This document shows, one piece after another, positions 1-52,476 of a stretch of 52,476 bases of DNA. The translations under genes were made by a program, and so were the position numbers. The notes beneath the pieces were generated by a model. The model made no database searches. It was not told where the DNA came from and saw nothing but the letters and a program-made list of their open reading frames with translations. The DNA comes from an uncultured Flavobacteriaceae bacterium (GTDB taxonomy: Bacteria > Bacteroidota > Bacteroidia > Flavobacteriales > Flavobacteriaceae). Positions within the stretch are counted from its first letter, which is position 1. The number at the start of each line of letters is the position of its first letter. The stretch spans positions 1-52,476 of the forward strand of contig CAJPUS010000066.1 of NCBI GenBank assembly GCA_905380995.1. Direction: 5' to 3'.

Positions 1-1794
1 TCTTGCATTTGATGTAGCACCAGCGTTAAAAGTCATAGACCAATCACTGTCAAGTTCGTAATCTCCGTTAACAGTTATTTGGTGGTTAAATATAGTAGCA
101 GTGTTATTCCATTTTTCGTAGAATCCAGATTGTGTTTCAAGACTTCCGTCAACACCACCTTTGTTTTGATAACTTGTGTTATCCTCACTGTATACATCAT
201 AACCATATCTATATTGAATGTTTAAATTATCAGAGATGTCATATTGTACTGAAGTACCACCATAAACCCTGTGAGTTGCTTGCGCATCCTGAGTATTTGC
301 AACAGTCCAAAGTGGGTGTTGTATACCATTTGAAGATCTATAGTAAATAGATGCTCCAGTAATGGGATGTGCATATGGTAATTGACCTATACCAACAGAT
401 CTTGGAGTATAGAATACGTTACCATATAATGATGAATCAGAACTACCACTACTATATGCCGCAGCAATTGGTGGAGTTTTAAAATCAGTAAATGAATAGT
501 TAAGTGTTCCATTAACAGTAATTTTATTTGATAAAACAGCTCTACCACCGAAACTAATATTGTTTCTTCTTAGAGTGTTTCCAGGAGTAAATCCTTCATC
601 ATCTAAATTACCATAGTTAACATTATAAGAAACTTTACCGTCATCACTTTGACCTCTGAAGTTAATGTTAGTATTGATAATGCTTCCAGGCTGGAATAAG
701 TCTCCAACACTGTCATATGGCTTCCATTCCCACATAGAGTCCATTGATAAGCCTAATAAAGGCAATAGATCTCTTGCAAGGAATCTTGCGTTAAGGTTAC
801 TTACATATGGGTGTTTTAAAAACCCAGGTTGAGTAGTACCATAAATTGAATTGCCAGAACCATTTATTGCGTCTTGTCTACCCCATCCTGCAGGACCTGC
901 CTCGTCGAAACTTGGACCCCAGTTAGAGAAGAACCAACCAAAGTTTTGGTTAAAACCATTACCATACTGATTCTGATAATCTGGCTTCATGGCAAGCTCA
1001 TTTGTGAAGTAAGATGTATTAACAGTTACTTCATTTTTTTGAGCTCTCATACCTGAAGCTGTAGTTCCGGATTTAGTAGTTATTAAAACTACACCGTTTC
1101 TACCTTCCGATCCATAAAGTGTAGCAGCAGCTAAACCTTTAAGAACGTTAACAGATTCAATATTATTTGGATCTAGATCTAGGAATCTTGATGAACCATT
1201 GTTTCCCGAGGTAAAACTACCCATTGCGTTAGTGTCACTTGCAAAAGGGACACCATCAACAACGAACAACGGTTGATTACTTGAACTAAAGGTACTTAAA
1301 CCTCTAATTACAACGCTTGTTCCTGATCCAGAAATACCACCTTGATTTGTTACTTGTACACCAGAGGCTTTACCAGAAAGAACACGCGCGACATCACCAG
1401 AAGCTCTATTTTCGATTTGACTATTGTCAACCTCTGATACAGCATATCCTAGTGCACGTCTTTCTCTTGTAATACCTAAACTGGTTACGATAACTTCATC
1501 AAGTTGATTACCTAGGGAAAGAGATATATTAATGACGTTGCCTGAGCCAACAGCTATTGCTGATGATTCGTAACCAACGAAACTGAATTCCAGAGTCTGG
1601 CCTTCAGATACATTAATAGAAAAGTTCCCATCGAAATCAGTGGTTACACCAGTAGTTGTTCCCTGAACTATAACAGTTGCTCCCGGTAAAGGAAGACCAT
1701 CTGGATCAGAAACAACACCAGTTACTGTCTTCTGTGCAAACGAAAGTTGTGCCGTCAGCAAGAAAACCACTAGTAATCTGAATAAGCTTTTCAT
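1..1794 (-). CDS. SusC/RagA-family TonB-dependent outer-membrane receptor, N-terminal 598 codons (3' end runs off the left window edge)
   Basis: Absent from the ORF track because there is no stop inside the window. Manual reverse-strand translation from ATG 1794-1792 stays open to position 1. It reads MKSLFRLLVVFLLTAQLSFAQKTVTGVVSDPDGLPLPGATVIVQGTTTGVTTDFDGNFSI (signal peptide plus carboxypeptidase-regulatory-like domain), then DEVIVTSLGITRERRALGYAVSEV, NQPLFVVDGVPF and IESVNVLKGLAAATLYGSEGRNGVVLITTK (plug-domain motifs). Confidence 0.9.
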   Translation of the reverse strand, partial: MKSLFRLLVVFLLTAQLSFAQKTVTGVVSDPDGLPLPGATVIVQGTTTGVTTDFDGNFSINVSEGQTLEFSFVGYESSAIAVGSGNVINISLSLGNQLDEVIVTSLGITRERRALGYAVSEVDNSQIENRASGDVARVLSGKASGVQVTNQGGISGSGTSVVIRGLSTFSSSNQPLFVVDGVPFASDTNAMGSFTSGNNGSSRFLDLDPNNIESVNVLKGLAAATLYGSEGRNGVVLITTKSGTTASGMRAQKNEVTVNTSYFTNELAMKPDYQNQYGNGFNQNFGWFFSNWGPSFDEAGPAGWGRQDAINGSGNSIYGTTQPGFLKHPYVSNLNARFLARDLLPLLGLSMDSMWEWKPYDSVGDLFQPGSIINTNINFRGQSDDGKVSYNVNYGNLDDEGFTPGNTLRRNNISFGGRAVLSNKITVNGTLNYSFTDFKTPPIAAAYSSGSSDSSLYGNVFYTPRSVGIGQLPYAHPITGASIYYRSSNGIQHPLWTVANTQDAQATHRVYGGTSVQYDISDNLNIQYRYGYDVYSEDNTSYQNKGGVDGSLETQSGFYEKWNNTATIFNHQITVNGDYELDSDWSMTFNAGATSNAR

Positions 1795-2003
1795 ACTTAG
1801 TTATTTATTTATTATTAAATTTTTGTTAAAATTTTCTTAAATTTTTCGTAAGCGCTAAGTTACATGAATAATTCAAAAAAAAAAGAAACTTCTTTATATT
1901 ATTGAAAATAAACAACAAAAAAAAAATTTTTAATAGTTTAGACAATAAAATATTGAAGAATTTTCATTAATTAACTAAAAAAATTATATTATTCTTATTA
2001 AAA

Positions 2004-2711
2004 CTATAGATTTTCTGCAAATTCAAAAATTTTAATTACTGAGCTTAAGTCGCTGATTTTTAATCTATTAACCTTAATAAACTTTTTTATCTCATCAGAA
2101 TTATCACCAAAAATATTAATTAGTGCTTTTTTTGATTGTTTTAATTTAATGGGTGTATTGCCTTCTTTGCTAATATAAAGTTCGATACTTTCAACATATC
2201 TAGGAGGAAAAGAGTTTTCAAGTGAAGTTCTTGCAATCTTTGCTTCCATGAAAGTTTTCTTTTTTTTGAGGAACAGCTTATTTCTCTGTCCATCAAATAT
2301 TTTTATCAAATATCCTATGTATGCGTTACCAGTTTCCAATCTATAAGGAAGATATTCATATCTTTCCCCATTAATCAATGGTATAACATCTGCGCTTTTA
2401 ATTAAAATAACATCAGATTCAGATTGAGATTGAGTGTCGGCCATTTCAATTTCATCTCTAAAGGCATTATACCTCATAAAACCTGTATCATTTAATTCTT
2501 TTCCAAAATATTCAAGCTTTGCAACTCTAAAATTATTATCAAAATAATGACTTCCTTGAACATTTAGTGGTTCAGGAGACCTAGTTGATCTGTTTCCAAA
2601 ATCAATTAAGGCTTGTTGAGTTGCACCTGTAAGTGCACCATTTAAATTACCTTGAGATTGTAATTGAAGAGTAGTTAAAAAAATATAAAGTACAGTTAAA
2701 ATGTGTTTCAC
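2004..2711 (-). CDS. hypothetical secreted protein
   Basis: 235-aa ORF with an N-terminal signal-like segment MKHILTVLYIFLTTLQLQSQ. I recognise no family motif. Confidence 0.6.
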   Translation of the reverse strand: MKHILTVLYIFLTTLQLQSQGNLNGALTGATQQALIDFGNRSTRSPEPLNVQGSHYFDNNFRVAKLEYFGKELNDTGFMRYNAFRDEIEMADTQSQSESDVILIKSADVIPLINGERYEYLPYRLETGNAYIGYLIKIFDGQRNKLFLKKKKTFMEAKIARTSLENSFPPRYVESIELYISKEGNTPIKLKQSKKALINIFGDNSDEIKKFIKVNRLKISDLSSVIKIFEFAENL

Positions 2712-2834
2712 TTCTTAAATTATAATATCAAACATAATTATAATATTCTTAAAAATTATCAAACTTTATATTTATTAACAATTAATTAGATTATAATATT
2801 CTGCAGATATATTATTTCAAAATATAACGTTTAA

Positions 2835-4043
2835 CTAATCTTTAAATATATCAATTTGTCCACGAAATAGGTCTTCAAATTTTTCTCTTTCTCTTATTAT
2901 TTTGAATTTGTTACCAATTATACAAACTTCAGTTGGTTTAAGTCGACTATTATAGTTGCTAGCCATTGAAAAACCGTAGGCACCGGAATTCTTAATGCAA
3001 ATTATATCATCTTTTGAGATCCTTGATATCATTCTACTTTCCGCAAAAGTATCTTTCTCACACATGTATCCCACAACAGAATATTCAAACTTTTCATCAT
3101 CTGGATTAGATAAATTAATTATTTCATGGTAAGATTTGTAAAGTGTGGGTCTAATTAGGTGGTTAAATCCAGAATTTAATTGAACAAGTGTGTAATGACT
3201 TGATTTTTTTACATAATTAACTTTAGTAATTAAATATCCAGAGTCACTGACTAAAAATTTACCAGGTTCAAAAATTAGTCTTATGTTTTTTTTTGTTTTT
3301 AAATTGAATCTTAATACCTCTTCGTTTATCACCTCAGCATATTTTTTGAGATTAGTTTCAGTATCTCCTTCGAAATATGGGATCTTTATTCCACCTCCAA
3401 GATCAATTGTTTCAATATTTTTAAATCTGTAAGCATGGAAAAAAATTTTTCTTATTCCTACCTCAAAATGATTGTTTTCAATAATATCGCTACCGGTGTG
3501 TATATGAAGACCTGTTACTTTTATTTTACCCTCTTCTTCCATCTTCAAAACATCATAAATCTGTTCTTCAGGAATTCCAAACTTTGACTTAACATGACCA
3601 ACACTGACATTTTCATTCGCGCCAGCTAATACATCAGGATTAATTCTAATTGATATTGATTGATTGGGATAACTATCTGAAAAATCTTGCAAAGACTCCA
3701 TACTATCAAGGTTAATTTTAACACCAAACGACATAGCTTCTTTAATTTCTGACAAATCAATACCATTTGGTGTAAACAAAATCTTGTTTTTATCAAATCC
3801 ACATTTAATTCCAGTTTTTACTTCCTCAATTGAAGCTGCATCTAAACCTAGACCCAAATTATTCATATACTTTAATATTGAGATATTAGATAGTGCTTTA
3901 GCAGCAAAAAATAATTGGTAATTATTCAATGTGTTAAATCCTTGCTTAATTTTATCAAGCTGTTTGTCTATTATTGACAAATCATATACATAAAGTGGAG
4001 TTCCAAAATTTTGGGCTGTTTTTTTTAGTTTTTCAATATTCAT
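2835..4043 (-). CDS. lysA: diaminopimelate decarboxylase (PLP-dependent Orn/DAP/Arg decarboxylase family 2)
   Basis: 402-aa ORF. It has the FFAAKA PLP-lysine region, HIHTGS, DLGGG and EPGKFLV segments, and a C-terminal CEKD...GAY pattern typical of LysA. Confidence 0.88.
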   Translation of the reverse strand: MNIEKLKKTAQNFGTPLYVYDLSIIDKQLDKIKQGFNTLNNYQLFFAAKALSNISILKYMNNLGLGLDAASIEEVKTGIKCGFDKNKILFTPNGIDLSEIKEAMSFGVKINLDSMESLQDFSDSYPNQSISIRINPDVLAGANENVSVGHVKSKFGIPEEQIYDVLKMEEEGKIKVTGLHIHTGSDIIENNHFEVGIRKIFFHAYRFKNIETIDLGGGIKIPYFEGDTETNLKKYAEVINEEVLRFNLKTKKNIRLIFEPGKFLVSDSGYLITKVNYVKKSSHYTLVQLNSGFNHLIRPTLYKSYHEIINLSNPDDEKFEYSVVGYMCEKDTFAESRMISRISKDDIICIKNSGAYGFSMASNYNSRLKPTEVCIIGNKFKIIREREKFEDLFRGQIDIFKD

Positions 4044-4096
4044 AATACCAATTAATATCTAAATATAAATCTGATTTTAAATAATTCAAATTTCTG

Positions 4097-4116
4097 TAGT
4101 TTTGTAGTTATATTTG
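4097..4116 (+). promoter_or_regulatory. two overlapping Bacteroidota-type -7 boxes (TAGTTTTG 4097-4104, TATATTTG 4109-4116) upstream of sucC
   Basis: Both match the TAnnTTTG consensus for the Bacteroidota primary sigma factor. The second box ends 5 nt before the ATG at 4122. No clear -33 TTG was seen. Confidence 0.3.
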
Positions 4117-4121
4117 TCGCA

Positions 4122-5312
4122 ATGAATTTACATGAATATCAGGGAAAAGAGCTACTAAAAAACTATAATGTTACAATCCAAAGAGGTTATGTTGCTAATA
4201 CTCCAGATGAGGCCGTAAAATTTGCAAAAAAACTTGCAGATGAAACAGGTACAAAAATATATATTATCAAGGCTCAAATTCATGCCGGTGGAAGAGGAAA
4301 AGGAGGTGGTGTTAGAATAGCAAAAAGTCTTGAGGAGGTAAAAAAAATTTCTTCAAATATTATTGGAATGAAGTTGGTTACCCCACAAACACCAACTGGT
4401 GGAAAACTTGTAAGAAAAGTTCTAATTGCTGAGGATGTGTATTATGACGGAGAGTCTGATAGAAAAGAATTTTATATATCAGTAATATTAAATAGGGCAA
4501 CATCTAGAAACATGATTATATATACTTCCGAAGGGGGGGTTGATATTGAGTCAGTTGCAAAAAATACACCTGAGCTTATTTTTAATGAAGAAATCGATCC
4601 TGAAATGGGGATTCTACCTTTTCAATCCAGAAAAATTGCATTTAATCTTGGGTTGGAGGGTAAGGCTCTAAAAAATATGTCCGTATTTGTTACAAATCTC
4701 TACAATGCATATTTTAACTCTGATGCCTCTTTATTTGAGATAAATCCTTTACTTAAGGCCTCAGATGACAAAATAATTGCTGTTGACTCAAAAGTTACAA
4801 TTGATGAAAATGCACTTTTTAGGCATAAAGATTATGAATCTTTAAGAGATTTCAACGAAGAAAATCCTATTGAGGTTGAGGCAAGGGAGAATGGCTTAAA
4901 CTATGTTGATTTGGATGGGAATGTAGGTTGTATGGTTAATGGTGCCGGTTTGGCAATGGCTACTATGGATTTGATTAAGCTTGCTGGAGCAGAGCCTGCA
5001 AACTTTCTAGATGTTGGTGGAACTGCAGATTCTGAAAGAGTTGAAAAAGCTTTTAGGCTTATACTTCAAGATTCAAATGTTAAAGCTATTTTAATAAATA
5101 TTTTTGGTGGAATAGTTAGGTGTGATAGAGTAGCAGAGGGTATTGTATCTGCTTACAAGAACTTAGCAAATATCAATGTACCAATCATAGTCAGACTTCA
5201 GGGAACTAACTCAGCAAAGGCAAGGGAAATTCTTGATAGATCTGGTTTAAATGTACTTTTTGTAAGTGCCTTCGATGAAGCAGCAAAAAAGTTACAGACT
5301 GCCATTAGATGA
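4122..5312 (+). CDS. sucC: succinyl-CoA synthetase (ADP-forming) beta subunit
   Basis: 396 aa. It has the N-terminal MNLHEYQGKELL, an ATP-grasp GGRGKGGGV, GCMVNGAGLAMATMD and a CoA-ligase C-domain. No sucD follows. Confidence 0.95.
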   Translation: MNLHEYQGKELLKNYNVTIQRGYVANTPDEAVKFAKKLADETGTKIYIIKAQIHAGGRGKGGGVRIAKSLEEVKKISSNIIGMKLVTPQTPTGGKLVRKVLIAEDVYYDGESDRKEFYISVILNRATSRNMIIYTSEGGVDIESVAKNTPELIFNEEIDPEMGILPFQSRKIAFNLGLEGKALKNMSVFVTNLYNAYFNSDASLFEINPLLKASDDKIIAVDSKVTIDENALFRHKDYESLRDFNEENPIEVEARENGLNYVDLDGNVGCMVNGAGLAMATMDLIKLAGAEPANFLDVGGTADSERVEKAFRLILQDSNVKAILINIFGGIVRCDRVAEGIVSAYKNLANINVPIIVRLQGTNSAKAREILDRSGLNVLFVSAFDEAAKKLQTAIR

Positions 5313-5331
5313 CAAATAGTCATTTTTTTTT
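5309..5331 (+). terminator. weak hairpin plus T9 overlapping the sucC stop codon
   Basis: ATGAC(5309-13)-AAATA-GTCAT(5319-23) followed by a T-run at 5323-5331. The stem is only 5 bp. Confidence 0.3.
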
Positions 5332-5429
5332 ATTTTTTAACGTCATTTTGTCATAAATTATTGTTTGGTATTTTATTTGAATATTATCTATAGAATTTAT
5401 AATTCAATGTTTAATTAAAAAAATAAATT

Positions 5430-5852
5430 ATGAGAATAGTAAAATATAATAATAACAATGTTTTTCCATCATTAATGAATGAATTCTTTAATGATGACTT
5501 CGGAATGAACTTATTTAATAGAAGTCATTCCGTACCATCAGTTAATTCAATTGAGAACAATGATTCTTTTGAAATTGATCTTGCAGTGCCAGGCATGAAT
5601 AAAGATGATTTTACAATTGAATTAAATGATAAGATTCTAGTGATTTCATCAAGCAATTCTGATAGTGGTAATAGTGAAAATATTAGATTAAATGAATTTA
5701 ATTATTCATCTTTTCAAAGATCATTTAGAGTACCGGAGTCAGTTGAACTAGATAAAATCAAAGCAAATTATAAAAATGGAATTTTAAAAATTAAATTACC
5801 TAAAAGAAAGGATAGTATCACAAAACCTAATAGGGTAATTGATATAAGCTAA
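5430..5852 (+). CDS. Hsp20/alpha-crystallin family small heat-shock protein
   Basis: 140 aa with alpha-crystallin domain signatures FEIDLAVPGMNKDDFTIEL...ILVISS...NGILKIKLPK. Confidence 0.9.
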   Translation: MRIVKYNNNNVFPSLMNEFFNDDFGMNLFNRSHSVPSVNSIENNDSFEIDLAVPGMNKDDFTIELNDKILVISSSNSDSGNSENIRLNEFNYSSFQRSFRVPESVELDKIKANYKNGILKIKLPKRKDSITKPNRVIDIS

Positions 5853-5873
5853 TAGTGTTAATAATCAATAATT

Positions 5874-5900
5874 AAGGTGTACAATTAGTACACCTTTTTT
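5874..5900. terminator. bidirectional rho-independent terminator between hsp20 and uvrB (convergent genes)
   Basis: Perfect 9-bp stem AAGGTGTAC(5874-82)/GTACACCTT(5888-96) with loop AATTA, followed by a T-run. An A/T-rich run precedes it on the other strand. Confidence 0.65.
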
Positions 5901-7881
5901 ATTTATTTATTTTCTTTAAATATTCTATCTTATCTCTAAGATCAGCAGCCTTAAGAAAATCAAGTTTTTTTGCTACTTTTTCCATTTCCTTCCTCAATTC
6001 TTTTATTTTATTATTAATTTGATTTTCTGTATGATAATTCTTAATCTCTTCTTCAAAGTCATCAAAATTAGTACTTACAGTTTCTACTATTTGTTCAAAA
6101 GAATTTGTGAATGATTTTTCCATCTGTCTAGGAACTAAGTTGTTTAAATTATTAAACTTCTGTTGCTTCTCTCTCCTGTATTTAGTTTCTTCAATTGTTT
6201 TCTTCATGCTGTCAGTTATTAAATCTGCATACATAATAGATTTTCCATTTATGTTTCTTGCAGCTCTACCTACAGTCTGAATTAAAGATCTATGACTTCT
6301 AAGGAATCCCTCTTTGTCTGCGTCTAGAATTGCTACTAGTGATACTTCAGGAAGGTCAAGACCTTCTCTTAGTAAATTAACTCCCACTAAAACATCAAAT
6401 ATTCCTTTCCTTAAATTTTGCATTATTTCGACTCTCTCAAGAGTATCAATATCACTATGAATATAATTAGCTCTAATTTTTGATTTGTGAAGATATTTTG
6501 TTAATTCCTCTGCCATTCTTTTAGTTAGCGTAGTAATAAGAACTCTCTCATCCTTTTCAATTCTTTTTAGAATTTCTTCAATTAAATCATCAATTTGATT
6601 TTCAGATTTTCTAACTTCAATAATTGGATCAAGAACTCCTGTCGGTCTTATGATCTGCTCAATATAAAGACCTTCAGATTTTCTAAGTTCATAATCTGCA
6701 GGTGTAGCACTAACATATAATACATTATTTTGAAGATCCTCAAATTCTTCAAATTTTAATGGTCTGTTATCAAGTGCTGCAGGGAGTCGGAATCCATAAT
6801 CAACTAAATTCTCTTTTCTACTTCTATCTCCACCATACATTGCATGAACTTGGGGAATTGTTACATGACTTTCATCAATTACCATTAAATAATCATCAGG
6901 AAAATAATCTAATAAACAAAATGGTCGTGTTCCAGGACTCCTTCCATCTAAATACCTGGAATAATTTTCAATACCAGAGCAATATCCAAGCTCTTTTATC
7001 ATTTCAAGATCAAAATCTGTTCTTTCTTTAATTCTTTTTGCTTCAAGTGTTTTTTCAACCTCTTCAAAGTATTTTACTTGCTCTTTAAGGTCAAATTCTA
7101 TATTATTGATAGCAGACTGAATACTAGATTCCGATGTAACAAATATCATAGCAGGGAAAATCCTTAAGTTATCAAAGTCTTCAATTTTATTACCTGTTAT
7201 GGGATCAATTGATTCAATAGTTTCAATAATATCTCCAAAGAAATTAATTCTATAGAAAATGTCAGAGTAACTTGGAAATATGTCTACTACATCACCTCTT
7301 ACAGAAAAGCTACCCCTATTTAAATCAGTTATTGATCTGGAGTATTGACTTTTTACAAACATTGATAAAAGTTTTGAAATTTGAATTTCTTGATTAACGT
7401 CAATTCTAATTATATGTTTTTTAAATTCAGATGGGTTTCCTATACCATATATACATGATACTGATGCAACTACAATTATATCATCTCTTCCTGAAAGTAA
7501 GGAAGAAGTTGCGCTTAATCTGAATTTTTCAATTTGCTCATTAATTGATAAGTCTTTCTCTATATAAAGACCTGAAGATGGAATGTATGCCTCTGGTTGA
7601 TAATAGTCATAATATGAAACAAAATATTCTACTGCATTATTTGGAAAAAAATTTTGAAATTCTGTGTAAAGTTGAGCAGCTAGGGTTTTATTATGAGCTA
7701 AAACTAATGTTGGTTTTTTAATTTTTTGGATAACATTAGCCACTGTAAATGTTTTTCCAGATCCAGTAACTCCTTGAAGAGTAACATGATTATGATTATT
7801 ATTGAATGAGTCAGCTATGCTTTTTATGGCATTAGGTTGATCTCCAGTCGGTTTAAAGTCTGATGTAAGTGAAAAGCTCAT
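5899..7881 (-). CDS. uvrB: excinuclease ABC subunit B
   Basis: 660 aa with Walker A GVTGSGKT, DESH, helicase C-domain motifs, and a C-terminal UVR domain (LDFLKAADLRDKI). Confidence 0.97.
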   Translation of the reverse strand: MSFSLTSDFKPTGDQPNAIKSIADSFNNNHNHVTLQGVTGSGKTFTVANVIQKIKKPTLVLAHNKTLAAQLYTEFQNFFPNNAVEYFVSYYDYYQPEAYIPSSGLYIEKDLSINEQIEKFRLSATSSLLSGRDDIIVVASVSCIYGIGNPSEFKKHIIRIDVNQEIQISKLLSMFVKSQYSRSITDLNRGSFSVRGDVVDIFPSYSDIFYRINFFGDIIETIESIDPITGNKIEDFDNLRIFPAMIFVTSESSIQSAINNIEFDLKEQVKYFEEVEKTLEAKRIKERTDFDLEMIKELGYCSGIENYSRYLDGRSPGTRPFCLLDYFPDDYLMVIDESHVTIPQVHAMYGGDRSRKENLVDYGFRLPAALDNRPLKFEEFEDLQNNVLYVSATPADYELRKSEGLYIEQIIRPTGVLDPIIEVRKSENQIDDLIEEILKRIEKDERVLITTLTKRMAEELTKYLHKSKIRANYIHSDIDTLERVEIMQNLRKGIFDVLVGVNLLREGLDLPEVSLVAILDADKEGFLRSHRSLIQTVGRAARNINGKSIMYADLITDSMKKTIEETKYRREKQQKFNNLNNLVPRQMEKSFTNSFEQIVETVSTNFDDFEEEIKNYHTENQINNKIKELRKEMEKVAKKLDFLKAADLRDKIEYLKKINK

Positions 7882-7910
7882 TAATCTATGTAATTATCAT
7901 CAATATTTGT

Positions 7911-8342
7911 TTAATCAATTTTATCACTTATATTGAAAATATTGGTGGGAGGTTCTTTGGGAACTTTACCAATTGAATTAATAATAAAATATTTACTATT
8001 ATCTGTAATAAAATCTCCAACTTCATATAATTCAATAAAAAATGTCCAATAATTCAGAAAGTCATAAATAAAAATAAGTTTATCATTTTTTGAAATAAAA
8101 AAGTTTGAAATTGGAATATTATCCATTATTTCATCTTTATCATCAATTTTAAAAATTTTAATTTCGTCAAGTTGTTCCCAATTATCATCTGTGTTATGGA
8201 ATGTAGATATCTCATGTGAATCAAACCCAAATTCAGTTGAAATTATTTGACTGAACTCAAAAAGTGAAGTACTTGAGTCGATTACTATGTCTCTAAGCAC
8301 ATCTTCTTCAACATTTAGTATAATTCTAAATTTTAGATGCAT
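7911..8342 (-). CDS. pRiA4b ORF-3-like family protein (hypothetical)
   Basis: The track ORF is 7911-8387. I prefer the ATG at 8342 (MHLKFRIILNVEED...), which cuts the overlap with the upstream gene to 17 nt. LKFRI...FEFSQIISTEFGFDSHEISTF...IFIYDFLNYWTFFIELYEV resembles the PRiA4_ORF3 pattern (..YxYDFGDxWxHxI.vE). The call rests on resemblance only. Confidence 0.55.
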   Translation of the reverse strand: MHLKFRIILNVEEDVLRDIVIDSSTSLFEFSQIISTEFGFDSHEISTFHNTDDNWEQLDEIKIFKIDDKDEIMDNIPISNFFISKNDKLIFIYDFLNYWTFFIELYEVGDFITDNSKYFIINSIGKVPKEPPTNIFNISDKID

Positions 8343-9354
8343 TTTTTGAAATATTGTACAATAGTAAAAAATAAAATTGAATACCAATAATCAGTGTTGA
8401 AATTAATAAATGTATTGGCTGTGTCGTGAATGGAAAATGAAAATAGTACATAATTATTCCTGAAACAATTTGTAAAAAAATTAAAAAGTTTACAATGTAT
8501 ATCAATCTTGATTTTAACCCAATTTTAATAGCTTTAATAAAAATAACACTATTTACAATAATTATTGACCAAGAAAAACTTCTGTGAAAGTTAAATGTAC
8601 TAGTTATATTTTCAACCCATTTTTCCTTTTCTAAATAATTGAATAAGTCCATTTTAATATCTATAAACTTTCTAACTTCCGTTCCAGTAATTATTTGAAT
8701 TATAAGTAGTGCGATTGATAATAATACTAATAATGAGATATTTTTTGATATTTTAAATCTTCTCTTTTTAATATTTGAAATTGCTAAAATAGAAAATAGT
8801 ATAAATAATAAGACTATTGCCATCAGCATATGAACAGTAATAGTATTTGCAGTAAGGTTACTATCAACAACAGTTTTACCAAGCCAGGCCTGAAAAAGAA
8901 TTGCAATTAAAGCTAAAAATGATAATCCTGTAATTAATATTTTAGTTCTAAAAAATTTTAATGAACTGAAAAATAATATTAAGACTGATAAACCAGCAAG
9001 AGCTCCAATAAGTCTATTTATGTATTCAATCCAAGTATGATTCACATTAAATTTTGAGTAATCATGTTTAGTATAATTACTCCAATTTAATGCATCAAAT
9101 TTATCTTTTGATTTAAAGCTGTAATTAGCATAAAATAATTTTTCATTAATAATAATTATTTGATTTTTATTGTAATTAAAATTTGATTTCCAGTCTAGTT
9201 GGGATCTTTCTGTTGGTGGAATTAAAAATCCAAAACATTTTGGCCAATCCGGGCAGCCCATGCCACTTCCAGTCATTCTCACTATTCCTCCAGCCAAAAT
9301 AACCAAATAGACTATAATTATTGATATACTTGCGGTCTTGTTTAGATTATTCAT
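8326..9354 (-). CDS. ctaA: COX15/CtaA-family heme A synthase
   Basis: 342-aa polytopic membrane ORF. The N-terminal RMTGSGMGCPDWPKCFG motif is characteristic of COX15/CtaA. Confidence 0.8.
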   Translation of the reverse strand: MNNLNKTASISIIIVYLVILAGGIVRMTGSGMGCPDWPKCFGFLIPPTERSQLDWKSNFNYNKNQIIIINEKLFYANYSFKSKDKFDALNWSNYTKHDYSKFNVNHTWIEYINRLIGALAGLSVLILFFSSLKFFRTKILITGLSFLALIAILFQAWLGKTVVDSNLTANTITVHMLMAIVLLFILFSILAISNIKKRRFKISKNISLLVLLSIALLIIQIITGTEVRKFIDIKMDLFNYLEKEKWVENITSTFNFHRSFSWSIIIVNSVIFIKAIKIGLKSRLIYIVNFLIFLQIVSGIIMYYFHFPFTTQPIHLLISTLIIGIQFYFLLLYNISKNASKI

Positions 9355-10781
9355 TTTTCTAATCCTATTGATTGTCCTATCTTCAACATTAAGTTAAATG
9401 CTTCATCAAAATCATTTTTAATTTCACCATCTAAAATAGCATTCTTGATCTTTTCCTTAATTATTCCAATCTCTTTACATGGTTTAATTTTATAATGATT
9501 CATTATAATTTCACCGGTAACTGGAGGTTGAAAGTTTCTAATATTATCTCTTCCCTCTACATCTTTAATTTTTTTTCTTACAACCTTAAAATTATTATGA
9601 TATTTAATAAACTTTTTTTGATTTTTTGTAGTAATATCTGCCTCGCATAAAACAAGTAAATCCTCAATTGAATCGCCTGCATCATATATAAGTCTTCTTA
9701 CTGCTGAGTCTGTAACTACGTCATCTGAAATTATAATTGGTCTTGAGCTCATCATTACTATTTTTTGGACATATTTAAGAACTTCATTTTGTGGTAGGTT
9801 TAATCTTTTAAATATAACTTTTATCATTTTTGAACCTACATATTCATGGCCGTGAAATGTCCATCCAATTTTGTTATCAAATTTTTTGGTAGGAGCCTTT
9901 CCAATATCATGAAGAAGTGCAGCCCACCTTAGCCAAATATTTTCTGTATTCTTAGAGATATTATCTAATACCTCGAGAGTATGATAAAAATTATCTTTAT
10001 GAGTTTGCCCTTCAACTTCTTCAACTCCTTTTAAATCAATTAATTCTGGTATTATAAATTCAAGTAGATTTAAACTTTCTAAATTTTTAAATCCAATAGA
10101 CGGACTTTCAGTTAAAAGTATCTTATTAATTTCATCAGATATTCTTTCTGGAGACAGAATCTTAAGTCTATTTGCATTTTTTTTAATTGATTTTTGAGTA
10201 TTTATATCAATATTAAATTTTAACTGTGATGCAAACCTTACTGCTCTTAACATTCTTAAGGGATCATCTGAAAAGGTTTTATCTGGTTCATTGGGTGTCA
10301 CAATAATTTTTTTCGAAATATCCTCTACAGCACCGAAAGTGTCAACTAACTCCCCAAAATTTTCTTTGTTTAGTTTTATTGCAAGAGTATTTATTGTAAA
10401 GTCTCTTCTGAGTATGTCATCAAAAAAATTTCCAGATTTAGTGCTTGGATTCCTACTGTCCTTTGAGTAGGATTCTTTCCTTGAACCAACAAATTCAATT
10501 TGAAAATCTTTATATGATATCATTGCTGTACCATACCTTTTAAAAGTTCTAATTTTCTTAACTGGATTTAATTTTTGTTGTATATGTTTTGCTAATTCAA
10601 TTCCTGATCCTACACACATTATATCGATATCTTTTTTTATATCTCTATTAAGAATTATATCTCTAATGTATCCTCCAACAATATATGTTTCAACTGACAA
10701 TTCATCTGCTGCTAAGGAAATAATCTTAAAGATATCATCAGTCCTCAAAAAATTTAATATATCATTTTTAATATTGTTCAT
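9351..10781 (-). CDS. CCA tRNA nucleotidyltransferase / poly(A) polymerase-family protein with C-terminal HD domain
   Basis: 476 aa with a nucleotidyltransferase head (VGGYIRD...DIDI), RRDFTINTLA, and an HD region (HTLEV...LLHDIGK). Confidence 0.85.
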   Translation of the reverse strand: MNNIKNDILNFLRTDDIFKIISLAADELSVETYIVGGYIRDIILNRDIKKDIDIMCVGSGIELAKHIQQKLNPVKKIRTFKRYGTAMISYKDFQIEFVGSRKESYSKDSRNPSTKSGNFFDDILRRDFTINTLAIKLNKENFGELVDTFGAVEDISKKIIVTPNEPDKTFSDDPLRMLRAVRFASQLKFNIDINTQKSIKKNANRLKILSPERISDEINKILLTESPSIGFKNLESLNLLEFIIPELIDLKGVEEVEGQTHKDNFYHTLEVLDNISKNTENIWLRWAALLHDIGKAPTKKFDNKIGWTFHGHEYVGSKMIKVIFKRLNLPQNEVLKYVQKIVMMSSRPIIISDDVVTDSAVRRLIYDAGDSIEDLLVLCEADITTKNQKKFIKYHNNFKVVRKKIKDVEGRDNIRNFQPPVTGEIIMNHYKIKPCKEIGIIKEKIKNAILDGEIKNDFDEAFNLMLKIGQSIGLEK

Positions 10782-11335
10782 CTGAGTTTAATAAAACAAT
10801 CATTTTCATAGTTATACTTTAAAATTCTTGATGATAAATTGCAATGTTTATTTTTTTCAAGCTGTACTACATATCCGACATTCGCTTTTATTATAGGATC
10901 AATATCATTAAAATTAACAGGTACCTTATATCCAGAAAAGTTAGCAGAAGTAGAAACAATAGGTCTACCTAAAGCTTCAATTAGTTTTATGCAAAAATTG
11001 TTTTTTGGAACTCTAAATGCTACAGAGTTATTATTACCTAAGATAAAATTTGAAATTTTTTTTGGATTATTAAATATAAATGTGGTAGGAGATTCTTCTG
11101 ATATCTGTTTACATTTATCAATTTCATCAATATCTGCATAATCCTTAACCATTTCAAAACTTGAAGCCAAACAAATTAGAGGATTTGAATAATCTCTTCT
11201 TTTAATTTTAAATATTTTTTTTGTAGCATTATCAGATGATGCATCACACCCAATGCCCCAAAGAGTATCTGTAGGATATAAAATTGTTTTACCTAATTCT
11301 AGCGCACTTAGCGCATTTTTTAATTCATTATCCAA
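10778..11335 (-). CDS. tsaC: L-threonylcarbamoyladenylate synthase (YrdC/TsaC type)
   Basis: 185 aa with YPTDTLWGIGCDA and VSTSANFSG, typical of the YrdC/Sua5 domain. Confidence 0.8.
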   Translation of the reverse strand: MDNELKNALSALELGKTILYPTDTLWGIGCDASSDNATKKIFKIKRRDYSNPLICLASSFEMVKDYADIDEIDKCKQISEESPTTFIFNNPKKISNFILGNNNSVAFRVPKNNFCIKLIEALGRPIVSTSANFSGYKVPVNFNDIDPIIKANVGYVVQLEKNKHCNLSSRILKYNYENDCFIKLR

Positions 11336-11413
11336 TTTTTGATAATTTTACATGTAAAAGTATTGAAATTAATTCTAAAGATCTTTAATTAAAATTTTCA
11401 AAAAGTTAGAATC

Positions 11414-11845
11414 TTGTTAAATAATCAACAAACAAAATATATTGGTATTGACTATGGAAAAAAGAGGACAGGTATCTCAATTTCTGATTACAATAAATCA
11501 ATATCTTTTCCATACATGACAGTTAAAACAATTAATCTTCTTAAATGTTTAAATGATTTAACAAAAAAAGAGAAAATTGAAAAAATAATTATAGGTAAAC
11601 CTTTTAAACTCAATAACCAAATGCATGCTTTAGAAAATGATATTGTAAATTTGATAAAATCAATAAAGAATTCCTTTCCAGAAATAACTATTCATAGAGT
11701 TGAAGAAAGATTTACATCAAAAATTTCACTTAAAATACTAAACCAATTAGAAACTAGGAAAAAAATTCGAATGGATAAGAAAGTTATAGACAAAATTAGT
11801 GCATCTTTGATTCTTGAATCATATTTAAACAAAATAATAAAATGA
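11414..11845 (+). CDS. ruvX: Holliday-junction resolvase-like nuclease RuvX (YqgF)
   Basis: 143 aa with the IGIDYGKKRTGISISD N-terminal motif. The start is TTG as called in the track. There is a 4-nt overlap with def. Confidence 0.82.
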   Translation: MLNNQQTKYIGIDYGKKRTGISISDYNKSISFPYMTVKTINLLKCLNDLTKKEKIEKIIIGKPFKLNNQMHALENDIVNLIKSIKNSFPEITIHRVEERFTSKISLKILNQLETRKKIRMDKKVIDKISASLILESYLNKIIK

Positions 11846-12417
11846 TACGTCCAATAGTTGCATATGGAGATCCAGTTTTAAAGAAAAGAGCTGAACAAAT
11901 TATTACAAATGATCCAAATGAATTAAAATCGCTTATAACAGATTTATGGGAAACTATGTATAATGCAAAAGGTGTTGGTATTGCTGCGCCTCAAATTGGA
12001 GTTTCTAGATCAATCTTTGTTGCAGATTTTTCTTTTTTTAAAGAAGAAGAAAATTTCTTTGAAGATGAATTAATAAAATTGAAACAAGTATTTATCAATC
12101 CGTCTATTAAGGAAAATGGAGAAGATTTTAATTATCCAGAAGGATGTTTAAGTATACCAAATATTTCAGAAGATGTTGTTCGAAAGAACAGTGTAAAAAT
12201 TAATTTTTTAGATGAAAATTTATTATCACAAGAAATAAATTGTTCTGGAATTATAGCGAGAGTCATTCAGCATGAATATGATCATCTTCAGGGAATTTTA
12301 TTCACTGATAAACTTTCCTATAAGAAAAGAAAAGAAATAAAAGAAGAACTTAACTCAATATCAGTTGGTGATGTAGAAGTTAAATATAAGATGAGTTTTT
12401 TAAATAAGTTGGACTAA
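11842..12417 (+). CDS. def: peptide deformylase
   Basis: 191 aa carrying all three deformylase motifs: GVGIAAPQIG, EGCLS and QHEYDHL. Confidence 0.95.
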   Translation: MIRPIVAYGDPVLKKRAEQIITNDPNELKSLITDLWETMYNAKGVGIAAPQIGVSRSIFVADFSFFKEEENFFEDELIKLKQVFINPSIKENGEDFNYPEGCLSIPNISEDVVRKNSVKINFLDENLLSQEINCSGIIARVIQHEYDHLQGILFTDKLSYKKRKEIKEELNSISVGDVEVKYKMSFLNKLD

Positions 12418-14264
12418 ACTTTTTCTATTTTCTTAAGCTTGTCTCTCCAAAAATCTATCTTTTTTTCAATAGATTCAATTTTAGTTGAAACATTCTTAAA
12501 TAATGGATTATCACTACTTGAATTTGAGAAATACTCTAAATTATTTTGGAACTGATTTGATTCAACTTCAAGATCGGATATTTTCCTCTTAATATTTTGA
12601 ATCTTTTTATTTATCTCATTAGAATTTGTTTTAGTTAATTCAAGTTCAATGTCAAACATTAAATTATCTTTTTCATTTTTATCGATTTCTAATGGCTTTA
12701 TAATTGATATGACTTTTCTTAAAAGACTATTATTAAGAGTATTTGTAGAATTTAAATTAAGCTCACCTATTTCATTATAACTTTTAATTAATGAGATGAA
12801 TTCATCTTTAATCTGATCAGATGAGGAATTCAATTTTGAAAATTTTAGTTTATCAATAAAATTATATTTTTTATCATAAATCTCTTTTTCATTATCGTTT
12901 AAATTGACGGCACCTGATTTTAAAATATCATAAAATTTATTGACCAAAGGTTTGAAATCATTCCATAGAGAATTAGATATCTTCCTAGGAAGATATCCAA
13001 CTTTCTTCCATTCATCTTGAATTTCTTTTATCCTCTTTGAGTTTTCAGATATCTTATTTTCATTAATAATTCTATCTACTTCTTCAATAAGTAATTTTTT
13101 TTTCTCAATCCCCTTTTTTAATTCCTTTTTTTGATTTTTATAAAAATTATTTTTTTCAAAATTAAATTCTTTAGCTACTATTCTAAAGTCATTCCATGAT
13201 TTTTTATTTTTATTTTTTTGTAAATTTTTAATATTTTGAAATTCAACTTTTAATTTTTCAAAATTCTTTATTTTATTCTGCCAATCAGAATGAGTATTGG
13301 ATAAATTGGAAGAAAGTTCCCTCATTTTTGAAATTATAGCTTGCTTTTTCTCATAATTTTCATTTTGAGTAATTGAAATCTCTTTTTGAAGTTTCTGTCT
13401 TTTTAAGTGAATTTTTTGAGAAGCAGATTGAAATCTTGACCATAAATCATCATTATGTTCTCTTGCAACTGGACCTAATTCATTCTTCCATAATCTATGT
13501 AGATCATTTAGATCTCTTGATGCCTTAATTATATCATCGACTTTATCTAGTTGCTCTGCCTTATTAATAATTTTTAATTTCTCCTCATGATTATGTTTAA
13601 AATCAAGTTCCCTTAGGTCTCTGTTCAAATGTAGGAAATCGTAGAAATTACTGACGTGATGTCTATATGTTTCCCATATATTATTTCTATCTGTTATCGG
13701 TACTTGACCAGTATTATGCCATTCCTCCTTTAATAATTTAAACTTAGAGTAAAGTTTATTAGGATTCTCATCAACAACTATTAAGTCTTTAATCTTATTT
13801 ATTAAATCTTGTCTCTTTGATAGATTTTCTTTTTGGTTTAAATTTAAATTATTAAAATACTTTCTTTTTTTAATAGAAAAAATTTTTAAACTCTCAAAGA
13901 ATATAGTTCCAGATTTTTTATTATCACTAAGCTTATTATCCTTTATTTTTTTGCTAATACTTGATCTTAACTCTTCAATTTCCTTTCTTTTTTTGAACCA
14001 ATTTTCAGAGTTTATATATTCTACAAAAAGATTTAATTTATCAGAAAAATCATCACTCTTTGTCTTATTTTTTTTTGTGTTTATTTCGTCTGATTTAGTA
14101 GATGGTTCTTTGTTAGTTAAGGTTAATTTGTAATCACCATATTTCTTAGACCACTCTTTATCTGCCTTAGTCCTTTTATCCTTTGGCATTTCAGGAACAT
14201 TATTTTTAACTGGATCAATAAAATCCGATGAAGACTTTCTCGATTTTTTATTCGAGTCTTTCAT
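12414..14264 (-). CDS. DUF349 repeat protein
   Basis: 616 aa, rich in Lys/Glu/Asn. It has repeated units of the DUF349 type: EWHNTGQVP...IWETYRHHVSNFYD, LWKNELGPVA...LWSRFQSA and EWKKVGYLPRK...LWNDFKPLVNKFYD. Confidence 0.8.
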   Translation of the reverse strand: MKDSNKKSRKSSSDFIDPVKNNVPEMPKDKRTKADKEWSKKYGDYKLTLTNKEPSTKSDEINTKKNKTKSDDFSDKLNLFVEYINSENWFKKRKEIEELRSSISKKIKDNKLSDNKKSGTIFFESLKIFSIKKRKYFNNLNLNQKENLSKRQDLINKIKDLIVVDENPNKLYSKFKLLKEEWHNTGQVPITDRNNIWETYRHHVSNFYDFLHLNRDLRELDFKHNHEEKLKIINKAEQLDKVDDIIKASRDLNDLHRLWKNELGPVAREHNDDLWSRFQSASQKIHLKRQKLQKEISITQNENYEKKQAIISKMRELSSNLSNTHSDWQNKIKNFEKLKVEFQNIKNLQKNKNKKSWNDFRIVAKEFNFEKNNFYKNQKKELKKGIEKKKLLIEEVDRIINENKISENSKRIKEIQDEWKKVGYLPRKISNSLWNDFKPLVNKFYDILKSGAVNLNDNEKEIYDKKYNFIDKLKFSKLNSSSDQIKDEFISLIKSYNEIGELNLNSTNTLNNSLLRKVISIIKPLEIDKNEKDNLMFDIELELTKTNSNEINKKIQNIKRKISDLEVESNQFQNNLEYFSNSSSDNPLFKNVSTKIESIEKKIDFWRDKLKKIEKV

Positions 14265-14317
14265 TAAGTTTTTTTATATAATTTATTTACTAAAATTAAC
14301 AAAAAAAAATTGCAATC

Positions 14318-15067
14318 CTATTTAGATGATTTTACCCACAGATTCCATGACATTTCAGCTTGAAATTTTAACATTTCGTATCCATTTAATGTCTTACATC
14401 CAATCTCTTTTCCTTTTTTGAGGAAAAGTGTTTCTTGAGGATTATAAACTAGATCAAATAATATATTATCTTTTTTTAAAAATTCATAGGGTAGGTTAGG
14501 ACAAGAATTTATATTTGGATATGTCCCGAGAGGTGTGCAGTTAACAATTAATACCTTTCCTTTAAAAAAACTTACATCAATTTCATTATATGATAAATAG
14601 CCATTAGACTTTTTTCTAGAAAATATATTAAATGGAATTTTATTTTTTTTACAATAATAAATAATAGTCTTAGCTGCACCGCCAGTTCCTAATATCATTA
14701 AACTGTCTAAATTATTAATTAAATTGACTTCTAGCGATTTACTAAAGCCGTATATATCAGTATTGTAGCCTATTTTTTTTTCATTTTCAAAACAAATAGT
14801 GTTTACAGCACCAATTTTTTTAGCTTCTTCTGATATGTCATCTAGATAGTCAATAACTTCTTCTTTATAAGGTATAGTAACATTAAGCCCACCTATATCT
14901 TTATTATTAATAAATCTGTTAATTTGATCAATAGATTTTATATCAAAATTTTTATAACTACAGTTTGAAAGATTTATGTCTGAATTAAATTTATCTAAAA
15001 AGTATTTTCTAGAAAATGAATATTCAATATCTTTTCCAATTAATCCATATAATTTATAGTCTCTCAA
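14318..15067 (-). CDS. aroE: shikimate dehydrogenase
   Basis: 249 aa with YGLIGKDIEYSFSRKYF, LNVTIPYKE and a dinucleotide-binding ILGTGGAAK. Confidence 0.85.
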   Translation of the reverse strand: MRDYKLYGLIGKDIEYSFSRKYFLDKFNSDINLSNCSYKNFDIKSIDQINRFINNKDIGGLNVTIPYKEEVIDYLDDISEEAKKIGAVNTICFENEKKIGYNTDIYGFSKSLEVNLINNLDSLMILGTGGAAKTIIYYCKKNKIPFNIFSRKKSNGYLSYNEIDVSFFKGKVLIVNCTPLGTYPNINSCPNLPYEFLKKDNILFDLVYNPQETLFLKKGKEIGCKTLNGYEMLKFQAEMSWNLWVKSSK

Positions 15068-16005
15068 TTTTTGTTAGCTAATCTCTCTAATAAAACTACA
15101 AACAAAATACCAATTAAGATATTGAAAATTGTTATCCAAGTTTCTAAAAGTGAAAAATTTGGAATGAATAATGATACATTTCCAATTATATTTTCATCCT
15201 TCCAAGGCCAAACTCCAATTAAAGATCCTGCAATAAATCCGACAATAATTGAGATAGTTGTTGTTTTATAGTTTTTTAGTAAAGAGCTTAGGATATTTGA
15301 CAAAAAAACCAAACCAACAACTGATCCAGATGTAAATAACAATAGAACCTTCAATAAATACAACCTTTCAACGTCATCAATAAATGTAAAATTAAATGAA
15401 ATTAATTCAATTAAAGTAAAGTATAATGCATTTACAGAGTCTACCATTATTAAAGTATAATTTCCCATAAGTAAAAGTAAATATGAGCCTGATAATCCAG
15501 GTAAGATCATTCCCGAAATTGCAATCACACCAGAAAAAAATATGATTATATTTGAGGTTCCAACATCATAATTTTCTGAAAAACTAATCGTAATTCCAAA
15601 TGAAATACCGAGGATTATTCCAATTAAACTCTTAAGAGAAATTTTTTCTAATTGATAATATATTACATAAAATGATCCAACTATCATTCCAAAAAATAAT
15701 CCAAAAACATATAGTTCATATTCCTGAATAAGCCAGTCTAATATAAGAGAAACACTAAAAAAACTTGCTATTACACCAGAGAAGACAACAATTAAAAATT
15801 TACCATTTATTTCTTCGTAAAATGATTTAAAACCCTTTGTAAATAAGATTTTAAAAGAAATAAAATTTATTTTTTTAATTGAATTTATTAAATCTTCGTA
15901 AATACCAGTTACAAATGCAACTGTTCCACCTGAAACACCAGGAATTTTATTTACGGCACCCATGGCTAAGCCTTTTAAAAAAAGAAAAAAATTTACTCTT
16001 AGCAT
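15064..16005 (-). CDS. DUF368 family membrane protein (PopT-like, putative undecaprenyl-phosphate translocase)
   Basis: 313-aa polytopic ORF containing NKIPGVSGGTVAF and a second PGLSGSYLLLLMG half. The link to undecaprenyl-phosphate recycling is family-level knowledge and cannot be read from this sequence. Confidence 0.8.
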   Translation of the reverse strand: MLRVNFFLFLKGLAMGAVNKIPGVSGGTVAFVTGIYEDLINSIKKINFISFKILFTKGFKSFYEEINGKFLIVVFSGVIASFFSVSLILDWLIQEYELYVFGLFFGMIVGSFYVIYYQLEKISLKSLIGIILGISFGITISFSENYDVGTSNIIIFFSGVIAISGMILPGLSGSYLLLLMGNYTLIMVDSVNALYFTLIELISFNFTFIDDVERLYLLKVLLLFTSGSVVGLVFLSNILSSLLKNYKTTTISIIVGFIAGSLIGVWPWKDENIIGNVSLFIPNFSLLETWITIFNILIGILFVVLLERLANKN

Positions 16006-16023
16006 AATTTAAGATAGAAAAAA

Positions 16024-17403
16024 TTAGACAAGTAGGGTCCTATTTTCAGTAAATTCTGGGAATGATTTAATTAATTTAATTGGAATTTCACAAACCTTAT
16101 TTCCACTTTGGTAAAAATAAATGGCTTCATTTAGTTTACCATCTTTTAGAAGACATCCACTTATTGTAAAATCAATAAATGCTTTATTAGGATAATGCTT
16201 CTTGGCTTTTAAAGATACTTTTAAAAGTTCATGCCACCTTTCAGCATCAATTAAACATTCAATATATCCTTTCCAAACTCTCCATGAAATATTTTCTTTA
16301 AAATCAAGAATTTGATTGTAAAATTTAATTGCATCGTCATAGGACTTAATTTTATAATTTATTTCAGAAATTAACTCTAAAATCTTTATGCTGTTATTAT
16401 TTTCAAATGCTTTATAAGCTAAGTATCTAGATTGTCTATAGTTTTTCTTTTTTATATAATATTTAATTAAAAAAATCCATGGTTTCTCATTACTAGGCTC
16501 CTCCCTAACAGATTTTTTGATGTAATTCAGAAAAAAACTAATATTATTTAACTTTTTATAACATTTAGCAATTCTAAAATATATATATGAATTAGGTTCA
16601 CTGAGCTCAATTGATAACCTAAAATTATCCAGTGCTTCGTTTACTCTACCTAATCTTTCTAAAACTTTAGCTTTTTCTATGTAAGCTGAGACAAATTGAT
16701 CATCAGATATAATTGCAAAATCAAATGCTGATATACTCTCTTTGTATTTTTGTTGCTTGTTGTATATCTTTCCGAGTTGGTGCCAAGCGATTTTAGAATA
16801 GGGCCTACTCTCAAGAATTGAACTTAATTCACTTATTGATTCATCAATCAAGCCAAGGTTTTCATAACAAAATATTAAGTTGTATAGGGATTGGAAGTCT
16901 TCATTGTCATATTCAAGACATTTTTTAAAAAACGGAATAGCAGATTTAAAATCCTCAATTAAAAGAAACTCCATAGCGATCATATTCCAAATATCAAATT
17001 TATCATCTATGAATATAAGAGCTCTTTTTAAAATAGCGATAGCCTCTTCACTATGATTATTTTTGGAGTAAATAGTTGCTTTTTGAAGGTATACTTCTCG
17101 ATTTTCAGGATCTACTTTCTGCAAATAATTTAATATTTCGTAAGCGTCTTCATAATTTGAATTAAATATATGTAGTTCTGAGCTTAATAACATTAGATCA
17201 GTGTTATTTGGATGTTGTTGAAGTCCCATTTTAACTGATTTATCTGCAAGTGAGTAGTTTGCTTGGTCAATGTAATGGTGAGAAATAGAGATGTATTCAG
17301 TAGAATCAAAATAATAGACATTATTTGTCTTTAACATTTCTTCAAATCTTATTATTGAATTGTTTGGGTGGCTCAAATAATATTTTTTGTCAAAGTTAGC
17401 CAA
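16024..17403 (-). CDS. tetratricopeptide-repeat protein
   Basis: 459 aa with repeated about 34-aa A/Y/L-patterned helical repeats throughout. Confidence 0.75.
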   Translation of the reverse strand: MANFDKKYYLSHPNNSIIRFEEMLKTNNVYYFDSTEYISISHHYIDQANYSLADKSVKMGLQQHPNNTDLMLLSSELHIFNSNYEDAYEILNYLQKVDPENREVYLQKATIYSKNNHSEEAIAILKRALIFIDDKFDIWNMIAMEFLLIEDFKSAIPFFKKCLEYDNEDFQSLYNLIFCYENLGLIDESISELSSILESRPYSKIAWHQLGKIYNKQQKYKESISAFDFAIISDDQFVSAYIEKAKVLERLGRVNEALDNFRLSIELSEPNSYIYFRIAKCYKKLNNISFFLNYIKKSVREEPSNEKPWIFLIKYYIKKKNYRQSRYLAYKAFENNNSIKILELISEINYKIKSYDDAIKFYNQILDFKENISWRVWKGYIECLIDAERWHELLKVSLKAKKHYPNKAFIDFTISGCLLKDGKLNEAIYFYQSGNKVCEIPIKLIKSFPEFTENRTLLV

Positions 17404-17463
17404 CTCAGAACTTTCTATTTTTATTCGAGAAAATTATTTTCAACAAAATAATTAACATAATTT

Positions 17464-20351
<2,888 letters not shown>

Positions 20352-20798
20352 TTATTTTTTTTTTCTGCTTGTAGCATATAAATATAGAGAATGATCCTCA
20401 ATATTCACGTCAAAAATTTCTTCAATATCTTTTTTTATGGATTGAATCCTAGGATCACAAAATTCTTTTACTTCACCCGTATCAGTAATTATTATGTGAT
20501 CGTGTTGATTATTAAAGTAACTTCTTTCGTATTGGGAAAAGGAATCACCAAATTGATGCTTTCTAACTAGACCTGATTCCAAAAGAAGCTCAATTGTATT
20601 GTAAAGAGTTGCACGACTTACTCTATAATTTTTTTTATTCATTTTCTCATATAATGAATCTATATCAAAGTGACCATCAGTAGAATATATTTCACTTAGG
20701 ATACTAAATCTTTCTGGGGTTTTTCTGTGATTATGATGATTTAAAAATTTTGTAAAGACATCTATTACTTTATCAATTTTTGTGTTTTTTAAGGCCAT
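20352..20798 (-). CDS. Fur-family transcriptional regulator (lacks both CxxC pairs)
   Basis: 148 aa. It has a winged-helix segment ([17 protein letters not shown]) and an HDH metal-site segment ([10 protein letters not shown]). Confidence 0.82.
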
Positions 20799-20802
20799 TT
20801 AT

Positions 20803-23001
20803 TTATTTTCTAGATACTTTTTCAATTCCATCAATTGAAGTAAGTTTTTTTAACAATTTATTCAAAATTACTTTATTTTTTACTTCTACGCTTACAAACC
20901 CCGAGAATGTCCCATCATTAGTTTCAAAAGATATCTTATTCATATTAACATTCATTGAATTCGAAATTAGTGAAGTGATACTATTAATTAATCCAATATC
21001 ATCTATCCCAGTTATTTGTATTTGAGCATTAAACTCATGATTCTCAGAGTTGATCCATTTAGCAGTAATAATTCTGTAGGCATAATTAGATCTTAGTGAA
21101 ATTGCATTTGGACAATCCTGTCTGTGAACTTTTATTCCATCTTTGACTGATATAAAGCCAAAAACTTTATCACCTGGAATTGGATTACAGCATGAAGCTA
21201 TCGAATATTTTAACATCTCTTTCTCTTTACCAAATACTAGCTTGTCAAACTTTATAAAATCTTCAATTTCTAAATTTTTGTCAACTCTATTATTGGATCC
21301 AATTCTCCTTTTAAAATATCCCAGGTAACTATTATAATCGCTTGCAAAGCTTTTAATTTTTTTATTATCAATAGACCCAATTCCAATTTTATAATATAAA
21401 TCATTACTAGCTTTTATTTTAAAAAACTTCATCATTTGGCCTGATACTCTGTCATCAAGCTTTATTTTTAACTGCCTTAGTTTTCTCTCAAGTATTTCCT
21501 TTCCATCCATTGAGATTTTATTCTTTTCTTCATTAATGGAAGATTTAATTTTTGATTTTGCCCTAGATGTTTCAACAAAATTTAACCAGTTAATATTTGG
21601 CTTAACATTTTTGGATGTTATTATATCAACCTGATCACCGCTTTTTAGGGTATGACTTAGGGGTACTAGTTTTCCATTAACTCTAGCTCCTCTTGTTTTA
21701 ATACCAATACCTGTATGAACATGAAATGCAAAATCTAATGCAGTAGATCCACTTTTAAGTGATTTCAAATCACCTTTAGGAGTAAAAACATATATTTCTT
21801 TAGAATAAAAATTTAATTTAAAATCCTCAACAAAATCAACAGCATGATCATTATCATGATTTAAAACTTCCTGAAGTTTATTTAACCACAGATCAACTTC
21901 ATTTTTCTTAGATTCACTATGTTTATATCCATAATGGGCAGCGTATCCTTTCTCGGCAATTTCATCCATTCTTTCTGACCTTATCTGTATTTCTACCCAT
22001 TTATTTTGTGGACCTACAACAGTTATATGAAGTGCTTCGTACCCATTTGTTTTAGGAAGTGTAATCCAATCTCTAAGTCTTGTAGGATTGGAGGTAAAAT
22101 GATCTGTAATTATTGAATATATTTTCCAAGCTATAAATTTTTCATTCTTTGGTGTTGATTTATAAATTATTCTTATTGCGAATCGGTCAAAAACTTCATC
22201 AAAAGATATATTCTTTTTCTGAATCTTATTATGAATGGAATAAATTGACTTATTCCTTCCAATTATAGAGTATTTAATCTTTTGATCATCAAGGCTGTTG
22301 TTAATAAGACTTTTGAAAGCTTCTACATATTTTTCTTGATTTACAAATTCTTTATCAATTTTATTCTTTATTAGATTATATTTTCTTGTCTCAAGAATTC
22401 TAAGGCTCAAGTCTTCTAATTCATTTTTAATATTATAAAGGCCAACTCGATGAGCTAAAGGAGCATATATGTATAGTGATTCAGAAGCCATTTGATCTTG
22501 TTTAGCTTTAGTCAGAAAGTCAATTGTCCTCATATTATGTAATCTGTCAGCAGTTTTAATTAATATGACTCTTATATCACTGTGAAGAGTAAGTAACATC
22601 CTCCTGTAATTTTCAGCTTGAATAGAATAGTCTTCATTCTTTTTTAAAGTTGATATTTTTGTTAATCCATTGACAATTTTTGAAATTTCATGTCCAACAC
22701 TTCCATTCAAATCTTTAAAAGTAACATCTGTATCTTCAACTACATCATGAAGGAGAGCAGAAGCAATTGATATGTAATTAAGTCCAATATCTTTTGCAAC
22801 TATCTTTGCAACTTCTATAGGATGATGGATATAGGGTTCACCAGATTTTCTAATTTGACCATCATGACCATTGTATGCAATTACAAGAGATTGATAAATG
22901 ACCTTTTTTTCCTTTGAAGATATTTTTTGATAGCTACTATCTATTAAATCTTCATAGAGATCGTATATATTCTTTGGTAATATTTTATTTTCAATTAACA
23001 C
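20803..23001 (-). CDS. bifunctional (p)ppGpp synthetase/hydrolase, RelA/SpoT family
   Basis: 732 aa with a GTG start. It has an HD hydrolase domain (HHPIEVA...HDVVEDT), a synthetase domain (FAIRIIY...GYEALHITV...EIQIRS), and TGS and ACT-like C-terminal domains. Confidence 0.95.
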   Translation of the reverse strand: MLIENKILPKNIYDLYEDLIDSSYQKISSKEKKVIYQSLVIAYNGHDGQIRKSGEPYIHHPIEVAKIVAKDIGLNYISIASALLHDVVEDTDVTFKDLNGSVGHEISKIVNGLTKISTLKKNEDYSIQAENYRRMLLTLHSDIRVILIKTADRLHNMRTIDFLTKAKQDQMASESLYIYAPLAHRVGLYNIKNELEDLSLRILETRKYNLIKNKIDKEFVNQEKYVEAFKSLINNSLDDQKIKYSIIGRNKSIYSIHNKIQKKNISFDEVFDRFAIRIIYKSTPKNEKFIAWKIYSIITDHFTSNPTRLRDWITLPKTNGYEALHITVVGPQNKWVEIQIRSERMDEIAEKGYAAHYGYKHSESKKNEVDLWLNKLQEVLNHDNDHAVDFVEDFKLNFYSKEIYVFTPKGDLKSLKSGSTALDFAFHVHTGIGIKTRGARVNGKLVPLSHTLKSGDQVDIITSKNVKPNINWLNFVETSRAKSKIKSSINEEKNKISMDGKEILERKLRQLKIKLDDRVSGQMMKFFKIKASNDLYYKIGIGSIDNKKIKSFASDYNSYLGYFKRRIGSNNRVDKNLEIEDFIKFDKLVFGKEKEMLKYSIASCCNPIPGDKVFGFISVKDGIKVHRQDCPNAISLRSNYAYRIITAKWINSENHEFNAQIQITGIDDIGLINSITSLISNSMNVNMNKISFETNDGTFSGFVSVEVKNKVILNKLLKKLTSIDGIEKVSRK

Positions 23002-23056
23002 TTGTAAATTTTACTTACTTAAATTTACAAATAATAATTATGGATTGAAAGGGTTA

Positions 23057-24367
23057 TTATTTTTGAGAATTTGAATATTTATTTGAATATCTCCTCCATA
23101 ATCTGGTTTGATGAGTTTCAAGACTAATCCCTCTTCCTGAAATAAATGCATGAGTAACATCATTTGAAATAATGTCTAGTGCATCTCCGCTAGATATAAA
23201 TAGAGTAGCACTTTTTCCAATCTCTAAGGTTCCATAATCTTTATCAATTCCTAAGATTTTAGCGGGATTTAAAGTAATTAGAGATAAAGCAATTTCTTTA
23301 TCAATTCCAAAACTTGAAAAACTACCGGCATAGAAAGGTAAATTACGAACTGATACTCTTGCCATAGTAGTTCCAGTTGGATCAATACTAACTAGTATGC
23401 CTTGATCTAACATTTTTTTTGCAATTTCGAAAGTTTCCATAGGATCTGAATCAGTTGACTGGGGAAATCTGTAAGGTTGTTTTACAACAACGGGAATATT
23501 ATTTTTCTTGATAAAATTCAATTGATTCTTAGACCCAGTAGCACCTACAATTACAATTTTATCAATTCCATAACCTTTTAAAAATGTAACACCATCTACA
23601 ATTTCTTTTTCATCGTCAGCATAAAGGTAAACTGTTGTTAGACCCTCAAATATTGTACTCATTGCAATACTTTTAAGGTTCATTGAGTTTTCAATAGACA
23701 TATTTACTCTTGATTTTTCAAAGAAATCTTTTAAGTCTTTAATCTGTTTATTGTAATTACTGTTTGCTTTTAAACCTCTATCTTCACCAAGCCACCATCT
23801 TCCATACGTATATGGACTTGGCCAATTTAAATGGATTCCTTGATCATATTCTATTACGGCATCTTCCCAATTCCATGCATCAAACTGAACTACAGATGAT
23901 TTACCAGAAATAATACCTCCATTGGGGGCAACTTGTGCAAGAAGTACTCCATTAGGTCTCATACTTTCTACTGCTTTTGATTCAGCATTATAAGCAACTA
24001 TAGACCTAATTTCTGGAAGATATGCTCCAATGTCGTCGTCATCTACGGTAGCTCTAACAGCATCAACCTCTACAAGTCCAAGGTTAGTATTTAGAGCAAT
24101 AATTCCAGGATAAACATGAGAATTTGTCGCATTTATAATTGTATCATATTTTTTGATATTCTCTGTAAGAATATTATCATCTGATGGAGCAACTAAATCA
24201 ATAACCCCGTTGTTAAAACCAATAATACTATTTTTAATAGTCTCACCATTTCCAATGTGAGCAACTGCCCCAAAAATTAATACTGATTTATCCTGATCTG
24301 GAGCAGGTGTTTGCTGTGAATAAATTAAATTTAAAAATAAAATGTTAAGCAGTATAATTTTTTTCAT
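23057..24367 (-). CDS. secreted amidohydrolase-family protein with the HxH motif replaced
   Basis: 436 aa with a signal peptide. Where the family has PG.ID.H.H.G, this protein reads VYPGIIALNTNLG. The C-terminal GTLEIGKSATLFISSG is like G.l..Gk.ADlvv. Confidence 0.8.
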   Translation of the reverse strand: MKKIILLNILFLNLIYSQQTPAPDQDKSVLIFGAVAHIGNGETIKNSIIGFNNGVIDLVAPSDDNILTENIKKYDTIINATNSHVYPGIIALNTNLGLVEVDAVRATVDDDDIGAYLPEIRSIVAYNAESKAVESMRPNGVLLAQVAPNGGIISGKSSVVQFDAWNWEDAVIEYDQGIHLNWPSPYTYGRWWLGEDRGLKANSNYNKQIKDLKDFFEKSRVNMSIENSMNLKSIAMSTIFEGLTTVYLYADDEKEIVDGVTFLKGYGIDKIVIVGATGSKNQLNFIKKNNIPVVVKQPYRFPQSTDSDPMETFEIAKKMLDQGILVSIDPTGTTMARVSVRNLPFYAGSFSSFGIDKEIALSLITLNPAKILGIDKDYGTLEIGKSATLFISSGDALDIISNDVTHAFISGRGISLETHQTRLWRRYSNKYSNSQK

Positions 24368-24370
24368 AAT

Positions 24371-27358
24371 TTAGAATTCAATGTAGTCGCAATCAACCTC
24401 AATTTGAGGTAATGGATTTGGAAATTTAAGATTTGCTCCAGGAGTATTCTCCGCAAACATCTGCTTAATAAGCTCAGATTTTTCATCTTTAATCTTATCG
24501 ATCTTTAGTTTATGTTCATCTATGTCAAAGTATAATGCGCCTTCTATGTAGGTTTTCTCTGCTTTTGTGTAAAGAGACATTGGATGTCCACTCCACACTA
24601 CAATATCAGCATCTTTACCAACTTTAAGACTTCCAACCCTATCATCAAGATTAAGAAGTTTAGCTGGGTTGAGCGTAACAAACTTCCAGGCTTCCTCTTC
24701 TGAAATATCACCATATTTAAATGCCTTAGCTGCTTCTAAATTTAACCTCCTTGAAAGCTCAGAGTTATCAGAGTTTAGTGCAACTGTAACCCCAGCGTTA
24801 TGCATAATTGATGCATTGTAAGGTATTGCATCATTAACCTCAAACTTGTAACCCCACCAGTCAGAAAAAGTTGATCCACCAACTCCGTGCTTGGCCATTT
24901 TATCAGCAACTTTATAACCTTCTAAAATATGCGTGAAAATTTTTATTCTAAAATCGAATTTCTCTGCAACTTTCATTAACATATTTATTTCACTTTGAAC
25001 ATATGAATGGCTAGAGATAAATCTTTTACCATCAATAACCTCCAATAGTGTTTCAAGCTCTTCATCATATCGGGGTTTATTCACTGACCTTTTTTGCCTG
25101 TTGTTTAGAGAATTGTATTGGTTCCAAGTTTCTCCATAATGTTTTGCTCTGTCAAAATGATCTATAAATACCTGTTCAACACCCATTCTTGTTTCAGGAA
25201 ATCTTAAACCACCCCTAGACCGTTTAACATTTTCACCTAAAGCAAATTTTATGAAAGGATCAGCCCCTTCAAAAAACATATTGTCTATTTCAGAACCCCA
25301 TTTTAATTTAATTATGGCAGACTGTCCTCCTATTGGATTAGCAGATCCATGAAGAATTTGAACAGTTGTAACTCCACCAGCTAAATTTCTATAAATACTT
25401 ATATCATCTGGATCAATAACATCCATTATTGATACTTCTGCTGAAGAATTATGACCACCTTCATTTATGCTTGTTGCAGCCATGTGCGAATGTTCATCAA
25501 TTATTCCTGATGTTATATGTTTATCAGACGCATCAATAACTGTGAAATTAGGTGGTGTTTTGAGGTTTTTACCAATATCAATTATCTTTCCGTTATCAAT
25601 TATAATATCTGTATTCTCAATTATACCCTCATTTTCATTAGTCCAAAGGGTAGCATTTTTAAAATGAATTGATCTGCTTTCAGGAATTGAACTAACTCCA
25701 AATCCAATGTTGGGGAAAGTAACATCTGAAACAAAAGGTTCACCAAAACTATCTTTCTTTGTTTTTTTAGATTCATTTTGTTTTTTTGTTTCATTTTTTG
25801 GAATATTAAATAAGAAAGGTTCATTATTAAAGTCTAAACCTCTACCGCTTAAATTATCTGTTGAACTTATCTTAGAAGAAATTTGAGCAAAAGATAATTT
25901 CCCATCTATACTGTCAAAAAAAGAAATACTTAGCCAATCATCGACTAATGAAGTTTTTGATTTGATATCAATAGAATCTCTCTTTATAAAAGCCTTGGGT
26001 CTTAACAAGCTATTTGAGATTTTAACCTCATATTTTTTGTCATTGATATTAAAGGTATAATTACCATCAATATTTACATTGTCATTACTTTTAACGATAT
26101 GTCTCTGACCTTTTACCCAATTTTCGTTTATTTCAGTTTTATCATCAAAAATTGGACCTGAAGTAATTAAAAAATTTGCTAGAAAACCTTTATCTAATTT
26201 TCCAATTTTATCACTTAAGTTTAAAGATTTTGAAGGGATTATTGTTAATGCATCAATAGCAGCCTTCTCAGATAGTCCATTCTTAATAGCTCTTCTTATA
26301 TTGTTTAGAAAGTCTTTTTTATTCTTAAGATCTGATGATGTTATAGAAAAATTAATTCCATTTTTTTCTAAAACACCTAAATTTGTTGGGGCTTGATTCC
26401 AGTATCTAAGTTGATTGATTGTCAACTTTTCATTTAAGTTTGTATTTGATACATCAAATGCTTTTGGAAAATTCACTGGTATGATCAAGGTGTTATTAAA
26501 TTTTTTTAATTCTCTTACATTTTCATATTCCTTTCCAGATCCTTTAATAACAAAGTTAAGATCAAATTCATTTGATAGTTTAGCTGCTCTATAAACATTT
26601 AGTTTATCATTAGCATCAAATAGCTTAGGTAATTTTTTATTTTCAATTAATGCTTCAAGAGATAAATCTTTGGTCTCAGAGGAGCCTTGAGAATACCAAT
26701 CTGAATCATAATGTAATTGTCTTATTAATGCAATTGCACCCATAGTTGACGACGGGTAGGATTGACTAGAAGTTAAACTTTTTGAAAAAGAGTAATGTTC
26801 TGCTGTTTTTTTTGAAATAATTCTATAGGATTCATTTTGATTATCAATTAAGCCAACTGTAAAACTTGTACCCCTGTGTACACCATCATTTCTATGAGAG
26901 GTTACAACTCCAAACCCAATATCTCTTAACCCTTTTGCTTCTTTCTGATTATAGGTATAATCTCCAAAACTATTATAATCACTCATAATATGATCATTCC
27001 AATAGAAGCCACTCCTGGATGGCTCATATTGTGAATTTCTTCCAGAGCTTTTTCTCTGTGGTTTCTTAACTCCAAATGATGAATGAATTTCAACAAAAGA
27101 TGGATAAATGAACTTTCCATCTAAATCAAAAACTATACTATTTTTTGGAATAGAAATATCTGAACCTAAATCAACTATTTTTCCATCCTTCTCAACAAGG
27201 GTACCCTTATTAATAATCCTTTTATCAGAATAAATATTAGCATTTGTGAAAACGTTGTACTGGTAATCCTTTGTTTTTATTCCATCATTGACGATAAAGT
27301 AATCTTGCCCATATAATCCAAATGATAGAAAAAAGAATAAAAATAAGAATCTTCTCAT
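24371..27358 (-). CDS. secreted two-module amidohydrolase-family protein
   Basis: 995 aa with a signal peptide. The N-terminal module reads YPSFVEIHSSFG (second His is Ser). The C-terminal module reads TSGIIDEHSHMAATS (HxH intact) and ends with GSLKVGKDADIVVWSGHP. Confidence 0.85.
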   Translation of the reverse strand: MRRFLFLFFFLSFGLYGQDYFIVNDGIKTKDYQYNVFTNANIYSDKRIINKGTLVEKDGKIVDLGSDISIPKNSIVFDLDGKFIYPSFVEIHSSFGVKKPQRKSSGRNSQYEPSRSGFYWNDHIMSDYNSFGDYTYNQKEAKGLRDIGFGVVTSHRNDGVHRGTSFTVGLIDNQNESYRIISKKTAEHYSFSKSLTSSQSYPSSTMGAIALIRQLHYDSDWYSQGSSETKDLSLEALIENKKLPKLFDANDKLNVYRAAKLSNEFDLNFVIKGSGKEYENVRELKKFNNTLIIPVNFPKAFDVSNTNLNEKLTINQLRYWNQAPTNLGVLEKNGINFSITSSDLKNKKDFLNNIRRAIKNGLSEKAAIDALTIIPSKSLNLSDKIGKLDKGFLANFLITSGPIFDDKTEINENWVKGQRHIVKSNDNVNIDGNYTFNINDKKYEVKISNSLLRPKAFIKRDSIDIKSKTSLVDDWLSISFFDSIDGKLSFAQISSKISSTDNLSGRGLDFNNEPFLFNIPKNETKKQNESKKTKKDSFGEPFVSDVTFPNIGFGVSSIPESRSIHFKNATLWTNENEGIIENTDIIIDNGKIIDIGKNLKTPPNFTVIDASDKHITSGIIDEHSHMAATSINEGGHNSSAEVSIMDVIDPDDISIYRNLAGGVTTVQILHGSANPIGGQSAIIKLKWGSEIDNMFFEGADPFIKFALGENVKRSRGGLRFPETRMGVEQVFIDHFDRAKHYGETWNQYNSLNNRQKRSVNKPRYDEELETLLEVIDGKRFISSHSYVQSEINMLMKVAEKFDFRIKIFTHILEGYKVADKMAKHGVGGSTFSDWWGYKFEVNDAIPYNASIMHNAGVTVALNSDNSELSRRLNLEAAKAFKYGDISEEEAWKFVTLNPAKLLNLDDRVGSLKVGKDADIVVWSGHPMSLYTKAEKTYIEGALYFDIDEHKLKIDKIKDEKSELIKQMFAENTPGANLKFPNPLPQIEVDCDYIEF

Positions 27359-27409
27359 TTCATTAGTTTTTTAATTTGACCCTAAAAATAAGGATGCTAT
27401 ACTAATATA

Positions 27410-27437
27410 GTAAATCAATTAAAGTAAATCAATTAAA
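27410..27437. repeat. perfect 14-bp tandem duplication (GTAAATCAATTAAA x2) spanning the stop codon of the DUF3810 gene
   Basis: Read directly from the sequence. Unit 1 is 27410-27423 and unit 2 is 27424-27437. Confidence 0.95.
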
Positions 27438-28427
27438 AAATTCTGATAATTCTTCTCTTTTATAATAATCAATTATTAAATTGGAAACTTTATTGTAGGT
27501 CATAATTCCAGCTTCTTGATTATTTGATTTTAAATATAAATCATAAATATATTTCTGTACTTTATCAAAATAATTATCTGAATATTTACTCCAGAATTCT
27601 ATGTTATAATTTATGTCAGATATAACCCTCTTATTGAGTTTTGAGGTATAATCTTCTAATTCTTTTTTATGATTCTTATTAATTTCGTTTAGAAGATTTA
27701 AAAGTGCATTGAAATAGCCTGAATATCGGACATTTGCATTATCACTCTTAACCGCTTTCATAAATCCAATAAAACTGGCTTCAGCTTCATCTGCATATCC
27801 CATTTGATGAGCATATTCATGAAAGATAACTACTGGCAAATCAATTTTGGGAATATCAAAATTTATTACTGATTCAGATGTAAATGGAATAAAGTGTCCA
27901 GATACTGTTTGAAAAAGAAGATAAGTAGGTGCCAAAGACTTTTTTACATTTAAGTTTGTCGTGCTAGTTATTTCAAAAAAATCTAATTCATTAAAATCCT
28001 GAAGTAATGGAACTTCTTCGTTTATCTTAGTTATAATAAAATTCAACGTATTATCCAACTCCTCAAATTCGTAATCATTTTCAATATTTAATTCATAAGA
28101 AATGGATGTTTTGAAATAATTTAATCCCCAAAAAGAATAAAAAATAAAGTAGACTATTGAAATGAATGCTAGAAGGTTCACCGAATCATTTAGTTTAAAT
28201 GAAAAAACTTTGTAAACCAGATAAATAAGAATTATAATAAGAATTAAATATAAAATCTCACCTACCGGAATATTTACTCTAGAATATATAAATGAATTAA
28301 TCTTGAGAATATTACTGTATAGATAATCTGGATAATAATCATCAATTATCGATGGATTATTTTTAATGAAATTAACTAATAGAATTTGAGGTATTAAAGC
28401 GAGAGCAAAAATACTCTTTATATTCAT
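27429..28427 (-). CDS. DUF3810-like membrane protein with HExxH zinc-peptidase motif
   Basis: 332 aa with N-terminal TM segments and VVIFHEYAHQMGYADEAEASFIG (HExxH plus a downstream Glu). Confidence 0.7.
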   Translation of the reverse strand: MNIKSIFALALIPQILLVNFIKNNPSIIDDYYPDYLYSNILKINSFIYSRVNIPVGEILYLILIIILIYLVYKVFSFKLNDSVNLLAFISIVYFIFYSFWGLNYFKTSISYELNIENDYEFEELDNTLNFIITKINEEVPLLQDFNELDFFEITSTTNLNVKKSLAPTYLLFQTVSGHFIPFTSESVINFDIPKIDLPVVIFHEYAHQMGYADEAEASFIGFMKAVKSDNANVRYSGYFNALLNLLNEINKNHKKELEDYTSKLNKRVISDINYNIEFWSKYSDNYFDKVQKYIYDLYLKSNNQEAGIMTYNKVSNLIIDYYKREELSEFFN

Positions 28428-29437
28428 TATTTTATATCTACTAGTTCTACATCAAAAATAAGAGTTGCATTAGGAGGTATTACACCATTCCCAGCTCCAA
28501 CTGCTCCATATCCAAGTTCACTCGGAATTACTAATCTTGCTTTGGAACCTTTATTCAAGAGTTGCATTGCCTCATCCCATCCTTTTATAACTTGCCCTAC
28601 ACCACATGTAAATTCAATTGGTTCACCACGTGTAAATGAAGAGTCAATTTCTGAACCATCAATCAATTGAAGTGAATAGTGCACAGACAGTAAATCATTT
28701 GTTTTTGCATTAGGTCCAGAACCTTTTTTTGAAATTTTATATTTTAAACCACTTTCAGTCTCTTCCATGCCTTTTGTTAATAACTCTATATTTTCCTTTT
28801 CAGCTTCTGCTCTTAAAATATCAGCTTCGCTTTTTTCTGAAATGTATTTTTCAAAATTTTTAGAAGCATCAAAACTTTTAGCGGCTTCTCCAACTCTAAT
28901 AATTTTAACTTTTTTAATGATGTCATCCTGTTCAACATTATCAACTACTTCTTGACCGGTATTCACCTTACCAAAAATTGAATGTTTACCATCAAGCCAA
29001 GGAGTCTCAACATGTGTAATGAAGAATTGACTACCATTAGTTCCTGGTCCAGAGTTAGCCATCGATAAAATCCCAGGCCCATCATGTTTAAGCTCTTCAT
29101 TAAATTCATCATCAAACTGATATCCAGGTCCACCAGATCCTGTACCTGTTGGATCTCCTCCCTGAATCATAAATCTATCAATAACTCTATGGAATTTTAA
29201 TCCATCGTAATAGGGTCTTCCTGAGTGTTGATCATCAACTACAGGATGATTTCCTTCTGCCAAAGCAACAAAATTTGATACTGTGGTAGGTACTTTTTGA
29301 TAGTATAGTTCAATAATTATATTTCCTTTTGAAGTTTCAAGGTCAGCATATAATCCATCAGAGAGATCAGAATAGTTATTCATATTACATGAGTTTAGAG
29401 TTAGTATTGAGATAAAGATTATAATGTTCTTATTCAT
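28427..29437 (-). CDS. dual-family peptidyl-prolyl isomerase lipoprotein (cyclophilin domain plus FKBP domain)
   Basis: 336 aa with the lipobox ILTLNSC. The cyclophilin motifs are [15 protein letters not shown] and [18 protein letters not shown]. The FKBP motifs are [28 protein letters not shown] and [16 protein letters not shown]. Confidence 0.9.
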
Positions 29438-30440
29438 AATTTTGATTTATGTATTGAGTAATATCACTTATAAATTTTTTTTCAGTTTCTTTTAGACTTA
29501 AATTTGAAATTCCTCCAGATGCATATTTATGTCCACCTCCATTAAAATATTTAGAAGCAAATATATTAACTTTAAAGTCACCTCTTGATCTAAAAGAAAT
29601 TTTTATCAATCCCTCATCTTTTTTTTCAATAAAAAGAACTGAACATAAAATATCAGTTACACTTAATCCAAAATTAACAAAGCCCTCACTATCACCTTTT
29701 TTAAAATTATTGATTTTTTGATCATTATCCGTTATTGAAGTGTAAACAACTGGTAACCCATCTATTTTTTTGAAATTATTTATTGTTGAACCTAAAAGTT
29801 TTAACCTGTCAAATTGAAAATTATTGTGGAGTTTTTCGAAAATTTTAGTAACATTTACTCCATAATTGATTAATTCAGAACCTACTTTTAGTGTCTTAGA
29901 TGTTGTTGATGGAAAACGAAAAGAACCAGTATCTGCGACAATTCCAGTATAAATACATGTTGCAATTTTATTATCAATTTTGCTTTTATTTATTAAACAG
30001 ATAAAATCGTAAACCATTTCACAAGTTGAACTCATTTTTGAATTTGAAATAGTTATATCAGCATATTTGTCGGGATTTTCATGATGGTCTATCATGATTG
30101 TTTTGGCATTTGAATTTGATATTAAACTTGACAAATTTTTTGCCCTTCCAAGTGTGTTAAAATCAAGTGTAAAAATAACATCAGATTTTTTAAATACATT
30201 TTCACATATTAACTTATCATTTTCATAAATTAAAATATTTCTTGATCCAGGTAAAAAATTAAGTATATCAGTATATTCATTCGGTGAAATTATATTCACC
30301 TCATTATTTGATTTAAAAAAATGATATAGAGCTAGACAGCTTCCAATGGCGTCAGCATCTGGACTACTGTGAGGAATTAAAATAATTTTTCTTTTTTTTG
30401 AAAATAATTTAGTAACACTTTTAAGTAAATGAATATCCAT
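29430..30440 (-). CDS. nrnA: DHH/DHHA1 phosphoesterase, NrnA-like oligoribonuclease/pAp phosphatase
   Basis: 336 aa with [14 protein letters not shown] (MIDHHEN) and the DHHA1 motif GGGHKYASG. Confidence 0.82.
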
Positions 30441-30516
30441 AAGTCGGCTAAGATACTATTATATTAAAAATTAAAATAAAGTAATTCCTAAAATATTGAA
30501 TAACCATAGATATTGT

Positions 30517-30524
30517 TAAATTTG
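30517..30524 (+). promoter_or_regulatory. -7 box TAAATTTG abutting the ndk start codon
   Basis: Matches TAnnTTTG and ends 4 nt before the ATG at 30529. Confidence 0.3.
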
Positions 30525-30528
30525 CCGC

Positions 30529-30951
30529 ATGAATCAAAACAGAACATTTACAATGCTAAAACCTGACTCAATTGAGCAAGGTAATATGCTTCCTATACTA
30601 AATATGATTGAATCTTCAGGTTTTAAAATTATTGCACTGAAATATAAAAGAATGTCTAAAGATGAAGCTGAAAAGTTTTACTCAATCCATTCGAAAAAGC
30701 CTTTTTTCAATGACTTAATAAATTTTATTACTCGTGGTCCTATAATTGCTGCCGTTCTAGAAAAAAAAAATGCAGTAGAGGCATATAGAAATCTAATTGG
30801 ATCAACAGATCCTAATGAGGCTAAGAATGGTACTATTAGGAAAAAATTTGCAAGATCAAAAGGAGAGAACGCTGTACATGGATCAGACAGTGATGAAAAT
30901 GCAGAAATTGAGATTAACTTTCATTTTGATAATGAAGAGATCTTTAATTAA
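30529..30951 (+). CDS. ndk: nucleoside-diphosphate kinase
   Basis: 140 aa with RTFTMLKPD, the NAVHGSD active-site His, and GTIRKKFA. Confidence 0.95.
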   Translation: MNQNRTFTMLKPDSIEQGNMLPILNMIESSGFKIIALKYKRMSKDEAEKFYSIHSKKPFFNDLINFITRGPIIAAVLEKKNAVEAYRNLIGSTDPNEAKNGTIRKKFARSKGENAVHGSDSDENAEIEINFHFDNEEIFN

Positions 30952-31237
30952 TTACAATATTCTTTATGTACTCTTTACCAAGCTCTTTATTAAGTAAATT
31001 AATAACCTTCATTTTTTCAAAGGTTAATTCTTCTTTTAGAACTGAGGATTTAAGTTTTACGTAAAGAATACCTTTTTTGTAAACAACCTTGTATGTATAC
31101 TTTTGAATGTTTTTACCCATTGTTTTTACCCATGCTTCTTGAACTTTTATGTTATCAATTCCAATTCTAAAATGTTTTTGAGAAAAAACATCCTCAATAA
31201 CTTTAGAAATATTTTTAGTTTCGCCTCTCTTACTCAT
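30944..31237 (-). CDS. DUF721 (DciA-like) protein
   Basis: 97 aa immediately downstream of recF. The pattern ...W...G..I...T......G.L.V...SS....EL is typical of DUF721. Confidence 0.7.
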   Translation of the reverse strand: MSKRGETKNISKVIEDVFSQKHFRIGIDNIKVQEAWVKTMGKNIQKYTYKVVYKKGILYVKLKSSVLKEELTFEKMKVINLLNKELGKEYIKNIVIN

Positions 31238-31243
31238 AATCTT

Positions 31244-32332
31244 TTAATTATTGTCAAGGTCAAATATTTCCTCTTTATTTTTTGATTTAGATAAAGCGTC
31301 TTTTACTCTTTCAATATGAGTATCTGTTATAAATATTTGACTGAAATCTTTATTTTCAAGAATTTCAACTATTTGTCTTACTCTTTCTTGATCTAATTTA
31401 TCAAAAATATCATCTAGAAGTACTATTGGAGAATTACCTAATTTGGTTTTATAATAATCAAATTGTGCAAGCTTTAATGCAATTAGAAATGACTTTTGTT
31501 GACCTTGACTACCAAAGTTTTTTATTTTATTTCCATCAATTGTAAAAATTAAGTCATCTTTATGGACACCTTTAGAGGTATATTGTAAAAATCTATCTTT
31601 TGAAAGACTATCATTGAGAATTTCAGAAAAACTACCTGAGTTCAGATCACTCTTAAAATTTATATCAACAGATTCATTTCCAGAGCTTATTTCATAGTAA
31701 TACTTTTTAAAAATTGGAATAAATGAAGTCATAAACCTAGACCTCTCTTTAAAAATTGGAGTTCCTATTGAGATAAGCTGTTGATCATATGAATCAACTG
31801 TATCACTATCAAACTTTCTGTTAATAAAAAAATACTTTAATAGTGAATTTCTTTGAGTTATCACTTTATTGTAATCAATTACTCTTTGAAGGTAAACTTT
31901 ATCAACCTGACCTATAACGGAATCAATAAACTTTCTTCTCATTTCACTCCCTTCAGTAATTAAATTCCTATCATGTGGCGAAATTATAATTAAATTAATT
32001 AAACCAATATGATCGGAGATTCTTTTATAAATCTTACCATTTCTTTTTATAACTTTTTTTTCTCCAATCCTGTAATAGCAGTGAATACTTTCATTTCTTT
32101 TGTTAATATTAAATTCACCAATTACAGAAAAATAGTCTGATCCAGACATTACATTCTGTGAAGTAGATGGATTGAAATAACTTTTTGTAAAAGCGAGATG
32201 GTATATTGAATCAACAATATTTGTTTTTCCAATTCCATTTTTTCCAATAAAACAATTTATCTTTTTATCAAATGTTAACTTGAATCTTTCAAGGTTTTTA
32301 TAGTTATCAATTTTCAGAGAGTGTAAAAACAT
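31244..32332 (-). CDS. recF: DNA replication/repair protein RecF
   Basis: 362 aa with Walker A GKNGIGKTN, the signature SQGQQKS, and Walker B VLLDDIFDKLD. Confidence 0.95.
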   Translation of the reverse strand: MFLHSLKIDNYKNLERFKLTFDKKINCFIGKNGIGKTNIVDSIYHLAFTKSYFNPSTSQNVMSGSDYFSVIGEFNINKRNESIHCYYRIGEKKVIKRNGKIYKRISDHIGLINLIIISPHDRNLITEGSEMRRKFIDSVIGQVDKVYLQRVIDYNKVITQRNSLLKYFFINRKFDSDTVDSYDQQLISIGTPIFKERSRFMTSFIPIFKKYYYEISSGNESVDINFKSDLNSGSFSEILNDSLSKDRFLQYTSKGVHKDDLIFTIDGNKIKNFGSQGQQKSFLIALKLAQFDYYKTKLGNSPIVLLDDIFDKLDQERVRQIVEILENKDFSQIFITDTHIERVKDALSKSKNKEEIFDLDNN

Positions 32333-32355
32333 AATAAGTATTCAAAATAAAACAT

Positions 32356-32363
32356 TAATTTTG
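32356..32363 (+). promoter_or_regulatory. -7 box TAATTTTG upstream of the TPR gene
   Basis: Matches TAnnTTTG and lies 17 nt upstream of the ATG at 32381. Confidence 0.35.
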
Positions 32364-32380
32364 GGATTCAAAAAATTATT

Positions 32381-33142
32381 ATGGCAACATTTAATAGAAG
32401 AGGGTATAAAAAGAGCAAATTAAACAATGATAATAATGTAAATAAAAGCCAGACAGCTGAGGTATTTGATTCACTAGATTCTACAGCAAATAAATCCGAA
32501 AAATGGATACTAAAAAACCAATATAAAATATTTATTGTTATAGCTGCAGTATCAATTTCTGTTCTTTCATATTTAGGTTATGAGAGATTTATAAGTGATC
32601 CAAAAGAAAAGGAGGCTGTTAGTGAGCTTAATAAAGCCCAATATTTTTTTGAACTTGCTTTAGTTTCAAATAAATCGGATTCATTATTTAAACTTGCATT
32701 AAACGGTGGAGAGGGTAAATATGGATTCTTAGATATTGTTAATGAGTACCCCGGAACTAAGGCTGCAAATCTTGCTAACTACTCAATTGGCATGTCCTAC
32801 TTAAATTTAAAACAATATGATAATGCTATATTATTTTTAGAAAAATTTAAATCAAATGATATTCTTCTTCAATCAATTTCACTTGGCACAATTGGTGATT
32901 GTTTTTCAGAACTTAACCAACCCAACGAAGCTTTTGATTATTATCAAAGGGCATTTAAACAAAATGAAAATATTTACACAACTCCAAAATACTTATTTAA
33001 AGCTGCTCTTATAGGATCAGAAATTGGAGAATATAAATCATCAATTAAATTTTTAAATAGAATTAAAGAGGAGTTTCCTGAATCATATGAATCTAGATTA
33101 GTAGAAGTTCAATTAGGAAGAATAGAAAATTTAAATAATTAA
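32381..33142 (+). CDS. membrane-anchored tetratricopeptide-repeat protein
   Basis: 253 aa with one TM segment (IFIVIAAVSISVLSYLGY) followed by TPR-like repeats. Confidence 0.7.
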   Translation: MATFNRRGYKKSKLNNDNNVNKSQTAEVFDSLDSTANKSEKWILKNQYKIFIVIAAVSISVLSYLGYERFISDPKEKEAVSELNKAQYFFELALVSNKSDSLFKLALNGGEGKYGFLDIVNEYPGTKAANLANYSIGMSYLNLKQYDNAILFLEKFKSNDILLQSISLGTIGDCFSELNQPNEAFDYYQRAFKQNENIYTTPKYLFKAALIGSEIGEYKSSIKFLNRIKEEFPESYESRLVEVQLGRIENLNN

Positions 33143-33143
33143 A

Positions 33144-33626
33144 ATGTCCGCTAAATTAACAAGTAATAATCTAATTAGATCTTTAAAAATTGAAAATCCA
33201 GAGAAAATTAAAATTGGATGTGTGGTATCTGAATGGCATAATGAAATTACTGGAAATCTATTTATTGGTGCTAAGAAAAAACTAATGAGATATGGATTAT
33301 TAGAGAAAAATATACATGAAATTAGTGTTCCAGGAAGTTTTGAACTAATTTTTGGAACAAAAACCTTGATTAATAAAGACTATGACGCAATAATATCGAT
33401 TGGTTGTATTATAAAAGGCGAAACAAAACATTTTAATTTTATTTCTTATGCTGTAATTAACGGAATTAAAGATTTAAATATTTTGTCTGATATTCCAATA
33501 ATTCTTTGCGTAACAACCGACAATAATATTCAACAATCTATTAATAGGAGTGGGGGAAAGTTTGGAAATAAAGGTGAAGACTCAGCAGAAGCTGCTCTAA
33601 AAATGATTTTAATTAACTCAAAATAA
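33144..33626 (+). CDS. ribH: 6,7-dimethyl-8-ribityllumazine synthase
   Basis: 160 aa with VPGSFELIFG and GCIIKGETKHFNFIS, typical of RibH. Confidence 0.92.
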   Translation: MSAKLTSNNLIRSLKIENPEKIKIGCVVSEWHNEITGNLFIGAKKKLMRYGLLEKNIHEISVPGSFELIFGTKTLINKDYDAIISIGCIIKGETKHFNFISYAVINGIKDLNILSDIPIILCVTTDNNIQQSINRSGGKFGNKGEDSAEAALKMILINSK

Positions 33627-33634
33627 GTAGCTAT

Positions 33635-33910
33635 TTGTTTAAATTAAATAAACACAGAAGATTCAATTATACACCTAGATATTTTAAAGGCAAGGAAAAT
33701 ATGTCAACTAGCTTTGGATCAAAATTTTCTAAATATAGAGATACACATAATTCAACTGACATTGGGCAAAAGTGGAAAGATGAAAGGCATAAAATGCGAA
33801 ATAGAAAAAATAGAGGAGTTAATATGACGTTAATCCTAGTAATTGTTTTTTTAATTTTGGTATTTTTATATATCATTGATTTTGACCTAACAATTTTCCA
33901 AGTTGATTAA
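33635..33910 (+). CDS. small C-terminally membrane-anchored basic protein (hypothetical)
   Basis: 91 aa with a TTG start per the track. There is an alternative ATG at 33701. It has a basic N-terminus (RRFNYTPRYF) and a C-terminal TM segment LILVIVFLILVFLYII. It occupies the ribH-mutL gap with no spare space. Confidence 0.5.
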   Translation: MFKLNKHRRFNYTPRYFKGKENMSTSFGSKFSKYRDTHNSTDIGQKWKDERHKMRNRKNRGVNMTLILVIVFLILVFLYIIDFDLTIFQVD

Positions 33911-35655
33911 TGCCTGATATAATTAAAATTTTACCAACTGAAGTTTCTAATAAAATTGCTGCAGGTGAAGTAGTTCAAAGACCATCATCTGTTCTTAAAG
34001 AACTTTTGGAGAATTCTATTGATGCAAACTCATCAAAAATTAAAATCGTTATAAAAAATGCTGGTAAAAATTTAATTCAAGTTATTGATGATGGTCAAGG
34101 TATGTCAAGAAATGATATGCATAAATCCTTTGTTAAGCATGCTACCTCAAAAATCAATAAAATCGACGATATATTCTCTATTAATTCAATGGGATTCAGA
34201 GGTGAAGCTTTAGCTGCTATAGCATCCGTTTCAATGATCGAAATGTCTTCTTCAAAAATAAATGAAAATGATGGTTATTTTATTGAAATTAATGGTGGTA
34301 AAATTATTTCTGAAAAAGAAATAATTGGAAATAAAGGTACTTCTATGAAAGTTCAAAATCTTTTTTATAACATCCCAGCACGAAGAAATTTTTTAAAGTC
34401 TGACTTTGTTGAATTAAAGCATATTATTAATGTGTTTAATAACATAGCGTTATCTCATAATAAAATAGAGTTCACATTTATTAATAATGATGAAGAAATC
34501 TTTTATTTAAAAAAAGAGTCACTGAAGAAAAGAATTATATCAATTTTTGGAGAAAAGATTCGCGAAAACTTAGTTCCTGTTAATGAAAATACTCAAATAG
34601 CAAATTTAAATGGATTTATACTTAAACCTGCATTTGCAAAAAAATCTAGATCAAATCAATTTATCTTTGTTAACAATAGGTCTGTTAAAAGTCAATTTAT
34701 CAATCATTCTATTTTCTCTTCTTATGAAGGACTTATAAGAGATGGATATTACCCTGGTTATTTCTTGTTCATTGACATTAACCCTAATAAAATTGATGTT
34801 AATGTACATCCTAATAAAACTGAAGTAAAATTTGATGATGATCAACATTTATACTCTATTATTAATTCAGCAGTTAAGCATTGTCTTGGAATATATCAAG
34901 TAATCCCTGTTTTAGATTTTGAAAAAGACCCATCTATGGATGTTTCATACAATAATGTTAAGTCTATTTCAAAAGTTCCTAGCATAGAGGTTAATTCTGA
35001 ATTTAATCCTTTTCATATTGCAAATGACTTAGAGTTTGAAAATTTATTTTTTAAGAAATCTAAAGATAAGATTGAATCAGATCAAGAGTTTGCAAGTAAA
35101 GATTTCATTAAAATTTTTCAAATATTTAATAAGTTTATTGTAAGTGCAACTACCTCATCTTTAATTATAATTAATCAAAATTTAGCTCATCAAAGAATTT
35201 TATATGAGAGCTTTTTAAAATCTATATTTCAAAAATCTAATTCTCAAAAATTAGTTTTTCCAGTTGAGATAGATTTGACAAAAAGACAATTGTCAATGTT
35301 TAATATGATTGATTCAGAATTTAAATCTCTGGGATTCATATATGAATTAGAAAAAACTTTATTAAAAATATCTTCTGTACCAGATCAATTTAAAAATGAT
35401 TCAATTGAAGAAATAATTGATAATTTTTTAAATTCTGAAAGTGATTTTGATAGTAAAAAAAGTCTTAGCAATTCTGATTTTTTTGCAAAAGCACTTTCAA
35501 AAAGCTTTTCAATTAAAACCGGTCATAAATTAAACTTATCTGAACAAGAGTTTTTAGTAAACCAACTCTTCTCTTGTAAAGAACCTAATTTGTCTCCCGA
35601 CAATAAACAAATATTTATTACATTAAGTAAAAACGATATTGAAAATATATTTTAA
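33910..35655 (+). CDS. mutL: DNA mismatch repair protein MutL
   Basis: 581 aa with GHKL ATPase motifs (AAGEVVQRPSSVLKELLENSIDA, DDGQGM, GFRGEAL). Confidence 0.95.
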   Translation: MPDIIKILPTEVSNKIAAGEVVQRPSSVLKELLENSIDANSSKIKIVIKNAGKNLIQVIDDGQGMSRNDMHKSFVKHATSKINKIDDIFSINSMGFRGEALAAIASVSMIEMSSSKINENDGYFIEINGGKIISEKEIIGNKGTSMKVQNLFYNIPARRNFLKSDFVELKHIINVFNNIALSHNKIEFTFINNDEEIFYLKKESLKKRIISIFGEKIRENLVPVNENTQIANLNGFILKPAFAKKSRSNQFIFVNNRSVKSQFINHSIFSSYEGLIRDGYYPGYFLFIDINPNKIDVNVHPNKTEVKFDDDQHLYSIINSAVKHCLGIYQVIPVLDFEKDPSMDVSYNNVKSISKVPSIEVNSEFNPFHIANDLEFENLFFKKSKDKIESDQEFASKDFIKIFQIFNKFIVSATTSSLIIINQNLAHQRILYESFLKSIFQKSNSQKLVFPVEIDLTKRQLSMFNMIDSEFKSLGFIYELEKTLLKISSVPDQFKNDSIEEIIDNFLNSESDFDSKKSLSNSDFFAKALSKSFSIKTGHKLNLSEQEFLVNQLFSCKEPNLSPDNKQIFITLSKNDIENIF

Positions 35656-36392
35656 TGAACAGAGTTAGTGAAATTGTAAAACATTTAATTATAATCAATG
35701 TAATATTTTTTATTGCCTCCATAGTCTTTGGTGATTTTATGTATGACTTATTTGCTATGCACTATCCAAAAAATCCTGACTTTATTCTTTGGCAGCCAAT
35801 AACTCATATGTTTATGCATGGAGATACTACTCATATACTCTTTAATATGTTTGGTCTATGGATGTTTGGTACTCCTTTAGAACAAATGTGGGGTAAGCAG
35901 AAATTTATATTTTATTATTTATCTGCTGGTTTAGGGGCTGTTCTAATTCAAACGATAGTATACCACTATAATGTAATTTCAGTCACTCAAATTTTGTTAG
36001 ATAATGGTCTTGATGAATTCGATATAAATGCTTTTTATGAAACTGGCAGACTAAATACCTCAATAATTCAATCTATTGGTGAGGAAAAACTATATTCAAG
36101 TATCCAATCATTTAAAGCAGTAATGGTTGGAGCATCTGGTGCATTATATGGAATTTTAGTAGGATTCGCAATGCTTTTCCCTAATGTACAACTTATGCTA
36201 TTATTTCCTCCAATTCCTGTAAAAGCAAAATTGTTAGTACCTCTTTTAATTTTATTTGATTTATTTTTTGGTTTTACATCATACTCGGTAGGACCCATCG
36301 CTCACTTTGCTCACATAGGTGGTGCAATTACAGGATTTGTTATGATGTGGTATTGGAAAAAAAATCAGTTTAATAATAAAAGATGGAATTAG
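35655..36392 (+). CDS. rhomboid-family intramembrane serine protease
   Basis: 245 aa with HMFMHGDTTHILFNM, the catalytic GASGALYG, and AHIGGAITG. Confidence 0.9.
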   Translation: MNRVSEIVKHLIIINVIFFIASIVFGDFMYDLFAMHYPKNPDFILWQPITHMFMHGDTTHILFNMFGLWMFGTPLEQMWGKQKFIFYYLSAGLGAVLIQTIVYHYNVISVTQILLDNGLDEFDINAFYETGRLNTSIIQSIGEEKLYSSIQSFKAVMVGASGALYGILVGFAMLFPNVQLMLLFPPIPVKAKLLVPLLILFDLFFGFTSYSVGPIAHFAHIGGAITGFVMMWYWKKNQFNNKRWN

Positions 36393-37183
36393 GTTATAAA
36401 TACTTTATTAATCAGCCCACTTTTAAGAAAATTATTATAATAAATATTATAATTTTTTTACTTCCCCTTGTATCTAACACCTTCTTATTCTTATTTAATT
36501 TAAAACAAATTAATGTTATTAAATATTTTGATCTTCATCCAAATTTTGACCAAATTATAATGAGTCCTTGGACTATTATAAGTTATTCATTCTTTCATTT
36601 AGATTTCTTCCATATTTTTTGGAATATGTTAATTTTATATTTAGTATCAGATTATTTCCTATCATTTTTAAATAATAAAAAGTTTCTTGAAATATACTTT
36701 TATGGCGCTGTTTCTGGTGGCTTATTATTTATTTTTAGTTATAATATTTTTCCAGCTTTTGAAAATTCTTTTTCTCCTTTAATTGGTTCATCAGCGGCTG
36801 TCTATTCACTTCTTATATTTGTATGCTCATACTATCCAAATACAAGTATTAATCTTATTTTTTTTAATGTTAAGTTAAGGAACCTGGGGTTGTTTTATGT
36901 TATTTTAAGTCTAATACAGATTCCATTTAATAACGCAGGTGGCAATATAGCACATTTGGGAGGAGCTATATATGGATTTTACTATGCAAAAAATTTCAAT
37001 AAGACAAATTCAGCTCTAAATATTTTATTGAACAGCTTAAATAAATTTAAAATGAAATCTAACCATAAAATTGATAATCAAAATGAAATTGATAAAATAC
37101 TTGATAAAATAAGTAGATCTGGATATGAAAGCTTATCAAAAAAAGAAAAGGAGTTTCTCTTTAAAAATTCCAATAAAAATTAA
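36383..37183 (+). CDS. rhomboid-family intramembrane serine protease with cytoplasmic C-terminal tail
   Basis: 266 aa with FFHLDFFHIFWNM, GSSAAVYS and AHLGGAIYG. The tail reads EIDKILDKISRSGYESLSKKEKEFLF. Confidence 0.8.
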   Translation: MELGYKYFINQPTFKKIIIINIIIFLLPLVSNTFLFLFNLKQINVIKYFDLHPNFDQIIMSPWTIISYSFFHLDFFHIFWNMLILYLVSDYFLSFLNNKKFLEIYFYGAVSGGLLFIFSYNIFPAFENSFSPLIGSSAAVYSLLIFVCSYYPNTSINLIFFNVKLRNLGLFYVILSLIQIPFNNAGGNIAHLGGAIYGFYYAKNFNKTNSALNILLNSLNKFKMKSNHKIDNQNEIDKILDKISRSGYESLSKKEKEFLFKNSNKN

Positions 37184-38871
37184 ACTTTTTTTCTACTTCT
37201 TTTAATAATGACAAAGACTTGCCAGGCAACTATGATAAATAAAAAATGTGGAAGATATGATTTTGATTCACCATCAAGGCCAATTGTCGTGAAAACTCTA
37301 TCCCATCTAAATTTCCAATTACTTAATCCGTTAAAAAGGCCATCAATACTCATCCAAATAAAAACAGGTTTGCCTAATACATGATCAAAAGGGACAAAGC
37401 CCCATACTCTCGAATCTTCAGAGTTATAACGATTATCTCCCATCATCCAATAATAATCTTGTTTAAAAATGTATTCATTTGATATTTTATCATTTATATA
37501 AATTTTATTATCATTTATATAAATTTTATTATTCTCGTAATCTTTAATTACTTTCTTATAAATGGGTAAATTTCCAATATTCAACTTAATTTTATCACCA
37601 GCCTTAGGAATATATATTGGACCTAATTGATCATTATTCCAATTAAATCTTCTATTACCAGGAAAGAATATTGAATTGTTAACGTTTAATTTATCCACTA
37701 ATCTAAATATAGTATCAAATTCGTTAGAATTTCTAATTTTGTTTGCATCATCAAAAGTCAGGCTTAATTCTTTTTCATTATCTATTATTTCTCTGATATC
37801 TAGGCTTAGCTCTCTTACTTTGTTAATTGGTATTCCCTCATCATTAGTATAAATAAGATATTCATTTTCATTAGTATTCGAAATACTCAAAATATTATCG
37901 TTTAAAATATTAAATGATTCCTGAGATAAATTTCTAATTACAAATTTTCTAATAAATCCATCAATTTTAAGATTTTTGAGCTTGTTTGAAGAAATTCCTC
38001 CTTTTGAGTTAATTTTAAATTTATATAATGGTTGAGCCCTTTCGGGTAATTTATTTTCCTCTCCATTTAAATATACCACTCCATCTTTAATTTCTAAAGA
38101 GTCTCCTGGAACACCAATTGCTCTTTTAACATAATTAGACTTTTTATCTCTTGGTTTGATTACCCCTTTTTCTTTTACAAAAAACTTTCTAACTGTATCT
38201 GCTGGCCAATTAAATACTACAATATCATTATTTTTTATTTCTTGAAACCCCGGTATTCTGATATATGGAAGCTGAGGACTTTTCAGATAAGATCTGGTTT
38301 TCAATATTGGTATAGTATCGTGAACCATAGGAAAAGAAATAACAGTTGATGGTATTCTTGCTCCATAATGAAACTTGCTAACTAATAGAAAGTCACCAAC
38401 TCTCAATGTTTTTTCAAGTGAACCGGTTGGTATTACAAATGGTTGAAGAAAATAATTATGAACAATAGTTGCAATTACGACAGCAAATACAAGTGATCCA
38501 ACAGATTTCTCAAAATTTGAGAATGAGATGTCATCCAAATATTTTGTTTTTTTACTTATGTAACTAATATAATAGACATAAAGCCCCAAAGTTAATATGG
38601 TTAAAACTCTATCAAGTTTTGAATTGTGATTAAATCTTTTAACAAACTCTATCCAAATAACTGGAATCATTAAAAGATTTATTACTGGTATAAATACTAA
38701 AATAATCCACCATTTAGGTCTATTTATTATCTCAAGATGTTTTATAATATTATAAATAGGAACTATAGACTTCCAGCCAGGAATTCTTGCTAGTTTAAAA
38801 AGTTTTTGAGAACCACCATATATTACCAGGTTGTAAGATAGAAAAAAGAGTATCCATTCAGTCATGTTCAT
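37180..38871 (-). CDS. lepB: signal peptidase I with long N-terminal membrane extension
   Basis: 563 aa with the catalytic Ser box IPTGSLEKTL, the Lys box YVKRAIGVPGD, and GDNRYNSEDSR. The N-terminal about 110 aa (GWKSIVPIYNIIKHLEIINRPKWWIILVFIPVINL) resemble DUF5684. Confidence 0.9.
   Translation of the reverse strand: MNMTEWILFFLSYNLVIYGGSQKLFKLARIPGWKSIVPIYNIIKHLEIINRPKWWIILVFIPVINLLMIPVIWIEFVKRFNHNSKLDRVLTILTLGLYVYYISYISKKTKYLDDISFSNFEKSVGSLVFAVVIATIVHNYFLQPFVIPTGSLEKTLRVGDFLLVSKFHYGARIPSTVISFPMVHDTIPILKTRSYLKSPQLPYIRIPGFQEIKNNDIVVFNWPADTVRKFFVKEKGVIKPRDKKSNYVKRAIGVPGDSLEIKDGVVYLNGEENKLPERAQPLYKFKINSKGGISSNKLKNLKIDGFIRKFVIRNLSQESFNILNDNILSISNTNENEYLIYTNDEGIPINKVRELSLDIREIIDNEKELSLTFDDANKIRNSNEFDTIFRLVDKLNVNNSIFFPGNRRFNWNNDQLGPIYIPKAGDKIKLNIGNLPIYKKVIKDYENNKIYINDNKIYINDKISNEYIFKQDYYWMMGDNRYNSEDSRVWGFVPFDHVLGKPVFIWMSIDGLFNGLSNWKFRWDRVFTTIGLDGESKSYLPHFLFIIVAWQVFVIIKRSRKKV
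37490..37531. repeat. perfect 21-bp in-frame tandem duplication inside lepB (encodes NKIYIND twice)
   Basis: TCATTTATATAAATTTTATTA occurs at 37490-37510 and again at 37511-37531, read directly from the sequence. Confidence 0.95.
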
Positions 38872-38872
38872 A

Positions 38873-39430
38873 TTAATCTAAATCAATTTTAAATTTAATT
38901 CCTGCACTTTGAGAAAAATCAAAATAATTATTTTCAATATATGGCTCAAATGAAAGATCCTCATTAACATTAAATTGAATTAAATGTGCTCCTACATTTG
39001 CGTCAATGATGTTTAATACATAGGTACCAACTAGAAACATAAATGAGAAGTCTTTATACCTTCTATGAAACTTCATTCCTTCAAGTAATTTCTCATTTTC
39101 AGGGATTATTTCGGTATACTCGTCATCAAAATATCCAGCAAGTCTTCTTTTATATGCAGTTCTATATTTTTTCATCTCTTTGTTATTGTAATTATAGTAA
39201 TATGCAGAAGCACCCAAACCTCCATAAATTATAGGAATCATCCAATATCTTCTAGTATATATTTGACCTAGGCCAGGAATTACAGCTGAGTAAAAAGCAG
39301 CTTTTGAGGGAGTAAGTGGGTCATTAATTAATTTTAATTTTTTTGGACTAATAAAAGTTGAATCCGTTACATTTTGAGCACTTAAATTTAGAGAATAAAA
39401 ATAGATTAGCAAATAAATTAATTTTCTCAA
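38873..39430 (-). CDS. DUF5683 domain protein
   Basis: 185 aa with a signal peptide and KAAFYSAVIPGLGQIYTRRYWMIPIIYGG, typical of DUF5683. It sits next to parB, as in many Bacteroidota. Confidence 0.72.
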   Translation of the reverse strand: MRKLIYLLIYFYSLNLSAQNVTDSTFISPKKLKLINDPLTPSKAAFYSAVIPGLGQIYTRRYWMIPIIYGGLGASAYYYNYNNKEMKKYRTAYKRRLAGYFDDEYTEIIPENEKLLEGMKFHRRYKDFSFMFLVGTYVLNIIDANVGAHLIQFNVNEDLSFEPYIENNYFDFSQSAGIKFKIDLD

Positions 39431-40305
39431 TTTGATATTTTTTTTAAAATTGAGTACAAAACATTAATACTTTCAAAACTGGTAGATAGAGTAACTTTGC
39501 CTTTAGTATTTTCTTTTAGGATTACTTTTGAATTAAAAATCTTCTCAAATTTGTTCGTAGCATCAATGTAAATTTTTGATACATCTGTTATTGAATTATT
39601 TGATTTAATTAAACTATTTCTTCTTACAATATTTTCAGTTTGTCTTACAGATAATTTTAATGATATTATTTGTTTATATATTTCAATTTGTAATTTTTTA
39701 TCATAAATATTTATAAGAGCTCTGCCGTGAGCCATACTTAAAAAACCATCTCTTATTCCTGATTGAATAATTGGATCAAGTTTTAGAAGTCGTATATAAT
39801 TTGTTATTGTTGACCTATCTTTACCTACAAGCCTTGATATACTAACAGCATTTAAATCGTACTCACTAATCAGTCTTTCGTATGTTAGTGCAATTTCTAT
39901 TGGATCAAGATCAACTCTCTGAATATTTTCTACTAATGACATTTTTAACAAATCAGTTTCATTGTCTATAGGTTTTATATAGCAAGGAATTGATTTTAAA
40001 TTAGCTATTTTTGAAGCACGAAATCTCCTTTCTCCAGAAATAATTTCATACTTATTATCATTGATTCTTCTGACTGTAATTGGCTGTATTATTCCAATTT
40101 CTTTAATTGAAATAACAAGATTCTCAATTTCATTAGTATCAAAATTAGTTCTTGGTTGATTTGGATTAACTTGAATCTTATCTAATGATAATTGTAAGCT
40201 ATTTATATTTTTTTTTCTATTATTTGATATATCACTAACATTAGAATCACCTAGTAGTGCATCAAGACCTCTTCCAAGTACTTTTTTTTCTTTTTTTTCA
40301 GACAT
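39427..40305 (-). CDS. parB: chromosome partitioning protein ParB
   Basis: 292 aa with PNQPRTNF, GIIQPITVR and ISGERRFRAS, plus an HTH region. Confidence 0.93.
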   Translation of the reverse strand: MSEKKEKKVLGRGLDALLGDSNVSDISNNRKKNINSLQLSLDKIQVNPNQPRTNFDTNEIENLVISIKEIGIIQPITVRRINDNKYEIISGERRFRASKIANLKSIPCYIKPIDNETDLLKMSLVENIQRVDLDPIEIALTYERLISEYDLNAVSISRLVGKDRSTITNYIRLLKLDPIIQSGIRDGFLSMAHGRALINIYDKKLQIEIYKQIISLKLSVRQTENIVRRNSLIKSNNSITDVSKIYIDATNKFEKIFNSKVILKENTKGKVTLSTSFESINVLYSILKKISN

Positions 40306-41069
40306 TAATTTTTATTTAAAATTTCGTCGGCTAAAGAAAGATAATTTTTTGTTCCTTTTGATGTGACATCATAAGTAATAATATCTTTTCCAAATCCAGG
40401 AGCTTCACCTAATTTAATGTTTCTTTGAATAATAGTATCGAATACAATTTCTCCAAAATGTTTTCTAACCTCCTCAACAACTTGGTTTGAGAGTCTCAGT
40501 CTTGTGTCAAACATTGTGAGTAGTATTCCTTCAATTTCTAAGTCTTCATTATGTACCTTTTGAATACTTTTAATTGTATTTAATAATTTACCAAGTCCCT
40601 CTAGAGCAAAATATTCGCACTGAATAGGAATTAATACTGAGTCAGAGCTTGTAAGTGCATTAAGAGTAATAAGACCAAGTGATGGTGCACAATCTATAAT
40701 TATGTAATCATAATTATCTTTTATTTCAATGATTTTTTCCTTAAGTCTATGCTCCCTGGCATCTTGATCAACTAGTTCTATTTCAATACCAACAAGATCG
40801 ATACTAGACTGTATTATATCAAGATTAGGTGATTCACTCTTTTTAATAACCTCAGAAATATTTTTTGCTCCATACAAAACTTGATATAGAGATAGATCTT
40901 TTTTGTTAGGATCAAAACCTAATCCAGATGAAGCATTAGCTTGAGGGTCAGCATCTATAAGTAATACTTTTTTTTCCAAAACACCTAACGCAGCTGAGAG
41001 ATTAACTGTAGTTGTTGTCTTCCCAACGCCACCTTTTTGATTAGCAATTGAAATTATTTTACCCATCAT
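40305..41069 (-). CDS. parA: chromosome partitioning ATPase ParA/Soj
   Basis: 254 aa with the deviant Walker A NQKGGVGKTT and DCAPSLG. Confidence 0.95.
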   Translation of the reverse strand: MMGKIISIANQKGGVGKTTTTVNLSAALGVLEKKVLLIDADPQANASSGLGFDPNKKDLSLYQVLYGAKNISEVIKKSESPNLDIIQSSIDLVGIEIELVDQDAREHRLKEKIIEIKDNYDYIIIDCAPSLGLITLNALTSSDSVLIPIQCEYFALEGLGKLLNTIKSIQKVHNEDLEIEGILLTMFDTRLRLSNQVVEEVRKHFGEIVFDTIIQRNIKLGEAPGFGKDIITYDVTSKGTKNYLSLADEILNKN

Positions 41070-41387
41070 TTATTTGTTTTTCGATTGAAACTCAATAATA
41101 AATATATCTTCGTTTTCTTTTTTCAAGTTATATTTTTCTCTACCATAATGTTCAAGACTATCTATATTATCGAGTTTATTTATAAGTGATTTGTCCTTGA
41201 CAATCTCTTCCGTCAGAGCATCTCTTTTGTTTTTAAGTTTTTTTATTTCTCTATTTAATTCTGCATGAATTAATAATGAGTTAGTATCTAAAAAAGTCAT
41301 CCAGACTAAAAAAGCAACAGAGACAATTAAATATTTAAAAAAAGATTTTTTTATTAAAACTTTTAGTTTTAAAAAAATGTTGTTCAT
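41070..41387 (-). CDS. FtsB/DivIC-like septum formation initiator
   Basis: 105 aa with one TM segment followed by a coiled coil (ELNREIKKLKNKRDALTEEI). Confidence 0.65.
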   Translation of the reverse strand: MNNIFLKLKVLIKKSFFKYLIVSVAFLVWMTFLDTNSLLIHAELNREIKKLKNKRDALTEEIVKDKSLINKLDNIDSLEHYGREKYNLKKENEDIFIIEFQSKNK

Positions 41388-41406
41388 TAGTTTAAAGTAT
41401 CATTTT

Positions 41407-42561
41407 TTACAAGTTAGAAGGAACAATTTTAAAAATACCTTTATCTTCAATTCCAACATATAGATATCCATCTGGTCCTTGAACAACTTCTCTTACTCTT
41501 CCAAATTTATCTAATAGTTTTTCTCTTTTATATACATAGCCTTTTACAAATTGAATTCTCTCTAAATAACGATATCTAAGAGATCCAACAAAAATATCTC
41601 CTCGCCAACTATCATATATGTCTGAGGTAAGCATAGTCATGCCAGATGGAGCAATAGATGGAGTCCAAAAATATAACGGTGATTCTGTACCCTCTAATGA
41701 TGTAAGGTCTGTAAAAGTTGTTCCATTATAATTAATACCATATGAGACAATTGGCCAACCATAATTTCTCGATAAAATCAGATCATCTCTCATGTTATCT
41801 TTTTCACTAATAACATTTATTTCATCTCCACCTCTTGGACCATGTTCATGTATAATTATTTCTCCAGGTTCATTTCCAAATATAATCCCTTGAGGATTCC
41901 TATGTCCATAACTCCATACAGCTTTTTTTGCATTTTTTATATTGTAAAATGGATTATCCTCTGGTACTGTTCCATCAAGATGTAGTCTATATAATTTACC
42001 ACCATCTTTTGTAAGATCCTGAGGATATATATCTCTTCCACCTCTATCTCCAACTGTAAAATACACATATTTTTCATCCAAAAGTATTTTACCACCATAA
42101 TGTCTTGAAAGATTCGTATCAGGACTTGCCTTATATAACAATTTAATATTTTTGATTTCAAAATCTTCATAATTAGCACTATATAATGCAGTATTCGATT
42201 TTACTGAATTTGATGAGCTATTACTTGTTGTGAAAAATATTCTTTTATTAATTTCAAAATTTTTATCAACTTCAATATCGAGTAAACCGCCTTGTTTATT
42301 AAAAACAACCTCAGGAACACCTTTGATAGGGGTTTTTTTGTTGTCACTCACATGATACATTATCCCTTTTTTATCAGTAACTAGAATTTCATTTTCATTA
42401 ATGAATGATATACCCCAAGGAATGTCAATACCGTCAACTATCTTTTCAAGATATATTTTAGATTCATCACCTAATTCAATTAAGGGTGGATTTTCAGATT
42501 GAGCACACGAAAAATTTGTGTACATGAACATTGTTACTAAATAAATTTGTAGATTTTTCAT
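41407..42561 (-). CDS. PQQ-dependent sugar (aldose/sorbosone) dehydrogenase, beta-propeller
   Basis: 384 aa with a signal peptide and GGLLDIEVD, HYGGKILLD, SYGHRNPQGI, EHGPRGGDE and NYGWP. Confidence 0.85.
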   Translation of the reverse strand: MKNLQIYLVTMFMYTNFSCAQSENPPLIELGDESKIYLEKIVDGIDIPWGISFINENEILVTDKKGIMYHVSDNKKTPIKGVPEVVFNKQGGLLDIEVDKNFEINKRIFFTTSNSSSNSVKSNTALYSANYEDFEIKNIKLLYKASPDTNLSRHYGGKILLDEKYVYFTVGDRGGRDIYPQDLTKDGGKLYRLHLDGTVPEDNPFYNIKNAKKAVWSYGHRNPQGIIFGNEPGEIIIHEHGPRGGDEINVISEKDNMRDDLILSRNYGWPIVSYGINYNGTTFTDLTSLEGTESPLYFWTPSIAPSGMTMLTSDIYDSWRGDIFVGSLRYRYLERIQFVKGYVYKREKLLDKFGRVREVVQGPDGYLYVGIEDKGIFKIVPSNL

Positions 42562-42607
42562 AATTAATTCGAATTTAAAATAATTTAATCACTCATTAAA
42601 GTTTTTT

Positions 42608-43675
42608 TTAAATCAAGTCAATTAAACTGACATTTTGATAGTTTCTTTTTAAATATTTTAATGTTTTTTCCATCAAATCTCCCATGGATTTACATTCTAA
42701 AAATGAGTTCTCGTTAGTAAATTTAAATATCTCTTTTTTTAAATTAACAACATTATCTTTTATGCTCACAGTATCATCTTTCATTATGCCAATTAATAAT
42801 TTCATTCTTTCATCAGATATAATTAGCCTTCTAGAAATTGTTGATCTTTCTTCAATTTTATACTGAGTTATTGAGTCTGTCTTTAGTTTTTCTCTTACTA
42901 AATCCATCATTGGTTGATTCTCTTTAAAAAACTGTGGTCTATATACAGAAAATTTACCTTCATAGGATTGTTGATCAAAATCAATGGCACGAATTTTATA
43001 AATAACTTGATCAAAATCATGAATTGGGATTACAACATAGTTATAAGATCTCATGTCACCAAGCAATCTGATCATACATCTTTCATTAAATTTAACATAT
43101 TCCTTTGCAATTTGAGCTTTTTGTATTTCCGAGCATTTAGGTAAATAATCTTTAATAAAAATATCTCCTGGAATACCTGCGATGTGTTCTTCTATAAGGG
43201 AGGAATGGTTAACTAGAAAATTGAGATTTCTTGGAGAAAGCATATGTTCAAATTCAATACCATACACTCTTGATGCATCGGTTTTTTTAACATAGAAATA
43301 TGTAAAATTATCATTTACAATATTTCTAATTTTCACTCTAAACGGTTTAGAGTTTCCAAATGTGCAATAATCTACAGAGTCTATTGTAAGATACGGAATT
43401 GAGGATGGGTTACCATCTGAATGTAATAATGTATAAATTATTTTTAAATTATTGTCAATTTCTTGTCTCTCATTTTCATTAAAAATAAGTCTTATCCAAA
43501 GAGTGTCTTTATCTTTTTTATCAAATAAATTAATGGAGTCAGAAAATCTTAATAAATCATCATAAGAAATAACATCATCCATCCATCTATCATGAGTTTT
43601 CAAAAAATCTTTTAATTTTTTTGATATACGAAAGAAAGGTTTCTTCTTTGATATAAGTTTCTTGTTGATTTCCAT
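42608..43675 (-). CDS. hypothetical protein with protein-kinase-like motif pattern
   Basis: The track ORF (42608-43771) reads through tRNA-Pro. I start the gene at ATG 43675 (MEINKKLISKK...), giving 355 aa. See the findings for the motif argument. Confidence 0.65.
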   Translation of the reverse strand: MEINKKLISKKKPFFRISKKLKDFLKTHDRWMDDVISYDDLLRFSDSINLFDKKDKDTLWIRLIFNENERQEIDNNLKIIYTLLHSDGNPSSIPYLTIDSVDYCTFGNSKPFRVKIRNIVNDNFTYFYVKKTDASRVYGIEFEHMLSPRNLNFLVNHSSLIEEHIAGIPGDIFIKDYLPKCSEIQKAQIAKEYVKFNERCMIRLLGDMRSYNYVVIPIHDFDQVIYKIRAIDFDQQSYEGKFSVYRPQFFKENQPMMDLVREKLKTDSITQYKIEERSTISRRLIISDERMKLLIGIMKDDTVSIKDNVVNLKKEIFKFTNENSFLECKSMGDLMEKTLKYLKRNYQNVSLIDLI

Positions 43676-43700
43676 AAAATAAATATACAATAAACATATG

Positions 43701-43777
<77 letters not shown>

Positions 43778-43808
43778 TTAAAAAAATAAGTTTGATCTTG
43801 ACCTAGTT

Positions 43809-43840
43809 AATAAAATAAAAGGCTAAAAAAATTATAGCCT
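43809..43840 (-). terminator. rho-independent terminator after the lipoprotein gene
   Basis: On the minus strand the stem is AGGCTA/TAGCCT (43820-25 / 43835-40) with a 9-nt loop, followed by TTTTATTTTA. Confidence 0.45.
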
Positions 43841-43865
43841 GTTTGATTTTAATCTTTATATAACT

Positions 43866-44354
43866 TTAATTAAGACTTTCAGCATAAATTGTTGCTTCTT
43901 CAATGATAGCAGCAGGATCAACATAGCATGTAGTGCTTACAATTTTGTCGTCTTCCCACACCCATCTACAGTGACATGGATAACTATATTCTTTACCTGT
44001 TAAAATTGATGTAGCAGACCAATCAAAATCATGGAATGTCTCTACAGTTCCATCAGTAAATGTTGCAGTGTAAACTTCTCTGTCATTATGTTTAATATCT
44101 TTAAAAATCAACGAATGAGAGTTATAACCGTCAATAATTCCATCAACGTCAAATTCTAAATTATTAAAGTAATGTTTACCATCGGGAGTAAAATAATCTC
44201 TTGCCATATCAAAGTTACCTGCTAAATATGAATCAGCAAGGTTAACAATAATCTCAGATTTTTCATCATCATCTTGAATGAAACCTTTAAAACTTTCGTT
44301 AAGGTTACAGGATGTTAGGCTAAATGTTGTTAAAAGTATCAGTATTTTTTTCAT
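43866..44354 (-). CDS. small lipoprotein (hypothetical, possibly NTF2/SnoaL-like)
   Basis: 162 aa with the lipobox LTSC. The fold guess is weak. Confidence 0.65.
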   Translation of the reverse strand: MKKILILLTTFSLTSCNLNESFKGFIQDDDEKSEIIVNLADSYLAGNFDMARDYFTPDGKHYFNNLEFDVDGIIDGYNSHSLIFKDIKHNDREVYTATFTDGTVETFHDFDWSATSILTGKEYSYPCHCRWVWEDDKIVSTTCYVDPAAIIEEATIYAESLN

Positions 44355-44600
44355 TTTTTTATGTAAATGTTATTAATAAAGTTAAAAATTTATAATAAAA
44401 AAGCTGTTTTAAAAAATGAAATCGATAAAATCGCTCTACTAACGTAGTAATTTACATTTTAAGTTTATTATAATTAGTTAAATAATATTTTACATATTAT
44501 TCAAAAATTTTAATTTATAGATATATTAAATTACTATATTATTAAATATTATACCTTTTTTTTATCAAATTAGCAAAATTTTTATTAAATTTAAACAATT

Positions 44601-44655
44601 TCCCGTGTGGACTGGGATTAAAAATATAGTCGCGGGTGGAGAGAACGCATCCGGA
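44601..44655 (+). ncRNA. candidate structured 5' leader / RNA switch upstream of the YRGV mini-ORF
   Basis: This is the only non-tRNA G+C-rich island in any intergenic spacer of the window. It can form two mutually exclusive hairpins that share CGGG 44633-36 (details in the findings). The strand assignment is assumed from the downstream ORF. Confidence 0.35.
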
Positions 44656-44669
44656 AAAATCGTTACAAT

Positions 44670-44879
44670 ATGTTTAATATAAATCTGAAATTTATGAAAT
44701 CTAATAAATCAAATTTTACTTACAGAGGTGTTAAATATAATCAAAATGATATTTCATCTTCTGATTCAAAACTTTCTAATGGAATTTATAGGGGAGTTAA
44801 GTTTAATGAAAGTTTAACTAAGAAAAATAATTCTGTTAAAAAGAAAGGTTCATATAGGGGTGTAGAAGTTTCTCTCTAA
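44670..44879 (+). CDS. YRGV-repeat mini-protein (DUF4278-like?)
   Basis: 69-aa ORF with an alternative in-frame ATG at 44694. YRGV occurs at residues 18, 40 and 62, encoded with different synonymous codons. A strong terminator follows 16 nt after the stop. Confidence 0.55.
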   Translation: MFNINLKFMKSNKSNFTYRGVKYNQNDISSSDSKLSNGIYRGVKFNESLTKKNNSVKKKGSYRGVEVSL

Positions 44880-44894
44880 TAAAAATATGATACC

Positions 44895-44930
44895 AAAAAA
44901 AAAGGCTTTAATCGAAAGCCTTTTTTTGTT
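44895..44930. terminator. bidirectional rho-independent terminator
   Basis: Stem AAAGGCTTT(44901-09)/AAAGCCTTT(44915-23) with loop AATCG. It is flanked by an A-run upstream and a T-run downstream. It can serve both the mini-ORF (+) and tRNA-Pro(TGG) (-). Confidence 0.75.
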
Positions 44931-45095
44931 TGGGTTGAATGTGTTTTTACTCACATGATCTTTCCTAAAAAACTAAATTACCTAAGTATAAAAAGGATTT
45001 TTATAATATCTAAGTTTTTTCTAGTCTAAATGAGGTACAATGTTAACCAAATTAAAAAATATTAATAGATTTCAATTAATTGTTTTATAATTATG

Positions 45096-45170
45096 TCGGG
45101 GTGGCAGGATTCGAACCTGCGACCTCCGCGTCCCAAACGCGGCGCGATAACCGGGCTACGCTACACCCCG
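45096..45170 (-). tRNA. tRNA-Pro (anticodon TGG), CCA not encoded
   Basis: Hand-folded 75-nt cloverleaf. The acceptor is CGGGGTG/CACCCCG and the anticodon arm is CCGCG-TT TGG GA-CGCGG. The variable loop is AGGTC and the T arm is GCAGG-TTCGAAT-CCTGC. The discriminator is A. Confidence 0.95.
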
Positions 45171-45224
45171 AAATTGAGATGCAAATATAAGCTTAATTCA
45201 ACTTTTGCCAAAAATTAAATTTAG

Positions 45225-46157
45225 TTATGCAGACATTGGAGACATGATTTTAATATCGTTATATTTTATTTGACCTCTTATAACAGATGATATATTTGAA
45301 ACAAGTGCATTAATTACAGGAAGTTTTAATTGACTCTTTGAATATATCATGCTAATTTCTCTTGCAGGTGCAGGATCATGAAAAGGTATAATGTTTTCAA
45401 TATTAGAAGCTGATAAATTATTAGAGTGTAAGTAAGGGATAATCGTCATCCATGGGCCATTGTTCGATAGGTTAATTAATGTTTCAAAGCTTCCACTTTT
45501 GAGTTCATATTGTTTATTTACATCTTCTAAAGTACATAAATTAAGTACCTGGTTTCTAAAACAATGCCCATCTTGAAGTATTAACAAGTCACCATTAGTG
45601 AGGTCATCAACATCTAAATACTTATTTCCAGATAATCCATGGTGTTTGGGAACATATGCAACAAATGGTTCGTAGTACAAAGGTCTTTCAATTATACTAC
45701 TATTTGTTAATGGTGTTGCAGCTATTGCACAATCTATAGAATTATCTTCAAGTTTCTTTACAATTGTTTCAGTATTGAATTCTTCTATTTTCAATTCAAC
45801 ATTTTTATGTTTTTTTGTAAAAATATTTAAGAATAACGGTAATAAAGTTGATGAAACTGTTGGAATAATACCCACTTTTAAAGTTCCACCAATAATTCCT
45901 TTTTCCTCAGAAATTACATCATTCATTCTAGTTGATTCCTCAATAATCTTCTTAGCTTGATTTAGAACTTTTTGACCTACTTCAGTTACCTGTAGTGGCT
46001 TTGTTGATCTGTTGAAAATAGTAACTCCTAGTTCTTCCTCAAGTTTTTGAACTTGCATACTAAGTGTTGGTTGGGTTACATAGCACTTTTCAGATGCAGT
46101 AGTAAAATTTCCATATTCTGCTACAGAAAGTGTGTATTTAAGTTGCGTAATTGTCAT
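45225..46157 (-). CDS. oxyR: LysR-family peroxide-sensing regulator OxyR
   Basis: 310 aa with the N-terminal HTH ASEKCYVTQPTLSMQVQKLEEELG. The segment LQDGHCFRNQVLNLC matches the OxyR redox Cys pair context (GHCLRDQ...C). Confidence 0.85.
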   Translation of the reverse strand: MTITQLKYTLSVAEYGNFTTASEKCYVTQPTLSMQVQKLEEELGVTIFNRSTKPLQVTEVGQKVLNQAKKIIEESTRMNDVISEEKGIIGGTLKVGIIPTVSSTLLPLFLNIFTKKHKNVELKIEEFNTETIVKKLEDNSIDCAIAATPLTNSSIIERPLYYEPFVAYVPKHHGLSGNKYLDVDDLTNGDLLILQDGHCFRNQVLNLCTLEDVNKQYELKSGSFETLINLSNNGPWMTIIPYLHSNNLSASNIENIIPFHDPAPAREISMIYSKSQLKLPVINALVSNISSVIRGQIKYNDIKIMSPMSA

Positions 46158-46259
46158 TATAAGTTAAATTTATATTTTCTCAAAAATACATAAAATTTTA
46201 TTATTTAAAATTAAAGAAATGTTAAATACTATTATAACATATGTTTATATATTTGGATA

Positions 46260-46979
46260 TTGATAAATGTTTTGAAAAAAAATATTTTTGGTCAGTCAAT
46301 CATTTTTAAAAGATTGATTATTGGAATCGTAGGTCTTTTAACACATAGAATATTTAGTAGTAATAAGTTTGAAATTAAAGGTTCAAATAATTTAATTAAT
46401 CTCCCTGAATCTAATGTGCTTTTTGTAAGTAATCATCAAACATATTTTTATGATGTAATAGCTATGCTTCATGTTTTTAATTCTACTGTTAAAGGACGTA
46501 TAGATACTGTTAGAAGACCTAAATACCTTATTAGTCCAAAGACAAACCTTTATTTCATTGCATCTTTAGAAACTATGAAAAAGTCCTTAATTACAAAACT
46601 ATTGACATATGCTGGAGCAATTTTGATAAAGAGAAGTTGGAGAGATTCAGGAGAATCTGTATCTAGAAATATTAGAACAGAAGATCCTAGCAAAATAAAA
46701 TTAGCATTAAAAGATGGCTGGGTAATAACTTTTCCAAAAGGAACAACTGATAATACAAAGCCAGTCAGAAAAGGATCTGCATATATTATTAAGGATAACA
46801 AACCCCTAGTAGTTCCAGTAAAAATTTCTGGATTTAATAGTGTTTTTCAGAAGAAAGGTCTGAAAGTTATAAATAGAGATAAAAAATTCTCAATTGAAAT
46901 AATGAAGCCACTAAATAAAAATATTACTAATAGCTCAATTGATAAAATAACAATAGATCTGGAGAATATTATTAATTAA
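46260..46979 (+). CDS. lysophospholipid (1-acyl-sn-glycerol-3-phosphate-type) acyltransferase family protein
   Basis: 239 aa with a TTG start per the track. It has the SNHQTYFYD motif (an HX4D-like box, here with H-x5-D spacing) and FPKGTT (an FPEGT-like box). Confidence 0.75.
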   Translation: MINVLKKNIFGQSIIFKRLIIGIVGLLTHRIFSSNKFEIKGSNNLINLPESNVLFVSNHQTYFYDVIAMLHVFNSTVKGRIDTVRRPKYLISPKTNLYFIASLETMKKSLITKLLTYAGAILIKRSWRDSGESVSRNIRTEDPSKIKLALKDGWVITFPKGTTDNTKPVRKGSAYIIKDNKPLVVPVKISGFNSVFQKKGLKVINRDKKFSIEIMKPLNKNITNSSIDKITIDLENIIN

Positions 46980-46981
46980 TT

Positions 46982-47515
46982 TTATTCGCTAGTATTAATC
47001 TCAATACATCCAATTCTCATACCAGAGGCACCAGAGGGTTGAGACACATAATCATCTTGGCCATTATGAATTATAACAGCTTGATCCAATAGGTCAGTTT
47101 CTTTTCCACAGCCTAGACACCAAAGATCAGTTGAAAAATCAACCATACCATGACCAATGCTATCAATTTCAAAATTACCAACAGCACCAAGGTGAAACCC
47201 AGTTGGATCTCCCCACTTACTATGCTTAGTGTTAGTTGGATTCCAGTGCCCTCCTGTACTTAATCCATCACTTGATGAACAATCTCCAATTTCATGAATA
47301 TGAATAGCTCTTAAACCAGGTTCTAGCCCATAAACGTGTGCTTCTAAGTAGACTGAATCCTTTTTTTGTGTAAAAGAAATAGTTCCAGAAATGTTCGAGT
47401 TATTAAGTGGAATTATTGATTTTTTTATGGTAATGTTATTCTCTTCAATACTATTACATGATGTTAAAAAACCTATTAGTAAAAATATAATTAATTTTGT
47501 GATATGTAATTTCAT
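46982..47515 (-). CDS. sodC: Cu,Zn superoxide dismutase lipoprotein
   Basis: 177 aa with the lipobox LTSC, and HIHEIGDCSS, GGHWNP and IIHNGQDD. Confidence 0.93.
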   Translation of the reverse strand: MKLHITKLIIFLLIGFLTSCNSIEENNITIKKSIIPLNNSNISGTISFTQKKDSVYLEAHVYGLEPGLRAIHIHEIGDCSSSDGLSTGGHWNPTNTKHSKWGDPTGFHLGAVGNFEIDSIGHGMVDFSTDLWCLGCGKETDLLDQAVIIHNGQDDYVSQPSGASGMRIGCIEINTSE

Positions 47516-47536
47516 TCTGCTAATTTAAAATTAAAA

Positions 47537-48562
47537 ATGCTTAAAAGAAATTTTTTCAAAATATATATTTTATTATGGTTTATATCTGGTTGTAAACTTT
47601 CCTATAACACATACGATTTCGAGGAATCACCTGAAATTCAAGAGCCAGATTATAGTAAAAATGTGAGCTGGGCAGTCTTACCTGAAAAGATTCCGTCTGT
47701 TATATCAGATTTTTACAAGGAGAAAAAAAAAGAGAAAAATGCGGATGTCTTTTACATTTATCCAACTTTGATAGATGGAAAAGATCTTAAAGCTTGGAAT
47801 TCAGATATATGGGATCGTTCTATTAGAAATGATGTTTTAAAAAGACCGGTAAAATATCAAGCTTCAGCTTGGATTGAATCTGGAAATTTATATGTACCCT
47901 TTTATAGGCAAGCTCATATCAGGGTCTTTAATAAAAAATTTCAATCTGACGGAAAAAAGGCTTTAGACTTAGCATATAGTGATTTAAAAAAAGCTTTCTT
48001 ACACTATTTAAAAAACTATAATAATGATAAACCATTTATAATTGCTTCTCATAGTCAGGGTACATTTCATGCAAAAAGACTCATTTCAGAGTTTATAGAT
48101 GGAAAAGAGCTTCAGAATAAATTAATTGCAGCATATTTAGTTGGATACAAAGTGGACAAAAACGAGTTTAATAATATAAAACCCATGATTGCTGAAGATG
48201 AAATAGGAGGTTTTGTTGCATGGAATACATACAAAATGAATAAATACCCTAGAAAAAACAACTATGAAGAGTGGTTTAGAGGAGGTGTTACAACTAATCC
48301 AATAACTTGGGATGAATCAATTGACACTAAAAACACACTTCATAAAGGACTATTATTTACAAATCTTAAAATTTTTCCTAAAAATATTAACATCAAAATA
48401 ATTGATGGTATGATTTGGTCGTCAGTACCAAATGTACCGGGTAAATTTCTTTTTAGAACTATAAGAGACTATCATTTTGCAGATATAAATTTATTTTGGG
48501 TTGATATAAAAGAAAACGCAAAACTTCGAGCTGATCAATGGTTTTTAAAAAATAATTATTAA
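47537..48562 (+). CDS. DUF3089-like alpha/beta-hydrolase-fold lipoprotein
   Basis: 341 aa with the lipobox ISGC and the nucleophile-elbow-like IIASHSQGT. Confidence 0.65.
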   Translation: MLKRNFFKIYILLWFISGCKLSYNTYDFEESPEIQEPDYSKNVSWAVLPEKIPSVISDFYKEKKKEKNADVFYIYPTLIDGKDLKAWNSDIWDRSIRNDVLKRPVKYQASAWIESGNLYVPFYRQAHIRVFNKKFQSDGKKALDLAYSDLKKAFLHYLKNYNNDKPFIIASHSQGTFHAKRLISEFIDGKELQNKLIAAYLVGYKVDKNEFNNIKPMIAEDEIGGFVAWNTYKMNKYPRKNNYEEWFRGGVTTNPITWDESIDTKNTLHKGLLFTNLKIFPKNINIKIIDGMIWSSVPNVPGKFLFRTIRDYHFADINLFWVDIKENAKLRADQWFLKNNY

Positions 48563-48586
48563 ATTTCAAAAAAAAAACTAAAAATT

Positions 48587-50017
48587 ATGTCCTCAAATAA
48601 AAATTCAAGAAGAAAATTTCTAAAAAATACAGCTGTAGCATCATCTTTATTTATTGTTCCTAGACATGTATTAGGTGGAGATGGATTCATCGCACCAAGT
48701 GATAAGGTAAATGTTGCTGGTGTTGGTCTTCATGGTCAAGGTCAAGCTGATGTAAGTAGAACCGCTGCAAGTAAATATGCTAATATAGTTGCTCTGTGTG
48801 ATGCACATCCAAATGCAAATGGATCCATTGCAATTAGAAATAAGTTCCCTGATGCAGAGTTTTATATTGATTACAGAGAGATGATTGATAAGAATAATGA
48901 CATAGATGCTGTTATTGTAACTACACCAGATCATACACATGCTAATATTGCAGAGTTTGCTATGTTGAGAAACAAACATGTGTATGTTCAAAAACCCCTT
49001 ACTCACAATGTTAAAGAAGCTAGATATTTGACCTTACTAGCCAAAAAACAAAAGGTTGTGACTCAAATGGGAAATCAAGGCTCTTCTAATCCTGATCAAA
49101 AACTAATTCAGAAATGGATTAAAGATGGTAAAATTGGAAAAGTTGATAGTGTTGATGGATGGACTAATAGACCAGTTTGGCCACAAGGAGTTAACATTTC
49201 TAAACCAGATAGTTCAAAAAAACCCGAGGGAATGGATTGGGATTTATGGGTAGGACCAGAAAAAAATAATGGGTATATACCTGGTCTTCACGCATTTGAT
49301 TGGAGAGGATATTGGGACTATGGTACAGGTTCACTTGGTGATATGGGATGTCACTTAATGGATGTTCCAATAAAAGCGCTTGGCCTATATGATCCTTACA
49401 GTGTCGAGGCAAGTATTTCAAGACAACCATATGTGAGGTCTTACACACCTGCTGATGTATCTAACTCTGCTGTTCCAGCGAGCTCAATTGTTACATACAG
49501 GTTTAATCCTTCTAAATTAAATGATTCTAAAGTTAAATTTACTTGGATGGATGGTGGCTTAAGACCATCGCAGCCTGATCAAATCAAAGAAGATATTGGA
49601 CTTGGAGGAATACTTATTTATGGAGAAAAAGGTATAATATCATGTAATGATTATGGAACTAGAGCAAAGTTATATATTAATGGAGAGCTTGTCGAAAAGG
49701 GCCAGTTTGACGGAATTCCAGAAAATTCATTTAATCATTACTCATCATGGGTTGAAGCCATGGTTGATGGATATGGTAGTGTTAAACATAAAAATTTGAA
49801 TTCAGGGTTTGATGTTGCTGGGCCAATTTCCGAAGTTGTTTTACTTGGTAATGTTGCTGTTAGAAGTGGATTGTTGAAAAGGTCTCCTAGAAGTAACGTA
49901 TATATCGGCAGAAAAAGACTTGATTATGATAGTAAAAATATGGTTATTACAAATTTTGATCAAGCTAATCAATTTCTAACAAGAGAATACCGAAAAGGTT
50001 GGGAGCTTAATATTTAA
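48587..50017 (+). CDS. Tat-exported Gfo/Idh/MocA-family oxidoreductase
   Basis: 476 aa with the twin-arginine signal SRRKFLKNTAVASSL, a Rossmann segment VNVAGVGLHGQG, and VYVQKPLT. Confidence 0.85.
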   Translation: MSSNKNSRRKFLKNTAVASSLFIVPRHVLGGDGFIAPSDKVNVAGVGLHGQGQADVSRTAASKYANIVALCDAHPNANGSIAIRNKFPDAEFYIDYREMIDKNNDIDAVIVTTPDHTHANIAEFAMLRNKHVYVQKPLTHNVKEARYLTLLAKKQKVVTQMGNQGSSNPDQKLIQKWIKDGKIGKVDSVDGWTNRPVWPQGVNISKPDSSKKPEGMDWDLWVGPEKNNGYIPGLHAFDWRGYWDYGTGSLGDMGCHLMDVPIKALGLYDPYSVEASISRQPYVRSYTPADVSNSAVPASSIVTYRFNPSKLNDSKVKFTWMDGGLRPSQPDQIKEDIGLGGILIYGEKGIISCNDYGTRAKLYINGELVEKGQFDGIPENSFNHYSSWVEAMVDGYGSVKHKNLNSGFDVAGPISEVVLLGNVAVRSGLLKRSPRSNVYIGRKRLDYDSKNMVITNFDQANQFLTREYRKGWELNI

Positions 50018-50250
50018 TTTACAATAGATATTTTAACTCTTCTATTTTTTTTCCTTTCACTTAAAGGACTGATTGGATATTTTGAAAAACCTTCACCATA
50101 AGCTCTTAATTTCAACCTGTCACTATGAATACCCTTTTCAATAAGTAATTCTTTAATATTTATTGACCTATTTTGTGAAAGATTCATGTTATAATCAACT
50201 TCACCTTCAAAAGATGCCTAACCAGTTAGTATTAAAATATGAAAAAATTT
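50014..50250 (-). pseudogene. decayed remnant of an OmpA-family C-terminal (peptidoglycan-binding) domain gene
   Basis: Manual reverse-strand translation gives KFFHILILTG*ASFEGEVDYNMNLSQNRSINIKELLIEKGIHSDRLKLRAYGEGFSKYPISPLSERKKNRRVKISIVN*. This matches the OmpA_C pattern I.GHTD..G...yN..LS..RA..v...L...Gi...rl...GyGe..P.....NRRVei. There is an in-frame TAG at 50218-50220, GHTD has degraded to G*AS, and there is no room for the N-terminal part. Confidence 0.6.
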
Positions 50251-50293
50251 TGTTAATACATAAGATTGAATTATAATTAAGAAAATTTAAAAT

Positions 50294-51370
50294 ATGGATA
50301 AAAAAATTAAGGTCCTTGTTATAGGATGTGGAAATATGGGGGCATCACATGCTACTGCGTATCACAATCATCAGGGGTTCGAAATATGTGGGTTAGTTTC
50401 AAGAGGAAGCAGTAAAGATAATTTGAATAATTTATTAAAAAGCAATTATAAAACTTTTAACGATTATAAATCTGCCATCCTAGAAACTAAACCTGATGCA
50501 GTTTGCATATCAACATATCCAGACACACATGAGGAAATATCATTATATGCATTAAATAATAAGTGTCATATCTTTTTAGAAAAACCTATTGCAGCAGATC
50601 TAGAGGGCTCAAGAAAGATTATAAAAAAGGCAGAAGAAAATAATAAAAAGCTAGTTGTAGGTTATATTTTAAGATATCATCCAATATGGAAAGAGTTCAT
50701 AAAAGAATCCAAAAAATTAGGAAAGCCATTAGCTATGCGTATGAATCTGAATCAACAAAGTTCTGGAGAAACATGGGATGTTCATAAAAATCTTCTAGCA
50801 TCTTTAAGTCCAATTGTTGATTGTGGTGTACACTATCTTGATGTAATGTGTCAAATAACACAATCGAAACCTCTGAGTGTATCTGCAATTGGTGTCAGGC
50901 TTTCAGATGAAATTCCAAAGGATAATTATAATTATGGTCAACTTCAAATAAGATTCAAAGATGGTTCAGTAGGTTGGTATGAGGCTGGTTGGGGACCTAT
51001 GATAAGCGAGACAGCATTCTTTGTCAAAGATGTAATTGGGCCCAATGGCTCGGTTTCTATAGTTTCAAATGATGAAATTTTTAATAAAGATTCTGATAAC
51101 ATTGAAAATCATACAAGAAATAATTGTCTTAAAATACATTGTTCAAAATTAGATTCAAATAATAACTTTATATCACCTAATAAAAAGATTGTATATGACG
51201 AGGATCCCTCACACCAGGATCTATGTGACTATGAGCAAGAGTATTTTTATAAGTCTATATGTGAAGATATTGATTTAAAATCTCATATTGAAGATGCATA
51301 CAAAAGTCTTCAAATAGCTTTAGCTTGTGATGTTGCTGTTAAAGAATCAAAAACAGTATTTCTTGATTAA
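50294..51370 (+). CDS. Gfo/Idh/MocA-family NAD(P)-dependent oxidoreductase
   Basis: 358 aa with the Rossmann segment KVLVIGCGNMGASH and HIFLEKPIA. Confidence 0.85.
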   Translation: MDKKIKVLVIGCGNMGASHATAYHNHQGFEICGLVSRGSSKDNLNNLLKSNYKTFNDYKSAILETKPDAVCISTYPDTHEEISLYALNNKCHIFLEKPIAADLEGSRKIIKKAEENNKKLVVGYILRYHPIWKEFIKESKKLGKPLAMRMNLNQQSSGETWDVHKNLLASLSPIVDCGVHYLDVMCQITQSKPLSVSAIGVRLSDEIPKDNYNYGQLQIRFKDGSVGWYEAGWGPMISETAFFVKDVIGPNGSVSIVSNDEIFNKDSDNIENHTRNNCLKIHCSKLDSNNNFISPNKKIVYDEDPSHQDLCDYEQEYFYKSICEDIDLKSHIEDAYKSLQIALACDVAVKESKTVFLD

Positions 51371-51499
51371 AAGAATCTCTCTTTAATTTCCATCACAATT
51401 ACTATTGCGAATATTAATGCTAATGTTCCGATAAAAATTCCACCTACACCCATTTAATTTTTATCAAATTTAACTCTTTTTTATTAAAAAATTTTTTTT

Positions 51500-51547
51500 A
51501 ATGTATCATTTACAAAATGTATTAATTATGTAATGTATAATTTAATT
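51500..51547. repeat. three phased 16-bp imperfect tandem units, each starting AATGTAT
   Basis: AATGTAT occurs at 51500, 51516 and 51532, an exact 16-bp phase. A fourth copy at 51633-39 faces an inverted ATACAT at 51645-50. Confidence 0.6.
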
Positions 51548-51663
51548 TTATTTCAATTATATATATTTTAAGATTAAAAAATGCGTAAAATAATTAATTT
51601 ATTAAAAATTGTTTATAAATTTACAATTATTTAATGTATGTTTAATACATAATAAATAGATAC

Positions 51664-52269
51664 ATGACTATTTCTTATTTACAGACAACCAATAAAAATG
51701 AGCCTAATATTTTTTTAAATAAAGAAAATGCTTATGTTGATCTCTGTTCCAGTGTAATTCCATTTGAAAAAAGGGATAAAGGATCACTAATACTTGCTTT
51801 GATAAATCAAAAAAAGATATCGAAATTGATTGTTGAAAATATATCAATGCTTGGAAGGAATCAAATAAATGTTTTAAATACAATTGATTTTCTTATAAAT
51901 AATAATGTTTGTTTGGTTTCAAAATTAGAAAGATTGGAAACCATGGATGAGTATGGAAGAATTAAACAGGATACAATTTTATTTTTAAACATATTTAGAT
52001 CATTAGCAAATATGGAATATAAAAATCGTAAAGAATCTCATAGATTTGGTATAAAACAAGCAAAAGATCTTGGAAGGTACAAAGGTGTAGGTGGAAGACA
52101 GTTAGAATCCATTGATGAATTCTTTGAAAAACCAAAGAATATAAATATTCTCAGGCATCTTAAAAGAGGAGAAAGTATAAGAAGAACAGCTAAGCTTGTT
52201 GGGTCCTCACCTGGTCTGGTTCAAAAAGTTAAAAGATGGGCTCAAGACCACGACAAATTAGATATTTAA
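51664..52269 (+). CDS. serine-recombinase (resolvase/invertase) homologue with substituted catalytic residues and C-terminal HTH
   Basis: 201 aa. It aligns by eye to the resolvase layout: ISYLQTTN against .GY.RVST, LIVENISMLGRN against LvV.klDRLGR, and LANMEYKNRKES against .AqaER..i.ER. The HTH is SIRRTAKLVGSSPGLVQKV. Confidence 0.7.
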   Translation: MTISYLQTTNKNEPNIFLNKENAYVDLCSSVIPFEKRDKGSLILALINQKKISKLIVENISMLGRNQINVLNTIDFLINNNVCLVSKLERLETMDEYGRIKQDTILFLNIFRSLANMEYKNRKESHRFGIKQAKDLGRYKGVGGRQLESIDEFFEKPKNINILRHLKRGESIRRTAKLVGSSPGLVQKVKRWAQDHDKLDI

Positions 52270-52366
52270 TATTTTTTTGATTTACCTTAAATTAAATACC
52301 AACTATTTTGTTGTTAAATGAAAAATGATTTTCTATATTAACATTCAATAAATTAAAAATTTAACT

Positions 52367-52476
52367 ATGAAAAAAATATTAATATTATTCTCTTTAACTC
52401 TTTTTATATCATGTTCAAATGTTCAAAACCCTGATTATGAAAAGAATTTAGAGATTGCAAAAGAATGGTTTGATGT
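52367..52476 (+). CDS. lipoprotein, N-terminal fragment (continues beyond the window)
   Basis: ATG at 52367. The sequence MKKILILFSLTLFISCSNVQNPDYEKNLEIAKEWFD has a lipobox and is open to the window edge. Its N-terminus resembles that of the lipoprotein at 43866-44354. Confidence 0.55.
   Translation, partial: MKKILILFSLTLFISCSNVQNPDYEKNLEIAKEWFD

What the first reader, a model, noticed from the sequence alone, without database searches (positions are those of the whole stretch)
44601..44669. Isolated G+C-rich element with two mutually exclusive hairpins in the leader of the YRGV mini-ORF: candidate RNA switch
**Location.** The 315-bp spacer 44355-44669 is almost pure A/T except for one island: TCCCGTGTGGACTGGGATTAAAAATATAGTCGCGGGTGGAGAGAACGCATCCGG (44601-44654). 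It ends 15 nt before the ATG at 44670.

**Hand folding.**
- Helix A pairs CCCG 44602-05 with CGGG 44633-36, stacked on GACU 44610-13 paired with AGUC 44628-31. Its apical loop is 14 nt.
- Helix B pairs CGGGUG 44633-38 with CAUCCG 44648-53 (one G-U) with a 9-nt loop.
- A and B compete for the same CGGG.
- The apical loop of helix A carries GGAU (44615-18), complementary to AUCC (44649-52). A pseudoknot is therefore an alternative to helix B.

**Interpretation.** No T-tract follows, and no co-oriented gene lies upstream, so this is not a terminator. A TAAATTTA near-match to the -7 box sits just upstream (44586-93), which would put the element at the very 5' end of a transcript. I cannot place it in any riboswitch class by eye. 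Alternative-pairing architecture upstream of a tiny repeat-peptide ORF is what cis-acting sensors look like.
Basis: partly seen in the sequence, partly recalled or inferred. Interest (0 to 1): 0.7.

Follow-up and report, generated by a model that had tools for sequence, protein, structure and literature searches.

The report
Undescribed double-pseudoknot leader RNA family
The G+C island is one copy of a highly conserved ~70-nt RNA leader, absent from Rfam 15, that sits in front of many tiny genes in marine Flavobacteria, folds into pseudoknots, and probably switches their translation, possibly in response to glutamine.

Summary
The island is real.

No Rfam 15 family matches it. The same scans do detect glutamine-I riboswitches in control loci.

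Covariation supports an H-type pseudoknot:
- CCC 44602-04 pairs with GGG 44614-16.
- GACU 44610-13 pairs with AGUC 44628-31.

His CCCG:CGGG partner choice has no covariation support, and his GGAU:AUCC pseudoknot is wrong.

A second pseudoknot is likely but unproven. It would combine GGGUG:CAUCC with loop GAACG pairing to the invariant CGUU(N)C at 44661-66.

That CGUU strand continues into CAUAnGUUUAA. In most family members this stretch pairs with the start codon of a small downstream ORF, which is the layout of a translational switch.

Downstream ORFs fall into classes:
- YRG/DUF4278 (IF17-like) peptides, as in this window.
- Three other small-protein families that match no Pfam model.

Distant DUF4278 genes in phage and other marine contigs carry canonical glutamine riboswitches. 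Their ligand pocket is built on the same CGUUC/GAACG helix.

Best reading: a new riboswitch-like leader class. The effector is untested; glutamine is the best guess.

The parts
44586..44593 (+). Bacteroidota-type -7 promoter box (TAAATTTA). It predicts a transcription start at about 44599-44601, the first base of the fold.
   Evidence: TAnnTTT[GA] ends 6-10 nt upstream of CCGUGU in 68 of 111 distinct family upstream sequences. The TSS itself is inferred, not measured.
44601..44604 (+). S1 5' strand (UCCC) of pseudoknot 1.
   Evidence: Covaries with 44614-17. x3-y3 is paired in 97 of 97 sequences (CG 75, UG 12, AU 8, UA 2). x4-y4 is paired in 82 of 97 (UA 41, AU 30, GC 9).
44605..44609 (+). Loop L1 (GUGUG), nearly invariant. 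44609 covaries with 44653.
   Evidence: Alignment A4. Highest mutual information: GG 78, AA 17, AU 9. By locus type: GG 16, AA 6, AU 2, with 2 exceptions.
44610..44613 (+). S2 5' strand (GACU) of pseudoknot 1. It lies inside the S1 loop.
   Evidence: Pairs with 44628-31. G10:C31 reads GC 94, AU 11, GU 1, with none unpaired.
44614..44617 (+). S1 3' strand (GGGA).
44618..44627 (+). Loop L3, A-rich. The first bases vary and A.AAUA. is conserved.
   Evidence: Alignment A4.
44628..44631 (+). S2 3' strand (AGUC).
44634..44638 (+). Helix B 5' strand (GGGUG). This is the proposed stem 1 of pseudoknot 2.
   Evidence: Invariant in the protein-found relatives L001-L030. Fixed by the search pattern in the metagenome set, so no covariation test was possible. 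The hairpin alone scores -5.6 kcal/mol.
44639..44647 (+). Helix B loop GAGA-GAACG. GAACG 44643-47 is the proposed partner of CGUU(N)C. 44642 (A or U) covaries with 44665.
   Evidence: The 42/65 combinations are AA 79, UG 18, AU 6 and UA 3, and never AG or UU. UG occurs in 4 separate locus types.
44648..44652 (+). Helix B 3' strand (CAUCC).
   Evidence: As for 44634-38.
44653..44660 (+). 8-nt A-rich linker. Its sequence varies but its length is fixed.
   Evidence: Alignment A4. The only length variant is a frameshifted low-coverage contig, L005.
44661..44666 (+). CGUU(N)C. Proposed 3' strand of pseudoknot 2 and also the 5' end of the start-codon-sequestering helix.
   Evidence: It was not part of the search pattern, yet it is invariant in 105 of 106 sequences. 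It pairs with codons 2-3 (AGCGA, AGUGA or GACG) in many locus types.
44666..44677 (+). Anti-start strand CA(A)UAUGUUUAA. It includes the in-frame upstream ATG at 44670.
   Evidence: Family consensus is CAUAnGUUUAA, and the AUG is not conserved (AUAAG, AUAGG). It pairs with the start-codon region: P = 0.57 against 0.21 in controls, p = 7e-9.
44694..44696 (+). ATG that corresponds to the family-wide start of the small ORF (+40 to +45 after CAUCC).
   Evidence: In the window it is predicted to pair locally with UAU 44678-80 (P 0.68) rather than with CGUU (P 0.03).
44670..44879 (+). Small ORF with three YRGV repeats. 69 aa from ATG 44670, or 61 aa from ATG 44694. It belongs to DUF4278, the family of the cyanobacterial glutamine-synthetase inactivating factor IF17.
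   Evidence: Pfam PF14105, E 9.3e-9, 36 bits against a cut-off of 25.3. The link between IF17 and DUF4278 is from PMC6212724.
44897..44927 (+). Intrinsic terminator that closes the ~330-nt transcription unit.
   Evidence: 13-bp stem followed by a U-run. One found against 0.1 expected.

Best explanation
**What it is.** Bases 44601-44677 are one member of an uncatalogued family of 5'-leader RNAs of marine Flavobacteriia/Bacteroidota. Each copy heads a short, self-contained unit: promoter, leader, small ORF, terminator.

**The fold.** The first ~66 nt form an aptamer-like domain of two tandem H-type pseudoknots.
- PK1 is S1 (UCCC:GGGA) plus S2 (GACU:AGUC). Covariation shows it.
- PK2 is helix B (GGGUG:CAUCC), with its loop GAACG pairing to CGUU(N)C eight bases downstream. 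It is inferred from invariance, a fixed linker length and the 44642/44665 covariation.

**The switch (inferred).** CGUU(N)C continues into CAUAnGUUUAA. That stretch can instead pair with the start codon and first codons of the small ORF.
- When PK2 forms, CGUU is withdrawn from the sequestering helix, the AUG is exposed and translation goes ON.
- When PK2 is open, the AUG is masked.

**The effector (inferred).** PK2 is probably stabilised by a small molecule. My best guess is L-glutamine, at about 0.25-0.3. That would make this the flavobacterial counterpart of the cyanobacterial glutamine-II ('Downstream-peptide') riboswitch.

**Status of each step.**
- Shown: family membership, conservation, PK1, strand, and complementarity to the start region.
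- Inferred: PK2, the direction of switching, and the effector.
For: **Family and conservation.**
- The island is about 95-100% conserved, while the protein falls to ~50% identity and the flanks diverge.
- The covariance model finds exactly one copy per locus.

**Structure.**
- S1 and S2 covary. The covariation score is 0.101 against 0.045 +/- 0.004 in shuffles (0 of 500 reach it), and slid controls score 0.049 or less.
- CGUU.C lay outside the search pattern, yet it is invariant in 105 of 106 sequences.
- The 8-nt linker keeps its length.
- 44642/44665 combinations are only A-A or canonical pairs.

**Expression platform.**
- The start codon is predicted to pair with UCGUUNCAUAUG in 38 of 68 distinct leaders. 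Mean P is 0.57 against 0.21 with a shuffled 5' strand (p = 7e-9).
- The hairpins are seen across YRG and NQGH locus types.
- The double-pseudoknot nested core (-10.0 kcal/mol) and the alternative nested fold (-10.8 kcal/mol) are nearly isoenergetic.

**Context.**
- Units are promoter, leader, small ORF, terminator.
- 25 of 117 copies precede YRG/DUF4278 ORFs.

**Glutamine link.**
- All 9 canonical glutamine-I aptamers in hand precede DUF4278 ORFs.
- The two known glutamine riboswitch classes share one pocket. It is built on the helix CGUUC/GAACG plus a terminal G-C pair, and ligand binding stabilises that helix (PMC6698751).
- Here the same helix sequence, followed by the same C (GAACGC), is the switching helix.
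- The Downstream-peptide motif likewise heads heterogeneous 17-100-aa ORFs, with only the 5' UTR conserved (PMC2864571).
Against: - The metagenome set was collected with CGGGTGGAGNGAACGCATCC. Helix B and GAACG therefore cannot vary, and PK2 has no compensatory support. Only one suggestive pair (42/65) exists, and its commonest state is an A-A mismatch.
- In the window itself ATG 44694 is predicted to pair locally, not with CGUU (P 0.03), because position 44665 is A. An in-frame ATG at 44670 sits 3 nt after PK2, so the logic in this clade is unclear.
- Most family members precede ORFs that are not DUF4278, and neighbouring genes show no nitrogen theme.
- No Rfam glutamine model scores, even at E <= 10.
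- The CGUUC strand is 3' rather than 5' of GAACG, so the groove strand has opposite polarity to that in glutamine-I and -II.
- PK1 has no counterpart in either glutamine class.
- The 10-nt similarity GAGAGAACGC versus GAAGGAACGC alone has p of about 0.05 (my estimate).
- There are no transcript or ligand data.
Confidence: 0.6

Rival explanations
1. The leader is a binding site for a protein or the ribosome, not a metabolite sensor. It could be a regulon-wide operator for an RNA-binding regulator, an autoregulatory target of the basic YRG peptides, or a 5'-terminal stabiliser or translation enhancer for Shine-Dalgarno-less flavobacterial mRNAs.
For: - The same leader precedes at least five unrelated small-ORF families, as expected for a regulon.
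- The fold starts at the predicted 5' end, which is typical of stabilisers.
- Extreme sequence invariance of loops also occurs in protein-binding RNAs.
- No known aptamer matches.
Against: - A 66-nt double pseudoknot with invariant loops, joined to a variable start-codon-sequestering platform, is the classic riboswitch layout.
- A simple stabiliser would not need about 50 invariant bases.
- No candidate protein gene is linked to the leader.
Confidence: 0.2
2. Two mutually exclusive hairpins, A (CCCG:CGGG plus GACU:AGUC) and B (CGGGUG:CAUCCG), compete for CGGG, with a GGAU:AUCC loop pseudoknot as an alternative.
For: - RNAalifold's nested consensus is helix A plus a shifted hairpin UGGA:UCCN.
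- CCG:CGG stays pairable in all sequences.
- Helix A plus B' scores -10.8 kcal/mol, close to the pseudoknot core.
- Helix A may therefore be a real alternative state.
Against: - The variable C02 covaries with G16, not G36. There are 0 breaks against 9.
- GGAU:AUCC is not conserved.
- C33:G53 is unpaired in 26 of 106 sequences.
- The model ignores the invariant CGUU.C and the start-codon helix.
Confidence: 0.07
3. The conserved domain is the functional 5' module of a family of small RNAs, either trans-acting or dual-function. The short ORFs are secondary or incidental.
For: - Four loci (L059, L070, L104, L110) have the motif followed directly by an intrinsic terminator and no ORF.
- L089 and L147 also lack an ORF.
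- All units are only 200-330 nt long.
Against: - About 90% of copies are followed by an ORF at a fixed distance (+40 to +50). The coding signature is clear: synonymous variation and Pfam DUF4278 hits.
- The conserved 3' strand is complementary to each unit's own start region, which points to cis action.
Confidence: 0.08
4. It is a DNA-level feature (operator, recombination site, gene remnant) or a chance G+C island with no RNA function.
For: - Single-sequence folding is no better than chance.
- A 19+10-nt match lies inside a phage ORF.
Against: - There are more than 100 conserved copies.
- Compensatory changes that include G-U pairs work only on the + strand RNA.
- The distance to the promoter box and the ORF is fixed.
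- The phage match lacks the 5' half and is about what chance predicts for a 19-mer in that database.
Confidence: 0.02

Closest known systems
Glutamine-II riboswitch (Downstream-peptide motif, RF01704) of marine picocyanobacteria
   Same: - A ~60-70-nt pseudoknotted 5' leader close to the start of short transcripts (yfr6-like).
- Present in many copies.
- Followed by heterogeneous 17-100-aa ORFs that include DUF4278/IF17-like proteins, with only the 5' UTR conserved (PMC2864571, PMC6212724).
- The key helix is CGUUC paired with GAACG inside a hairpin loop, stacked on that hairpin's stem.
- Ligand-stabilised formation of this helix is proposed to free the initiation region, giving an ON switch (PMC6698751).
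   Different: - No Rfam hit.
- The CGUUC strand lies 3' of the hairpin, not at the 5' end, and carries a bulged N.
- The linking strand CGC with its G triple is absent. At best it is replaced by GAGN with opposite polarity.
- An extra 5' pseudoknot (PK1) has no counterpart.
- The host is Bacteroidota. The glutamine classes were reported as confined to cyanobacteria, apart from metagenomic and phage copies (PMC6212724).
- Ligand untested.
Glutamine-I riboswitch (glnA RNA, RF01739)
   Same: - The 3' segment GAGAGAACGCAUC resembles the Rfam consensus GAAGGAACGCAuc.
- The helix CGUUC/GAACG is followed by C, the base that forms the terminal long-range G-C pair.
- It is found upstream of DUF4278 ORFs: 9 of 9 loci in hand.
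   Different: - Glutamine-I is a three-way junction with an E-loop and no pseudoknot. The strand order is permuted here, and there is no P3.
- The control loci L018 and L019 score 50.5 and 43.4 bits, whereas flavobacterial loci score nothing.
H-type pseudoknot riboswitches in general (preQ1-I/II, SAM-II/V, guanidine-III)
   Same: - Compact H-type pseudoknots with A-rich third loops.
- The ligand stabilises a pseudoknot stem whose 3' strand overlaps the expression platform.
   Different: - No sequence or covariance-model similarity to any of them.
- Here two pseudoknots occur in tandem.
- The gene set (small ORFs) is unrelated to queuosine, SAM or guanidine metabolism.

Membership tests
Any Rfam 15 family (4227 models) | Covariance-model score at or above the family's gathering threshold | tested here: not met
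   - Whole window: only two tRNAs.
- 606-nt and 116-nt scans at E <= 10: nothing credible on the element. The best is GP20-a at 14.2 bits against a threshold of 47.2.
- 22 family loci at gathering threshold: none.
- L068 at E <= 10: none.
Glutamine-I riboswitch (RF01739) | CM score of at least 35 bits | tested here: not met
   No hit at E <= 10. The positive controls L018 (50.5 bits) and L019 (43.4 bits) are detected by the same tool.
Glutamine-I riboswitch (RF01739) | Three-way junction: P1 (5' CGUUC / 3' GAACG) enclosing two hairpins and an E-loop (GGAAGUA / GAAG) | tested here: not met
   CGUU.C lies 3' of GAACG. There is no P3 hairpin or E-loop sequence. The 5' half is a covarying pseudoknot.
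Glutamine-I and -II riboswitches | Ligand pocket: pairs C1:G and G2:C of the CGUUC/GAACG helix, a terminal long-range G-C pair, and a G base triple in the major groove | tested here: inconclusive
   - The helix sequence is present and invariant: GAACG 44643-47 and CGUU.C 44661-66.
- G38:C48 could serve as the terminal pair.
- A groove G (G39 or G41) is available but with opposite strand polarity.
- No 3D or binding data.
Glutamine-II riboswitch (RF01704) | CM score at or above the gathering threshold. Pseudoknot between the 5'-terminal CGUUC and the GGAACG in the P2 loop, with a P1 hairpin and CGC linker between them. | tested here: not met
   No CM hit. The topology is mirrored, with the pseudoknot strand 3' of the hairpin.
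Glutamine riboswitches | Selective binding of L-glutamine | not testable with these tools
   Needs in-line probing or ITC.
Glutamine riboswitches | Association with DUF4278/IF17-like or nitrogen-metabolism genes | tested here: inconclusive
   - The window ORF and 25 of 117 family copies are DUF4278-like.
- A GS gene lies 1.3 kb away in one clade.
- Most copies precede other small ORFs, and neighbours show no nitrogen theme.
DUF4278 (PF14105), for the downstream ORF | Pfam score at or above 25.3 bits | tested here: met
   36 bits, E 9.3e-9. Two- and three-repeat relatives score 30.2 and 40.5 bits.
Riboswitch (generic) | Conserved structured aptamer with covarying stems, plus a variable expression platform that overlaps it | tested here: met
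   S1 and S2 covary. The CGUU.CAU strand is shared between the conserved domain and start-codon hairpins of variable sequence.
Riboswitch (generic) | Direct ligand binding that changes gene expression | not testable with these tools

The most novel reading that the evidence does not exclude
This is a third structural class of glutamine riboswitch, and the first found in heterotrophic Bacteroidota. It rebuilds the CGUUC/GAACG glutamine pocket on a mirrored, double-pseudoknot scaffold. It switches on a multi-copy regulon of tiny proteins in abundant marine Flavobacteriia. That regulon includes IF17-like candidate glutamine-synthetase inhibitors and at least three unknown peptide families.
Probability: 0.25. 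Interest if true: 0.9.

Novelty: new variant of a known kind. Interest (0 to 1): 0.75.

Why it matters
- **A new RNA family.** It would add a widespread structured RNA family to a phylum where few riboswitch-like elements and almost no small-protein regulation are known. These are abundant ocean heterotrophs.
- **A small-protein regulon.** The leader marks a co-regulated set of tiny genes that gene callers largely miss. They include YRG/DUF4278, 'NQGH', 'KTRTIE' and a mini-lipoprotein. The leader also gives a handle for finding more of them.
- **If the effector is glutamine.** The same ligand pocket would then have been built on three different scaffolds. IF17-type post-translational control of glutamine synthetase, thought to be a cyanobacterial speciality, would extend to Bacteroidota.
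- **Testability.** A 70-nt RNA and one amino acid are enough for a direct test.

Tried and rejected
- **Rfam scans.** Gathering and E <= 10 thresholds on the window, on short sub-windows and on 22 family loci all returned nothing.
- **Single-sequence folding.** Uninformative.
- **Protein-guided search of GTDB genomes.** Only 3 loci, all close relatives.
- **IMG/VR scan for the core 19-mer.** One hit inside a phage ORF, judged to be chance. The family is therefore absent from IMG/VR.
- **CM search for diverged second copies.** In the window and 100 loci (622 kb) there was exactly one copy per locus. I found no pattern-independent variants to test helix B.
- **Neighbour-gene enrichment.** 241 flanking proteins form 134 clusters that reflect only synteny. 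Window neighbours are RelA/SpoT, GSDH, Cu/Zn SOD and LysR, with no nitrogen genes.
- **Pairing CGUGU 44604-08 with GAACG as a non-permuted glnA-like P1.** Rejected, because C04 is in the covarying S1 and the pairing needs a G-A mismatch.
- **44609:44653 as a Watson-Crick pair.** Rejected. It is mostly G-G or A-A, so at most a tertiary contact.
- **T-box-like and anti-SD readings of GGGUGGAG.** Considered from memory and dropped for lack of any supporting feature.
- **Literature searches.** Searches for the sequence strings, for 'glutamine-III', and for Flavobacteria riboswitch candidates gave no prior description.
Full report
**1. The observation**

The sequence is as described. A 315-bp spacer that is almost pure A/T separates a minus-strand SnoaL-like lipoprotein gene (43866-44354) from an ATG at 44670. 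One G+C island lies at 44601-44654. In 60-nt windows its G+C is 0.35-0.43, against 0.07-0.20 around it.

The downstream ORF (69 aa, three YRGV repeats) is a Pfam DUF4278 protein: 36 bits against a cut-off of 25.3. A strong intrinsic terminator follows at 44897-44927. tRNA-Pro genes flank the unit.

On its own the sequence folds no better than shuffles, with z = -0.05. The case therefore rests on comparison. The window corresponds to contig PBFZ01000001.1 of assembly GCA_002720015.1.

**2. Conservation**

The closest protein relatives (80-87% identity; metagenome contigs and two uncultured Bacteroidetes single-cell genomes) keep the island base for base. Meanwhile the A/T flanks and the apical loop drift.

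Three further clades have proteins only about 45-52% identical and unalignable flanks. They still keep about 95% of the island. The RNA is more conserved than the protein it precedes. These sets were found through the protein, so this result does not depend on any RNA pattern.

**3. A large family**

- 117 are true copies in A+T-rich contigs.
- 3 are G+C-rich chance hits.

A covariance model built from 106 distinct sequences (A4, R1) finds one copy in the window (104.6 bits). It also finds exactly one in each of 100 loci.

Rfam 15 has nothing like it. I scanned at gathering and at E <= 10, on the window, on a 116-nt sub-window and on 22 family loci. The same tool finds glutamine-I riboswitches in control loci. 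Text searches for the sequence strings, and for a third glutamine riboswitch class, found no prior description.

**4. Structure**

It covaries with GGG 44614-16.
- The third pair reads CG 77, UG 14, AU 8, UA 6 and GC 1 in alignment A4, with no unpaired case. With manual anchoring it is paired in 97 of 97 sequences.
- The fourth pair, counted with that manual anchoring, reads UA 41, AU 30 and GC 9.
- The helix is 3-6 bp long. In the window it is UCCC:GGGA.

GACU 44610-13 lies in the loop of that hairpin and pairs with AGUC 44628-31. The closing pair is GC 94, AU 11 and GU 1, with none unpaired.

Together these make an H-type pseudoknot (PK1) with an invariant loop GUGU(G) and an A-rich third loop. 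The whole-structure covariation score is 0.101 against 0.045 +/- 0.004 in shuffles (0 of 500 reach it). Slid controls reach at most 0.049. The G-U pairs place the RNA on the + strand.

CCG:CGG remains pairable everywhere. RNAalifold's nested consensus is in fact his helix A plus a shifted hairpin UGGA:UCCN. That nested fold scores -10.8 kcal/mol, and the nested core of the pseudoknot model scores -10.0 kcal/mol. Helix A may therefore be an alternative state, but nothing tests this.

*Pseudoknot 2 (inferred).* The 3' half is GCGGGUGGAG-N-GAACGCAUCC, then an 8-nt linker, then CGUU-N-C. I propose that GGGUG:CAUCC closes a loop whose GAACG pairs with CGUU.C (PK2). The evidence is indirect:
- CGUU.C was outside my search pattern, yet it is invariant in 105 of 106 sequences.
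- The A-rich linker varies in sequence but not in length.
- Position 44642 (the N before GAACG) and 44665 (the N inside CGUU.C) occur only as A-A, U-G, A-U or U-A, and never as A-G or U-U. U-G arises in four different locus types.

Position 44609 at the end of the PK1 loop also covaries with 44653 (G-G, A-A or A-U). This hints at a contact between the two halves.

The caveat is plain. Helix B and GAACG were fixed by the pattern, so compensatory change could not be seen.

**5. What follows the fold**

The family consensus continues as CGUU-N-CAUAnGUUUAA. The ATG at 44670 is part of this conserved RNA. It reads AUAUG, AUAAG or AUAGG in different members. A small ORF then starts 40-50 nt after CAUCC, which corresponds to ATG 44694 in the window.

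Among the 117 metagenome copies the ORFs fall into these classes:

| Class | Copies |
|---|---|
| 'M.DE.LMALEPNQGH..' peptides, 22-47 aa | 39 |
| 'MKYYNKTRTIE..', 40-44 aa | 31 |
| YRG peptides with 1-3 repeats (DUF4278) | 25 |
| 'MKDDKTQTQLL', 60 aa | 6 |
| ~50-aa lipoproteins | 4 |
| No clear ORF | 10 |
| Contig too short to classify | 2 |

Four of the ten without a clear ORF have the motif followed directly by a terminator.

Units end in intrinsic terminators soon after the ORF. Flanking genes are unrelated between locus types.

A TAnnTTT[GA] box ends 6-10 nt upstream of CCGUGU in 68 of 111 distinct upstream sequences. This puts the predicted 5' end at the first base of S1.

**6. Expression platform**

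I folded the stretch from UCGUU to 15 nt past the start codon. In most locus types it gives a hairpin with two features:
- CAU (44666-68 equivalent) pairs with the AUG.
- UCGUU pairs with codons 2-3 (AGCGA, AGUGA or GACG, which encode the recurrent MSD/MSE/MD N-termini).

Over 68 distinct leaders, the start codon pairs with the first 12 nt with mean probability 0.57. With that strand shuffled the mean is 0.21 (Wilcoxon p = 7e-9). P exceeds 0.5 in 38 of 68 leaders and in none of the controls. The sequences are related, but the pattern recurs across locus types.

CGUU therefore has two partners, the loop GAACG or the start region. That is the layout of a translational switch in which PK2 formation exposes the AUG.

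In the window the picture is weaker. With A at 44665 the AUG at 44694 is predicted to pair locally with UAU 44678-80 (P 0.68) and not with CGUU (P 0.03). Its nearest relatives have U there and form GUUUCA:UGAAAU.

In the YRG classes the upstream AUG also opens a 9-codon uORF that ends on the main AUG, or is fused in frame as in the window. I cannot say how this interacts with the switch.

**7. Comparison with known systems**

DUF4278 is the family of IF17, the cyanobacterial glutamine-synthetase inactivating factor. Glutamine-I (glnA) and glutamine-II (Downstream-peptide) riboswitches are mainly found upstream of DUF4278 genes. They act as ON switches (PMC6212724).

The Downstream-peptide motif heads 17-100-aa ORFs of no known family, in many copies, with only the 5' UTR conserved (PMC2864571). 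The arrangement here is the same.

Distant homologues of the window protein (54-55 aa; a T4-like phage contig and other marine contigs) carry canonical glutamine-I aptamers. All nine such aptamers in hand are followed 59-61 nt later by a YRG ORF. So the gene family that elsewhere has a glutamine riboswitch has this new leader instead in Flavobacteriia. This is an indirect argument for the same ligand.

Structurally, both glutamine classes build an almost identical pocket (PMC6698751). It rests on the helix C1-G, G2-C, U3-A, U4-A, C5-G (CGUUC/GAACG), closed by a long-range G-C pair, with a G triple in the major groove. Ligand binding stabilises that helix.

The new leader shares these features:
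- The same helix sequence, followed by the same C (GAACGC).
- A stacked G38:C48 pair.
- A G-rich strand (GAGN) that must cross the groove.
- The use of exactly this helix as the switching element.

It differs in these ways:
- The strand order is mirrored, with CGUU.C on the 3' side.
- There is a bulged N.
- PK1 has no counterpart.
- No glutamine model scores at all.

It therefore works like a glutamine-II riboswitch on paper. It is not a member of either family by any test I could run.

**8. Verdict**

My confidence by claim:

| Claim | Confidence |
|---|---|
| Genuine, uncatalogued structured RNA family | > 0.9 |
| Cis-regulatory switch acting through the CGUU strand | about 0.6 |
| Effector is glutamine | about 0.25-0.3 |

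The main weakness is that the large sequence set was collected with a pattern that freezes the 3' half. No expression or binding data exist.

Noticed in passing
window 43703-43777 (-) and 45095-45170 (-): Two tRNA-Pro genes (anticodons GGG and UGG) bracket the small DUF4278 transcription unit. A tRNA also lies about 400 nt upstream of the motif in L010.
   Followed up: no
L006 1983-2013 (IMGVR_UViG_3300032313_000013): A G+C-rich phage contig shares 19 nt plus a further 10 nt (GGGTGGAGAGAACGCATCC..AAAATCGTTA) with the element. The match lies inside a 371-aa ORF and lacks the 5' pseudoknot. The 19-mer is about what chance predicts. The extra 10-mer is odd, but I treated it as coincidence.
   Followed up: partly
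L018 1434-1552, L019 877-1014, L031-L037: Canonical glutamine-I riboswitches with a 66-80-nt insertion in P3 sit 59-61 nt upstream of 35-55-aa YRG/DUF4278 ORFs. They occur in T4-like phage contigs (gp32 and gp59 neighbours) and in a SecDF-adjacent bacterial contig. This extends the riboswitch-DUF4278 pairing beyond cyanobacterial genomes.
   Followed up: partly
L010 3938-4945, also L011 and L013: In one flavobacterial clade a 335-aa glutamine synthetase gene (Gln-synt_N plus Gln-synt_C) lies about 1.3 kb downstream of the DUF4278 unit, on the opposite strand.
   Followed up: no
L068 3170-3215; L042, L051, L071, L155 (variants in L091, L154): A second conserved G+C-rich block, GGGGGCGUUUUUCCUCUCUCGACGAAGUCGCCACGCGC, lies between the stop codon of the small ORF and the terminator. 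It follows both YRG and NQGH ORFs and has no Rfam match.
   Followed up: partly
L041, L046, L055, L085 and others (+42 to +50 after the motif): Several families of tiny ORFs share this leader and match no Pfam model: 'M.DE.LMALEPNQGHLQAL' (22-47 aa), 'MKYYNKTRTIEQKV' (40-44 aa), 'MKDDKTQTQLL' (60 aa), and a ~50-aa lipoprotein ending in NLPPDVGSNKYSKKR. Many are below usual gene-calling length.
   Followed up: partly
window 44670-44696; L010, L039, L080: In the YRG classes the AUG inside the conserved CAUAUG opens a 9-codon uORF (MFDFNKLDV*, MFKFININI*). Its stop overlaps the main AUG (AUGA), or the uORF is fused in frame (window: MFNINLKF-MKSNKS). In L002 the second Met is Ile, so the upstream AUG must be used there.
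   Followed up: partly
L059, L070, L104, L110: In these copies the motif is followed within 10 nt by a strong intrinsic terminator (GCCACUGUUCGCAGUGGCUUUUUUU) and no ORF. They could be stand-alone ~100-nt RNAs or decayed units.
   Followed up: no
window 44605-44609 with 44646-44650: The invariant loop GUGU(G) is also complementary to CGCAU, and this pairing appears in the single-sequence MFE. The U08-to-C variant would keep pairing with G47. This is a possible third conformer that I did not test.
   Followed up: no
window 44605-44682 (+): A 25-codon GTG ORF (MWTGIKNIVAGGENASGKIVTICLI) overlaps the element. It is not preserved in the family and is spurious.
   Followed up: yes

What the first reader, a model, noticed from the sequence alone, without database searches (positions are those of the whole stretch)
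44670..44879. Mini-protein made of three YRGV motifs with exact 22-residue periodicity
The ORF reads MFNINLKFMKSNKSNFTYRGVKYNQNDISSSDSKLSNGIYRGVKFNESLTKKNNSVKKKGSYRGVEVSL. Y-R-G-V begins at residues 18, 40 and 62, an exact period of 22.

The three copies use different synonymous codons (Tyr TAC/TAT/TAT, Arg AGA/AGG/AGG, Gly GGT/GGA/GGT, Val GTT/GTT/GTA). The peptide motif is conserved rather than the nucleotide sequence, which argues for real translation.

The ORF is bracketed by the structured leader and a strong terminator, so it is a self-contained transcription unit.

The repeated YRG(V/I/L)xY pattern recalls, from memory, the uncharacterised DUF4278 small proteins of cyanobacteria. I could not verify that assignment. 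No function is known for such peptides, and finding one in a flavobacterial context behind a candidate RNA switch would be new.
Basis: partly seen in the sequence, partly recalled or inferred. Interest (0 to 1): 0.6.

Follow-up and report, generated by a model that had tools for sequence, protein, structure and literature searches.

The report
Flavobacterial YRG mini-protein behind novel leader
This is a real, expressed gene for a tiny basic protein of the known DUF4278 family, relatives of part of a cyanobacterial glutamine-synthetase regulator; the unusual part is that a different, highly conserved RNA leader replaces the glutamine riboswitch that normally controls such genes.

Summary
Window 44670-44879 scores 36 bits against Pfam DUF4278 (cut-off 25.3).

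- **Conservation:** ten distinct orthologues keep 69 codons, no indels, YRG at residues 18/40/62, and dN/dS of about 0.28.
- **Expression:** marine metatranscriptome contigs cover only the leader-to-terminator stretch.
- **Family:** DUF4278 is the N-terminal module of the cyanobacterial glutamine-synthetase inactivating factor IF17. Stand-alone "IF17-like" peptides are known to sit behind glutamine riboswitches.
- **Relatives:** two other Flavobacteriales genomes and several metagenome contigs carry 53-57-aa three-YRG homologues behind a canonical glutamine riboswitch (RF01739, 46-48 bits).
- **Leader here:** that riboswitch is absent. In its place is an almost invariant 69-nt leader (44599-44667) with two hairpins, a possible pseudoknot and no Rfam match. 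It was found in over 60 marine Flavobacteriaceae, as a single copy in every whole genome searched. There it mostly precedes two other, unrelated mini-ORF families.
- **Start codon:** the likely start is the second ATG (44694, 61 aa). The first eight codons derive from a leader uORF.
- **Fold:** AlphaFold2 gives three beta-hairpins with Arg-Gly at each turn and no fixed tertiary fold.

Function is inferred only: a basic mini-regulator, possibly linked to nitrogen status. The family is known; the host lineage and the leader are new. Earlier scan notes flag this leader here and possibly similar elements in other genomes.

The parts
44586..44593 (+). Promoter-like -7 box TAAATTTA, one base off the Bacteroidota TAnnTTTG consensus, 7 nt upstream of the leader motif
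   Evidence: Read from the sequence. The sister loci L047 and L048 have TATATTTG at the same distance. The consensus is from my own knowledge of Bacteroidota promoters. This is an inference; no transcription start site was mapped.
44599..44667 (+). Conserved leader RNA motif (model R1). H1 pairs 44601-44606 with 44611-44617, with loop GUGG. H2 pairs 44633-44638 with 44648-44653, with the 9-nt loop GAGAGAACG. A possible pseudoknot pairs AACG 44644-44647 with CGUU 44661-44664.
   Evidence: The motif is 96% identical across 9 orthologous loci. Model R1 gives 78 matches, 62 of them distinct. H1's outer pairs covary: UA34/AU23/GC1/GU1 and CG48/UA8/UG2/AU1. H2 shows only GU42/GC19. The pseudoknot is invariant and so untested. 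There is no Rfam 15 match.
44670..44693 (+). First ATG plus 8 codons (MFNINLKF): a leader-derived segment, here fused in frame to the main ORF
   Evidence: Codons 1-9 show 0 synonymous against 52 nonsynonymous pairwise differences, while pS is 0.29 downstream. In L047 and L048 the same ATG opens a 9-codon uORF whose TGA overlaps the main ATG. In leaders of the other ORF classes this position reads AAG or AGG instead of ATG.
44694..44879 (+). Core DUF4278 mini-protein ORF: 61 aa from the second ATG, or 69 aa if started at 44670. pI is about 10.1 and net charge about +8.5.
   Evidence: Pfam PF14105, 36 bits. The homologue P0049 aligns from query residue 10, and metagenome gene callers began P0003, P0004 and P0005 at the equivalent of M9. 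dN/dS is 0.28. AlphaFold2 gives three beta-hairpins, pLDDT 68.7, pTM 0.23.
44721..44732 (+). YRGV motif 1 (residues 18-21 of the 69-aa reading)
   Evidence: Strand-turn-strand at the first YRG in the AlphaFold2 model.
44787..44798 (+). YRGV motif 2 (residues 40-43)
44853..44864 (+). YRGV motif 3 (residues 62-65)
44897..44927 (+). Intrinsic terminator-like hairpin with a T-run
   Evidence: Scan hit with 13 pairs, against 0.3 expected in shuffles. It folds at -17 kcal/mol. RNA contigs end at 44885 and 44901.

Best explanation
Shown: 44694-44879 (possibly read from 44670) is a protein-coding gene for a 61-69-aa, strongly basic DUF4278 mini-protein. It is transcribed as its own roughly 300-nt unit that ends at the terminator at 44897-44927.

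Predicted: the protein consists of three G-x-Y-R-G-V beta-hairpin modules with Arg-Gly at the turn, joined by flexible Ser/Asn/Lys linkers.

Shown: it is homologous to the N-terminal module of cyanobacterial IF17 and to the stand-alone 'IF17-like' peptides. In cyanobacteria (per the literature), and in two other Flavobacteriales genomes and several metagenome contigs tested here, those peptides are expressed from behind a glutamine riboswitch.

Shown: in this lineage (NS5-type marine Flavobacteriaceae; a same-genus genome is titled Candidatus Marisimplicoccus) that riboswitch is absent. The gene sits behind a different, nearly invariant structured leader, together with a short leader uORF that is fused in frame here.

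Inferred: synthesis of the protein is controlled after transcription by this leader. The hairpin-2 loop (GAACG) and the CGUU that lies 6-9 nt before the first ATG would form or release a pseudoknot, and so gate initiation.

Inferred: the product acts as a small multivalent binding protein that modulates another macromolecule according to metabolic status, most plausibly nitrogen status. It is not a direct IF17-type glutamine-synthetase inhibitor, because the IF7-like inhibitory C-terminus is missing.
For: Family membership: Pfam DUF4278 at 36 bits against a 25.3 cut-off; the six-frame genome search agrees.

Coding:
- Ten distinct orthologues are all 69 codons, with YRG at 18/40/62.
- dN/dS is about 0.28 and variable columns are enriched at third positions.
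- Invariant columns across 17 homologues are M1, the three YRG triplets and the two preceding Gly.

Expression: a 279-nt contig at 100% identity (44623-44901, depth 466) and a 273-nt contig laid at 44614-44885 come from two metatranscriptome studies. No contig bridges into either flank; the only other piece laid is a separate one at 44955-45000.

Link to glutamine control:
- DUF4278 is the N-terminal part of IF17, and IF17-like genes sit behind glutamine riboswitches (PMC6212724; PMC6316151).
- Homologues in Flavobacteriales genomes G043 and G229 and in the metagenome contigs L014 and L018 sit behind RF01739 at 46-48 bits.

Leader:
- It has no Rfam hit.
- It is conserved in 62 distinct sequences, with covariation in H1.
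- The CGUU segment stays conserved in leaders where the start codon lies 25-165 nt further downstream, so it belongs to the RNA element.

Start codon and uORF.

Fold: three hairpins. Basic charge.
Against: - No experiment or proteomic evidence shows the peptide itself.
- The regulatory role of the leader is inferred from conservation only. H2 and the pseudoknot are invariant, so they have no covariation support.
- The leader does not fold better than shuffles (z = 0.35).
- Nothing ties this locus directly to nitrogen. Neighbouring genes are unrelated. The same leader mostly precedes two other peptide families with no known nitrogen link.
- In IF17 the DUF4278 part is reported as dispensable for inhibition and as mainly stabilising, so even the family gives no mechanism.
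- The AlphaFold2 model is of modest confidence (pLDDT 68.7, pTM 0.23).
- RNA contigs from two studies start at 44612, inside H1, which the model does not explain.
Confidence: 0.6

Rival explanations
1. The protein is a true glutamine-synthetase inactivating factor. Like IF7/IF17, it binds and inhibits the cell's glutamine synthetase when nitrogen is plentiful.
For: DUF4278 is shared with IF17. The peptide is Arg/Lys-rich with pI 10, like the electrostatic IF proteins described in PMC6316151. That review leaves open that short IF17-like peptides co-evolved with their own GS.
Against: The Pfam match ends 3 residues before the C-terminus, so the IF7-like region that carries the GS-binding residues is absent. 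The DUF4278 part of IF17 is reported as dispensable for inactivation. The only GS detected in this 77%-complete genome is a 332-aa GlnII-type enzyme. No type III N-domain was found. The cyanobacterial IFs are described for the cyanobacterial glnA-encoded GS, which is a type I enzyme by my own knowledge, not from the papers read.
Confidence: 0.1
2. The transcript acts mainly as a regulatory RNA. The conserved 5' domain is the functional part, for example as a protein sponge or a base-pairing sRNA. The ORF would be secondary (a dual-function RNA) or untranslated.
For: The 5' 69 nt are far more conserved than any downstream ORF. The same domain heads transcripts with three unrelated ORF families, and every whole genome searched had one copy. 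The transcript is short and abundant in metatranscriptomes.
Against: All three downstream peptide families are conserved at the protein level across genera. The YRG ORF shows purifying selection and belongs to a protein family found across phyla. An sRNA role for the 5' domain would not exclude the coding role.
Confidence: 0.15
3. The repeats are nucleic-acid- or ribosome-binding hairpins. The mini-protein would be a basic RNA or ribosome-associated factor rather than an enzyme regulator.
For: Net charge is about +8.5 to +9.5. There are three independent Arg-Gly-tipped hairpins on flexible linkers.
Against: There is no similarity to any solved structure and no RNA-binding Pfam family. This is purely physicochemical reasoning.
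Confidence: 0.1

Closest known systems
Pfam DUF4278 (PF14105), the N-terminal module of Synechocystis IF17 (GifB)
   Same: The HMM match is above the curated cut-off. Both share the repeated Y-R-G motif. The gene family is expressed from structured 5' leaders.
   Different: IF17 carries an additional IF7-like C-terminal part that inhibits GS; this protein has only the DUF4278 part. The host is a flavobacterium, not a cyanobacterium.
IF17-like peptides of marine picocyanobacteria (for example Prochlorococcus MED4 PMM1846 / Yfr6) behind the glutamine-II (Downstream-peptide, RF01704) riboswitch
   Same: Both are stand-alone, roughly 7-kDa, basic DUF4278 peptides. Both are single small transcription units with a conserved structured leader. 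Function is unproven in both.
   Different: The leader here gives no RF01704 or RF01739 match. This genome has one copy, whereas picocyanobacteria have multiple copies. Here a uORF is fused to the N-terminus.
Three-YRG DUF4278 peptides behind a canonical glutamine riboswitch (RF01739) in Flavobacteriales genomes G043 and G229 and in the marine metagenome contigs L014 and L018
   Same: Same three-module architecture, with 27-42% identity to the window protein. Two of them are from the same bacterial order.
   Different: They are 53-57 aa, with YRG starting at residue 4-5 and spacings of 20-23. Their leaders are glutamine riboswitches at 46-48 bits, with a 54-69-nt insertion in P3. G043 and G229 lack the R1 leader.
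Glutamine riboswitches type 1 and type 2 (as a comparison for the leader)
   Same: They control the same gene family. The H2 loop and its 3' flank (GAGAGAACGCAUC) match 11 of 13 bases of the conserved 3' strand of RF01739. AUCGUU matches its 5' strand (consensus). As in glutamine-II, GAACG sits in a hairpin loop that can pair with CGUU to form a pseudoknot.
   Different: The CGUU strand lies 3' of GAACG rather than 5' of it. The ACGGAAGUAGG E-loop strand is absent. A profile of canonical leaders does not find the window leader. Ligand binding is untested.

Membership tests
Pfam DUF4278 (PF14105) | Score at or above the curated gathering cut-off of the family HMM | tested here: met
   36.0 bits against 25.3, E 9.3e-9, HMM positions 3-56 of 57. 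The six-frame genome search gives 35.1 bits.
Pfam DUF4278 (PF14105) | Short protein built on repeated Y-R-G motifs | tested here: met
   Three YRG motifs are invariant in 17 homologues. Lengths are 53-78 aa.
Pfam DUF4278 (PF14105) | Usual context: immediately downstream of a glutamine riboswitch (typical, not strictly defining) | tested here: not met
   No RF01739 or RF01704 match in the window leader or anywhere in the genome. The feature is met in relatives L005, L014, L018 and L024.
IF17 / GifB glutamine-synthetase inactivating factor | C-terminal IF7-homologous region needed for GS interaction | tested here: not met
   The protein is 69 aa and the DUF4278 match spans residues 16-66, so nothing follows it. 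The requirement is taken from PMC6212724 and PMC6316151.
IF17 / GifB glutamine-synthetase inactivating factor | Presence of the cognate target, a GS of the kind the cyanobacterial factors act on (type I by my own knowledge) | tested here: inconclusive
   Only a GlnII-type GS of 332 aa was found. No GSIII N-domain was found. The genome is 76.6% complete, so absence is not shown.
IF17 / GifB glutamine-synthetase inactivating factor | Inhibits GS activity by direct binding | not testable with these tools
   This needs an enzyme assay with purified peptide.
Glutamine riboswitch type 1 (RF01739), for the leader | Covariance-model score at or above 35 bits; P1 CGUUC/GAACG enclosing P2, the ACGGAAGUAGG strand and P3 | tested here: not met
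   No hit even at E up to 10 on a 131-nt query or genome-wide. Only the 3' strand is matched (11/13) and AUCGUU lies downstream of it. An nhmmer profile of canonical leaders finds nothing at 44600.
Glutamine-II riboswitch (RF01704), for the leader | Covariance-model score at or above 33 bits; a 5' CGUUC strand pairing with GAACG in the P2 loop | tested here: not met
   No hit. GAACG does lie in a hairpin loop, but its only perfect partner, CGUU, is on the 3' side.
Glutamine riboswitch (any class), for the leader | Selective binding of L-glutamine | not testable with these tools
   This needs in-line probing or ITC.

The most novel reading that the evidence does not exclude
The 69-nt leader (44599-44667) is a third, topologically rearranged class of glutamine-sensing (or other nitrogen-metabolite-sensing) riboswitch. 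It keeps the GAACG:CGUU ligand-pocket helix of the two known classes but closes it from the 3' side as an H-type pseudoknot. In NS5-type marine Flavobacteriaceae it controls a small regulon of mini-proteins. The DUF4278 YRG peptide is the member that betrays the ancestral link to glutamine control. The other two families, with the motifs ALEPNQGHA and KTRTIEQK, would then be new nitrogen-status mini-regulators.
Probability: 0.25. Interest if true: 0.85.

Novelty: new variant of a known kind. Interest (0 to 1): 0.55.

Why it matters
DUF4278 peptides are among the most common products of glutamine-riboswitch-controlled genes, yet nobody knows what the stand-alone versions do.

This locus shows that the family also lives in abundant, genome-streamlined marine Flavobacteriaceae of the NS5 group. 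In the same bacterial order it is driven either by a canonical glutamine riboswitch or by a completely different, ultra-conserved leader.

Finding the same gene behind a different leader is the classic route to new riboswitch classes. It gives a direct, cheap experiment: does this 69-nt RNA bind glutamine?

It also points to a set of three mini-protein families that share one control element in heterotrophs important for ocean carbon turnover. Nitrogen-status signalling in these organisms is, to my knowledge, poorly understood.

If the leader turns out not to sense nitrogen, the locus is still a clean, expressed example of a conserved bacterial mini-protein with a repeat architecture.

Tried and rejected
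- **Rfam at permissive thresholds** on 1 kb and on 131 nt gave only sub-threshold, unrelated hits: GadY at 26 bits against a cut-off of 45, and GP20-a. I treat these as chance.
- **A profile of canonical flavobacterial and metagenomic glutamine-riboswitch leaders** (nhmmer) did not find the window leader. Sequence homology of the two leaders is therefore not shown. The MAFFT alignment is only suggestive.
- **A leader peptide in the GTG frame** starting at 44605 is rejected. L003 has TAG as its second codon.
- **NCBIfam** gave no family for the ORF. **PDB sequence search** gave none. **Pfam** gave none for the two other peptide classes.
- **Complex prediction** of the peptide alignment with the genome's GlnII-type GS returned no verdict, score 0.00. 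This is neither support nor evidence against binding.
- **The AlphaFold2 model** has pTM 0.23, so I ran no fold search, since matches would be meaningless.
- **Two frame-disrupted gene calls** (P0004, P0005) looked like pseudogenes. They come from contigs with stated coverage of 0.6x and 0.39x and carry several scattered 1-2-nt deletions. I treat them as assembly errors.
- **A megablast of L018 against phage genomes** found nothing. The organisms behind L014-L023 were not identified.
- **Complementary distribution of the two leaders.** Six R1-bearing genomes lack RF01739 and two RF01739-bearing genomes lack R1. This is uninformative because both elements are rare in the order: RF01739 in 1 of 151 genomes, R1 in 3 of 151 genera.
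- **No RNA contig covers 44400-44611 or 44904-44945**.

Full report
**1. The observation**

YRGV starts at residues 18, 40 and 62, and the synonymous codons are as listed. A terminator-like hairpin follows at 44897-44927 (-17 kcal/mol). A 46% G+C island (44599-44667) interrupts a 12% G+C spacer just upstream.

**2. Identity of the protein**

- hmmscan places the ORF in Pfam DUF4278 (PF14105): E 9.3e-9, 36 bits against a 25.3 cut-off, residues 16-66. A six-frame search of the genome finds this single copy.
- NCBIfam and the PDB give nothing.
- In most cyanobacteria the glnA-type (RF01739) or Downstream-peptide-type (RF01704) glutamine riboswitch lies directly upstream of DUF4278 genes.
- Marine picocyanobacteria carry short stand-alone 'IF17-like' versions whose function is unproven.
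- The N-terminal part of IF17 is dispensable for GS inactivation but promotes stability (PMC6212724; PMC6316151; PMC2864571).

**3. Is it a real gene?**

*Orthologues.* Same-genus genomes and marine metagenomes give ten distinct orthologues. All have 69 codons, no indels, and YRG at 18/40/62.

*Selection.* Over codons 10-69, pS is 0.29, pN is 0.096 and dN/dS is about 0.28. Variable nucleotide columns fall 17/16/32 on codon positions 1/2/3. The other two frames hold 3-16 stops.

*Invariant residues.* Across 17 homologues, down to 27% identity, the invariant columns are M1, the three Y-R-G triplets, and a Gly two residues before the second and third Tyr.

*Apparent pseudogenes.* Two frame-disrupted gene calls come from contigs of below 1x stated coverage. 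They carry scattered 1-2-nt deletions and are best read as assembly errors.

*Transcription.* Marine metatranscriptome assemblies from two studies contain short contigs that match 44623-44901 (100% identity, depth 466) and 44614-44885. No contig bridges into either flank; the only other piece laid is a separate one at 44955-45000. That fits a monocistronic RNA of about 300 nt and argues against DNA carry-over. It does not prove translation.

**4. The start codon**

- Codons 1-9 show no synonymous differences at all, but several nonsynonymous ones.
- The exhaustive HMMER search aligns the diverged homologue P0049 from query residue 10. Metagenome gene callers began P0003, P0004 and P0005 at the equivalent of M9.
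- In a sister lineage (L047, L048; also L080 and L105) the equivalent first ATG opens a 9-codon uORF. Its TGA overlaps the main ATG, and the main ORF of 64 aa starts 26 nt later.
- In leaders that precede other ORF families, this position reads AAG or AGG instead of ATG.

I therefore take 44694 as the ancestral start (61 aa). I regard 44670-44693 as leader or uORF sequence that is fused in frame in this lineage. Both ATGs are conserved in all orthologues, so use of the first ATG is not excluded.

**5. Architecture**

AlphaFold2 on the 17-row alignment gives pLDDT 68.7 and pTM 0.23. It predicts three strand-turn-strand hairpins at residues 8-15, 30-37 and 51-60 of the 61-aa form, each with R-G at the turn. 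The linkers are of low confidence. The peptide has pI about 10.1 and net charge +8.5. The exact 22-residue period is lineage-specific: relatives have 20-23.

**6. Distribution**

- DUF4278 was found in 4 of 34 genomes of the genus, all of them incomplete MAGs or SAGs. It was found in only 2 other genomes among about 400 Flavobacteriales searched, G043 and G229.
- One same-genus genome (G016, contig 42 = L074) is titled Candidatus Marisimplicoccus sp.. By my own knowledge this is an NS5 marine group genus.
- The G043 and G229 homologues and the metagenome homologues L014 and L018 each sit behind a canonical glutamine riboswitch. It scores 46-48 bits against a gathering score of 35 and carries a 54-69-nt insertion in P3.

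**7. The leader here is something else**

*No known family.* No RF01739 or RF01704 match appears in the leader or anywhere in the genome, even at E up to 10. A sequence profile of the canonical leaders does not find it either.

*Conservation.* The 69 nt at 44599-44667 are nevertheless 96% identical among orthologous loci.

*Spread.*
- A pattern search in the genus found the element in 11 of 34 genomes. In 7 of these it precedes a different 40-aa ORF with the motif ALEPNQGHA.
- A covariance model (R1) found it in two further genera of the family.
- A degenerate pattern scan of GTDB species genomes returned 100 stretches, of which 80 were fetched. Of those, 72 match R1 and nearly all are marine Flavobacteriaceae or Bacteroidota MAGs and SAGs. 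Seven of the eight loci without an R1 match are from unrelated phyla and one is an unclassified bacterium; I read them as chance matches.

*Structure support,* from 62 distinct sequences:
- H1 (44601-06 with 44611-17) has pair types UA34/AU23/GC1/GU1 and CG48/UA8/UG2/AU1. All 500 column shuffles scored lower on the covariation measure.
- H2 (44633-38 with 44648-53) shows only a GU/GC alternation.
- The proposed pseudoknot (AACG 44644-47 with CGUU 44661-64) is invariant and therefore untested.
- The G-U pairs in H1 argue for RNA-level rather than DNA-level pairing.

*Downstream ORFs.*
- About 36-39 loci carry the ALEPNQGHA peptide (25-47 aa).
- About 26 loci carry a 40-45-aa peptide beginning MKY(Y/F)NKTRTIEQK.
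- Only 6 loci, plus the four carriers in the window's genus (two of which are probably the same records as two of these six), carry the YRG peptide.
- Every whole genome searched had a single copy.

**8. How it may work**

*Parallel with known riboswitches.* In both solved glutamine riboswitches the ligand pocket is a CGUUC:GAACG helix, capped by a long-range G-C pair, with a G inserted in the major groove. In type II the GAACG strand sits in the loop of hairpin P2 (PMC6698751).

*The leader here.*
- H2 has the loop GAGAGAACG, and its closing G-C pair immediately follows GAACG.
- The sequence AAUCGUU lies 7 nt downstream of H2.
- GAGAGAACGCAUC matches 11 of 13 bases of the RF01739 3' consensus strand, and AUCGUU matches its 5' strand. 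In shuffles of the leader, both features occur together in 46 of 200,000. This is a post hoc statistic.
- The element could therefore form an H-type pseudoknot that rebuilds the same helix with the opposite connectivity.

*Expression platform.*
- In this window the CGUU lies 6-9 nt before the first ATG, so forming or melting the pseudoknot could gate initiation.
- In the other ORF classes a second copy of UAACGC follows, and a GCG segment lies next to the start codon. That would allow a relay of alternative pairings. I did not test this relay.

*Status of the inference.* All of this is inference. The leader's minimum free energy is no better than that of shuffles. Ligand binding cannot be tested here.

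**9. What the protein does**

- A direct IF17-like role is unlikely. The IF7-like C-terminus is missing.
- The only GS found in the 77%-complete genome is GlnII-type.
- My best reading is a small, multivalent, basic binding protein. Its synthesis would be set by the leader, plausibly in response to nitrogen status. That rests only on analogy with its riboswitch-controlled homologues.
- Rivals are a dual-function or purely regulatory RNA, a true GS inhibitor, and an RNA- or ribosome-binding peptide.

**10. Novelty and verdict**

The protein family and its link to RNA switches are known. New here:
- its presence in NS5-type Flavobacteriaceae;
- the replacement of the glutamine riboswitch by a distinct, widespread leader that is not in Rfam;
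- the in-frame capture of a leader uORF.

The leader itself is the subject of another note of this scan (e1-4327184), whose follow-up report I have not seen. Notes on other genomes (e1-3879211, e1-3959867) describe G+C-rich patches next to ORFs of about 40 codons and may be the same element. I did not check them. Interest for this finding is 0.55. The protein is an ordinary family member. The value lies in the gene-leader pairing, which makes a glutamine-binding test on a new RNA worth doing.

Noticed in passing
window 44612 (inside hairpin H1 of the leader): In metatranscriptome runs from two different studies (X4, X5), contigs begin exactly at 44612 and are preceded directly by Illumina adapter sequence. 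No RNA contig in any of the four runs covers 44599-44611. This points to a discrete RNA 5' end between A44611 and C44612, although covariation shows that 44601-44606 pair with 44611-44617. Processing, self-cleavage, a fragmentation hot spot or a reverse-transcription stop are all possible.
   Followed up: no
L025, L028-L032, L035, L037, L040-L046 and about 30 loci among L049-L128: A conserved 25-47-aa peptide family with the motif (I/M)(V/L)ALE(P/Q/H)NQGHA sits behind the same leader. It has 41 relatives in the protein collection and no Pfam family. It is the commonest ORF behind this leader.
   Followed up: partly
L038, L049, L054, L057, L060, L064, L065, L069, L071, L078 and others: A third mini-ORF family of 40-45 aa, starting MKY(Y/F)NKTRTIEQK and then a leucine-rich helix-like stretch, lies 95-165 nt downstream of the same leader. 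It has no Pfam family.
   Followed up: partly
Downstream of the leader in the loci of the two other ORF classes (listing): After AAUCGUUACA most leaders continue UAAGUUUAACGC, a second copy of the AACGC of the H2 loop. A GCG segment follows next to the start codon. This would allow a relay of mutually exclusive pairings, like a riboswitch expression platform. The window's YRG-class leader lacks the second AACGC.
   Followed up: no
L003 (genome G005, contig 5): The leader-ORF cassette matches the window only over 44446-44915 and its flanks are unrelated. In four other orthologous loci the lipoprotein gene and/or the tRNA-Pro and LysR neighbours are syntenic. The cassette may have moved.
   Followed up: no
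L005 (G043), L024 (G229), L014, L018: Canonical glutamine riboswitches (RF01739) occur in Flavobacteriales genomes and unidentified marine contigs with a long, partly conserved insertion of 54-69 nt in P3. The order is not a lineage the papers read here associate with this riboswitch. Only 1 of 151 sampled genomes of the order has it.
   Followed up: partly
L025-L035, upstream of the leader: In the genus's ALEPNQGHA-class loci an extra hairpin (UCGAU..AUCGA, with a variable loop) lies between the promoter-like box and the leader motif. It is absent from the window's locus.
   Followed up: no
window 45096-45170 (-): A tRNA (Rfam 67.8 bits) lies 170 nt downstream of the terminator on the opposite strand. 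It is conserved next to the cassette in L002, L004, L008 and L012.
   Followed up: no
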